A DNA stretch of 62,189 bases from Octopus sinensis. Its lineage: Eukaryota. The notes under the pieces were generated by a model, which was not told where the DNA came from, did no database searches, and saw only the letters and a list, made by a program, of their open reading frames with translations. Position 1 is the stretch's first letter; the number at the start of each line of letters is the position of its first letter. This document shows positions 1 through 62,189 of this stretch, one piece after another. The stretch spans positions 1-62,189 of the forward strand of contig NW_021832429.1 of NCBI RefSeq assembly GCF_006345805.1, given 5' to 3'. The translations under genes and the position numbers were made by a program.

Positions 1-1112
1 GGCAAATTTACTAGTTAACTGTGAAAAGAATTGTAAGATAGACTGCAATGTTCTTATTAAAAATAGAAATATTCCCGAGGCTTTTTCTCTGTTGGTTAAA
101 CATTTTTTTTCAGTCGCGTAACATTCGTTATTAGATAGTGAGTCAAAAAAAAAATAGAGAGAGAGAAAGAGATATATATAGAGAAAAAAATCTGTCTTCT
201 CTACCACGCAGACAAGTTATAGTTTACTTATGGTATCATTTTCGTCTTGATTTTCTTGTTGAGGTTAGGAGTGTATGTTGTTTCTAACCTTTGACATTAC
301 ACTACTCATTGCACTATATTACCGATATTTATTTTATAACCTATAAGTAGGCGGGCTACACGTAAGAGTCAAATGTTCGACAGTAGATGCCATAAATCAA
401 TGGGTATGGCAATTAATTTATTGAGTCATAAAAGACTGGTGAGTGAAACAAGCTTTGTTGACAAGACAAGAACTAGAAAGCAGCATATTATGAAGTTAGA
501 CTCCATTGTCGTTTCGTTTCTAATAAACACTCTTAATGTGACATTTGTCGAATGAAACACAGTTAGGATTGATGACTAAGAGTAAAAGAGGAGTTGGTAG
601 ATAATTAGTTAGTTCAGAGAAACTTGAACTGTTGTGGTATCAGTAGGAGAGATAAACGAAAGACCTTAGTACTTCAGCGGACTTGTGGTTGTAACGCATC
701 GATGAGCAAAGATTTGCTAATCTATAAGGTGGAATCTTTTGAAGGCGGTCTACTACATTTACCGATATACGAGGCCAAAATTTACAACCGAAAAAAGGTA
801 GGTCGATTTATATACCAAAAAACCCTTTGAAGGACCGAACATTCCATGCGAAATGCTGCAGGATTTGAAAAGATAGTGACAGTTCTTAAATGTTTGCACT
901 GCGTATTTACACCACCAGTTTACACTATATACTATCCCGACATGTATGCCGGAAAACACATTAAAATGTTTGCACATGTAGCAGTTACTCCGGCTCCGAC
1001 ATATAAATAGTTCGCCTTATACGGTAATGAAGGACTTTCTGGTTCTAAACAGGTCCAGCTAAATGTATTTGGAGGTTGCTTAAACACATAGGCTCCACCG
1101 AAAGTACAGATT

Positions 1113-1425
1113 GTGGGGGCGAATGGCCTAGTGGTTAGGGCAGCGGACTCGCGGTCGGAGGATCGCGGTTTCGATTCCCAGACCGGACGTTGTGTGTGTT
1201 TATTGAGCGAAAACACCTAAAAGCTCCACGAGGCTCCGGCAGGGAGGTGGTGGTGACTCCTGTTGTACTCTTTTGCCACAACTTTCTTTCACTCTCTCTT
1301 TCTGCTTCTTGGGTAACGCTGCGATGGACTGGTGTCCTGTCCAGCTGGGGGGGAACACATACGCCACAGAAACCGGGAAACCGGCCCATGAGCCTGGCTA
1401 GGCTTGAAAAGGGCGAAAAGAAGAA
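1113..1425 (+). mobile_element. tRNA-derived SINE, family B head with V/Meta-like tail
   Basis: A-box tggcctagtggttag, B-box ggtttcgattccc, shared core tgtttattgagcgaaaacacctaaaagctccacgaggctccggc; tail gctgcgatggactggtgtcctgtccag...gaaaccgg. Confidence 0.8.
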
Positions 1426-2425
1426 AAGTACAAATTGCAAAAAAAAAAAAAAGCGAGAAAATAATCCTTTCTACTATAGGCACAAGGCCTGAAATTTGGG
1501 GGAGAGAAATAGTCGATTACATCGACTCCAGTGTTCAACGGGTACTTATTTTATCGATACAGAAAGGATGAAAAACATTTCAACTCAGAACGTAAGGACG
1601 GACGAAATACTGCTAAGCATTTTGCAGTAAAGAAATAAGAAATAAAAAAATTAGAAGAGGTACCCGAGAAGAGGTGCCTATGAATAGTGGGCGGAGAAGA
1701 TCGATGGTTACATAGATAGATCAGATAATCTACATACATAACTTTCTTCTTATATTTTACTTCCCGTACTTTTACGCAAGCGAACTTACACGCCATACGC
1801 GCATTCATAGATACATATTCAAGCAAAAACCATACACATCATACACAATACATACAGAAACATGAAGCAGATACAATAAAACTGCAAAAGAATTGGAATG
1901 GTTGAAAAGCACTCGAAAAGTCAAGAGTGCCAAATTGTTATTCGGAAGCATCACTAACAATTTATGAGAATTCCTGAAAAATCACAATGGGTAGGTATGA
2001 AAGAAGAAGAAGAAGATGGAGGAAAAAATAGTAAACTAGGTTTTGTTATTCAACGAATAATCTGCTCTCCTTATACATAAGTATATCTACAATATATATA
2101 GGTATGTGTGTGTGTGTGTGCATTACGTATATGGTAAGTATATAGTTATGTGGTAGTAAGAACTATGCGAATTGGTGAGTGTTGGTTGTTAGTATGCGTT
2201 ATTTTATAGCTCCATAAGAGATATATAAACACCCTCATATACATATATATATGTGTGTATATATATATATCGAGAGAGAGAGAGAGAGAGAGCGGGAGAT
2301 GGAGGGACACATATATATATATATATACACAGATATACATGCATATATTCATATGAAGATATACATATAGGTATTCATATATATCTATATGCATGCATAC
2401 ACCACATACATATGCACATCCACAC

Positions 2426-2426
<1 letters not shown>

Positions 2427-2475
<49 letters not shown>

Positions 2476-2476
2476 G

Positions 2477-2540
<64 letters not shown>
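2427..2540. repeat. (GATA)n tetranucleotide microsatellite
   Basis: Long nearly uninterrupted GATA run. Confidence 0.95.
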
Positions 2541-2546
<6 letters not shown>

Positions 2547-2851
2547 CACGCAAGAGACTGTATTGTCAGAATGAATTTGGTTGCTAATAATTCACAATCG
2601 ATTATAAGATCATAACTGACGCCAAGTATTTATTTGCGTGATATACATTAGCAAGCTGCAAATGCCTTTGTGTTTTTTCACTCAATTATAAAAGTACAAC
2701 TATATATTTCTGCAGTTTAATTGAAGATTATAATTAGAATTACGTTGGTTAATTTTTACATCATGCTGATAAATTCGAATTTATTCAATCGTTGTTTCTT
2801 CAACAAAAATTCTACCAGAAATAGCAGTACATAAACTAGAAGATTATTAGT

Positions 2852-3208
2852 AATAACAAGAGCACTTAGAGAGCGCAAAACTCCACCAAGGCAACATCAA
2901 CGTCTTCTCAACGATTTTTAAAATGAGACTATCTGAAATAAAGTCGTCTGCTCTCACAAACGAGAATACAAAAAAATGAACCCGAGAGCTCTAAAAATTA
3001 AGTAAAAAATAAAACAGGAAAAATAATCCAGAATCTTTGTCCAGTACTGGATCGATACCAAAATCTAATCAGTTCGTGCCAGTCACGAGGCCAAACATCC
3101 TTGAAAGTTTAATCCGAATCCATCCAGCAGTTCTTGAAATATCTTGTCCACGGACAAACAAACGCGACTGAAAACATGACCTCCGCCTTCGCTCTAAGGC
3201 AGAGGTAA
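2852..3208 (+). mobile_element. Non-autonomous Helentron/HINE-like element
   Basis: Starts aacaagagcacttagagagcgca and ends aaacatgacctccgcc-ttcgctctaa-ggcagaggtaa (terminal hairpin), a pattern typical of HINE-type repeats (recalled, not searched). Confidence 0.4.
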
Positions 3209-3438
3209 AAAATAAATAATCTGACAGATATTTGGCGGGTTTTTGTAAAATTTAATATTAAACTGATTAACACACACACACATAGTTGTATCGCTATGCC
3301 AATAAAGAAATATGTACACTTTAATAAATAATTTACTCTGAATGAATAACGTATATAAAAATATAATTCAAATATAAATAAGTTTCTTGAATATATTAAA
3401 ATTTGCAACCATGATGACACTAAGCTAGTACGATAATA

Positions 3439-3820
3439 TATTGGGTTGGTGCGTAATTATTGCGGCTTTTTTTCAATAAATTTTATTCAACAAAAACTAT
3501 AGCAATATTTCGCAAAAGACATCTTTAAATGGCGGTCTGCAAAGCAAATGGGAAGCAGTAATTGAAGTAGATGGTGAATATGGGGAGAATTCAAAAAATA
3601 AAAACCAAAAGATGAAGACAGGTGGTGTAGACAACGAACAGATGTATTAGCATAACGCTCGGAAAGTGAAAACGTCTTTAACGTTTCGAGCCTACGCTCT
3701 TCCACAGAAAGGAACACAGAAAGAAACAAGGAGGGAAAATAAAGAATGTGTAGTGGCTACATGTTGTTACTGTTTTTGTTGAATAAAATTTGTTGAAAAA
3801 AACTCCAATACATGTAATCA
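3439..3820 (+). mobile_element. Internally deleted mariner remnant, interrupted by a Penelope-type repeat
   Basis: TA + TTGGGTTGGTGCGTAATTATTGCGG resembles mariner TIRs. Subterminal inverted repeat ttttttcaataaattttattcaacaaaaac / gtttttgttgaataaaatttgttgaaaaaa. 3537-3581 encodes LQSKWEAVIEVDGEY, like mariner transposase C-termini (LPERWEK....G.Y). Right TIR degraded. Confidence 0.6.
3676..3711 (-). ncRNA. Minimal hammerhead-like motif (core variant CTGTGGA) in a Penelope-type repeat (~3586-3762)
   Basis: Minus strand cttt-CTGTGGA-a-gagc(gtag)gctc-GAAA-cgtt-aaag: same architecture as 38919-38953 with compensatory stem I. Confidence 0.5.
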
Positions 3821-4239
3821 CTTGTCAGAAATGAGCTTATATAGATGAGAAGACTTAAAAGCTTCAACTCCTTCATTACGGGGTAAATGATGTAAACGAT
3901 TTGAAAGATAAGCCGAATTCACAAGAAATGCCAGCAAAAAATGTCTAGAAAGACTGGTGTAAATTTTGAAATATGATCGTCTGATTGAGCTATCCATGAG
4001 ACGTAACATAGCGAATATCCTGAGAAGTACTCTGTATGTGTCTGTCTGTCATGTTATGCTACATAGATAAAATATCAAACTTACAGACACGTTACAAGGT
4101 GAAATGAACACTGTACATGTCAGCATGCATTCATATGCACGTGTGTGTGTGTGTGTGTGTTAAGCATCTACTCCGTGAAAATTCAAGCACAGAAGGACAA
4201 CTTGGAGAATGTTTAATGCCACCATTTTACTATGCCGAG

Positions 4240-4488
4240 CTTCTTTGTGAAGTATATATATATATTATATATATAGGTACATATGTACATATTATATATA
4301 TATATATATATATATAGGTACATATGTACACATATTATATATATATATATAATATATATAATATATATATATATATAACATATATATATAATACATAATA
4401 TACATACATATATATATATACTATATACAGACATATATATATATATATATTATATACATATAATATATATATATTACATTATATATAT

Positions 4489-4521
<33 letters not shown>

Positions 4522-4802
4522 TACATATATATATATTATATATATACATATATATATATATATACATACATCACATATATATATAATATATATACATATA
4601 TACATACATACATACACATATATATATTATATATATATACATATATATATAATATATATATACATACATACATACATTATATATATAATAGACATAATAC
4701 ATACATACATACATATATATATACATATATACATCATAATACATATATTATATATAATATATAATATTATATACATACATACATACATATAATATACATA
4801 TA

Positions 4803-4838
<36 letters not shown>

Positions 4839-4887
4839 TATATACATACATACATATATATTATACATACATATATATATACATACA

Positions 4888-4918
<31 letters not shown>

Positions 4919-4926
4919 CATAATAT

Positions 4927-4957
<31 letters not shown>

Positions 4958-5094
4958 CATATATACATACATATATATATATATATATACATATATACAT
5001 ACATATATACATACATATATATATATATATATACATATATACATACATATATACATACATATATATATATATATATACATATATACATACATAT

Positions 5095-5134
<40 letters not shown>

Positions 5135-5139
5135 TATAT

Positions 5140-5170
<31 letters not shown>

Positions 5171-5270
5171 ATATATACATATATACATACATATATATAT
5201 ATATATATACATATATACATACATATATATATATTATATATATATATATATATATAATATATATATATAC
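4240..5270. repeat. (TA)n/(CATA)n compound microsatellite
   Basis: Direct inspection; source of the IYIY ORFs. Confidence 0.95.
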
Positions 5271-5345
5271 ATGCGTGTGTGTGAATTATAAAATTCTTTC
5301 AGTTGTGGTTACAGAGGTTTAATTACATTACAAATTTACAAAAAT

Positions 5346-5388
<43 letters not shown>

Positions 5389-5897
5389 TTGTGTGTGTGC
5401 GTATAAATTTCAGGGTTTGTGTGTGTGTGTGTAGATTTCCGGTGGTGTGGGTGTGGTGTGTGTCTTCAAAACCAAACGATCACAATTTGATGATGGATGG
5501 TTAACCGCAATTTCTAGACAATTCTCAAGAATTTCGTTGCAGAAATTAACACGAGACTCTACTAAAAAACAGAAAGTAGTTGAGTGATCCTCCAATTTAA
5601 TTTAACACGCTTACAACCACCCACCCATACATACACCACACACACACACGTGTATGTGTATGTGTGTGTGTGTGAGGGAGAGAGAAAAAACGAGGCATAA
5701 CAAACATATATTCAGAAAAAAATAAAAGTCCGTGTGTGTATACATTTAGATGTGTGTATGTGTACGTGCTTGTTTTTTTATTTATATTTTATTTTATTTT
5801 CCTGTGCGAGCTTCTTCAGTTTTATTATCAGATAGATAACATTCATAATTAGGGAAGATAAAAGTTTCTAAAGGCGTTCCTTTTGTTTTTTACCATC

Positions 5898-5953
<56 letters not shown>

Positions 5954-6954
5954 TAATAATAATCAAAATATTTAAAATATTTATTGTTTCTTTTCCTTTT
6001 GCTTTTGGTTTTTAACCAAAAGTGAAGGAAATACCCATGACCCTTTTTAGGGTCTTCATGATCGGTGGGAAGAAGGGAAAAGGTGTGTTGGAACTGGAGA
6101 CCTGATCTGAATGGCTGAATGCTTGCAATAGAGAGGACTCTACTGAAGATGCTGAAGGTTCTAGATGATGGTGATAAAGGCAGATGATGGATCAAGGCTA
6201 CCATCCAACAAGTTATGGAAAGATTTGCACTCAAGAGTGCATGAATCAGAACAAATAAATACCGTAAACTGCCTAGTCTTATAGTTCCGCCAATCCATCA
6301 TTCTGGATTGGTGGGGCTTGTTCCACTGACCGTGAAAGAATGTACTTCAATAACTGTTCGGATATGTGTTGGAGTTCTTTATTTCTTACACATTTTTGTG
6401 TTACCTTTACAACGAATCTTTGATACTCAAACGCTAAGTTATGACTTGAGACATCTGGCAACGGGTCTCAAGTTCGGGAATTCAATGGTTTTGAAGAGTG
6501 TGGAACTACCGCTTAACCATTAATATTCCAAGGCCTACTCCGACCCGGCGTAGTAGCACCCGTCAGGGGCCCAGCCGTAGGTTCAATTAGCATGTTAATA
6601 AAGTTTAGCAGTGTAGAATGATAATACAAAGCCCCCGAATCAAATCGGACAAGGCCTAGCTAGGCCTCTGGACAAGGCCTAGCACCCAATAATCACCCAT
6701 GTTGGGGTTACGTTGAAATCATGGGATTGCAGTATGGTGGATATGAACTATTTCGCCAGGTGAACTTATTGAGTCAATGGCGAATACCACTCGATGCTGA
6801 GCGGATGAACAATCAACAAATTCTGAATTTAAACAAATGCTTTCAGGGACACAGACGTAGGCATCGACATCAAGTACCGGTTCAGTCTTCAACCTCGGTA
6901 GGCTCAAAGCGAAAACCAAGGTTTCAGTATTTACTTATTTACTGTATTTACTTT

Positions 6955-7112
6955 CATGGTCGATGTTGAAGGCTTTCGGTGAGGCTTTCAGTGTGTCCTT
7001 AAAGTGCTTCTTCTGACCGCCTTGTGAGAGCTTTCCAATTTGCAGTTCGCCAAAGAGCAATCTTTTCGGTAATCGATCGTCTGACATGCGAGCTACGTGC
7101 CCTGCCCAGCGG
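6955..7112 (-). mobile_element. RTE-clade LINE fragment (C-terminal region of ORF)
   Basis: Minus strand translates RWAGHVARMSDDRLPKRLLFGELQIGKLSQGGQKKHFKDTLKASPKAFNID, the typical RTE/BovB C-terminal signature. Confidence 0.85.
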
Positions 7113-8344
7113 ATGAACAGTCAACAAACTGTCAACGGCCACGATGAATTAGCTCAATTATCAAACTATTGTTACCATCTGTAGTTATGGTGTGAACAGA
7201 TGAGATATTTCAGTTAATTAAAGACCAACGTGAGCTTTCGGTCTGGACAAGTCCCCCAGCCGAATGATGACGAAGACGACAACTATATAAGTTTTATTGA
7301 AGGTGTGCAGTGGCCAAGATGGTTGAACGCTACGCTAAATGCTTTGCTGTATTTTCTCTCTATTTTCTGAATTCAAACCAATCTTGTATAATAGTTAACT
7401 TTTTCCTGCATAAATTAATCACAGGGTCTTATTCGGGATACAACAGACAAAGGAGCTCTTCAATCAATCCCTCCGGTCATTAACAAAAAACAAAACAACA
7501 AAAAAGGAAGACGTATCCGAAAATGTATTACTAAATATACACTCTGAAAACCAAACAAAACATTAACCCCAAAACGGAACACCTTTTGTCATATATCTGC
7601 TTAATCTATGCTGATTTAGGGTTAAATAACAGCAATAGCAACCATCTACAAATATGAAGCTTTGCGCTAATGTACCAAATCGTAATTATTATTACTAATA
7701 TGATACTAAACCATTTTATGCATCAATTCCTTCGACTGACATTGAGTTGCTTCTGTTGAAGTGATTTTTCTGGGAATATTGATGGAATAACGTTGATTTT
7801 TCTGTTAGAACTAAACTTAGCGGGTCACTACTTTGTCCCTGAAAACAATGGGCCCACACTATTTACATTTTCTTTTTCGGTATTTTCCTTACGTTTGTTT
7901 AAAGCGTATCTGACATGAAAATGAAATTACAACCATGACATACCATAAAAGCATAAGTACCAGGCAAAAATAATATTGTCTTTTCTCCTCTTGTTTGTTA
8001 GTCGCGTGATATATCGCCTGTTCTTTCCATCTGGTTATGTAATAGAGTGTATCGTCTGATAATTGTATCTATCTATTTCAGTTGTGTGTGTGTATATATA
8101 TATATATATATGTATGTATATGTACACGTGTGATTCTCAATCTCTTTATTTCATTAGCTACATTTCTCACGCCTTCGCTTTCAGTGGTCCATTACAATCC
8201 CTTATTTTCTTTACTTTCACCCTTTCTCTTTTTCCGGTTTCTGGACACACACACACACACACACACACACAGATCACGTACACTCATCTGATTTTATATA
8301 TTACAATGCAGGAATACTGAAAAGCAATACTGCAAGGTGTTTGG

Positions 8345-8588
8345 TTTATATATATATATACATATACATATATATATACATATATATATACATATACATT
8401 GTATATTAATATATTAACATACATATAGATACAATATATATACATATACATCTATATATATATATACATATATATATATATAAATATATAATATTATATA
8501 TATATATACATATACATATGTATATATATATATATACATATATATATATGTATATATATATATATACATATATATATACATATACATA

Positions 8589-8620
<32 letters not shown>

Positions 8621-8699
8621 ATACATTATATATCTATATAACATTAATATGTATAATCTATATATATACATATATATATATGTATATATATATATATAC

Positions 8700-8730
<31 letters not shown>

Positions 8731-9248
8731 CATATAATATATACATATATATATATAATACATATATATATACATATAGATATATATATATACATATACA
8801 TATATATATATATATATAACATATATATATATATTATATATACATATATATATTATATATATACATATACATATGTATATTATATATATAACATATAGAA
8901 TATATACATATATATATATATATATTAACATATATATATATACATATATATCTTATATATATATACATATATATATATACATATATATATATACATAACT
9001 TATATATATATACACATATATATATATACATATATATATATACCTATATACATAGTATATATATACATATACATATATACATATAAATATACATATATAT
9101 ATATACATATATATATATACATATTATATACATATACATATACATACATATATATATATACAATAATATATATATACATATATATATATACATATATATA
9201 CATATATATATACATATATATACACATATATATACATATGTATACACC

Positions 9249-9285
<37 letters not shown>

Positions 9286-9378
9286 CACATATATATATAT
9301 ACATATATATACATATATATACATACATATATATACATATATATACATATATACATTTATATACATATATATATATAA
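8345..9378. repeat. (TA)n/(CATA)n compound microsatellite
   Basis: Direct inspection. Confidence 0.95.
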
Positions 9379-9381
9379 ACC

Positions 9382-9660
9382 AAACTGATAATTATAACAT
9401 ACATACATATAGCATATTATTCTTTACATATAAGATATACGGTACAAAATATAGTAATATATAATACCAGTAATTATTATAAAAAACATGAATATAAATT
9501 GGTAAAATAACTTATATATATTAGCTGTAAGTTATTTTACCAATTTGTATTCATGTTTTTTAATAATAATTACGGATATCCTTGTATATTACTATATTTA
9601 ATATCTTATATGTAAAGAGTAATATGCTATATGTATGCATGTTATTATAATAATCAGTTT
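9382..9660. repeat. AT-rich imperfect palindrome (~130-bp arms), foldback element
   Basis: aaaaaacatgaatataaattggtaaaataactta / taagttattttaccaatttgtattcatgtttttt at the core, with pairing continuing to both ends. Confidence 0.75.
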
Positions 9661-9737
9661 AATAAATAAATAAGTTAACATTTTTAATGTCGAAAAGTTG
9701 ATGAACCACCTATTGTTCTCCTCCATTTTCTTATTTG

Positions 9738-9813
<76 letters not shown>

Positions 9814-11131
9814 TGATACACATATTCACACACACACACATAAAGGCATAACTCAACTTGCGCCGGTAATTAGTTGTAAGACATGCAATTTTTGGCTCGA
9901 CAATAGACATGACACGAAAAATATTTTGGAAAAATTTAGTAGCCTAAATCGGTTTAATAAATGATTTGTATTAATTTTCACATCTATTTTATATGATTTT
10001 CCACTTTCGGAGATTTTATAATTCTTATGTTTTAAGTATAGCTGCTGAAACCAACGTACAGTCGGATAAATCTGTTGAAATTGGGGTCTATTTTTCCCAC
10101 TAATTTCTTTTAAAAAATACGACGTAAAGTCGAAAATGACATTATCCGAAACGACGTAAGTTAAAGTATACCTGTACCTACATATATACAAACAAATATG
10201 TATGCGAGCGCATGCGTGTGTGTGTGAGCCTGGTGGTGGCTTAGCTGACTGAAACTTCGAAGTCACTATTGTTGTTGAAGAATAATAAATTTTTACGCTA
10301 CAAAGGTATGGAGTCACCATTAAGGCAAATGTTAAAATTGATTTTATTTAACTAAACACACACACACACACATATGTATATGTATATATTGCCCGGGTGT
10401 CGAAATCATAATGATATCCGTTTGGCAGCCGATGAAGGAAAGACGCATTCATCATGCTTGATTGATGCGCTATTCATAGAATAAGATTGCAATATTTACG
10501 GAGTAATTCAGACACATATAATCTTCAAATAATTCTCAAGTATAATCGACGAGGTACAATTTCACAAAGCTGGGACTTCGAATGATATGTGCTGTCCAGC
10601 TAATGAACGGGTTTCTGTACAGTTTTCGGCAACTGAAATTAATTCACAAGCTCATATGCGTGTATGTGTGTGTGTGAGAGACAGAAAGAGGAAAAAAAGA
10701 GAGAGAGATAGATAGATAAGAGAGAGAGAGAGAGATAGAGATAGTGTGTGTGTATTTATTGCTAAATGATTAGGAAATATACTTCGTAACCACAAAGCTC
10801 CAGGTTCGATCTCAATGCGTAGCATCGTGGGCAAATATTTCGATAGGCTCAGATCTGTTCATATCTTGTGAGTGAAATTAGGTAGAGGGGAAACTGCATA
10901 GAAGCCCGTTCAGTTTAGCAGACTGTGTAATTTCTGTAAGTACTGTTTTCTCACACAATGTGCCGTGCTGAATCTTGCTGTGAACAACATTAGGGTAACC
11001 CCGCGAATTACGTTCAGGGTACAATGTCTAGCCACTCATACGTGGATTATCACAAGAGCAGATAATCTAGTTGATTGAACAGCTGAATCCTGATCGTCGG
11101 ACAACGGAAATCCCTCACCATGGAGATATTT

Positions 11132-11168
<37 letters not shown>

Positions 11169-11460
11169 TAGTATATATTTCTTTACCACCCACAAGGGGC
11201 TAAACACAGAACACAGAGGGGACAAACAAGGATTAAGTCGATTATATCGACCCCAGTGCGTAACTGGTACTTATTTTATCGACCCAGAAAGGATGAAAGG
11301 CAAAGTCGACCTCGGCGGAATTTGAACTCAGAACGTAACGGCAGACGAAATACGGCTACGCATTTCGCCCGGCGTGCTAACGTTTCTGCCAGCTCGTATA
11401 AGAGTGGTAAGAAAGCTTAGAGAGAAATAAACCCTGGTGAACAGAAAAAAAAGTGAGTAC

Positions 11461-11662
11461 ATGGCCTAGTGGTTAGGGCAGCGGACTCGCGGTCGCAGGA
11501 TCGAGGTTTCGATTCTCAGACTGGGCGTTGTGTGTGTTTATTGAGCGAAAACACCTAAGAGCTCTACGAGGCTCTGGCAGGGGGTGGTGATCCCTGCTGT
11601 ACTCTTTCACCACAATGGCGGTGCCCCAGCATGGCCACAGCTCAAGAGCTGAAACTGGAAAA
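11461..11662 (+). mobile_element. SINE family B head joined to LINE-type tail
   Basis: Same head and core, then aatggcggtgccccagcatggccacagctc..gctgaaac. Confidence 0.75.
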
Positions 11663-11993
11663 ACAAAAAACAAAAAAAAAAAAAAGTGAGTACAAGAATG
11701 CATGACCAAAGGTAGGCGGGAAATAAAGCACGGGTGCATTGCAGCGTTTGCAGAGTTCAAAAGATAGGTCGGGTAGAATTTGTTCGCACAGATGCCGCAG
11801 ACAGAAGCTAGAGGAGAAGCTTTCTCAAGAATAGAACATTCTTCGGGATTGCCTCCACTACCGACGTCAGAGGGGCACGAATGCGTGCAATGGTAACGTA
11901 GGAGTGTTTTACAAGAGGTTTTTACTTCCTCCATTTTTAGAAGACGATAGGAAAGTACTCCGATTCCCATGATAATAGATACAGTCACTCGTG

Positions 11994-12027
<34 letters not shown>

Positions 12028-12028
<1 letters not shown>

Positions 12029-12428
12029 TCTTTACTCTTTACTCTTTACTGTTGTTTCAGTCATTTGACTGCGGCCATGCTGGAGCCACCGCCTTTAGTC
12101 GAGCAAATCGACCCCGGGACTTATTCTTTGTAAGCCCAGTACTTATTCTATCGGTCTCTTTTGCCGAACCGCTAAGTGACGGGGACGTAAACACACCAGC
12201 ATCGGTTGTCAAGCGATTTGGGGGGACAACACACAGACACAAAACACACATATACATATATACGACGGGCTTCTTTCAGTTTTCCGTCTACCAAATCCAC
12301 TCACAAGATCTGGTCGGCCCGGGGCTGTAGCAGAAGACACTTGCCCAAGATGCCACGCAGTGAGACTGAACCCAGAACCATGTGGTTGGTTAGCAGCTAC
12401 TTACCACACAGCCACTCCTGCGCCTATA
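12028..12428 (-). mobile_element. SINE family C (tRNA head, ttgggcaagtgtcttc core, internal (TA/CA)n, tail ggcggtgctccagcatggccgcagtcaaatgactgaaac + (GAGTAAA)n)
   Basis: Near-identical to copies at 42575-42968(-), 43146-43535(+), 48695-49088(-), split copy 56030-56225/56859-57025(-) and partial copy 32995-33205(+). Confidence 0.85.
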
Positions 12429-12463
12429 TATTATATATATATATATTATATATATATATATTA

Positions 12464-12495
<32 letters not shown>

Positions 12496-12653
12496 CTATA
12501 TATATATATTATATATATATATATATATATAATCACCAAAAATTAATTTACGAAGGTGTCATTAATTCTACTATTATCCAATGTAACTATTTTAAAAATG
12601 ATAATAACAGATCAATGACACAGGCGATAGCAGGCCCAAAAAAATAGCATTAA

Positions 12654-12868
12654 ATAGTCGAAGGATTAAAATTAATCAAAGGACATTCTAAGTATGTCTA
12701 CCTGCTAGAAATAACAGTCAAAACTCTTATTACACCTGACTTTGCCTTCGTTTGATTTCTGTAGTTTTCATCAGTGTTTTTTTGGGGCGATTTAATAAAA
12801 GTTTTGACTGTTATTTCTAGCAGGTAGACATACTTAGTATGTCCTTTGATTAATTTTAATCCCTCGGC

Positions 12869-12871
<3 letters not shown>
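12654..12871. mobile_element. Foldback/MITE-like element with ~78-bp inverted arms
   Basis: ggattaaaattaatcaaaggacat..taagtatgtctacctgctagaaataacagtcaaaac is mirrored at 12793-12871. Confidence 0.75.
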
Positions 12872-12899
<28 letters not shown>

Positions 12900-13108
12900 T
12901 ATTCTTTTTATATTTGTTTCGTTCGTTTGACAGCGGCCATGCTGGAGCACAGCTTTTAGTCGCGATAATATCCATACTTTTCAATTGGTCACGCTTGGGA
13001 ATCCAGCCGGAAACTCTAATAACGTTCGTTTCTTATGGATCCTACAGAGGAGGTGTTTGAAAATTCTTTCCCAACTGCAACTCCCCCAAGAACAGCGGCG
13101 AAGAAGAT

Positions 13109-13156
<48 letters not shown>

Positions 13157-13497
13157 TGATGGTTAGACGTGCCAAAATGCATAACAAATTACCATACGTC
13201 TTGGGCTTGATATAGAAGCCGTGTTGAACTCTCATAGCGATGTAATATAAAATGGCAAAAATACAGAATTAGGCAATAACTTGATATGAAGAGTTACGTA
13301 AATTTGAACTAAACCAAAAAACCAGTTAGTGATATTTCGAAAAATTTCATTATGTTCGTTTCAATAGCTTGTTTTCTCTGCTCACTGTGTGTATGTGTGT
13401 ATTCTAAGCAATTTTCTCCCTTACAAAACCTAATACATAAACAATTTCATAAATAGTCTAGTTACTGCACCAGATTTCATTACAGGTTTCTCCTCCA

Positions 13498-13548
<51 letters not shown>

Positions 13549-13890
13549 AATGGTATACCGTTATCCTTCGCTGGGTACTTCCTATAATTTGAGAGCTGTA
13601 TATATCCAAATATTTCTAAAACTATTCCAAATATTTTCAAAATATCACCACCACCAAAACCACAACTACCATCCGCACCAAAGAGAAAAAAAAACTAGCT
13701 GAATCACTAAAGGTGAGTACGACCAACAAAAGCTGTAGTTATAATACTTAATTACATATCCGCAAGGTCGACAATGGGAAGCGGTGTGTCAGATATATAT
13801 AGACCTCGTTATATGATTAGTATCATATTCTATACATATATCAGTTACTGAGAGAGAGAGAGAGAGAGGGGGGGGAGAGACAGACAGAGA

Positions 13891-14340
13891 AGGCGCGAAA
13901 GATATGCAGAGATGTTCATGGAAGATTCTGCGGGGTCTAGCACCTAACTTTGTGATTGAAAGCTATGCGAACCTCCAATCTCTAAGTTGCATCATAACAT
14001 CAAAGATCTCACTCTTCCCATCTAGTATATAGTCACATCACTGTAATAGCTTAGGATTTAAAGGCACACAGCTTTTCAAGAAATTGCCAAAAGCTTCAGA
14101 GATTTACGAAACGTAGACGTGGATCAGTTCAAAGAACCTTTAGGCAAATTTATAAAGGAGAAACCAGATAAACCCAAACCACAGCAAGAAACCCTGATGC
14201 GAGTAACTTTGTCCAACTCACTGCTACCCGCAAAGCAAAACCTGAAGTGGGCCGGGGAAATGTGTTGAAATAACTAGCAATTACACTAATGGCGTAGCCC
14301 CAGTATAACTACGGTCCCAGGCTGAAAACAGTAAAAATAA
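13891..14340 (+). mobile_element. Degenerate CR1/L2-like LINE 3' end
   Basis: Broken frame RRERYA..WKILRGLAPNF.IESY...CNSLGFKGTQLFKKLPK...DVDQFKEPL...PDKP...SNSL, followed by a 3' tail (aatggcgtagccccag...gctgaaaac) related to SINE tails in the window. Confidence 0.65.
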
Positions 14341-14589
14341 CACATACACGTTTGGTGGAGCAAACAGAAAATACAGTTTTTAGAGCGTTTATATTTTCGT
14401 ACTCGGTTGTAGTGATTGGAGGACCATACAATGTATTTATCGAAGTTTGATAAGTACAAACGATGAACCCTCCTAACCTGAAGTTACTTACGTAATTTAC
14501 GCAGGTAACGGTGATGAAAAGTCAATTAACAAACAAGTTTTGTAGCTTTTTTTTTTAAGAAAAGGTCTGTTGTTTTAACAATGGCTCCT

Positions 14590-15475
14590 GAATTAAGGTC
14601 CCTGCAACAAGTTTTGCATGAAATTTCATAAAGATCTATTCAGTACTTTTGACTTAGTTTTGGATCATAAAAAAGGACTAAAATTTGGAAATTAAGGCCC
14701 CCCATGAGAGTTTTAGAATCCTCATGAGAAGTAGAAACTTTGCGAATACTTCTTGATGTGTGTCAATAACCCGTGGTTGAAATTTCATCAACATCGAACT
14801 TTATGAATTTTCATGGGGTTTTCTATCCCATTTAAGCCATCTCAAATTCAAACCAAACATATTGCATTATACCCACCCTTATGCATTGAATCTAAGTTCC
14901 AAATATCATAAGGATCTATTCAGTAATTTTGGCTCATGAAATTATATGAAGCACACCATTACTCTTCTCCCTAGGCTTTGATCTTGTGTTCCAAATTTCA
15001 TTAGGATCGGTGCAGTAGTTTTCGAATGCATAAGTAACACACGAACACACATAAAGACAGACTGTTATATAATAGATATGAATATGTACATATATGTACA
15101 TGTATATATGTGTGTGTGTGTGTGTGAATGTATGTGTGTGTATGGGTGTATATATGTATGTATGTATATATGTGAGATAATCGTTTCACTTTAATAGTTT
15201 CTGTATTAAAGTGAAAATATCTGACATTACAATAGAGAGATACTTTTGTTTCACTTTTGACACGTAATACTGAAATAGTGGAGAAGATATGATATTGCTC
15301 TGGGCTCGCACTAGGCAAGAAGTTAAACACTACATATAACACTATAACACTACATGGACCCTAAGTAAGACATGTGTTAAATTTGAATGAAATTGGTTGT
15401 GTAGTTCTGAAGTTTTAGGGATTCACACAGACAGACAAACAGACACACATTCTCATCTATATATATATATAGATT
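14590..15475 (+). mobile_element. DINE-1/Helentron-like non-autonomous repeat(s), degenerate
   Basis: Recurrent ccaaatttcat/aaagatctattcagta modules and a 3' end acagacagacaaacagacacacattctcatctatatatatatatagatt. Confidence 0.35.
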
Positions 15476-16497
15476 ATTCCCTCCGGAATAATATCAATGT
15501 TTTCTTCGAAACATATGTCGGTAGTATAAAGATTTGAATAACATCTGCATTTAACTCCATTTCTTAATTTATCTATGTTAACCAAAAATATTTCACCAAA
15601 CCCTGGAATTTCTAACTTTATAAGTAAGGTGTAACATCCTTGGCACTTATGTGAATTTTTGCTACCCTGGTAACTATTTATTTATTTTTTCCATGTTATT
15701 TGTACACATTGAAAATACACACACACACACACACACACACACATCGTAATGTAAAGTTTTAACATATATGGTTATATGCACAATTAAAAATGTTTTGACT
15801 GATCCAGAACTGAACACGTAGATTCAAATATATATATACATATGCCAGTTAGATAAGGCACCATGGCGAAAATTGTAAATAAGTGTTATCTTTCCCAATA
15901 CATATGTGTGTGCACCTGTGTGCATAAATAACGCTATAAACACCTTTGTACTGTAGCTGTGTACGGATTCTATCTATCTATCTATCTATCTATATATGAG
16001 GCAAACAAGTCTTATTAATTTTAATACGTTTATATTTTGTTCGTATTCTTCTTATTTTAATTTCTTACATTTTCTTCGTAGTGAATACCGTCTCACCAAG
16101 CCCCCCTCCGCCCCGCAACCGATTCATCCCCCTCCACCCTCACCGCTCGTAAAACGTTGCTCCGTAGTCTACCTGTAATTGGCAAGCTCTTCGACCCATC
16201 CTCCTGCATATTTCTCGCTCTCTTTTACAATATACACGGCTCGGCTCTAACAGCGATAATTAATGCTAGAACAAGACATTTTTATGGAGGCGGAATCCGG
16301 CTGATGGCATGCATGTTTTCTGGTTTGTCTAACATTAGTGACAGTTCTCAGAACTGCATGCTACCAATGCTGTAAGGTAATATAGTCGACGTTCATCTAC
16401 AGACACATAGGCATATGTCTTAGATATCAGTAACGATTCTTCTACATTGGTGTGAAATGTTTACACACACAATTCTCTCCCCAACCCATCTCCCTTT

Positions 16498-16534
<37 letters not shown>

Positions 16535-18029
16535 TGTATGTATATATACATGAGTAGTGTTCATTTTAGATTACTTTCTTTTTTCTCATCATATTAGATG
16601 TCGAGGAATTCATAAAATTTCAACCCACACTCGCCATAGTATATCTATCTATCTATCCATCCATTTGAATTTCTGCCTGTCTATCTCTCTACTCTCTCTT
16701 TCTCTGTATGCGTGTATATATATATATATAACATGTAGGCAAATACATATATGTATGCGTGTGTGTTCGCCTTCTTGCTAAATCCATAATAAGAACTTAA
16801 GTTTAAATTGTATGATTACTCAAGACTTTTCTGTACAGAACATATTCATTCAATTTTTACCAGGAGAAGATTGGCGGTGACTTCCAAGTCCCGCTTTCTT
16901 CGCCTATATAAATATATTCTTACGAGCTACAAAGGGAAAAGGAGGAATCCATACATGTAGAATATAAATTTTTAAAACAGGTCTGTCATTCCATCTGAGT
17001 TATTCTCGCAATGCAATCTTTCAAACGACATCGTCATTTCATTGTCAACTGAAAGATCGCACGAAGCAAGGAAGTTGAGTAGTGCAAAATGATGGTGCGA
17101 GTTATCAGCTTCCAACGTGTGTGTTGTTGTTGTTGTTAAGCAACAAGACGGGTAAGGGTGATTAGGTGATGGTCTAGGGCTTAGGGGCGGGAGACCCCAG
17201 ACCTTGGAAGAAAAAAAAAACTTTGGTCGTCTTGTTGTAGTCGAGGGCTTTTCGTTGACGCCCGACACCACTGGAAGGTGGCTGTCGAAGTCGCTGGAAA
17301 TGGAGATCTCCAGGTCCAAATTCTTGGACGGCAATGTGTGTGTGTTTGTGTGTGTGATTGGCTGGTAAAACTTCTGAAAGAAATAAACCCACTCAGTATA
17401 TAGAGTGTATAGTTTATTCGTTTGCTCAGAGCTGAGGAGTTTATCCGTTTCTAAATTCTAATTTTCGGTATCTATTCGCCATTTCTTCATTTCCAGCGCT
17501 TATCAGCAATTTCTATTGATCACGAATCCTTCGCAAAAACATAAAAACTTGGGAGACAAATTTTATCTTGGATTTGAATTGAGAACGGGAAGAGAAATAG
17601 TGATATGTCACTAATGCATTTAGGTCATGTGTCTAGCATTTCACAACACTTGACTTGTTATTCATAACCTCATATAAACACCTGACAACTATGGGTAGAG
17701 AAATAGAAAGACATGATTGTCAGTTGTTTTAGTTTTTTACATAATGTAACAGCATCATAAAAGAAATAATTCCTGCAGGCGATTGATATCGAACTTAGTT
17801 CAGTTGGTTAATTATCTCAACGTGCATCTTTTAAAAATATTAAAATTAACTCAAAGAACTACTTTTAATACGCCCACCCCTATGTCATTCATGTACATCT
17901 CAAAGTCAGAGCGAATCTATGTCCCCGAGGTCATAGTGATTTGACGTGTGCATGTTACGGCTGTCAATTGTTTCGTTCGATTTTGCTACTTAAACTTCGT
18001 ATCTTCAAACACGAAACTTAGTTAGTATA

Positions 18030-18524
18030 CAGTATTCCCTCGTCATATCGCGGTGCACCTATCACGCACTCAGTACATCGCAGAGTTTTCTGGCTAATAT
18101 ACGTAAATTTATATCGTGGACTACTCAGTATATCGCGGGTTTCTGCGGCCGATAGGTATTTATATTTTTTTAGATTTTAATTATTTCTGTGGTAAAATAA
18201 GCATTTTCGCGTCTAAAAATTAATAAATAAATAAAAATAGAGTGCCGTACTGCACTGTATAACACATTAATTAAAATATATTAAAAGAAAATACATAGTA
18301 TACCGTAGATGAATAAACAAAGAATCGCAACATACTGTATGGAAAACTGGACTCGGGTGGTGAGTGATAGGATTTGTTTATCATTTATAATAAAATAAAT
18401 ATATACAAATTATAGAAATAAAAAATATATATATATACAGTACAGTATTGTTTCTACTTCGCGGATTTTCACCTATCGCGGAGGGTTTGGGAACGTAACA
18501 CCCGCGATAGTCGAGGAATTACTG
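18030..18524. mobile_element. Tc1/mariner (pogo/Tigger-like) MITE
   Basis: TA-flanked imperfect TIRs cagtattccctcgtcatatcgcgg ... ccgcgatagtcgaggaattactg; no ORF. Confidence 0.8.
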
Positions 18525-19749
18525 TAACGGTAACTAAGTGTTTGTACAACAATAACTAAATGTGAGTGCTTTTTAAAACGAAACAATTTCTGTAAAGTCT
18601 ATGAGCAGAAGCAAAATCGAATTGTGTCTTGCTCACAGACATTTCATCTCCTGTAGTGAATAAGAAGTCACGAAATACGAGTGGACAGTTAACTGTCTAT
18701 TTTGCCAAAAAGAGCATCATCAGATCGCAGAAACATTTCCATAAAGTCCTTCAGAAAGAAAAGTAAAACAATCCCAGAAATTTGAGTTTGTTTCTGTGAT
18801 CAAGAAACAAAATACAGATGATGTGAATTGTAATATCAAACGCTTGTGGATATGTCGCTAACCTCATTCATTTTGAAACTCAGATCAACATAACGATAGG
18901 TGAATGAGTAATGAGAGAGAGTGTGAAGATGAATGATTGATATTTGTTAATTAGAAACAAAGTTTCGAGTTTCAGTTTTAGACGCCATGTTGCCAATGGC
19001 CCAGTCGATCTTTACTATTCATTGGTACTTCTTGACAAGCAAAGAGCGTTATGAAATTGATTGATGCATTGAGCTCAATTTTTATAAAATTATTGTGAAA
19101 CTAGCAAGAGGTATTACAGGTAACCAAGAGATCTCATTTTATCTACCCAAATAATACTGTGGCGAAGTTTGGGGCTTTTCGGTTCCATAGGACATGAAGA
19201 TGGATGACGCTTCACACAGAATATGTACAGAACCAGATTATTCTAACCTGTGTCCAACAGTAGTACTATGTATCTCGACCCGAGCTCTCATATTTGTACA
19301 CAAGAGACATAATCAATTCAATCAATCTTAAAACATAGGTGGTAGTTAGTATCTGAGCCCTTCATTGGTTGAAAGTCAAAATCAACCATTGTGAGATTTG
19401 AAGCCATAGCGTAAAGACACATGGAGCTAAATGTTGCATGACATTTAGTCCAACCCCCCACCACCACTTCTATCATTTTTACGACCCACCCCCTGCCTCT
19501 CTAATGCTTAATGATACAAATTCATTAATTTATAGATTCGGATTTTTGGTAGGTTCTACAGATAGTTGTTAGAATGACTCTAGTATGAAATTATGGAATA
19601 CCCATCATTCTTTCATTGCTGAATATTTCACCAAAAGCTAGTCTCAGTTCAAAAGCGTGGGCTTCTTTTTTTTGTTTTTTTTTTGTTTTTAGTAATTAGA
19701 GATTTTTTCACCCATCGCTGTTTCAGTTTACCAATTCTCATAGACGAAA

Positions 19750-20300
19750 AATATATATATATATATATGTATATGTATATACACACATATATATATATAT
19801 ATATACATATGTATATACATGTATATACACACATATATATATATACATATGTATATACACACACACATATATATATACATATGTATATACACACACACAT
19901 ATATATATACATATGTATATACACACATATATATACATATGTATATATACACACATATATATACATATGTATATACACATATATATACATACATATGTAT
20001 ATACACATATATATATACATATGCATATACACATATATATATACATATGCATACACACACATATATATATATACTTATGTATCCACACATACATACACAC
20101 ATGTATATACACACATACATACACACATATAAATACATACATACATACATATATATACATACATACATATATATACATACATACACATACATACATACAT
20201 ACATACACACATACATACATACATACATACATACACACATACATACATACATACATACACACACATACATACATATATACGTATATATGTGCATACATAC
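19750..20300. repeat. (TA)/(CA)/(CATA)n compound microsatellite
   Basis: Direct inspection. Confidence 0.95.
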
Positions 20301-21589
20301 ACACACGGACATACGAGTCAAACACGACACAAAGCAACTAGATCCGATATTCCATCGCTGACTCACTATCATTTCTAAGGTTACTACGCACTTGTGTGCG
20401 AATGTATGTTATGTCTATGAAAACTACATGTGTTGACGAAATGGATGATTGGATGAATGGGTGTGTATATGCTGTGTCAGTTTAACAAGCAAACTTCATA
20501 TTTCTCTTTGACATTTCAAAGTGTAGCTATTATTAAAGAAGAAAAAAAAAACACACACACACAAAAAAAAACCCCCACCAAACAACAGCAACAAAAAAAA
20601 ACTCAAAAACCCGGTGACTGTCAGTAATATTTGTAAATAACATTTCCCGCATGAAATACGAGTAGGGCTTTAATAATGCAAGTAATAAAAGCAAAAAAAA
20701 AAAGAGTAAGAAAAACCAAAAAAAAAACCAAAAAAAAAAACAAGCCAAATATAAGGACATAGATAAAAAACCCCAGTCGTGAAGGTTTCTGATATAGATT
20801 GATATTGAGATTTGATAAAAACTCCTGTCTTTTGTGAAGAGCTTCATTCAGACCGTTGGAGTTTTTTTTTTTTTTGGATAATTATTATTTTTTTCGATAA
20901 TTATTTTCAAAAAGGTTTAAAACTTATTATGGTCATATAGTATATTAAAGAACTGCTGTGAGTGAGAATGGAAAATGTAATAACCATGTGGTTAATTTGC
21001 TCACGCTATCCCGGATATTATGCTATTCAGCTTTGCAGGATCTTTTCGGTTTGGACGGCAGTTTTTAACATAATTTCTAGGCAACTAAAAAATTTTAAAC
21101 TTCGTATACTGGTAGAATGTGTTTATAAAACATCATTTTCTCTTGGCTTTATTGAGAAAATTCTATAGTTTGTAAGATATTTGTTGTTTTGTTTTTTTCT
21201 TCAATTTTTGCAATTTCAACCAATCAATTACGTCTATTGGAGTAAAAAACACTCTGTGCCGTATGAATATGTCCCTCGTTTAAGAAACAGATTGGATTTA
21301 TTTACATTTGTGAAGAAAAAAAAGATACCCTTCCCCCTAACCCTAACTCTAATCCTAACCCTAAAATAGGTTGAAATGCAATAGATCGATACTAGGGTCA
21401 TAATTATGGGTGACAATTTCATATGACACCGCTAGAAAAAACTGCAGTTCAAACCGAACAGATCCGCTTTGCATAAAAATATTGAATTAATTCCCGTATG
21501 AATAAAATTGATTCGTCGTTCTAATTATAATTTGGAGCCCCATTTGTAAATGTACCGAAAAGTCGTATTAAGACAAGAAAATGGATGAA

Positions 21590-22320
21590 TGGAAGCACTC
21601 CGTCGGTTACGACGACGAGGGTTCCGGTTGATCCGATCAACGGAACAGCCTGCTCGTGAAATTAACGTGTAAGTGGCTGAGCACTCCACAGACACGTGTA
21701 CCCTTAACGTAGTTCTCGGGGATATTCAGCGTGACACAGAGAGTGACAAGGCCGGCCCTTTGAAATACAGGTACAACAGAAACAGGAAGTAAGAGTGAGA
21801 GAAAGTTGTGGTGAAAGAGTACAGCAGTGATCACCACCATGGTGATCTCATTCTCGCCCACATCATAAGCGGGAAGTGTAACCTCTCGAAAGAGCTGTTC
21901 TTCACTCCTGCTCCGGAGCGTCGGCTGCGGGGTCATTCCGAAAAGCTCTACCTGCGACGATTTCATCTCAATCGAAGGAGAGGAGCTTTCTCCGTCCGGG
22001 TTGCGGATCCGTGGAACAAGCTGCCAGACGAGATGGTGAAGATGCCGACGACCGCTTTGTTCAAAGCCTCCCTGGACCTCAAGTGGCCAGAACTCTTTAC
22101 ATGAACACCACCCTGTACTTAACTCCATGTCCCCCTACATGGCCTTGCTATTTGCTTTTGAGCCAAATTAACTAACTAACTAACTAATCCCTGCCGGAAC
22201 CTCGTGGAGCTTTTAGGTGTTTTCGCTCAATAAACACTCACAACGCCCGGTTTGGGAATCGAAACCACGATCCTACGACCGCGAGTCCGCTGCCCTAACC
22301 ACTGGGCCATTGCGCCTCCA
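21590..22320 (-). mobile_element. SINE family B copy interrupted by CR1-like fragment
   Basis: Colinear with the intact copy 34250-34644 apart from the insertion at 21841-22186. Confidence 0.85.
21841..22186 (+). mobile_element. 5'-truncated CR1/L2-like LINE 3' fragment nested inside a SINE
   Basis: GDLILAHIISGKCNLSKELFF...LRGHSEKLY...RRGAFSVRVADPWNKLPDEMV..F KASLD pattern ending at a stop, then a (TAAC)n tail. The SINE sequence resumes on both sides. Confidence 0.85.
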
Positions 22321-22398
22321 CAAGACAAGAAAATAAGGTAATATATAATGAAGATGAACGGAGGAAATTTCTTAGTAATTAATATTAAAGGAACTTAC

Positions 22399-23166
22399 CT
22401 TGACCAAATGCAATATGTATATCGACATCCTTCACGTGACTGGTAATATCCTCCACAAAGTTTAAGGGAATCACTTCGTTCCACATCCGGAAGGCGAGTG
22501 TAAGAGTAGCTCTCTGCTCTTCCACGGGGATGCGGTTGCTGTATCCCGAATCTAACAAACGCCAGCGTATCAATTTCTTTTTAAACATTTGTCCCCAGCC
22601 GTTCGCCTTGTTCACTACGGGCGAGCGGCGTTTGCGTTGATGCACCGGCGGCGAGTCGTTGTACGTAAGAGGATCTGTCTCTTTCAAACGGCGCGCCGTC
22701 TCCCGCAGATAATTTTGCCGCGTACGATGCTGCAGCTCTTTCGGGCGAAGTCCGAATCTGATGACCGACAGCAGATAGGAAATCGTATGCGGTTGGTTCC
22801 ACCACCTGGAATGAGGCGCCGACGTTTGCGGGGGTTGCGGACGCTCTGTCCACTGGATGATATTTGGTTTTATCGTGAAAGAGAACGGTGAATAAGTCAC
22901 TGTTGGCAACTTCGGCGACGAGTGTGTCGCCGTTTCTGATTGACTGAGCAATTTGATAAAGAGTTTCTTTAGGTGAATTACATTATATTCGCCATCTTTT
23001 AAATAGTTGATGTCATTTTGGTTAGTATAATATGAGGTTAATTCTTCAAGTTTTGAAATGGCTCCCAACTTTATTATCCCAGCTGGAACGGTTTCGGTGT
23101 AACGTAAAGGTACAGAAGACCTTAAGTTTCGGTTATTATTATTATTATTATCATTATTATTATTAT

Positions 23167-23197
<31 letters not shown>

Positions 23198-23756
23198 ATA
23201 ATTATAATTATTATTGTTAATGTCACTGTCTGAGTGTATGACGTCATTTACGTCTTGGTCGTTTGTACCCAAAACTGGTGTCGCTAATGTAGCGATTGCG
23301 GGTCTTCTGTCTTCGTCGTCTGTCGTTATGGTTGTTGCCGTCGTTGTCTTCGTCGTCGTCGTCGTCGTCGCCGATTCTGACTGAGTCGTTTCTTTACCTG
23401 TGGCCACAGTGGCCGTCGTCGAAAGAGCTGTGTCGGATGTGAGGTGAGGAGGCACCGATGTGAAAGCCAGTTTTTCACGTGTTGAAGATGAATGTGGCGG
23501 TGTGATTGGTGACGATGACGATGATGATGATGACGTATCAATTGATGATGATGATGATGATGATGGAGCAAAAGTTCTTATATATGACGATGATGATTCT
23601 GAGGATGAAGATGATGATGATGATGATGATGATGTCGATGATGATGAATGCAATGGCGGCAAGGAAGAGCCTAATCTCGACCCTACGGGTTCTTGTTCAG
23701 GGTTCGATGTCAGCTCTGTCTCGCCCTTGACATGATCTTTCTCGTTATAATTACCA

Positions 23757-23787
<31 letters not shown>

Positions 23788-24095
23788 TATTATTATTATT
23801 ATTATTGGTTATTGACTTATCAGAGTAATTGCTATTGCTATCCCTACTGTTCCTCTTACTACCACCACCACTACCACCACCACTACTAACACCACCACCA
23901 CTACCACTACTACTACTACCACCTACAACAATCGGGCTGGTACTTTCCTTCTGTCTTTGACTGTAGCTTCTAGTCAGCGTACCTCTTCGCAACGGTCTCG
24001 TTCGAACCGTTTTTGTCGTATAAACACCTGTTTCGAAGTCCAGCCCGTTTGCAACATCTCTATTACCCTTAATACTGCTGCTGCTACTGCTACTG

Positions 24096-24131
<36 letters not shown>

Positions 24132-26195
24132 ACAGTGTTGCTGTTGTTTACTTTGGCGTCGTTAATAGCGGTGCACTTACATAAGTTACTGCTATTACTT
24201 GCTCTAACTCTCTCGCTACTACTACTACTACTACTACTACTACTTACTACTGCTGCTGCTGCTGCTAAGGTTACAGTTACAATTGTTGTTGCTAGTGCTT
24301 GGGTTACTATTACATCTCTCCTTACCATTACAAACGTGTTCGAAAATCTCATCTGTATTAGACTTACTACTACTACTACTACTATTATTACTACTGCTGC
24401 TCCTACTATCCAACTGAAATTCTTCTTTAAAAGTAGTAGCATTAGTAGCGGCTGTAGTAAGAATTGTAGCAATGGTGGCTGTATCGTTGTTGTAGTTATT
24501 ACTGGTATTGCTATGGTTTATATTTTTGTTTTGTTGGTGGTTGGTGTGTGTGTTGTTGCTGTTGTTGTTATTGTTATTATTATTATTATTGTTATTTACA
24601 ATGTGTGTGGCACTATTGAAGTTGATCACACTACGCTTGCTAATTTGGTCACCATCGGTTGAACCGTGGACAGCAGGACCACTGCTGTCGTCCGGGTTCG
24701 TCCGAAATTCAGATGACGATGGAGAAGAAGAAGAAGAAGAAGAAGAAGAAGAAGAAGAAGAAGAAGAAGAAGAAGAAGAAGACACTGCCGTAAAAGTTGG
24801 TGAAAGGGATGACCACGACGACGAAGACACATACGCTGTAGACGACGATGATGATGGTGATGGTGATGAAGATGACAATGATGATGATGATGATGACGAT
24901 GACGACGACGACGACGACAATGTTTGAGAAGCGAACGAGTGAAAATATGGCCGCTGCTCTTGTCTACCTTCACTGCCTTTGCGTTCAACTTCACCATTCG
25001 AAACCGCTTCCTCCAGCCAAGACTCGTTCCATGGCTGCTCGTCACTCAACGTCCGTACATGGTCATCAGAATATTCCAGCCATGTATTGCTACTTGTTGA
25101 TATTGATTTTGTTGTTGTTGTTGGTGGTGGTGTTGGTGTTGCTGTTGTTTTTAATTTCTGTTTTGTTTGTGAGTTTTGAAACTGTACAAATTTACGTGCA
25201 TTATTATTATTATTATTATTATTTATAGTTGTTGTGGTTGTTACATTAGAAGTATGAGTAGATGTGTTAGAAATTGGTTTGGGTGTTTGTGATGACTGCG
25301 ATGATGTTGATGTTGTGTTTTCTGAGCTAATTGTGTTTAACCTTGACGGCGCTAAGACTTTTGCCGTGTGGTGTCCTGCAGTTTTACTAGTCCGTACTCC
25401 ACCTTCTGATACTGTTTCTTTCGCCGCTGTGGTTTTAGACGATGGTGTATCTGATTCAGCAATAACATCATTTAATAATATCTCACGGGCTAATAACGTG
25501 TCATTAGCGATCGCTTTGGTATTATTTGATACCGTACTGTTACTGTGTTCAGTCAGGGATACGATCGAATAACCATTTGCCGTATTCCGTTTCCAGCGAC
25601 CTCTAGTGGCTCGAAATTTAGAGAAAGTCGCCACCAAGAGAGAAGCCAGCTTGGAAGTCAAAGGTAAATTAGAAGAAAGCAATGGGGATAAATTTGACGA
25701 GACAGATCGTTTGTCTCTCGCTAAAAACTTCTCCCCCTTGGTGGTGGTCGTTTTGATTTTTGAACGGGGTCTGTGAAATGCTTCCCGCTTCGAGCGTTTT
25801 CTTAGCGAGTTCATATTTTTTTTACTGTGTCGTTTGTTATCTAGTCGTCGATTGACCCTGTTTCCTCGGCCATGTCTCGGCTCCGGACGACGAATGTGCT
25901 TCCTTTTTGAATTTATGTGTTCATCCCTATACACGCCATCATCTTTGTCTTTATTACCACAACGAGAAGCAGACATCAGTTCCTTGGTCTCCTGGTTCAA
26001 CTTACCTGTCACGGACAAGTGATAACTTTTCTGGTACTGGGTGATTGCCCACATAACCTTGGTTTTATCACAATTATATAATATCTGTTGATGCTGTACA
26101 CTGCCTGGCCGACCATGCTGTCTGTTTGAGCGTGAACGGTACGGAGAATGTTTATGTTGCTTGCATTTTAGATATCCGTACCGCATCATATATGC
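22399..26195 (-). CDS. MMP21: Giant internal exon of an MMP21-like matrix metalloproteinase (pro-domain + ~1,100-aa low-complexity insert + N-terminal part of catalytic domain); one 1-bp frameshift at ~24244
   Basis: Acceptor ttttatttgcAG|GCATAT at 26196/26195 (phase 0) and donor CAAG|GTAAGT at 22399/22398 (phase 1). N-part AYMMRYGY...AITQYQKSYHLSVTGKLNQETKELMSASRCGNKD is an MMP pro-domain with cysteine switch. C-part RKRRS...FKKKLIRWRLLDSGYSNRIPVEEQRATLTLAFRMWNEVIPLNFVEDITSHVKDVDIHIAFGQG closely matches the MMP21 catalytic N-terminus as recalled (FSKRTLSWRLL..LAFRMWSEVTPLDF.E...VDIKLGFG.G). Removing one T from the (TAC)n tract gives 3796 nt = 1265 codons + 1, matching both splice phases. Confidence 0.85.
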
Positions 26196-26337
26196 CTGCA
26201 AATAAAACAAATGCTATTTAAATAACGACGAAGGAAATGTACATTATTGCGACGAAAATAGATAAATATCACAGATTAAATAAATAATGTTTCTCAACAT
26301 GATACAAAGAACTCGTAATATAATATGTGTGTGTGTA

Positions 26338-28225
26338 AAGGCGGCGAGCTGGCAGGATCGTCAGCACGCCGGGCAAAATGCTTAGCGGTATTTCGTCTGC
26401 CGCTACGTTCCGAGTTCAAATTCCGCTGATGTCGACTTTGCCTTTCATCCTTCCGGGGTCGATTAAATAAGTACCAGTTACGCACTGGGGTCGATATAAT
26501 CTGTCCTTGTTTGTCTCCTCTGTGTTTAGCCCCTTGTGGGTATTAAAGAAATAGGCATTTCGTCTGTCTTTACGTTCTGAGTTCGAATTCCGCCGAGGTC
26601 CACTTTGCGTTTTATCCTTTCAGGGTCGATAAATAAAGTACCAGTTGCATACTGGGGTCGTTCTAATCGACTGGCCACCCTCCCCCTCAAAAAAAAATTC
26701 GGGCCTTGTGCCAAGAGTGGAAAAGAATGTGTGTAGGCACGCACACACACGCACGTATATATATATATATATATAATATATATATATATATATAATATAT
26801 ATATATATACTTACATAGGCGCAGGCACGCCTGTGTTGTTTCAGAAATTTACTTACACACACACATATATTGTGAGCACAGCAGGAATCAGAAGGACTCA
26901 AATAAATTTAAATATAAGAAACCGAGATTCTTTATATGAATGCAAACATCCATTCTATACTTTCGATGTACTGAAAACGATGTGGTGAGTCTCCTGACTG
27001 ACCGTTTCGCAGTTTGTTGATCGCTCCACAGAGATGTATCAGATTTTCTTCCCCAGTCGATATAGTAATAATCCTTTGTTATAGGGACAAGGCCTGAAAG
27101 TTGGGAGGAGGGGACTAGTCGATTACATTTAACCCCCTCCCCCTGTGTACCACTGGTACTTAATTTATCGGCCCTGAAAGTATGTAAGGCAAGGTCGACC
27201 TCGGCGGAATTTGAACTTAAAACGTTTCGCCCGGTGTGCTAACGCATCATTTTTACTCTAGGCTCAAGGCCCGAAATTTTGGGGGTGGGGAGCCAGTCGA
27301 TTAGATAGACATCACTATGCAACTGGTACTTAATTTATTGATCACGAAAAGATGAAAGGCAAAGTCGACCACGCCGGAATTTGAACTCAAAACATAAAGA
27401 CGGAGGAAATACCTGTTTCTTTACTACCCACAAGGGGCTAAACACAGAGAGGACAGACAAGGACAGACAAACGGATTAAGTCGATTGCATCGACCCCAGT
27501 GCGTACCTGGTACTTAAGGATGAAAGCAAAGTCGTCCTCGGTGGAATTTGAACTATAAACGTAACCGCAGACGAAATACCGCTAAGCATTTCGCCCGGCG
27601 TGCTAACGTTTCTGCCAGCTCGCTGCCTTTCTTTCAGTGGTAGTACTAGTAACATTATTACTACAAAACCACGACCACCAGTAGTAGTAGTAGTAGTGAC
27701 GGTAGTGGTGGTGGTGGTGGTGGTGGCGATGGTAAACGATGGCTTCAACTATGTTATCACTAATAATCACCATTACAGTGATTTCTTTTATCAGCACAGT
27801 CTCGAGAAAGTAAACTAGGGAAGTCCCAGTTTCCAAATAAACATTTCTCACAAACATCTCATGTGCCTGTGTGTGTTCGACTTTACAGTGAGTGTATACG
27901 CGCGTACACACACTCACATTTATGCATACATTTATTTACCCACACACATACACACACAGATATATGTATATATATTTATATGTGTGTGTGTGTGTGTGTA
28001 TCTGTGTGTAGATACACACACGTATGCACATGTATATAAATAATACATATATATAAACACACACACGGACACACACATACATATATATATATATGTATAC
28101 ATACATACATACATGTATATATACTCATATATGTTTTTATATACATATGGGTATATATGTATATACAAGCATATATACAAATAACAAGATAACGTATATA
28201 TACAAACATATATACACGTTATATA

Positions 28226-28262
<37 letters not shown>

Positions 28263-29665
28263 GAAGAAGGAGAGAAAGAAAACGTGTGTCTTTGACAAGT
28301 GAATAACGCGTGATTGCACACACACACAAACACACAACAACAACAACAACAACAACGACGACGACAACGTACAGATATAGTTAAAGGTGAAGTGAAATAT
28401 CTCGCTCGTCGCTGACTGTAATTTGATCTAAAGAAAACTTGCTGCCTTGAGCCAGTCACTACTGATCTGTCTCCTATCGCTGAAGCAAATATTGCCCTGA
28501 CAAGACCTCCTGACCTGTCCTTACACTAAAAGGTAACAACAACAAAAAGCAGATTGCAATAATTGATACAAGGTAGCAGCAGCTATCCAGTAGCTTGCTA
28601 GCTACTACCAACCTACCTACCTACCTACCTACCAACATGCCTATCTGCTTTCCTATCTAGTTACCCATTCATCGGCCACCATGTAGACAAAATTCCTTTG
28701 AGCATTTCCGTTTCTCCTGCAGAATCGTAAGCGCATCAGTCAAACTGCTAGGCAGCATATATTCCCGCCCTTGAACTTTTTCTTATTTCTTTACTACCCA
28801 CAAGGAGCTACACACAGAGGGGACAAACAAGGACAGACAAATGGATTAAGTCGATTATATCGACCTCAGTGCGTAACTGGTACTAATTTAATCGACCCCG
28901 AAAGGATGAAAGGCAAAGTCGACCTCGGCGGAATTTGAACTCAGAACGTAGCGGCAGATGAAATACCTATTTCTTTACTACCCACAAGGGGCTAAACACA
29001 GAGAACAAACAAACAAAGACAGACAAACGGATTAAGTCGATTATATCGACCCCAGTGCGTAACTGGTACTTAATTTATCGACCCCGAAAGGATGAAAGGC
29101 AAAGTCGACCTCGGCGGAGTTTGAACTCAGAACGTAACGGCAGACGAAAAACGGCTACGCATTTCGCACGGCGTGCTAACGATTCTGCCAGCTCGCCGCC
29201 CTAAAGTTTTTCTCGCCTTAAAGTTTTTCTACTAGGTCTGAAATTTTAAGTGGGAAGGGGATACATCGACCACCACTGCTCAACTGATACTAATTTAATC
29301 GATTCCGAAAGGATAAAAGCAAGGTCGGTCTCAGCGGATTTTGAACTCAGAACGTAAAGACGGACAAAATGCTGTTAAGCATATCTTCCTGTGCGCTAAC
29401 TATTCCGCCAGCTCGCTGCCTTAGTACCTCAAATAACAATCCTTTGTACTATAGGCACAATATCTGAAATTTAGGTGAAGGCGGCTTGTCGATTACATCA
29501 ACCCAAATACTCAACTGGTATTTATTTCACTGACACCCGAAAGGATGAAAAACAAAGTCGGTCCTCAGCAGAATTTGAACTCAGAACGTAAAGCCGGAAG
29601 AAATTTTGACCGTAAAGCCGCTAAGCATTTTGACCGGTGCGCTAACGCTTCTGCCAGCTCGCCTG
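26338..29665. mobile_element. Cluster of family A SINEs (head ggcggcgagctggcagaa..., B-box gagttcaaattcc): 26338-26720(+), 27068-27630(-), 28784-29202(-, tandem), 29225-29665(-)
   Basis: Repeated core gagttcaaattccgccgaggtcgactttgcctttcatcctttcggggtcgataaa..taagtaccag..actggggtcgat. Confidence 0.85.
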
Positions 29666-30444
29666 AGGCCTTTCTGCGCTAATTAAAGAAAAGAACACTG
29701 AAGATTTTTGAAATAAACATATACACACAGTCTCATGCGTTTAAAGCATACACACACACACACATACACTTAGAGTAATCATACGTTCTTATACTAAAGA
29801 TGTTTATACACCGGTTACATGAATTCAGCTACAATTACCCAAACACTCACGTTTATGAATACAATATTTCCCTCACATGTTCACGAACCGCTGGGACTGT
29901 TTTGGACGAAATAAAGACGCTTTGTCACTTTGTTAGCGACCGATTTGAATTCTGCCGAAAACTTAAATCTCAATTGAAAATATACGCGTAGACACACTAG
30001 AAAAAAACCCCCCATCTATTTTTATACAATTATAAACATGTATACGTGCATGCAAATATATATATATATATATATATATAGGTGTAGATATTTGTGTGAG
30101 TGTGTGTATATATGTATGTGTGTGTGTGTATTAAATGTTTGCGTGTGTATAATGGCGATATGTGCGAGTATGTGTGTGTCGTCAATCAATTATGATGAGC
30201 ATGGTTGTTTACTCACGTTTCTGGCATTAAAAACCCCCACAGAATACCTATGTACACAAGACACACACATTCGTATATATCTATGCAAATATAACGTGTG
30301 TGTGTCTGTGTGTGTTTACATATATATATAGAGAGAGAGATTGTGTGTGTAATCTGTGCGTGTATGTGTGAGCAGGAGATAGCAAGGCGAGCACAAACTT
30401 GTCTAAGTAAACTAAAACTTTAAGCACACATACACGTACAAAGG

Positions 30445-30484
<40 letters not shown>

Positions 30485-30697
30485 CTCACACGTTATACTA
30501 AATATAACAAACTTCGGGCAACTACAATCATACGGTAACATGAAAATCACAGGAAAAAAAAATAGAATCGTAAAGATCAGACATTCATGTTAACAAACAC
30601 AAACATTTCATCTTCAATACCTGATCCCATTTTGATTCCCACCTTCCCGCATTTCGTGTTATTTTTTCTTTTTCCCTAATGTCACTAATGTTTCTTA

Positions 30698-30735
<38 letters not shown>

Positions 30736-30964
30736 ATAAGAGAGAGATAAGTTATGTTAAATCTCTGAGCGAGAGATAAACAGTAACAGTGCGGAATCGT
30801 AAAATATATATTTGCCAAGTAAATGTGGCGGTCGTATAGAGGACGGTGTTACTGTTGTTTTTAACCCCAGAAAGGAAATGTCTTCCGGGTTTAAAAACAA
30901 CAGTAACACCGTACTCTTTAGGACCACCACATTTAGTTGGCAAATATATATATATATTATATAT

Positions 30965-31015
<51 letters not shown>

Positions 31016-31518
31016 ATATATATAATATATATATATGTATATATATATAAGACCACAGTATAAATGATGGTCACTACATTTTTTTCCCTTTAGTAGAGTG
31101 CATTTGGCTTACGGCTGTTTCCAGTTGTCATTATCGGTACATTACTGATAGGTTTACTCAATTGGTTTATTGATCAGTTGAGAAAAGCCGAACGACTTTC
31201 ACTCAAAAACATAATTCACCGCCCGGTCAAAGAATTGAAACCAAAATCTCTCGATCGTAAGTACAATACTCTGACCATTAGGCCATGCGGCGTCATATAT
31301 CACTATTACGATATAGGTCAGACAATTGGATGTTGTTATACACCGCTGGTCACAATGCGCTTTTTCCATAGCTATTTGCTCATTAGTAGACAGAGATCGA
31401 TGAAGATCGATGATGACTGATGAAAAGGCCTGATAATTATGACAATTTTGTCTTAGTTATTTTGTTGTTTTTTCATTATAGAATGCATCTAGAACTAAAG
31501 TATCCGATATATCTTGTG

Positions 31519-31549
<31 letters not shown>

Positions 31550-32794
31550 TGTGTATGTGGGTGACAACAGTGTGTAAGTTGAAGGGTAGTTATTTGCTAT
31601 TTCGAGAAAGTCGTGTGACGACCACGTGGAACGATTACAAAAATATTTAGTTTGTGCTGTATGCAATCTGAAATAGCAACAACAGCCTGGAATCGAACCC
31701 TGATCGCGAGGTTCGTTAATCGCAAATATAACGTATTAATTACATAACTAAATCAGCTTGCTCTTCACTGTCCTTCCGTCCCAGTTTAGTTACTCTTTTC
31801 ATTATACACAAATATTTTATATTTTAGAGGAGAACCGCAAGGAATTACCCTATCCTCGTTTTTCTTTCCCCCAAGAGCATAGCTAAGATTACATAACATA
31901 TTTGTGAATTGGTCTCATCCTACAATTGAGAGATTGACTGACAACACATCAAAAGCTGATATCATTCTTAGTTTTAGTTAAACTGCTTTTAGTCTTGGCT
32001 ACGAAACACTATTATAGCCGTCTGAGATGCAATAAAGGCATTCTGGAACGCAGATGGGAAGGTAAGCGCATAGTCTGCGTTCCATCCATCTGACACTATG
32101 TATTTCGATCTTTCTAGTCACGAATAGACCACCAAATCTGTAAATGGATGTCTCAGAAGATTTTGTGCGGTAGGTTGAATGTTTATTTATTTATTTATTT
32201 ATTGTATTTAACTGTAACGAATTTCATCATTCTACAGTATACACGCACACACACATACACATACACACACTTTACAATTTCGTACATAGCTATGTAGCTC
32301 GACACCCACTCGCACACACTTGTATGCTTGTATATCTAAGTGTGTGTGTGTGTGTCTGTGTGTGTAACAGAAAAAGAGGAAAAGCGAATGTGTGAGTGTG
32401 TGTAAGTCATAGTATACAGTATTATAGATCCATTTCAGAAGATCTTGGCAATCGGTTTAGCACCGGGTGTTAGAAAACTAAGACCAGGTCTTCCTCAGCG
32501 ATGGCAGGTATGGAGAATATTATATATATATAATATATATATATATATAATATATATAAATATATAAATATATGCATATATACATACATATATGTAGATA
32601 GCTACATATATATGTAGTATACATGCATATATGGATACAGGACATCAAAAAGACGTTGAACACAATGAGAAACAAAAACATAAAAAATGAACTTATTTTC
32701 GAACAACGAAAAAAACAGAGAAACGAGACATGCAACGTAAAGAATATTCCCCTTCATCAGTTGTCCCTGTTTTATCTACTCCGCGTTTCGGAGG

Positions 32795-32828
<34 letters not shown>

Positions 32829-33757
32829 AGAGAGAGAGAGTGAGATTCTTATATAGATATGATGGTGGTATTGCAGCTTATCCTTGTACCTAATGGGAAA
32901 ACCAAACCCGAAGAACGAAGGAGCTAGCTACATGTTGTGGTAAACGCTTGGGACGATCATTTTTTTTGGACGAATGAGTATGAGTATGTATATGTTGTGT
33001 ATCTGTGTTTGTGTACCCCCCACCCCACCCAACATCGCTTGACAACCGATGCTGGTGTGTTTATGTCCCCGTAACTTATCGGTTCGGCAAAAGAGACCGA
33101 TAGAATAAGTACTAGGCTTACAAAGAATAAATCCTGGGGTCGATTTGATTCGACTAAAAGGTGGTGCTCCAGTATGGCCGCAGTCAAATGACTGAAACAA
33201 GGAAGTAAAACCTTTTGACCTCAAGTTCCTCGCCTTCTTTCAATTTCTTTAAAAGATAAAGGACTTCTTTTTCACTTCTCTACATCATCTATGTTCGTTG
33301 TTATCGGTCGTCGTTTTTATGATGTTTGAATAAAGGTGGGAGTTGTTGAGTGGGTTAGTTTGTTAGCAGGCCTGCTGGCTGGCTACCTGACTGGTTGGTT
33401 GGTTGGTTGGTTGGTTAGTCAGTTAGTTTGTTTGTTTGGTTGGTTGATTGGCCGGTCACTCGGTCGGTCGGTCGGTTAGTTGTAAGAAGAAATGAAGGGG
33501 TATTTCTTGATCTAACATCAAGTAGAACAATCGATACAATAAGAGACCGTGACTGCTCGGTGCTCGCTATTAACAACCAGCGTAGTGGAAGTAGAATGTA
33601 AAAACAAAATTTTTTTTATAAAATCAAAACAAAAACTACGGGGAAAAACAATATCGAACGAAAAAGTAAACAAACAAATAACGATATAAATAACAAAAAC
33701 AACAATAAAAATCTGAAGAAATGAAAAAAATATAAAATACACACCAAAAATAAATAG

Positions 33758-33827
<70 letters not shown>

Positions 33828-34249
33828 GAAGCTATTGTCTTACAGTCGAAACGGTGGTTGTCAGAAAGTTTACTTACGTGAAAGAAATTGACGTAGAAGT
33901 AGGTGTGTGGGAGGTGAGGTGTGGTGGGGTGAAGACAGGAGCAAACTACGTAAGGTAGAGGAGGAGGAGGTGGAGGAGGAAAGGAGGAAGAGGAGGAGGA
34001 TGACGAGGTTAGGGAATGACTTTGAAGAAATCGATCCCACTCGGTTGTGAAAAATAAAGTTATTGAAGGACTAACAATGAGGACATCGTCACGTACCAGA
34101 CAATAGAGGTTTAAACAAAAGGAAATAAATAAATAAATAAATGACCAATACCGTCAACACCACCATCACTACCACCACCACCGCCGCCAACAACATAAAC
34201 AACAACACCGCAACTGCATACTATCATTACTAATAACAACAAGGGGAGG

Positions 34250-34644
34250 GAAGCACTCCGTCGGTTACGACGACGAGGGTTCCGGTTGATCGGATCAACG
34301 GAACAGTCTGCTCGTGAAATTAACGTGTAAGTGGCTGAGCACTCCACAGACACGTGGTTACCTTACCCGTAGTAGTTTCGGGGATATCAGCGTGACACGA
34401 GAGTGGCAAGGCCGGCCCTTTGAAATACAGACACAACAGAAACAGGAAGTAAGAGTAGAGTGAGAGAAAAGTGTGGTTTGAAAGAGTACAGCAGGGATCA
34501 CCACCATCCCCTGCCGGAGCCTCGTGGAGCTTTTTTTAGGTGTTTTCGCTCAATAAACACTCACAACGCCCGGTTTGGGAATCGAAACCGCGATCCTATG
34601 ACCGCGAGTCCGCTGCCCTAACCACTGGGCCATTGCGCCTCCAC
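34250..34644 (-). mobile_element. SINE family B, full-length copy
   Basis: tRNA-like head ggaggcgcaatggcccagtggttagggcagcggactcgcgg..; tail ..ttcacgagcagactgttccgttgatccgatcaaccggaaccctcgtcgtcgtaaccgacggagtgc. Confidence 0.85.
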
Positions 34645-34984
34645 TAATAACAACAATAACAGTGAAGGAAATAGTGAAAAAATATACATCATTGCATTAC
34701 TAACTTTTGTAATACAATAAATATTAGTTTTTTGGGTTTTTTTTTATTTTTTTTGTTTTTCGTCTCGAACCTTAAACTATTCTCTCCAAAATACCTGCGA
34801 CCCGGGTGGTTTGCTCCTACTGCGATGCAAACTGGAACTTGGACTAACACGGCTGGGTCAATTAGGAAAGGAAGTCTTACGCTGAAGGAGCTTAAAACAC
34901 CAAAACTCCAGAAACATCCAGAATAATGCATCCCAGAGCATCTGTGAGATTTATCAACCAAAACACACACACACACACACACAC

Positions 34985-36666
34985 ATACACACACATGTAT
35001 ATGTGGTCGTTTACAATCTCAGCGATGGTTCTTGCTATCAACATTTCTACAATCCAATAACATTATGGATAAAAGTTACATACAAAAGTTACACATCCCT
35101 GACGATTTGACAGTAGGTTTTGATTATGTATAATTTACATTATGCATATAATTAATAAACACCTTGTGGCAATGAAACGTGCATAAAATTGTGGAAATGA
35201 ATTTGCTGATATGTTTATAGATAGTAGCGCAATGAAATGTATGAGAGAGAGAGAAAGAGAATGAGAAAGAGAAAGGGAACATAAAGAGGGAACTCTATCT
35301 CGTAGTGTTAAAAACACTATCAGTGAATTAGAATTAGTTTTCTGAAATCTTCAATAATAAAAGAAACGCGAAAGCCACATTTTGATGAAACAAATTAAAA
35401 TTACAATTTATACGAATTTTTTATACAGTGTAGACTTTAATAGGTGTTTTCTTTTTATAACAGTTACACACTCTTATCTAATAAACAGCGTTCTTTATTA
35501 TAGGGTAAACTTACTCTGTAAAAACCCGAAGCCCTTGATTCATTGGAAATTACTCAAAATACAATTACACGATAAGGAATATAAACAGAGCCCTAAGTAC
35601 TGTTTATTTGTTGCGCAATTTAAACTCTGAATTACACTAGATGGGCAAATCTCTTAAGTGTTTCAGTCATTAAACTGCGGTGATGCGGTCGAACAAATCA
35701 ACCTCCAGTACTTATTTTTAGCTCTAGTCCGTATTCTATCAGTTCTTCTGTCGAACCGCAAAGTTGCGGGGATGTATACTAACAAAACAGGTTGTCAAGC
35801 TGCGGTGGAGGGACACACACACACACACACACACACAACACACACATACACACACATGTATATGTGGTCGTTTACAATCTCAGCGATGGTTCTTGCTATC
35901 AACATTTCTACAATCCAATAACATTATGGATAAAAGTTACATACAAAGTTACACATCCCGACGATTTGACAGTAGGTTTTTGATTAGTAAATTTACATTA
36001 TGCATATAATTAATAAACACCTTGTGGCAATGAAACGTGCATAAAATTGTGGAAATGAATTTGCTGATATGTTTATAGATAGTAGCGCAATGAATGTATG
36101 AGAGAGAGAGAAAGAGAATTGAGAAAGAGAAGGGAAACATAAAGAGGGAACTCTATCTCGTAGTGTTAAAAACCTATCAGTGAATTAGAATTAGTTTTCT
36201 GAAATCTTCATAATAAAGAAACGCGAAAGCCACATTTTGATGAAACAAATTAAAATTACATTTATACGAATTTTTTATACAGTGTAGACTTTAATAGGTG
36301 TTTTCTTTTTATAACAGTTCACACTCTTATCTAATAAACAGCGTTCTTATTATAGGGTAAACTTACTCTGTAAAAACCCGAAGCCCTGATTCATTGGAAA
36401 TTACTCAAATACAATTACACGATAAGGAATATAAACAGAGCCCTAAGTACTGTTTATTTGTTGCGCGCAATTTAAACTCTGAATTACACTAGATGGGCAA
36501 ATCTCTTAAGTGTTTCAGTCATTAAACTGCGGTGATGCGGTCGAACAAATCAACCTCCAGTACTTATTTTTAGCTCTAGTCCGTATTCTATCAGTTCTTC
36601 TGTCGAACCGCAAAGTTGCGGGGATGTATACTAACCAAAACAGGTTGTCAAGCTGCGGTGGAGGAC

Positions 36667-36690
<24 letters not shown>
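34985..36690. repeat. Tandem duplication, ~855-bp unit x2
   Basis: 35001 atgtggtcgtttac recurs at 35862; 35641 atgggcaaatctc recurs at 36493. Copies differ mostly by 1-bp indels; boundaries in (CA)n. Confidence 0.9.
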
Positions 36691-36698
<8 letters not shown>

Positions 36699-37090
36699 TT
36701 GTGACTGTAGTAACCCAGGTTTGAATCCGGGTCACGTCAGCCTCCCTATAATTTTCCCTATAATTTTCCCTATAATTTTCACTGTCGGTGCCCCAACATG
36801 GCCACAGCCTCAAAACTGAAACATATATATATATATATATAAGTTAGAGGTATTTAGAGCCTCTATATCCAAAGATCCTTCTGATAATTACCTCAGTAGG
36901 TATATCCTTGGTAAAAGGTATATGGCAGCAGGTAATTTAGCGGGTAATCGTAGTTTACGGAGATGTACTTGCATAGCAAGTGATTTGATCTGAGATCGTG
37001 TGCTGAAACGAAAACAATTGCAGCGTGGAAGGTGTTTGTAAGCCATTTAAGAAACACACAATTATCCATTTTCTTCTCGTCGTCTCTATC

Positions 37091-37129
<39 letters not shown>

Positions 37130-38521
37130 ATTTATATCTTCTAAAGAAGTTTTGATTAAAACTTTACTGTAAGTTTTATTTGCTTGTTAGCTAGTGAAGT
37201 AACCTACACCAAAATATCTATACCAAAATCTACACCAAAATACTGTCATGCCACCACCGATGGAGTGTGCACTCCACCTTGAGAAACACTTCTTTACATG
37301 TTTAACTCGTGACGGGCTGTGATTCTAATCGCTTTGTGATTAAAAGTGCTATATAACCTGAACTATTTGGACTACAATATCGAATATTATTTTTCCTTTT
37401 CATTTTTTGCTTTTAAACAATAGTCAGGCGCCTTGTCCAACATTGGTAAAGACGTCTTTTTCAAAATACAACACTCTTTACCCAATAACTGAGAACCCAG
37501 TAATTTCTTTTTCGGTATTTTCTTTTGTCTCTTTTTGTTTTTTGTTTTTTAGATGTTGCACTGATATTCGTGGAATCTATTAACTAATGGAACATTTTAA
37601 GCCACATTTAAGCATGTGAACACGTTTTAACTTGATGAATGCGTGTATGTTTGACACCGAAACAGAGACCTCTGACTCTGCGTTGCAACGAAACAAATGT
37701 TTTCAAAAGATTTTGTATGCCATCTTGTAGACAGAAAGTTGACAGCTTTAAACTTAGAAGAGCTGGTTTGAGGATATTTTTTTGTGGTTTTTTTTTTCTC
37801 TAATAAGTCAGAGTGAGTGTGTGTAACAGTCACCGTTGATTTTGAGGTGGTTAAGGCTATTAAAATATATGATTACAGACATCGGTCAGAAGACGTTTAA
37901 TTACAAGGAAAAAGATAGTCAAAATTGCTTGGTGCAAGGCTTCGATGAAAGTGATGTAATTTCAGTGTTGCAATGCAGAATGATAAATACACAGAGTCAA
38001 TGAAGTATTTTAATTGCAGTCAGGATGCAGACAGGAACGACAGAAGAAGACGGGAGAAGGAGGAGGAGAAGGGAAAAGGAGGAGGAGGAGAAGAAGAAGG
38101 GAGAAGGAGGAGGAGAAGAAGAAGAAGAAAAGGTTGTTGCATTTGCGGTATAGGAAAATGTTTAAAAGATGGACACTTCTTTATGCCAATAAACCAAACA
38201 AAATTGGAAGAATTTTCTGGAAAAGAGATGGCAACGATCAATCTAATAATGTTTTGAATTCACTCAAAGAGATCGATATTTGTAATGAAGATGTGAAGGC
38301 AGCAGTGTTCTGGTTAACTGAATCAAACAAAATAACAGAACATTACATAGTAAGTATATACGCTGGCACTGTTACAAAACTACTAAAGTAGCTTAGAAAA
38401 TTAACAATATATTTCGGGCGAATATATTTTCACAATTAACGATATAATTCGGAAGCTCCCTTCGCATGTAAAATATACTTGTCGGCAAATTATTTAGAAT
38501 ACTCAGCAATCAAGTTTTACA

Positions 38522-38579
<58 letters not shown>

Positions 38580-38918
38580 CAACTATGTAATAACCTTATA
38601 GCGTGCTTTTCCATAGCTCCTCTACTGGTGCCGGCTACCATATGCTAACAGACAACAGGAATTCTCCTTTTATTACTGGATATACATGTGGAAATCCGTT
38701 AATATCCGCGAAGTACAACGATGTTATAATACAAGAAGATGAAATAAAAAGGTTTTAGTCCAAATCACTACAATTGTTTCTGTCCGATATATATACTATA
38801 TACTGTGTGTGTGTGTGTGTGTGTGTATTCCTTCCGGTCTTTCAAAATGTGACCGCGTGTGTACGTTGGCGATTTTTTGTCCTTTGTCTTCCCTTCTCTG
38901 GATCTTTCCTTCTCCTAT

Positions 38919-38953
38919 GTTTCCGACGAAGAGCTCCGCTCGAAACGTTAAAC
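38919..38953 (+). ncRNA. Minimal hammerhead-like motif (core variant CCGACGA) in a Penelope-type repeat (~38826-39035)
   Basis: gttt-CCGACGA-a-gagc(tcc)gctc-GAAA-cgtt-aaac: stem I gttt/aaac, stem II gagc/gctc, palindromic stem III (ACGT). Confidence 0.5.
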
Positions 38954-39190
38954 TCTCCTTCTTTCCTGAGCGTCCAATAATACTATATTTGTTCCACGTC
39001 CTCGCGTTGTTCTGTTTTTTTTTTGTGCTTTCTTGTTTGGATTAACTTTATATATATATATATGTACACAAAGTAATTGTATTTCTGCATATAACTTTAT
39101 CTTGCTTCATTTAAAAACAAAACTGTCCGACGACCGGGTACGTGAAATTCTGAGTAGCAGTTTGGGGATATTTTTGCTGCTTTTTAAGAA

Positions 39191-39221
<31 letters not shown>

Positions 39222-39467
39222 GTATGTACTACATTTTTTTTACTTGCTAGGGTCTGTGTTGCCTCGTTTTTTTTCTTCAACTGACAATCAAACCCCGTCT
39301 TTTTCAAGATACACATCAAGCAACAACGATATCTATATATAGCCTAAAAAACAGTGAGTGTATCGGGCATTCCATCTGACAAGCTGAGCGGCTAATGTTT
39401 GTAAGCAATTTTAATAGTCCTTACATTTCAATCAAATTCTCTCTCTCTCTCTCTCTCTCTGACATAC

Positions 39468-39498
<31 letters not shown>

Positions 39499-39649
39499 AA
39501 AGAACCCCACCAAATACGCGCACGAACACACAAGACTTCTGCAGACCTTTTCCTAACTTTTAACATGACATACATCTTCAGAATACGTACACAAAGTAAG
39601 TGAATCTTTACCCGCAACTTCGTGTCCTTCATCATCTTATCAGTTAAGA

Positions 39650-39707
39650 GTGTGTATATATATTATATATATATATGTATATTATGTGTATAATATATAT
39701 ATATATT

Positions 39708-39748
<41 letters not shown>

Positions 39749-39749
39749 T

Positions 39750-39783
<34 letters not shown>

Positions 39784-40014
39784 GTTATATAGTATATATA
39801 TATATATGTATATATATATGTATATATATATGTGGATATATTGTATATATATGTATATATATATGTGTGTGTATATAATATATATTATGTATATATATAT
39901 GTGTGGTGTATATATATATATATATATGTATATATAATGTGTGTGTGTGGAATATATTATTATATATATATATATATGTATTATAATGTGTATATATATA
40001 TATATGTATATATA

Positions 40015-40049
<35 letters not shown>

Positions 40050-40068
40050 TATGTATATATATGTGTAA

Positions 40069-40108
<40 letters not shown>

Positions 40109-40450
40109 GTATATATATATGGTATATATATATATTATATATGTATATTTATTGTTATATACATATATATATAATATGTTATATATCATATATATATATA
40201 TATGTATATATATACTATATATATGTATATATATATATGTATAATATATATATATATATAATGTATGTATATTAGTGTATATATATATATATATATTTAT
40301 GGATATATATTATATATATTATATATATATATGTATATATATATATATTATATTTATGTGTATATATATAGATATATATATATATATATATAGTATTATA
40401 TATATATAATATATATGTTATATATATATATATATGTGTATATATATATG
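39650..40450. repeat. (TA)n/(TATG)n compound microsatellite
   Basis: Direct inspection. Confidence 0.95.
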
Positions 40451-40993
40451 AAATACCTTTAAAGACCACAGGCCCGCTCCCCCAGAAAAAAAAACCCCTA
40501 CAAAAGAAACCAAATGCCCACCTCAGTCTTTCGCTTTTCTTTTGGTCTTCTTTTTTATTTTTCCCATTAAATAAGCCTTTTATTTATTCCTTTATTTGTT
40601 TGTTTGTTTGTGTTTGCTTCTCTTCTTTATATATTTATTTATCGTTTTCAATCGTTTTACGTATCGCTTGTACAACACTCTGGAATATGAGCCGAAAATG
40701 AGTGCTACGTTCATATTTAACCGTAACCCAAGACAGTTTTTTACTACACCATCATATTATATTGCTCTCTGTCTCTCTCTCTCTCGCTTTGTACAAATAT
40801 ATGTATATATGTGTGTGTGTATGTGTGTGCGTTTAGACATATATGTGTGTACGTGTAAACATGTGTATAGGCATACACACGCACACACACACGTACATAT
40901 ATATATATACACACACACATATTTTTTCTTTACTACCCACAACGGACTAAACACAGAGGGGACAAACAATATATATTCACACACACATACGTG

Positions 40994-41063
<70 letters not shown>

Positions 41064-41883
41064 AGAGAAAAGAGAGAAGAGAAGAGAGAAAGAGAGAGAG
41101 AAGAGAAAGATAGAGGGAAAAAAAAGAGAAAGAGAGAGAGAGAAAGAGAGAAAGAGAGAGGAGAGAGAAGGTAGGGAGAGAAATGGGGGAGAGTATGCCC
41201 AGTGTTTTGGACTGAATGCAATCTATCCAAAGTCAATAAAAGGTGATTGTGTGCGCGTATAAGTGTGTGTGTCTGTGTGTGTTCGTGCGTACGTATATGT
41301 ATGTATGTGTGTGTGTGGTGTGTGTGTTGTGTTTCTTTCAGTCACGACTCAGCAGCTATCTTGTAATGTATGACTCCGACATCTCTGGAAATAAAGGTTT
41401 CTTAAATTACGTCATTGAGAAATTTGATGTCTTACATTATTGCTTTTGTTGGTGTTGTTGTTGTTGTTGTTGTTTGTATTGGCCTGACTCCTGATACGGC
41501 ATTTTGTTTTTTTATTTTTTTTTTTTATTTTCATGGCCAGCCAGCCCAGCAAGCCAATAAGTTGAAAAAAAAAAATCATTGTTGTCTCATGGTGATTATT
41601 TACAGTTAATAGAACCGAGTTATGCTTGTCGAGGAAAACAAAACAAAGAAACAAAAAAAAGCTAAAAAACCACGACATGAATACAACAAACACACGCCAA
41701 TGTAAACATACACAAAACATATACAGGCATAAACAAACACACGTATATATTCGTTCTTTTATGACGTATTTGTACGTAGATTGTATACACAATACGTACA
41801 AACATACATAGAATTATACATTCGTACATACAGAAGTTGTTGCGCGAAGCAGTGATGAAAATAGACAAGCTTTAGGTCAGTTC

Positions 41884-42451
41884 TCTTATGAGAGCTCAAA
41901 ACCTCTCGTGGAAGCGCCATCCAACAAAAATGCAAATATATGGGGAACTACCACCTGTGTCATCTCTTGTGAAAGGTAGGAGAGTCCAGTTTGCTGGACA
42001 TTGTTGTAGAGCTGAAAAAGAAGTAATTTCTACTCTTCTCCCCTGGAAGCCATCTGCTCGCGATACCAGAGGGCGCACACTCTTCGAGAGGCGGTTGGAT
42101 GGAACCTATACTAGCCTCCTTATGAGAGCTCAAAACCTCTCGTGGAAGCGCCATCCAACAAAAATGCAAATATATGGGGAACTACCACCTGTATCATCTC
42201 TTGTGAAAGGTAGGAGAGTCCAGTTTGCTGGACATTGTTGTAGAGCTGAAAAAGAAGTAATTTCTACTCTTCTCCTCTGGAAGCTATCTACTCGCAATAC
42301 CAGAGGGCGCACACTCTCCTACCCTGATGTAATCTCCAGGGATACAGGCATCCAGCAACAGGACCTCCGTAATGCTATGATGGACCGTGAAGTCTGGCGA
42401 AACATAGTAAATTCCATTGTCTCGACCACGGTCGAACAATGATGATGATGA
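41884..42451 (+). mobile_element. 5'-truncated RTE-like LINE 3' end with in-frame 5' duplication; 11-bp TSD
   Basis: ORF ...RRVQFAGHCCRAEKEVIS.LL.W...RGRTLSYPDVISRDTG...LRNAMMDREVWR, (TGA)n tail, TSD taggtcagttc at 41873-41883 and 42452-42462; a ~200-bp segment recurs at 234-bp period. Confidence 0.85.
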
Positions 42452-42574
42452 TAGGTCAGTTCAAATACGTTTGGGATGTATTTCAACTTGTAAGAGGCTA
42501 TTTCGCTACGGGTTACTAAGGAGGGAATATCTTTCGCTTTAGGTGAAAAAAGGTGTAAGAACAGCATTGTCATC

Positions 42575-43535
42575 TCAAAACACCCTTTTACTCTTTTACT
42601 TGTTTCAGTCATTTGACTGCGGCCATGCTGGAGCACCGCCTTTAGTCGAGCAATCGACCCTGGGACTTATTCTTTGTAAGCCCAGTACTTATTATATATG
42701 ATCTCTTTGCCGAACCGCTGAGTGACGGGGACGTAAACACACCAGCATCGGTTGTCAAGCAATGCTAGGGGGACAAAACACGACAACAAACAACACACAT
42801 ATACATATATATATATACGACAGGCTTCTTTCATTTTCCGTCTACCAAATCCACTCACAAGGCATTGGTCGGCCGCGGGGCTATAGCAGAAGACACTTGC
42901 CCAAGATGCCACGCAGTGGGACTGAACCGGAACCATGTGGTTTTAGCAAGCTACTTACCACAGAGCCAAGATTATTTTTATTTCTTTATTGCCACCCAAG
43001 GGCCCTAAACATAGAGGGGACAACAAGGGACAGACAAAGGATTAAGTCGATTACATCGACCCCAGTGCGTACTGGTACTAATTTATCGACCTAGAAAGGA
43101 GTAAGACAAAGCGACCTCGGCGGAAATAGATTATATATACATGTATAGGAGTGGCTGTGTGGTAAGTAGCTTGTTTACCAACCACATGGTCCCGGGTTTA
43201 GTCCCACTGCGTGGCACATTGGGCAAGTGTCTTCTACTATTGACTCGGGCCGACCAAAACCACGTGAGTGGATTTGGTAGACGGAAACTGAAAGAAGCCT
43301 GTGGTATATACATATGTGTGTGTGCGTGTGTATGTGTGTGTGTCTGTCTTTGTCTCCCTACCATCGCTTGACAACCGATGTTGGTGTGTTTACGTCCGCG
43401 TAATCAACGGACCGGCAAAAGAAATCGATAGAATATGTACTAGGCTTAGAAAGAATAAGCCCTGGGGGTCAATTTGTTCGATTAAAGGCGGTGCTCCAGC
43501 ATGGCCGCAGTGAAATGACTGAAACAAATAAAAGA
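42575..43535. mobile_element. Two divergently oriented family C SINEs with a family A fragment between them
   Basis: 42575-42968 (-) and 43146-43535 (+) are reverse-complement homologues. Confidence 0.8.
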
Positions 43536-46500
43536 ATTACAGGATAAAGGAACACACACACACACACACTTATACGTATATACATACGTACGCATATACA
43601 CAAACACTTGCACACACACACATACATACGTATAACGATGGATGGATGGATGGATGGATGGATCGAGGGATAGATGGATGGATGAATGGATGGGTGCGTG
43701 GGTAGACAGATATTGTAGGGAATCATTGTAGCTGTGCTTGATTTATGAAATCTTCGCAAAAATAAGCCAGAATTGAAAACCTTTTAACCAATTATATCTT
43801 AAGTCGCTCCAGTTATCTTAACGACTCGTCGGCTTAGATAGGAAGAGATGATGTGTGACAGTTCTAAAGAGGCAGCTTTGCAAAGAGGTGTGAGCGAAGC
43901 TTTCAGCATCTTCAGAAAGCTATCACCAAAGCGATTTAAGATCGTTGTGTGTTTTTCCTTAAAGCGTTGCTTAAAGGTTTAATGCAAGCAATAATAGTCA
44001 TGTAAATATAGTCAAAGAGCAGAGAAAAATTGGAAGAGGGAGGAATGACAGAGATATTGTACGGATAGAGGGAGTGGGATATGATTAAGGGAGACGGAAC
44101 GGGATTATGCATAGTATATTTTTGGTTTAAAGAAATTGATTGGAAAATAATGGTTCTTATGTACTTTAATGTAAATTTTCAATAGTTTTAAATGCGCTTT
44201 TATGAGAAAAAAGAAGGAATTATGCATAGATATTATTAGCTCCACTGAAATATAATAAATAAATAACTATGGACGTGTGGTTAAGAAATTCGCTTCATAA
44301 CCAAATCATTTCGGGTTGAGTTCCACTGTGTGACACCTCAGGTGAGTTTCCTCTTCTATATCCTCAAACCGATCAATGTTTTGCAAAAACCTATAATTAG
44401 GCTTACGTGTGTTCCGCCTGCATATATGTGCTTGTATGCGCAGGGCCGGATCAAGACCCTCCGAGAGGCCCTAAGCACTTATAAGATTTTGATACCCCCA
44501 TATACATATGTAATTCAAAATATAGACAATAATACCATAAAATAAATTTATATTTTTCAAAATGAAATAGAACAGTAAGATGGTAAATAATACTTATTTT
44601 TATATACGACCAAGTTTATTTATATTTCAAAAGTTTTCTCTAACTTTGACCAGATCCTCCTATGACACATGATATATTTGTGTGTGTGTGTGTGTGTGTG
44701 TTTGTGTGTTTCTGTATTGCCCACTGGGGGGGGGGGGGGCTAAACATAGAGGGGACAAACAAGGACAGACAAAGGATTAAGTCGTATATCGACCCCAGTG
44801 CGTGAAAATAGTACTTATAATCGACCCCGAAAGGATATGAAAGGGCCAAGCCCAACCTCCGCTCCCGGGGGGGAAAGGCAAAGTCGACCTCGGCGGAATT
44901 TGAACTCAGAACGTAGCGGCAGACGAAATACCTATTTCTTTACTACCCACAAAGGGCTAAACACAGAGAACAAACAAGGGCAGACAAACGGATTAAGTCG
45001 ATTATATCAACCCCAGTGCGTAACTGGTACTTATTTAATCGACACCGAAAGGATGAAAGGCAAAGTCGACCTCGGCGGAATTTGAACTCAGAACGTAGCG
45101 GCAGACGAAATACCGCCAAGCATTTCGCCCGGCGTGCTAACGATTCTGCCAGCTCTTATCACTGCAGGAACCGAAGATAAACCACCGTGGTCTTAAACTG
45201 AAAATATAGTCGTAAAGATAGTCTGTCACATACGCATTTTATCGATGTAGCGATATTAGTAGTTGTAGTTAGTAGCAGCAATAGTATTGTTTAAATATGG
45301 TAACAAAACAAACAAAATATCAATAACGATAATGATAGCGTCCGAGGATGATGATGACGATGAGGATGAAGGCGGTGGCGCTGACGACGACGATAGTGGT
45401 GCCGCATGAATCTATTGTCGGTCGTCCCGATGAATATAATAAATATGCTTTCTAGACGTCTTGTCGCCAGTGTTGGATGGACCGATAGCCGCTGGCTATA
45501 TTTTTAACATTGTAACGAAGGCTAGCATAACTTACAAACTTTATCCCCTAATTTTAATGACCTGTTGTTTATAGGTCATGAACTTTCATTAAAAAGCTTC
45601 ACTGGTAATCGTTGCACTGTTTTTTTAGCTGCACACGTTCATTACTGTACGAGAAGTGCAGCATAAACGTACAGAACTAAATGTTGCAACCTCTCTGTAT
45701 TCACTTGCATTTTACACAGAGCCGTTAACAGAAAAAATTCAGTTATGCAGTTGCTTTAAAGTATTGGATTTCGGTTTAGCATTTTGAATATCTCCAGAGA
45801 GATATTGAATACTCAGACATCGAAACACGGGAAGTGTGATTGTTTTTTTTTATCAATTGGGAATTGTTTTCATGTTTCTGCCTTTCTTTCTGTTTTCGTT
45901 TGTTTTTGTTTTTGAATAGTAAAGGGGAACCGGTGCAGACGGCTTAGTAAACTGATTAATTATTTTACGGTATCTGGTTCAATGTTAGAGAGGTTAATCT
46001 TCCCATGAATCACAATGATCTAGCCAGCCCTATAAATACCGGGGTATTTAACTCTTGATTTCTTGTGGTAGCATTTAAGTCAATGAGATCCAACACTACA
46101 TCACTCACCTCCCCTCCCTAATCAGATCAGCCAGCTAACCCTTACAACCCGTTCTGAGTTCAAATCCCGCCGAGGCCAATTCAAATTTGATTTTTATCCT
46201 TTTAGGGACCGTTAAAGTACCAATCAAAGGTAGCAGACCAGCGGAATGGTTAGAGCGCCGGATAGAATGACTAGCTGCTTTTATTCCGACACTTTGCGCT
46301 CAAAGTTCAAATCCCGTTTGGGCCAAGTCAAATTTGCTTTTCATCCTTTCGGCCTACCACCAAAGTTTCAGGCCTTGTGCCTATAGTAGAAAGGATTATT
46401 ATTATTATTATTATTATTATTATTGAGTGAGAAAGCGGCGCATGGCATAAAAGTGATGCTGGGATACTAATTATACGAACCCTAATGCACCCATTATAAC

Positions 46501-47504
46501 TACCCGTCTGATAAGGGTACACCAGGCATACGTCGAGCTGGCAAAAAACGTTAGAACGCCGGGCGAAATGCTTAGCAGCATTTCGCCCGTCTTCACGTTC
46601 TGAGTTCAAATTCCGCCGTTGTTGAGGTTTGCCTTTCATCATTTCGAGGGGTCGATTTAATTGACTAACCACCGCTGCCGAAATTGCTGGCCTTGTGCCA
46701 AACTTATTATTATTATTATTATTATCATCATCATCATCTCTGTAATTGTGGTACGAAGCCAGCAACTTTTAGGATTACATCGGTGCTAGTGCTCAACTGG
46801 TATTTATTCCATAGACCTCGGAAGCAGAAAGGGTAAAGTCGACTTCGGCGGTATTCCAACAGTGATCGTGCATATAATAAGGTCACAAGAAATACTGCAA
46901 GATTTTGTCCGATGCGTTAACGAATCTGGTGATGAATATGGCAGAAAAGATGAAGATGATGATGATGATGATAACGAGGGAGGAAGTGGGATAGAAGGAG
47001 GACTGATTTATGATTCACTCAGTCTGGAGATGTACAAAAGAAGAAAAAAGAAACTCATATCAGAGCAAATGAGAAATGCCATCTGATATAACAACAACAA
47101 CAACAACTATTTCATGCCCTCCACCTCCAACCACTCACCGCCACCGCCCACCACCGTCTCGGCAACTAGCTGGTCACTGTATTTAATTCTCTCTGGCCCA
47201 CCACCACCACCAAAACCACCATATAAAAGTATGACTCCGCCGTCCCATTAATAAATCCAGACAACTGTTATGTCTTTGCTTGTCCCACCGTAGCCTTTGC
47301 CGACCGAAGGACCTTAGTTTCATTATAGACAGGGACCAGTGGGGATGATTTATAATCACAACTAATCTAGTATTCATCTCCGTGAGATAAAGGGCTCTCT
47401 TCTTCTCTTTTACGCCTTCCTCTTCTCCTCTTCGTTTTCTTCTTGTTTCTCCTTCTTACAATTTTGACGTACCATACGTAGTTGCTTTATTTGTTTGTTT
47501 GTAC

Positions 47505-47514
<10 letters not shown>

Positions 47515-47535
<21 letters not shown>

Positions 47536-47759
47536 CATCAAAGGGAGCGAGCTGGCAGAATCGTTATCACTGTAGGCGAAATGCTTGGCGGTATTTCTTC
47601 TGTCGTTACGTTCTGAGTTCAAATTATGCCGAGGTCGACTTTGTCTTTCATCCTTTCGGGGTCGATAAAATAAGTACCAGTGGAGCATTGGAGTCGATGT
47701 AATCGACTTGTCCCCCTCCCCAAAAATTTCCGGCCTTGTGCCTATAGTAGAAAGGATAA

Positions 47760-47792
<33 letters not shown>

Positions 47793-48255
47793 GGCGGCGA
47801 GATGGCAGAATCGTTAGCATGCCGGGCAAAAATGCTTAGCGGCATTTCGTCTATCTGCACTTTCTGGGTTCAAATACCACCGAGATCGACTTTGCTCTTC
47901 ATCCTTTTGGGGGTCGATTAAACAAGTACCAGCTGAACTCTGGGGTCGATGTAATTGATTCATCACCTCCCCGCCAAAAATGCCGCCCTTGTGGAAAAAT
48001 TTGAAACCATTATTATTATTATTATTATTATCATCAAAGGGAGCGAGCTGGCAGAATCGTTATCACTGTAGGCGAAATGCTTGGCGGTATTTCTTCTGTC
48101 GTTACGTTCTGAGTTCAAATTATGCCGAGGTCGACTTTGTCTTTCATCCTTTCGGGGTCGATAAAATAAGTACCAGTGGAGCATTGGAGTCGATGTAATC
48201 GACTTGTCCCCCTCCCCAAAAATTTCCGGCCTTGTGCCTATAGTAGAAAGGATAA

Positions 48256-48288
<33 letters not shown>

Positions 48289-48510
48289 GGCGGCGAGATG
48301 GCAGAATCGTTAGCATGCCGGGCAAAAATGCTTAGCGGCATTTCGTCTATCTGCACTTTCTGGGTTCAAATACCACCGAGATCGACTTTGCTCTTCATCC
48401 TTTTGGGGGTCGATTAAACAAGTACCAGCTGAACTCTGGGGTCGATGTAATTGATTCATCACCTCCCCGCCAAAAATGCCGCCCTTGTGGAAAAATTTGA
48501 AACCATTATT
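47515..48510. repeat. Tandem duplication, 496-bp unit x2 (two SINEs per unit)
   Basis: Matching ORF ends at 47688/48184 and 47860/48356; boundaries in (ATT)n. Confidence 0.9.
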
Positions 48511-48694
48511 ATTATTATTATTATTATTTTATTTATTTTTTTTTTTTCTATGTTTGACTTTTGCTTTACATTTGTACAAGCTGGCTCTAAGTCTCACCCA
48601 GAGACCTCAAGAGACGACATGCTGGAAGTTCATGTTGGTGTTATGCCTAGGGTGCCATATATTTGGTTTTGTACTTAGCGTTGTTCTAGAGAAT

Positions 48695-49088
48695 ACTCTT
48701 TTACTTGTTTCAGTCATTTGACTGCGGCCATGCTGGAGCACCGCCTTTAGTCAAGCAAATCGACCCCGGGACTTATTCTTTGTAAGCCCAGTACTTATTC
48801 TATCAGTCTCTTTAGCCGAACCGCTAAGTGACGGGGACGTAAACACACCAGCATCGGTTGTCAAGCAATGCTAGAGGGACAAAGAGACACACAAACACAC
48901 ACACATACATATATATATATATACATATATACGACAGGCTTCTTTCAGTTTCCGTCTACCAAATCCACTCACAAGGCATTGGTCGGCCCAGGGCTATAGC
49001 AGAAGACACTTGCCCAAGATGCCACGCAGTGGGACTGAACCCAGAACCATGTGGTTGGTTAGCAAGCTACTTACCACACAGCCACTCC
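48695..49088 (-). mobile_element. SINE family C copy
   Basis: Matches 12028-12428. Confidence 0.85.
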
Positions 49089-49477
49089 AAAGAAACCATA
49101 AGAAAATTATGTTTGTTTGTTTATTATTATTATTATTATTATTATTATTGATATACTGAAATAACTCGTCACTTGCGGACCAACCCACTGCTGCTACTTA
49201 ACTAATTTTGACCATTCTATCAATATATTTGATTAATCTTAGATTAGATGACTTACAAGCACGCGAGTGAAGATTAAGAAATACAGAGAGAGAGAGACAC
49301 ATGCACACACACGACAGACAAACGTATAACATGGCTGTCCAAATTCGATATTATGCATAGTTATAAATGGAGGAACGATTAATTACTAGAGCTGTTGGTG
49401 TTCGTTGGGTTTTGACAGCATACCCAGTCAGTAGATAACCCAATAAGTATATTACCTATCACTATATTAATTAATTT

Positions 49478-49790
49478 GTGGAGGCGCAATGGGCCAGTGG
49501 TTAGGGCAGCGGACTCGCGGTCGTAGGATCGCGGTTTCGATGCCCAGACCGGGCGTTGTGCGTGTTTATTGAGCGAAACACCTAAAGCTCCACGAGGCTC
49601 CGGCAGGGGGTGGTGGCGATCCCTGCTGTACTCTTTCGCCACAACTTTCTCTCACTCTTTCTTCTGTTGTCCTGCCCGCTTAGCCAGGCGGGATGGCGTC
49701 ATTTGAAGGCTGGAACAATGCGAAGCGCATTGTACCCAGCGATGTGTAGCAACATCTGATAGCCTGGTCGGTCACGGTGACGGTGATATT
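49478..49790 (+). mobile_element. SINE family B head with a further distinct tail
   Basis: Same head and core; tail gatggcgtcatttgaaggc..gatgtgtagcaacatctgatagcctggtcggtcacggtgacggtgat. Confidence 0.8.
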
Positions 49791-50557
49791 AATTTAGGTG
49801 AAGGCACGTGGCCTAGTGGTGAGGGTGTTGCACTCACGATCGCTAGATCACCGTTTCGAATTCCGGACCTGGCGGTCCATTGTGTCATTGGGCGAAATAC
49901 TTCGTTTCATGTTGCTCGTTTCATTTTGTCCGTCTTTACATTCTGAGTTAAAATTCCGTCGAGGTAGACTTTTCCTTTCATCCTTTCGGGGGTCGAAGAA
50001 AATAAGCCCTGGAAAGGGATAGGGGAGGGGGTCAATGTAATCGGCTTAAACCTATTTCTTTATTACCCACAAGGGGCTAAACATAGAGGGGACAGACATT
50101 AGATCGACCCCAGTGCGAAACTGGTACTTAATTTATCGACCCCGAAAGGATGAAAGGCAAAGTCGACCTGGGCGGAATTTGAACTCACAACGTAACGGCA
50201 GACGAAATACCTATTTCTTTATTACCCACAAGGGGCTAAACATAGAGGGGACAAACAAGGACAGACATAGGTATTAAGTCGATTACATCGACACCAGTGC
50301 GTAACTGGTACTTAATTTATCGACCCCGAAAGGATGCAAAGGCAAAGTCGACCTGGGCGGAATTTGAACTCACAGCGTAACGGCAGACGAAATACCGCTA
50401 AGCATTTCATTTCGCCCGCCGTGCTAACGTTTCTGCCAAGCTCGCCCGCCTTACCGCTCCCTCGAACCTGTTGGCCCTGTGCGAAAATTTGAAACCAATA
50501 TCCTAACTCTTATCTAATCGGCAAATAAATAAACAAACAAACAAACAAACAAACAAA

Positions 50558-50596
<39 letters not shown>

Positions 50597-50762
50597 ACAA
50601 ACAGAACGACAAAGCACTAAGAAAGAAGACACTTGTTATATTACCCATTGAACATCTCTATCAAAGAGGAGAAACACGTGTCTAAACATGCCTCATACTT
50701 GTGTATGTGCATAATATTAAATTAGGTTGGCTCTTGATCTAACCACCCATCCATCTCTCTAC

Positions 50763-50796
<34 letters not shown>

Positions 50797-51144
50797 ATAT
50801 ATATATAAATGCATGCTGGCATGCATGCACAAGCGCTTCTAGCCTTTGTTGTTTGTACGCTTTGCGCGTATATTTCAATCGGAATAATAACATGCTTATA
50901 AAAATATCCTTTTTTTTTTTTGGTTTTTGGTTTCTTTTTGGTCTTCAATTAATATAGAAAGAAATATCGAGTTTGTGTCCATCAATCCGCCGTTTGATAC
51001 CAATAAATAACCAAGGGATGAGCTGGTGTTGGTGGTGGTGGTGGATTTGGTTATTTTTGCGTTGGTGGTTGGAGTGAAAGAATGGGGAGACAATCCACAA
51101 CAGTGTCGATGATTCAGACATTTTTTTTCGCGGCAGACATCCCC

Positions 51145-51833
51145 CTAATGGCTAATAAACTTCTGCATTCCTAATCCATTAAATCCAGTAGTCTTCTTGA
51201 TCATCGCCCAGCACAGCGGGATTGGTAGACACATCGAGCGAAAGAGCCGGCTTTTATCATATTGATGAAGAAAGACAATGACAAACCCATCACCGACGGA
51301 CAACGACGATGTTGGTGATGATGGTAAAAGTGGTGGTGGTGATGATGATGATGATGACGCCATGGCAATGATGGTGACGAAGAGAAAGAGAGATAGAGAA
51401 GAGAAGAGAGAGATTATGTGAGTGTTTGTGTAGTAATGGGGGTAGTTGGTGTTTAACGCTATTATCAAATTAATGATGATGGGTGGTAAAGTTGGATGAA
51501 GCCAGTTGTGTGAGTAATGAACACGACGGCCATGTGGCGAAGGAGAAACAGTGGACAACACGACAGCAGTGGTGAGGATAAATGATAGTAGTAGTAGTAG
51601 TAGTAGTAGTAGTAGCAGTAGTAGTAGTAATAGTAGCAGCAGCAGTAGTAGTAGTAATGGTAGTAGTATTAGTAGTGGTGGTGGTGGTGGTGGTGCAGCA
51701 GCAGTAGTAGTAGTAGTAGTAGTAGAGTAGTAGTAGCAGTAGTACTAGTAGCAGTAATAGTTGTAGTAGTAGTAGTAGCAGTAGTAGTAGCAGCAGTAGT
51801 ATCAGTAGTAGTCGCAGTAGCAGCAGTAGTATC

Positions 51834-51883
<50 letters not shown>

Positions 51884-52019
51884 CAGTAGTAGTAGTAGTA
51901 GTAGTAGCAGTAGCAGCAGCAGTAGTAGTAGTAGTTGTTGTTGTAGTGAAGGTTGGTGTTTGGTGGTAAATTGGTCGATGGTAAGGTCCTGGTAGAAGTG
52001 ACGGTGATGGTGATAGCAT
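51145..52019 (-). CDS. Candidate upstream coding exon/ORF (Thr-rich, then poly-Leu signal-peptide-like segment), broken by a 1-bp deletion at ~51725; possibly first exon of the MMP21-like gene
   Basis: ATG at 52019 (MLSPSPSLLPGPYHRPIYHQTPTF-T-run). Restoring one T in agtag^agtag joins it without stops to ORF 51145..51561 through AAAPPPPPPLLILLPL(n)SFILTTAVVLSTVSPSPHGRR. No homology recognised and no convincing donor found. Confidence 0.3.
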
Positions 52020-52196
52020 ACTGGCAAATAAAGGCAACTGTGGTGGTATTGGTGTGTTAGCATAAATTGTAGTAGTATCGGTGGTAGCTGCAGTGACTGC
52101 TGCTGCTGCTGCTGCAGTTGTGGCTCTAGTATTAATAGTAAATGGTGTAGCACCAGAATACGCGGCGGCGGCGGTGGAGGTGGTGGAAGATGATGA

Positions 52197-52228
<32 letters not shown>

Positions 52229-52399
52229 ATGATGATTACAGTGATAATTAAAAGGAGCAGAAGGAAAAGGGAACCCCGATTCTAATGAAGTAATGAAGAC
52301 GATGATGATAACGAAAGAGAAAAAAAATGAAAAGAATGAAGCGGAAGTGGGGGCGGGAGGGGTGTTGGTAATGAAACAATATAAATCAAGAAATGATGA

Positions 52400-52744
52400 G
52401 AATGATGATGATAATAATAATAATGATAGTAGTAGTAGTAGTAATAATAATAATAATAGTAATAATAATAATAAGAATAATAATAATAAATAATAATAAT
52501 AATTATAATAATAATAGTAATAAATAATAATAATAATAATAATAGTAGTAGTAGTAATAATAATAATAATAGTAGTAATAATAATAATAGAATAATAATA
52601 ATAAATAATAATAATAATTATAATAATAATAGAATAATAATAATAAATAATAATAATAATTATAATAATAATAGTAATAAATAATAATAGTAATAAAGAA
52701 TAATAATAATAATAGTAGTAGTAGTAGTAGTAATAATAATAATA

Positions 52745-52775
<31 letters not shown>

Positions 52776-52970
52776 TAGTAATAATAATAATAATAATAGA
52801 ATAATAATAATAGAATAATAATAATAGAATAATAATAATAGTAATAATAATAATGATAATAGAATAAAAATAATAAATAATAATAATAATAGAATAATAA
52901 TAATGATAATAATAATAATGACGATGATGATGATGATGATGATGATGATGACGATGATGATGACGATGAT
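52400..52970. repeat. (AAT)n/(AGT)n/(GAT)n trinucleotide tract
   Basis: Direct inspection. Confidence 0.95.
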
Positions 52971-53307
52971 CTGGAGGGAGGAAGAAAAGCGTAAACAGAA
53001 GAGGATATTCGTGACGACACAGTTTTAAGACATGCATCAATCAAAAGTACGGCCATCTTGATTATTAACTATGACAACACTTAATGTAAACATGAATATT
53101 GGACGTTAAGCTATAAAACAGTGATTTCTTACATCGACAGACGTCACAAATTTATTGGAGAAACACATCGCTGCTTCAAACGGCTCCAAATATATTACGA
53201 TGGCATTTTTATATTATTTTATTTTATTTTTTATTGACCTCCATTTCCGCATTCGATATGACGACGTGTCAACAAAAGTTTATATATATTTATTATAAGA
53301 CGCAAGC

Positions 53308-53515
53308 ATGGGTGCGTGGTAAGAAGTATGCTCCCCCAGCCACATGGAGACGCGTTGTGTTCTTGAGCAAAACACTTCATTTCACGTGGCTCCAGTCCAC
53401 TCAGCTGGCAAAAATGAGTTATCCTGCGATGGCTGGCGTCCCATCCATGTGAGGAAAATAAACGCAATAGAAACCGGAAAACCGGCCCTTGTGAGTCGGC
53501 ATGAACCGAGAAGGA
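53308..53515 (+). mobile_element. Degenerate SINE with V/Meta-like core
   Basis: tgcgtggtaag head, cttgagcaaaacact, cctgcgatggctggcgtcccatcca..gaaaccgg; tail related to the 1113-1425 copy. Confidence 0.5.
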
Positions 53516-54148
53516 AGCTAAAAAAACTTAAGAACCTGTAGATTAGAGGACAACAGTTAGGCGGGGGTTCGTATCCTTAGTGGTCAAGGTGATCCTGGAA
53601 CTGGAGGATTCCTTGATTGGCTCGAACTAAAGGATCTTCTGTATCAGGAGGACTGCATAATATATTTTATACACTATGTATATTTTGAGTGCATTTAACC
53701 CTCCCCTCCTTTTCTTTCCCTTATCTTTTACATAAACAACCACACAAATTATAAACTACACTTGTGATGCCCACTTCATCTAAAGTCCCGGTGACACATA
53801 AAAGAAATCATTATCATCGCTATTATTGATGCGGCAAGCTGGCAGAAGCGTTAGCACGCTGTGCAAAGTACTTAGAAGCATTTTGCACGTCTTTACGTTC
53901 TGAGTTCAAATTCCACCGGGGAATTTCAGTTCTTCCCTCGCATTTAACATCACTGGCATCATTAATCATTATTGTTCGATATTATTAGCTAAAACATCAT
54001 TTTCACCATCATCATTATCATCGTCAACACTATCATCATCCCCAACACCATCACTACCACCACCACCATAGGACTATCCCAACTGCGATGCTGATTACTT
54101 AAAATCCAAAAGGACAGCGCAAAATGGACGCCCATTCTATCCCTGCAG

Positions 54149-54186
<38 letters not shown>

Positions 54187-55092
54187 CCATAAGGCAGTCT
54201 TCACATGGTTGCCTGACCTGCTAAAAATAGCAGCCGAATCTTCTGGAAATCACACATTTCGCTATACAGTAAAAAGTATGGACCCCATTCAGCGATGTGA
54301 TGTACCCTTAAATTGACGTGAGAGTCACGACTGGAGTATACTTCTCATTTATATATCGTGTAGAAAATCTGCTCAATCAGAACCCCTACATGGACTTAAC
54401 AACTCGCAGTACCACTAGTAGTAGTAGTGGTAGTGGTAGTAGTAGTAGTGGTGGTAATGGTAGAGGTGGTAGTAGTAGCAGGTATTTGTGGTGGTGATGC
54501 TAGTAGTAGGGGTGGTGGTGGTAGTAGTTGTGGTCATAATTGTAGTACTTGTAGTAATAATGGTAGTGGAAGTAATAGTAGTTGTGGCGGTAGCAGTGGT
54601 GGTGGTGGTGGTGGTGGTGGTGGTAGCAGTAGTATAAATTTCACCAGTGCTGCTAGTAGGTGGCACTGGTATTCCACAAATGCTTATAATTAGCAAAAAC
54701 AAAAACGCAAAATGAAAAAAATAAAAATAATAATAATTACAATAAAAAAAACAATAATAAACATTCAGCAACAGAGATAAAACAAGATAAAATGAATAAA
54801 TAAATAAATAATTTTTTGTCGGCAGGGGGGGGGGTGTAAAAAAAATTAACGATAATAATAATAATAATGATAATAATAATACTATGATAAAAGACCAGTC
54901 AGACATTGAAGTCGTTTTAATGTTATTCCTATGAAGCATTCTTTATGGGAATGGAATTCCCCCTCCGTATAAAACAGAGACGCAGTCGTAGTCGTGTGGT
55001 AAGAAGAAGCTTGCGTCCCAACCACACCGTTTCGGGTTCAGTTCCTCTGTGTGGCATCTTGGGCAAATGTCTTCTACCATAAATATAACTCC

Positions 55093-55720
55093 CGGCAAGC
55101 TGGCAGAAACGTAAGCACGCCGGGCGAAATGCATAGCGGTATTTCGTCTGCCGCTACGTTCTGAGTTCAAATTCCGCTGAGGTCGACTTTGCCTTTCATC
55201 CTTTCGGGGTCGATAAATTAAGTACCAGTTACGCACTGGAGTCGATGTAATCGACTTAATCCGTTTGTCTGTCCTTGTTTGTCCCCTCTGTGTCTAGCCC
55301 CTTGTGGGCAGTAAAGATATAGGTATTTCGTCTGCCGTTACGTTCTGAGTTCAAATTCCGCCGAGGTCGACTTTGCCTTTCATCCTTTCGGGGTCGATTA
55401 AATAAGTACCAGTTACGCACTGGGGTCGATTAAATAAGTACCAGTTACGCACTGGGTCGATTAAATAAGTACCAGTTACGCACTGGGGTCGATGTAATCG
55501 ACTTAATACCTATGTCTGTCCTTGTTTGTCCCCTCTGTGTTTAGCCCCTTGTGGGTAATAAAGAAATAGGTATTTCGTCTGCCGTTACGTTCTGAGTTCA
55601 AATTCCACCGAGGTCGAGTTTGCCCTTTCATTCTTTCGGGGTCGATAAATAATTTAAATATCAGTTGCGTACTGGGGGTCGATCTAAAATGTCGGGCTTT
55701 GTGCCTAGAGTAGAAAAGTG
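55093..55720 (+). mobile_element. Family A SINE tandem multimer with internal 32-bp triplication
   Basis: One headed unit followed by headless ~180-bp units joined at aaagaaatag|gtatttcg. Confidence 0.85.
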
Positions 55721-55871
55721 TAAATATAGCTCTCGGCTGACCAAAACCTTGTGAGTGGATTTCGTAAACGGAAACTGGATGAAGCCCGATATATGTCAAT
55801 TCCACGCGGGTCTTAATCTTGGAACTTGTCTTATAAAGCCTCTCCACAGATATCGGCTACCAGATACAATG

Positions 55872-56001
55872 GATTCGATCCTCGATCGCCAAATTTGACT
55901 TAACAGTTTAACAACACTTTTCTCACGATAAAACAATAGTTTTTCTGAGTGACAGCAGTTATATTTACCAGATGCCTTTTTGGCGATTGAGGATCGAATT
56001 C
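55872..56001. mobile_element. Small MITE-like element with 20-bp TIRs
   Basis: ttcgatcctcgatcgccaaa ... tttggcgattgaggatcgaa (1 mismatch). Confidence 0.55.
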
Positions 56002-56221
56002 ACGCCATGTCTGCATGAAACCACTACACATCTACTCTTTTATCCTTTTACTTGCTTCAGTTATGTGACTGTGGCCATGCTGGAGCACCGCCTTTAGTCG
56101 AGAAAATCAACCCCAAGACTTATTCTTCTAAGTCTTGTACTTATTCTATCAGTCTCTTTTGCCGAACCGCTAAGTTACGGGGACCTAAACACAACAGCGT
56201 CGGTTGTCAAACAGACACACA

Positions 56222-56294
<73 letters not shown>

Positions 56295-56354
56295 TTATTA
56301 GTGAATTGAAGAAATGGAGTTGAACGAAGATTGAACAGAATTCCTTTTATTGCA

Positions 56355-56436
56355 TTCTACACACGTTTCCAAAAGCCACAATTTTCCAAAATTCTGATTA
56401 AATAAGGATCCCATATTGCGGCTTTCTCTTCAGAAA
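56355..56436 (-). ncRNA. Inverted second copy of the hammerhead motif
   Basis: Reverse complement of the 56535-56614 motif with CTGAAGA intact; one extra G before GAAA and homopolymer length differences. Confidence 0.6.
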
Positions 56437-56534
56437 GAAATAGGATTCCGTTGGGGCTCTTAAGAGCCGCCTCGATCAAATTGCTTTGCTGCGCCTCTGT
56501 TCTGTTTTGTTCTGCCAACGGAATTCCTATTTTT

Positions 56535-56614
56535 TTCCTGAAGAGAAAGCCGCAATATGGGATCCTTATTTAATCAGAATTTGGAAAATTGTGGCTTTTG
56601 AAACGTGTGTAGAA
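56535..56614 (+). ncRNA. Type I hammerhead ribozyme motif (Penelope pLTR type) with intact core
   Basis: Stem I ttc/gaa; core CTGAAGA 56538-56544; 12-bp stem II gaaagccgcaat/attgtggctttt; GAAA 56600-56603; short stem III ACG-tg-TGT; GUA cleavage triplet (after 56611); AATAAA immediately downstream. Confidence 0.7.
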
Positions 56615-56826
56615 TGCAATAAAAGGAATTCTGTTCAATCTTCGTTCAACTCCATTTCTTCAATTCACTAATAATACTAAAATTCAATTATCCGCACCAA
56701 CGCACGGTTGCGTCACCAAAAGGTTTTATCTCCAACCGTGCTTTCTTCTGCCGTGATTTTTGCTACCAAGGTATCGGTTAAACTTTTGATTAATCTGCAA
56801 CAAGATTATTCATCTTTCTATTTTAA

Positions 56827-56860
<34 letters not shown>

Positions 56861-57060
56861 GACGGACTTATTTCAGTTTCCGTCTACCAAATCCACTCAC
56901 AAGGCTTTGGTCGGTCCGAGGTTATAGTAGAAGACACTGGCTCAAGGTGCCACGTAGTGGGACTGAACCCGGAACCATGTGGTTCGTAAGGAAGCTACTT
57001 ACCACACAGCCACTCCTACGCCTATATCTGTATATTTTTAATAGAGAGGATAGGTTGGGA

Positions 57061-57186
57061 GTGGATCCTCAGCCTGAGGGAATTCGAGTGGACCCTCAAC
57101 CTGAGGGAATCTGAGTGGACCCTCAGCCTGAGAGAATTCGAGTGGACCCTCAACCTGAAGGAATTCGAGTGAACCCTCAGCCTCAG
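57061..57186. repeat. 27-bp minisatellite, ~4.7 units, each with a 6-bp hairpin
   Basis: Unit gtggaccctcagcctgagggaattcga; ccctca-gcc-tgaggg stem-loop; units alternate cagcc/caacc. Confidence 0.9.
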
Positions 57187-57953
57187 TGTAGGGAATTGGT
57201 CAGTCCACGCACGCTTGCTATAAATTGTGATCTTCGCATTAAATTATTGCAATTGAAAAGAGCTTATCAGTAAATTAATTTATTGCAATTATTGCAATTA
57301 ATTTTCGACCAATTAATTTGTGACAACCCCTGCCCTCGGGGCCTTTTAACATCAAAAAGAAAAAAAAAATCCTTTGTGTATTGTAGAAGTATAACTAATT
57401 TATTACGCATAAACTTTAACAAAAAAATCTTATATGGACCCCTTCCCCCCGCCCTCCAAGGGTCCACATGACCCACGAAGGTTATGTAGACCCCGGTTGA
57501 GAATCACTGGTCAAGGACTCGATGTTAACGGTGACGACTTTGCTTGGCGCAGTTGAATAACAAAATCTGGTTTAAGTATCCGTAGAAGAACGTCAACCAC
57601 AAACAAACCTCTCTCCCTCTCTTCCACCCACACAATACAAGCGTGCACAGACCGATGTTATTCGCCATTATAATCTTTAATAATATTTTCTTTACTCAGG
57701 TTCCAGACAGATACGTTGTCGTCATCATCGTCATCATCATCATCATCAGTGTCACTATGATCGTCATCATCAACATTATCATCATCATCATTATTATTGT
57801 TATTATTATTTTCGTTTTCCTCTTCTCATTAAATATATCGCCGGCCTGAACAGCGGCATTCTCTCCACCAACACCAACACCACCACCATTTCTCTCTTTC
57901 TGATTACGTACAAGTTATATAGAAACGACCCACCGATATTAAAAAAAAGCACC

Positions 57954-58002
<49 letters not shown>

Positions 58003-58029
58003 ACAGGACGAAAAACGAAATGTATAATA

Positions 58030-58094
<65 letters not shown>

Positions 58095-58379
58095 TGTTTT
58101 TTGCCTTTTATATTCGTCCCTTTTGCTGTCCCGGTGTTCGTATGCATTCGATCCTTCTTCCAGGAAATCTACGCTCCCAGCTTAGTTTTTCTAATGCTCG
58201 TTGCTTAGTTTTTCTTGGAGGGCTGGCCGTGATCTAGTAATCTCAAGATTAATCAGCCGAAATTACTACGATGATCCGGTTCTTGACTGAAGACTGAGGG
58301 TTTCGATGTCCTGTCCGTTGTTTTGTATCGTCTTCTAAGAGTTATACGTTTTGTCCATGTTGTTATTTTCTACATACCT

Positions 58380-58408
58380 TTTATATATATATATATATAT
58401 ATATTATA

Positions 58409-58445
<37 letters not shown>

Positions 58446-58545
58446 CATACATACCTATATACATATACATACATACATACATATTATACATACATATACA
58501 TATATATACATACATATACATATATATACATACATTACATATTTA

Positions 58546-58591
<46 letters not shown>

Positions 58592-59336
58592 TTCGTGTTA
58601 CGCTTAGGAGTGATGCACGGTACCAGATTTTCGAATTTTGTTATATGTATACATATGTGGTGTACGTATGAGCATACCTATGTATATATATATATACACA
58701 CACACACATAAATATACTGGTGGAAAAGGACTGATGCTATTTAACTTGGTTACTAGTTGTAGTAGCAGCACTACCACCATCACCACCACCGCCATCATCA
58801 CCATCATCATCAAGAACACCCTACAAACTAACATTTAACCGCACTAGCAACAGAAACATCGTAACACAACCACCACCACCACCACCACAACCACCAACAG
58901 CACTGACACTAACAACAGCAGCAGCAGCAACAATAACAACAACAACGACAACACCAGTAGTCTCAACATTAACACCATCAGCTGTAGTTTAGCCGGCTTG
59001 CTACTTAATTCCAACTTCCAGCCAACTAGCAGTTCGACCGAAGCCGTTAATACTACCTGCATGACCACTATGGATTAAACTACGTATATAAATATATATA
59101 CATACATACATACATATATAAATATATACACACACACATATATATATATATATACATACACACATATATATATATATATACATACACACATATATATATA
59201 TATACATACACACATACATATATATATATACACACACACATATATATATATATATACACACATATATATAATATATATATACACACACATATATATATAT
59301 ATATATATACTTACAAATACTACATGACTAGACCTG

Positions 59337-59368
<32 letters not shown>

Positions 59369-59962
59369 CGAGGGTGTAGAGAGATGGGGATTCATAGCGT
59401 TGGTGTGTATGTGTATATGTATATATATATATATCTATATATATATATATATATTTATATATGTATGTATATATAGATATGTGTCGTGGTTTATGGATTA
59501 AGTTCTGTGTATATACGAGAGAAGAGGAAGAGATACAGGTAGTCAGTGTTGGTATGTGTATGTAGTATATCTATGTTTTGTGTGGTATATCTATACACAT
59601 GTGCGCGTGGCCGGTTATATATGTGCGTATATATATATATAATATATATATATATAGATATTATATATACCATGGATTAAATTGTGTAAATCTGAGAGAA
59701 AAAGTAGAGACGGGTGTTCATGATGTTCATGCATACACACCTATGTATGTATGTATGTATGTATGTATGTATGTGTGGTGTGTGTGTATGTATGTATGTA
59801 TGATGTATGTATGTATGTAGTATGTATGTATGTATGTATGTATGTATGTATGTGTGTATGTATGTATGTAGATGTGTGTGTGTATGTATGTATGTATGTA
59901 TGTATGTGGTGTGTGTGTATGTATGGGTATGTATGTATGTATGTATGTATGTATGACTTGTA

Positions 59963-59995
<33 letters not shown>

Positions 59996-60228
59996 ATGTA
60001 TGTATGTGTTGTGTGTGTAGTATGTATGTATGTATACATGTGTGTGTGCGCGCGAGTGTTAGAGAGAGAGAGCGATGAGAGAGAGAGAATGAGTAAGAGA
60101 GAGAGGGGGGGGAGATTGGAAGTTCAGGTTTTTGGCATGTGTTTGGCAGAGAATTATGTGCATGTGTGTCTATGCCTATCTGTGAGTGTAGCACGAACGA
60201 AAGACGTGTGCAGGATATATATATTATA

Positions 60229-60281
<53 letters not shown>

Positions 60282-60320
60282 GTTTGTTTATATGTATATA
60301 TATTATATATATATGAGAGA
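58380..60320. repeat. Series of (TA)n, (CATA)n and (TATG)n tracts
   Basis: Direct inspection. Confidence 0.9.
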
Positions 60321-61169
60321 GGGACAGAGGGGGAAAGCCAGACGGACGGAGAATAAATATACATATATGTTCTTTAGCTGTTATGGATCTAACCGTTGTT
60401 AATTAAACCATTCACGTAATAATAATATTAAAAAATAAATAAAAAGCGAAAACGAGAAAGGAAGGAAGGAAGGAAGGAAGAACAGCAGAAAGGATAAAAG
60501 AATCAATGCCGTCTCTGATCACCGGCACTTGCATATTGGCAAACTTGTTAGTGCGTCGGACAAAAAATTACTTGCGGCATTTGTTCCGACTCTATGCTCT
60601 TGGTCCAAATTTAATCAAATTCATATTTGCTTTGCATTCCTTCGGAGTCGACATATGATGCACCAGTGAAATAGTGGGACCACTTGAATCGGCTAACCAT
60701 TGCCTCTCCGCCCCTAACTTTCCAGGCCTTGTGGGTTTTTTTTATTATCAGAGACCCTTATTGAAGGGCGATAGACTGCTAGAATCGTTGAGAGCAGTCA
60801 TGGGCTGACTGCGGCACGCGAGACTTTCGGAATGGCACGCGAACGAAAAATTACCTTGATTTAAAAAAAAAACACTTTTTTAATGTAGTGGTTTGCCTGA
60901 AGATGAACTGTGTCCCATGAGACCCGTTTCTCGAAAATAGGTGCCGATGTTGGTGTTAGAGTGTCGGATAAAACGCCTATATATCTTTTCAATTTTTTTT
61001 CATTCAGGGTTCAAATCTCGCTGCGATTAAGTTTCCCTATCATCTATCTGGGATGGATAAACTAAAGTACTAATCTGGTGTTAGGGTCGATAATCTCAAC
61101 AAAAATCTGCCCCTAAAATTTCAGGCCTTGAAGACTAATATAAAAGCTATCATCATCATCATAATCATC

Positions 61170-62090
61170 AAGGCGGCGAGCTGGCAGAAACGTTAGCACG
61201 CCGGGCGAAATGCGTGGCCGTATTTCGTCTGCCGCTACGTTCTGAGTTCAAATTCCGCCGAGGTCGACTTTGCCTTTCACCCTTTCGGGGTCGATTAAAT
61301 AAGTATCAGTTACACACTGGGGTCCATGTAATCGACTTAATCCGTTTGTCTGGGCTTGTTTGTCCCCTCTGTGTTTAGCCCCTTGTGGGTAGGTAAAGAA
61401 ATAGGTATTTCGCACGTCGCTGCGTTCTGAGTTCAGATTCCGCTGAGGTCGACTTTACCTTTCATCCTTTTGGGGTCGATAAAATAAGTAGCAGTTCAAC
61501 ACTGGGATCGATGTAATCGTATCACCCTATCCCACCCCAAATTATTATTATTATTATTATATTATTAATAATAATTACTGGGTGGCAGGGTGGTCTACTA
61601 ACCCTACTCCTAAAATTGCTGGCATTGTGCCAAAATTTGAAACCATTATTATTGTTGTTGTTCGGGTGGCAAGCTGGTAGAATCGTTAGCACGCCGGACG
61701 AAATGCTTTGCGGCATTTCGTCCGACTTTACGTTCGAGTTCAAATTCCACCGAAGTCCTCTTTGCCTTTCAATCTTACGGGGTCGATAAAATAAACGCCT
61801 GTTGAATAGTGGGATCGAGATAATTGACTTACTCCCTAACCCCAAAATTTCAGGCCTTGTGCCAATAGTGGAAAGGAGTAGCATTAAAGCGGTGAGGTGG
61901 TAGAATCGTCAAGCAGGCTGAACGAAAGGCTTAGCGGTATTTCGCCCGTCGCTACGTTCTGAGTTCAAATTCCGCCGAGGTCGACTTTGCTTTTCATCCT
62001 TTCGGGGTCAATAAAAATTCAGTAGCATTAAAACAGTGGGGTCGATGTAACCCTCCCCGAAAATGGCTGCCCTTGTGGCAAAATTTAAAA
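61170..62090 (+). mobile_element. Family A SINE cluster (dimer plus two older copies)
   Basis: Same core sequence at 61170-61520, 61660-61870 and 61885-62090. Confidence 0.8.
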
Positions 62091-62189
62091 TCATAACTAC
62101 TACTACTACTACTAATACTACTACTGCTACAAACTTTCACTATACCATCGTCATCCACCCGTCGCATTTATACAAATTACACACATACA

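What the first reader, a model, noticed from the sequence alone, without database searches (positions are those of the whole stretch)
22636..25950. MMP21-like protease with a ~1,100-aa microsatellite-built insertion in its pro-domain
Seen: about 3.3 kb of open frame (after one 1-bp fix) lies between the cysteine switch (Cys codon 25961-25959) and the RKRR activation site (22636-22625). It mixes poly-Ser, poly-Asn and poly-Thr tracts with unique linkers, all in one 3.8-kb exon. Established: vertebrate MMP21 has only tens of residues here, and MMP21 acts in left-right patterning. Inference: the frame has been kept open across many triplet repeats, giving a very large, probably disordered and O-glycosylated (mucin-like) pro-region. 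It could alter latency, diffusion or tethering, and offers many length-polymorphic tuning sites.
Basis: partly seen in the sequence, partly recalled or inferred. Interest (0 to 1): 0.8.

Follow-up and report, generated by a model that had tools for sequence, protein, structure and literature searches.

The report
MMP21 protease with giant pro-peptide linker
One 3.8-kb exon of an invertebrate (apparently cephalopod) MMP21 protease gene carries about 1,100 extra, mostly disordered, Ser/Asn/Thr-rich residues between the latency cysteine and the furin activation site. This is the most extreme case found here of a linker that varies in length in MMP21 across animals, and this copy also has an unexplained 1-bp frameshift.

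Summary
On the minus strand, a single exon (26195..22399) has a consensus acceptor and a consensus donor. It encodes an MMP pro-domain with the cysteine switch (Cys 25961-25959), then 1,107 residues, then RKRR (22636-22625) and the start of a matrixin catalytic domain.

The frame is open only if one A (24244/24245) inside an (AGT)n poly-Ser run is removed. The open frame is not chance. The insert has 745 non-repeat codons with no stop, against 25-68 stops in each of the other five frames (P about 4e-19). All 13 tandem arrays in the exon have periods that are multiples of 3, against 66 of 208 outside.

All named relatives are MMP21 or MMP21-like. A second, unnamed relative (ENA contig, locus L001) has the same splice sites and an intact 936-residue insert. 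The two inserts cannot be aligned.

The site is a general length hotspot. Cys-to-furin spacing ranges from 16 to 1,111 residues (median about 113), with hagfish at 532 and coho salmon at 538.

Best reading: a translated, unconstrained, rapidly evolving disordered linker, kept open because the catalytic domain lies downstream, and removed on furin activation. "Microsatellite-built" overstates it (21% of bases). Any function of the insert is untested.

The parts
22399..26195 (-). Single 3,797-nt coding exon of an MMP21 orthologue, running from the pro-domain to the start of the catalytic domain
   Evidence: Acceptor ttgttttatttgcag|GCA at 26196/26195 and donor CAAG|GTAAGT at 22399/22398. The same junctions occur in the relative L001. 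The frame is 1,265 codons open after a 1-bp fix.
25944..26195 (-). Canonical MMP pro-domain part: AYMMRYGYLKCK ... ITQYQKSYHLSVTGKLNQETKELMSASRCGNKD, with the cysteine-switch Cys at 25959-25961
   Evidence: Pfam PG_binding_1 C-terminal half, E 2.6e-4. Aligns to pro-stromelysin-1 and pro-MMP2 across the RCG motif. 49% identity to P0001. Coordinates checked.
25701..25928 (-). Strongly basic stretch just after the cysteine switch, with furin-type sites RSKR (25785-25796) and RDKR (25707-25718). A further RWKR lies at 25587-25598.
   Evidence: There are 3 R-x-[KR]-R motifs in the insert against 0.27 expected from composition.
22829..25946 (-). Hypervariable insert of about 1,040 residues, with no counterpart in short-linker relatives and not alignable to the other long-insert relative. 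Composition is Ser 22%, Asn 12%, Thr 11%. It contains 13 triplet-period tandem arrays.
   Evidence: MAFFT places it wholly between RCGNKD and the conserved R-W-W/K block. No significant local similarity to the P0001 insert: score 40 against a shuffle mean of 40. Composition and runs, TRF, and AF2 pLDDT mostly below 50.
24244..24245 (-). Frameshift site: one extra A inside (AGC)n(AGT)2-A-(AGT)9 coding for poly-Ser. As assembled, the upstream frame stops at TAG 24240-24242.
   Evidence: The downstream 615 codons are still fully open, so the change is either an error or very recent.
24173..24332 (-). Cluster of six Cys (exon residues 622-674) in an otherwise Cys-free insert. It may be the only island shared with the relative.
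   Evidence: P0001 has its only insert cysteines at the equivalent distance from the Cys switch. The local alignment is reached by 3.9% of shuffles. Weak.
22637..22828 (-). Conserved pre-furin block of the pro-peptide: HSRWWNQ..LLSVIRFG..RQNYLRETARRLKETDPL
   Evidence: 62% identity to P0001 across this block and the catalytic start. Aligns to the R.WKRS..LL..L / R..YL..YI..LK.EDP block of gastropod and other MMP21-like proteins. AF2 predicts a helix here.
22625..22636 (-). RKRR, the proprotein-convertase (furin) activation site
   Evidence: Aligned with ER.KRS in relatives.
22399..22624 (-). Start of the matrixin catalytic domain (MFKKKLIRWRLLDSGYSNRIPVEEQRATLTLAFRMWNEVIPLNFVEDI..DIHIAFGQ-G), ending at the phase-1 donor
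   Evidence: Pfam Peptidase_M10, 26.1 bits (cut-off 24), profile positions 3-60 of 159. tblastn with MMP21 proteins gives E of 2e-24 or weaker.

Best explanation
This is exon 2 of an MMP21 orthologue. Its relationships suggest a cephalopod, though the species was not identified.

In all MMP21 proteins, the pro-peptide segment between the cysteine switch and a conserved pre-furin helix is a low-complexity linker of variable length. In this lineage the linker has grown to about 1,040 residues, giving 1,107 between the Cys and RKRR. It grew by accumulating unique hydrophilic sequence and by recent in-frame triplet-repeat expansions coding for poly-Ser, poly-Asn and poly-Thr.

The insert is translated as part of the zymogen. 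It is probably intrinsically disordered and possibly glycosylated. The frame is kept open mainly because the catalytic and hemopexin domains lie downstream in the same reading frame. Selection therefore removes stops, frameshifts and non-triplet repeats but hardly constrains the sequence. That explains why two related genes both keep inserts of about 1,000 residues that cannot be aligned.

On activation, a furin-type convertase cuts after RKRR. The whole pro-peptide, insert included, is then separated from the mature enzyme. Any role of the insert is therefore limited to the zymogen stage (folding, trafficking, latency) or to the released pro-peptide.

The single-base frameshift in the poly-Ser run is most likely an assembly or sequencing error or a very recent allele.

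Shown: exon boundaries, domain identities, MMP21 affiliation, non-random openness, presence in a second genome, and a variable linker across animals. Inferred: translation, disorder, removal by furin, and near-neutrality.
For: - Splice sites and exon limits, with identical junctions in L001.
- Pro-domain and matrixin matches.
- Of 140 relatives, every named one is MMP21 or MMP21-like, from molluscs, annelid, brachiopod, nemertean, arthropods, hemichordate, tunicates and vertebrates.
- No stops in 745 non-repeat codons against 25-68 in the other frames. The same holds in L001: 830 codons with no stop against 27-61.
- Only triplet-period repeats occur inside the exon.
- The insert sits exactly in the variable stretch of the family alignment.
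- Cys-to-furin spacing is 16-1,111 across 95 sequences (the window, the search hits and a few close cluster members), with long repeat-built inserts in hagfish, salmon, skate and lamprey MMP21.
- The two long inserts share no significant similarity.
- AF2 gives no confident structure in the insert.
- MMP21 architecture (pro-peptide with cysteine switch and furin site, encoded in exon 2 in Xenopus) is described in bioRxiv 10.1101/2024.10.13.618030 and PMC9484203.
Against: - No transcript or protein evidence was available, so translation of the whole insert is inferred from the open frame only.
- The assembled sequence carries a frameshift that would truncate the protein before the catalytic domain.
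- No other exons of the gene (signal peptide, zinc site, hemopexin) lie in the window, so intactness of the gene cannot be judged.
- Similar lengths (1,107 and 936), a similarly placed Cys cluster and an excess of furin-type motifs in both inserts hint at more constraint than pure neutrality.
- Single-sequence AF2 gives low pLDDT even for the genuine pro-domain, so it is weak evidence for disorder.
Confidence: 0.7

Rival explanations
1. The copy in this window is a recently inactivated allele or a young pseudogene. On this reading the extra A at 24244/24245 is real, and translation ends at TAG 24240-24242 after the pro-domain and half of the insert, with no catalytic domain.
For: The frameshift is present in the sequence as given. 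No annotated protein containing this exon was found in either protein collection, although many other invertebrate MMP21 proteins were.
Against: The 615 codons downstream of the shift remain completely open and the splice donor is intact, so decay has not begun. The shift is a 1-bp change inside a trinucleotide array, where replication slippage would add or remove 3 bp but consensus errors typically add 1 bp. The relative L001 has no shift.
Confidence: 0.2
2. Most of the insert is an intron or 'exitron' that is spliced out. On this reading the mature zymogen has an ordinary short linker.
For: Donor-like GTAAGT strings occur inside the exon. A few frame-restoring donor/acceptor pairs can be drawn, for example 24325 to 23598 (727 nt), or 26005 to 23598 (2,407 nt).
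Against: An intron has no reason to stay open, yet two species keep 745 and 830 non-repeat codons free of stops and tolerate only triplet repeats. The one consensus donor (26005) lies inside conserved pro-domain codons upstream of the Cys switch and is absent at the same place in L001. Only one acceptor-like site (23598) reaches even a loose score, and the sense strand is purine-rich. In relatives the Cys switch and the catalytic start share one uninterrupted ORF.
Confidence: 0.08
3. The insert is a functional product in its own right. Convertases would cut at the furin-type sites near its N-terminal end (RSKR, RDKR, RWKR) and at RKRR, releasing a secreted Ser/Thr/Asn-rich glycoprotein of about 1,000 residues. 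The gene would then work as a two-product precursor.
For: R-x-[KR]-R motifs are over-represented in both inserts: 3 against 0.27 expected, and 6 against 1.0. The two inserts have similar lengths and a similarly placed Cys cluster.
Against: There is no sequence conservation between the two inserts. Basic residues are clustered, which inflates motif counts. No domain was detected. The linker varies from 16 to over 1,000 residues across the family, which fits drift.
Confidence: 0.1
4. The long open frame is a chance by-product of triplet microsatellites in a repeat-rich genome.
For: Elsewhere in the window a 528-codon ORF (51470-53056, minus strand) is produced by homopolymer-coding repeats alone.
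Against: After masking repeats, the exon still has 745 insert codons without a stop (P about 4e-19). It is flanked in frame by recognisable MMP domains and consensus splice sites, and a second genome shows the same arrangement.
Confidence: 0.01

Closest known systems
Vertebrate MMP21 (human MMP21, Xenopus XMMP/Mmp21)
   Same: Pro-peptide with a cysteine switch, an extra segment before an R-x-K/R-R furin site, and the catalytic start motif WRL..G.S..L....R....AFRMWSEV. The pro-peptide and the catalytic start share exon 2 (PMC9484203).
   Different: From my own recollection, not tested here, the human and frog linker is a few tens of residues. Here it is 1,107. The invertebrate conserved block R.WKRS..LL / YL..YI..LK.EDP before the furin site is not obvious in the vertebrate sequences read. 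The role in left-right patterning is known only for vertebrates.
Annotated MMP21 of hagfish (Myxine glutinosa, 1,093 aa) and coho salmon (XP_031671681.1, 1,117 aa); also skate, sawfish and lamprey models
   Same: Several hundred residues of low-complexity or tandem-repeat sequence inserted at the same place, between PRCGVPD and the furin site. The salmon and lamprey inserts are P/T-rich and mucin-like.
   Different: Those inserts are 212-538 residues long. The hagfish, salmon and skate inserts are built from long peptide repeats of roughly 10-16 residues, while the lamprey insert is irregular Thr-rich low complexity. The window insert is twice as long, mostly unique sequence, and punctuated by single-amino-acid runs. 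The expansions are clearly independent.
P0001 / locus L001 (ENA ERZ21867824 contig ctg113335l), an unnamed relative and probably another cephalopod
   Same: Same exon with the same splice junctions. Identity is about 87% by eye in the catalytic start and 62% over the last 144 residues. The insert is 936 residues, open, and Ser/Arg/Thr/Pro-rich, with a Cys cluster about 540 residues after the Cys switch.
   Different: The insert sequence cannot be aligned. It has far fewer homopolymer runs (107 masked residues against 355) and no frameshift.
Gastropod MMP21-like proteins (Biomphalaria glabrata XP_055878666.1, Nucella lapillus KAL8587048.1)
   Same: Same conserved blocks on both sides of the linker. 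The linker is already Ser-rich and low-complexity in Nucella.
   Different: The Cys-to-furin distance is only 115-120 residues.

Membership tests
Matrixins (MMPs; MEROPS M10A, Pfam PF00413) | Pro-peptide cysteine switch (PRCG[VN]PD-type) preceded by the helical pro-domain | tested here: met
   SASRCGNKD, with Cys at 25959-25961, aligns to PRCGVPD/PRCGNPD of pro-MMP3 and pro-MMP2. The PG_binding_1 C-terminal half scores 21.6 bits, just under the cut-off of 23, because only part of the domain lies in this exon. The motif has Ser for Pro and Lys for Pro, as in the other MMP21-like mollusc sequences.
Matrixins (MMPs; MEROPS M10A, Pfam PF00413) | Matrixin catalytic domain | tested here: met
   Peptidase_M10 scores 26.1 bits against a cut-off of 24, covering profile positions 3-60 of 159. 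Only the first ~60 of the domain's 159 profile positions are encoded in the window.
Matrixins (MMPs; MEROPS M10A, Pfam PF00413) | Zinc-binding HExxHxxGxxH motif and Met-turn | not testable with these tools
   No such motif occurs in any frame of the window, and tblastn with full-length MMP21 proteins finds no further exons. The downstream exons lie outside the 62-kb window.
MMP21 orthogroup | Closest relatives are MMP21 rather than other MMP subfamilies | tested here: met
   Of 140 hits at E<=1e-3, every one that carries an informative name is MMP21 or MMP21-like, from Biomphalaria, Lingula, Tubulanus, Limulus, Tachypleus, Palaemon, Hyalella, Ptychodera, Styela, Myxine, Oncorhynchus, Pristis, Erpetoichthys, Latimeria and Bombina. 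PDB chains of other MMPs reach only E of about 0.03-1. No formal phylogeny was built.
MMP21 orthogroup | Furin-type R-x-K/R-R site between pro-peptide and catalytic domain | tested here: met
   RKRR at 22625-22636, aligned with ER.KRS of relatives.
MMP21 orthogroup | Four-bladed hemopexin domain following the catalytic domain | not testable with these tools
   The relevant exons are outside the window.
MMP21 orthogroup | Role in left-right axis determination | not testable with these tools
   Known for vertebrates (PMC9484203; bioRxiv 10.1101/2024.10.13.618030). No data exist for molluscs.
Mucin-like (PTS) domains | Pro/Thr/Ser-dominated sequence, usually in tandem peptide repeats | tested here: inconclusive
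   S+T is 33%, but Pro is only 4.6% and Asn 12%. T/P-rich patches are short (TTATPTPPPTTTTK, ATTTTTTKTTTATTITT). Repeats are single-residue runs, not peptide repeats.
Mucin-like (PTS) domains | Dense O-glycosylation | not testable with these tools
   No predictor or experimental data were available. The insert has 22 N-x-S/T sequons.

The most novel reading that the evidence does not exclude
The insert of about 1,000 residues is not just tolerated filler. On this reading it is an ancient, length-conserved module of cephalopod MMP21 with a conserved central Cys cluster. Furin-type cleavage at both ends would excise it and release it as a separate secreted Ser/Thr/Asn-rich glycoprotein. One gene would then make both a protease and a mucin-like product.
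Probability: 0.1. Interest if true: 0.7.

Novelty: new variant of a known kind. Interest (0 to 1): 0.42.

Why it matters
In MMPs the cysteine switch normally sits a short distance from the catalytic domain. A linker of about 1,100 residues between the switch and the activation site raises two questions: how latency is maintained, and whether the pro-peptide does more than inhibit.

The wider result is that this linker is a recurrent expansion hotspot in MMP21 across animals (cephalopod-like relatives, hagfish, salmonids, skates, lamprey, tunicates). I found no literature describing this. It offers a natural series for testing how linker length affects the folding, secretion and activation of a developmentally important protease.

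It is also a clean example of an open frame maintained by position, upstream of essential domains, rather than by any function of its own sequence. Practically, it warns annotators not to treat such repeat-rich exon interiors as introns.

Tried and rejected
- **Word-indexed protein search.** Searching with the last 245 residues found nothing. The exhaustive representative search with the same query found 140 relatives. I therefore did not spend the two remaining indexed searches.
- **Metagenome scan.** A scan of JGI metagenome contigs with the conserved C-terminal block found no further relative.
- **Other exons of the gene.** Motif scans and tblastn with 12 full-length MMP21 proteins found none in the window. 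A weak hit at 26897-27034 (E 0.08) did not look like exon 1.
- **Conserved islands between the two long inserts.** The best local score equals the shuffle mean. Only a marginal Cys-cluster similarity remains.
- **A frame-restoring intron.** Only weak or Cys-switch-deleting candidates were found. The consensus donor at 26005 is not conserved in L001.
- **Pfam.** It finds no domain in the insert at E<=1.
- **AF2 without an alignment.** It gives low confidence everywhere, so it cannot separate disorder from lack of information.
- **Literature.** Searches for MMP21 with octopus, mollusc, or pro-domain insertion found nothing relevant to this feature.
- **Species identity.** I could not determine the species of either the window or L001.
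- **dN/dS.** It was impossible because no alignable close orthologue was available.
Full report
**Observation**

On the minus strand there are two long ORFs in different frames, 24243-26213 (657 codons stop-to-stop) and 22388-24517 (710 codons). They overlap by 275 nt.

- The upstream frame ends at TAG 24240-24242 inside a poly-Ser run that reads ...AGC AGC AGT AGT A AGT AGT....
- Removing one A (24244/24245) joins the two frames into a 1,265-codon frame without a stop.
- The exon starts at 26195, after the acceptor tttgttttatttgcag. It ends at 22399, in a consensus phase-1 donor CAAG|GTAAGT. Its length is 3,797 nt.
The Cys codon is 25961-25959 and RKRR is 22636-22625, with 1,107 residues between them.

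**Is the open frame more than chance?**

The genome around it is full of microsatellites. Repeats alone can produce a 528-codon ORF, as at 51470-53056. I therefore masked low-complexity runs before testing.

- 745 insert codons remain, and none is a stop. The same positions hold 33 and 68 stops in the other sense frames and 25-40 in the antisense frames. Composition predicts about 41, giving P(0) of about 4e-19.
- Ranked by non-repeat open codons, the two ORFs (498 and 481) stand far above everything else in the window; the next is 199.
- All 13 non-overlapping tandem arrays in the exon have a period of 3, 9 or 15. Outside the exon only 66 of 208 arrays have a period divisible by 3, and dinucleotide repeats dominate (Fisher 8e-7).

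The frame has therefore been under selection to stay open.

"Microsatellite-built" is an overstatement. Tandem arrays cover 785 of 3,797 nt. Homopolymer-like runs cover 355 residues of the exon product, nearly all of them in the insert. The rest is unique sequence. Several runs are pure single-codon arrays, such as (TCT)20 and (AAT)8-9, which points to recent expansion.

**What it is**

The exon's N-terminal 84 residues are an MMP pro-domain, with the PG_binding_1 C-terminal half and SASRCGNKD aligned to the PRCGVPD of pro-MMP3 and pro-MMP2. After RKRR comes the first part of a matrixin catalytic domain (Peptidase_M10 at 26.1 bits, above the cut-off).

An exhaustive search of 1.84 billion representative proteins with the last 245 residues gave 140 hits. 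Every one that carries an informative name is MMP21 or MMP21-like. They come from gastropods, a brachiopod, a nemertean, chelicerates, crustaceans, a hemichordate, a tunicate, a hagfish, elasmobranchs, teleosts, bichir, coelacanth and a frog. The annelid (Owenia), lamprey and Ciona hits carry only generic names. Other MMP subfamilies do not appear, and PDB chains of other MMPs reach only E of about 0.03-1. The MMP21 assignment is therefore supported.

The zinc site and the hemopexin exons lie outside the window, so I could not check whether the whole gene is intact.

**A second long-insert gene**

The best hit, P0001, is a 1,137-residue uninterrupted ORF on a 141.6-kb ENA contig (ERZ21867824, locus L001).

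- It has the same acceptor (TTTTTGCAG|GCCTACATGATG...) and the same donor (CGTG|GTAAGT).
- Its ends match the window exon: 49% identity over the pro-domain and 62% over the last 144 residues, and roughly 87% by eye in the catalytic start. Gastropods reach about 61-64% there.
- DNA similarity is confined to these exon ends, and both sequences have 36.6% GC.
- Between the Cys switch and its furin site (RTKR) lie 936 residues. That stretch has 830 non-repeat codons with no in-frame stop, against 27-61 in the other frames.
- It has no frameshift.
- The two inserts are not alignable: the best local score is 40 against a shuffle mean of 40.

This independent genome shows that a coding insert of about 1,000 residues in this exon is a lineage feature, not a quirk of one assembly. 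It also argues strongly against an intron.

**Where the insert sits, and how unusual it is**

Related mollusc-type sequences share this layout:

1. Pro-domain ending in RCGN.D.
2. About 35-60 variable, often acidic or Ser-rich residues.
3. A conserved block: R.WKRS..LL..L, then R..YL..YI..LK.EDP, then ER.KRS.
4. The catalytic start.

The window's extra sequence lies entirely in the variable stretch. The last 64 residues before RKRR (22637-22828) are the conserved block, not part of the expansion.

I measured the Cys-to-furin distance in 95 sequences that have both landmarks: the window itself plus search hits and a few of their close cluster members. It ranges from 16 to 1,111 residues, with a median of about 113.

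| Sequence | Cys-to-furin distance (residues) |
|---|---|
| This window | 1,111 (longest) |
| P0001 | 936 |
| Coho salmon | 538 (PPPTTATDRPHQS repeats) |
| Hagfish | 532 (GPLDGIGEVEATPSDD repeats) |
| Skate | 391 |
| Lamprey | 286 (Thr-rich) |
| Sawfish | 212 |
| Gastropods | 115-120 |

The statement that vertebrate MMP21 has only tens of residues here is therefore true of some species but not in general. The site is a recurrent, independent expansion hotspot. The window is its extreme.

**How it most likely works**

Established knowledge of MMPs (also summarised in PMC9484203 and bioRxiv 10.1101/2024.10.13.618030) is that the pro-peptide cysteine blocks the catalytic zinc, and that furin-type convertases activate MMP21-type enzymes by cutting after R-x-K/R-R.

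From this I infer that the insert is translated as part of the zymogen and leaves with the pro-peptide after cleavage at RKRR. It therefore cannot tether or slow the mature enzyme unless the pro-peptide stays bound.

Its composition is Ser 22%, Asn 12%, Thr 11%, with few hydrophobic residues and 22 N-glycosylation sequons. AF2 models show no confident structure: pLDDT is mostly below 50. The only helices are in the true pro-domain, in a segment at exon residues of about 1059-1084, in the conserved pre-furin block and in the catalytic start, plus one isolated low-confidence helix inside the insert at exon residues 572-586. This fits intrinsic disorder, but single-sequence AF2 is weak evidence.

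The key point for interpretation is that an open frame here does not demonstrate a function for the insert. The essential domains lie downstream in the same exon, so selection against stops and frameshifts is automatic. Complete loss of sequence similarity between the two long inserts fits near-neutral evolution of an unconstrained linker.

Three observations hint at more constraint:

- The two inserts have similar total lengths.
- Both have a small Cys cluster about 540 residues after the Cys switch, with a marginal similarity reached by 3.9% of shuffles.
- R-x-[KR]-R motifs are in excess in both inserts: 3 against 0.27 expected, and 6 against 1.0. In the window, three such sites lie near the N-terminal end of the insert.

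These keep alive a more interesting reading, in which the insert is excised at both ends as a separate secreted product. I rate that at about 10%.

**The frameshift**

If real, it would truncate the protein before the catalytic domain. Four points make an assembly error or a very recent allele the most likely explanation:

- The 615 downstream codons are still open.
- The donor site is intact.
- The change is a 1-bp gain inside a trinucleotide array, which is not a slippage product.
- The relative lacks it.

Only reads can decide. A frame-restoring intron is unlikely, because the candidates are weak or would delete the Cys switch, and the consensus donor-like site at 26005 is not conserved.

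**Comparison and novelty**

This is a member of the MMP21 orthogroup on every feature that could be tested in the window. What differs is the scale of the pro-peptide linker. I found no paper describing long pro-peptide inserts in MMP21 of any animal, although annotated hagfish and salmon proteins already display the phenomenon.

I class it as a new variant of a known kind and rate it moderately interesting. It is a real, well-supported and extreme feature, but it sits in a region that is removed on activation and seems largely unconstrained.

Noticed in passing
window 51470-53056 (-): A 528-codon ATG-to-stop ORF made almost entirely of poly-Tyr, Ile, Leu, Thr, His, Pro and Gln runs (ATA/TAG-type triplet arrays at 51586-51947 and 52411-52919). 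It is a spurious, repeat-generated ORF and served as a negative control for the finding.
   Followed up: partly
window 24173-24332 (-) and L001 about 11900-12035 (+): Both long inserts are almost free of cysteine, except for a small cluster at nearly the same distance (about 540 residues) from the cysteine switch, with a shared [FW]E[HR][VL]C ... CN(P)C pattern. The similarity is reached by 3.9% of composition-preserving shuffles.
   Followed up: partly
window 25587-25598 (-), compared with 22780-22810 (-): RGRWKRNTANGYSIVSL near the start of the insert resembles the conserved mollusc block RPWKRSA..LL..L. The family alignment instead matches that block to HSRWWNQ..LLSVI just before the furin site. 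This may be an old internal duplication or a displaced copy of the block.
   Followed up: no
window 26000-26008 (-): A perfect 9/9 donor consensus CAG|GTAAGT lies inside the conserved pro-domain codons for V-T-G-K-L, upstream of the cysteine switch. The orthologous codons in L001 (ACGGGCCAACTA) lack it, so it is probably a chance or cryptic site.
   Followed up: yes
window 4253-5269, 8347-9377, 39655-40449: Three (TA)n arrays of about 0.8-1 kb cause the 18-20% GC troughs in the composition profile. There are also 2-copy long-unit repeats at 47513-48527 (496 bp), 55207-55652 (247 bp), 41885-42317 (234 bp) and 28784-29149 (186 bp).
   Followed up: no
window 21808-22104 (+), in the intron just 3' of the exon: A 98-residue ORF ending ...GAFSVRVADPWNKLPDEMVKMPTTALFKASLDLKW looks, from memory, like the C-terminal tail of an RTE/CR1-type non-LTR retrotransposon ORF2. 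Pfam gave no match at E<=0.01.
   Followed up: partly
tools: The word-indexed protein search returned nothing for a query that the exhaustive representative search matched to 140 proteins. One of these (P0001) shares a 19-residue exact stretch with the query. Negative results from the indexed search should not be trusted for this kind of sequence.
   Followed up: no
relatives P0072, P0057, P0050, P0063, P0125: Annotated MMP21 proteins of coho salmon, hagfish, a skate, lamprey and the tunicate Styela carry independent repeat-rich inserts of 200-540 residues at the same pro-peptide site. I did not find this family-wide hotspot described in the searchable literature.
   Followed up: partly
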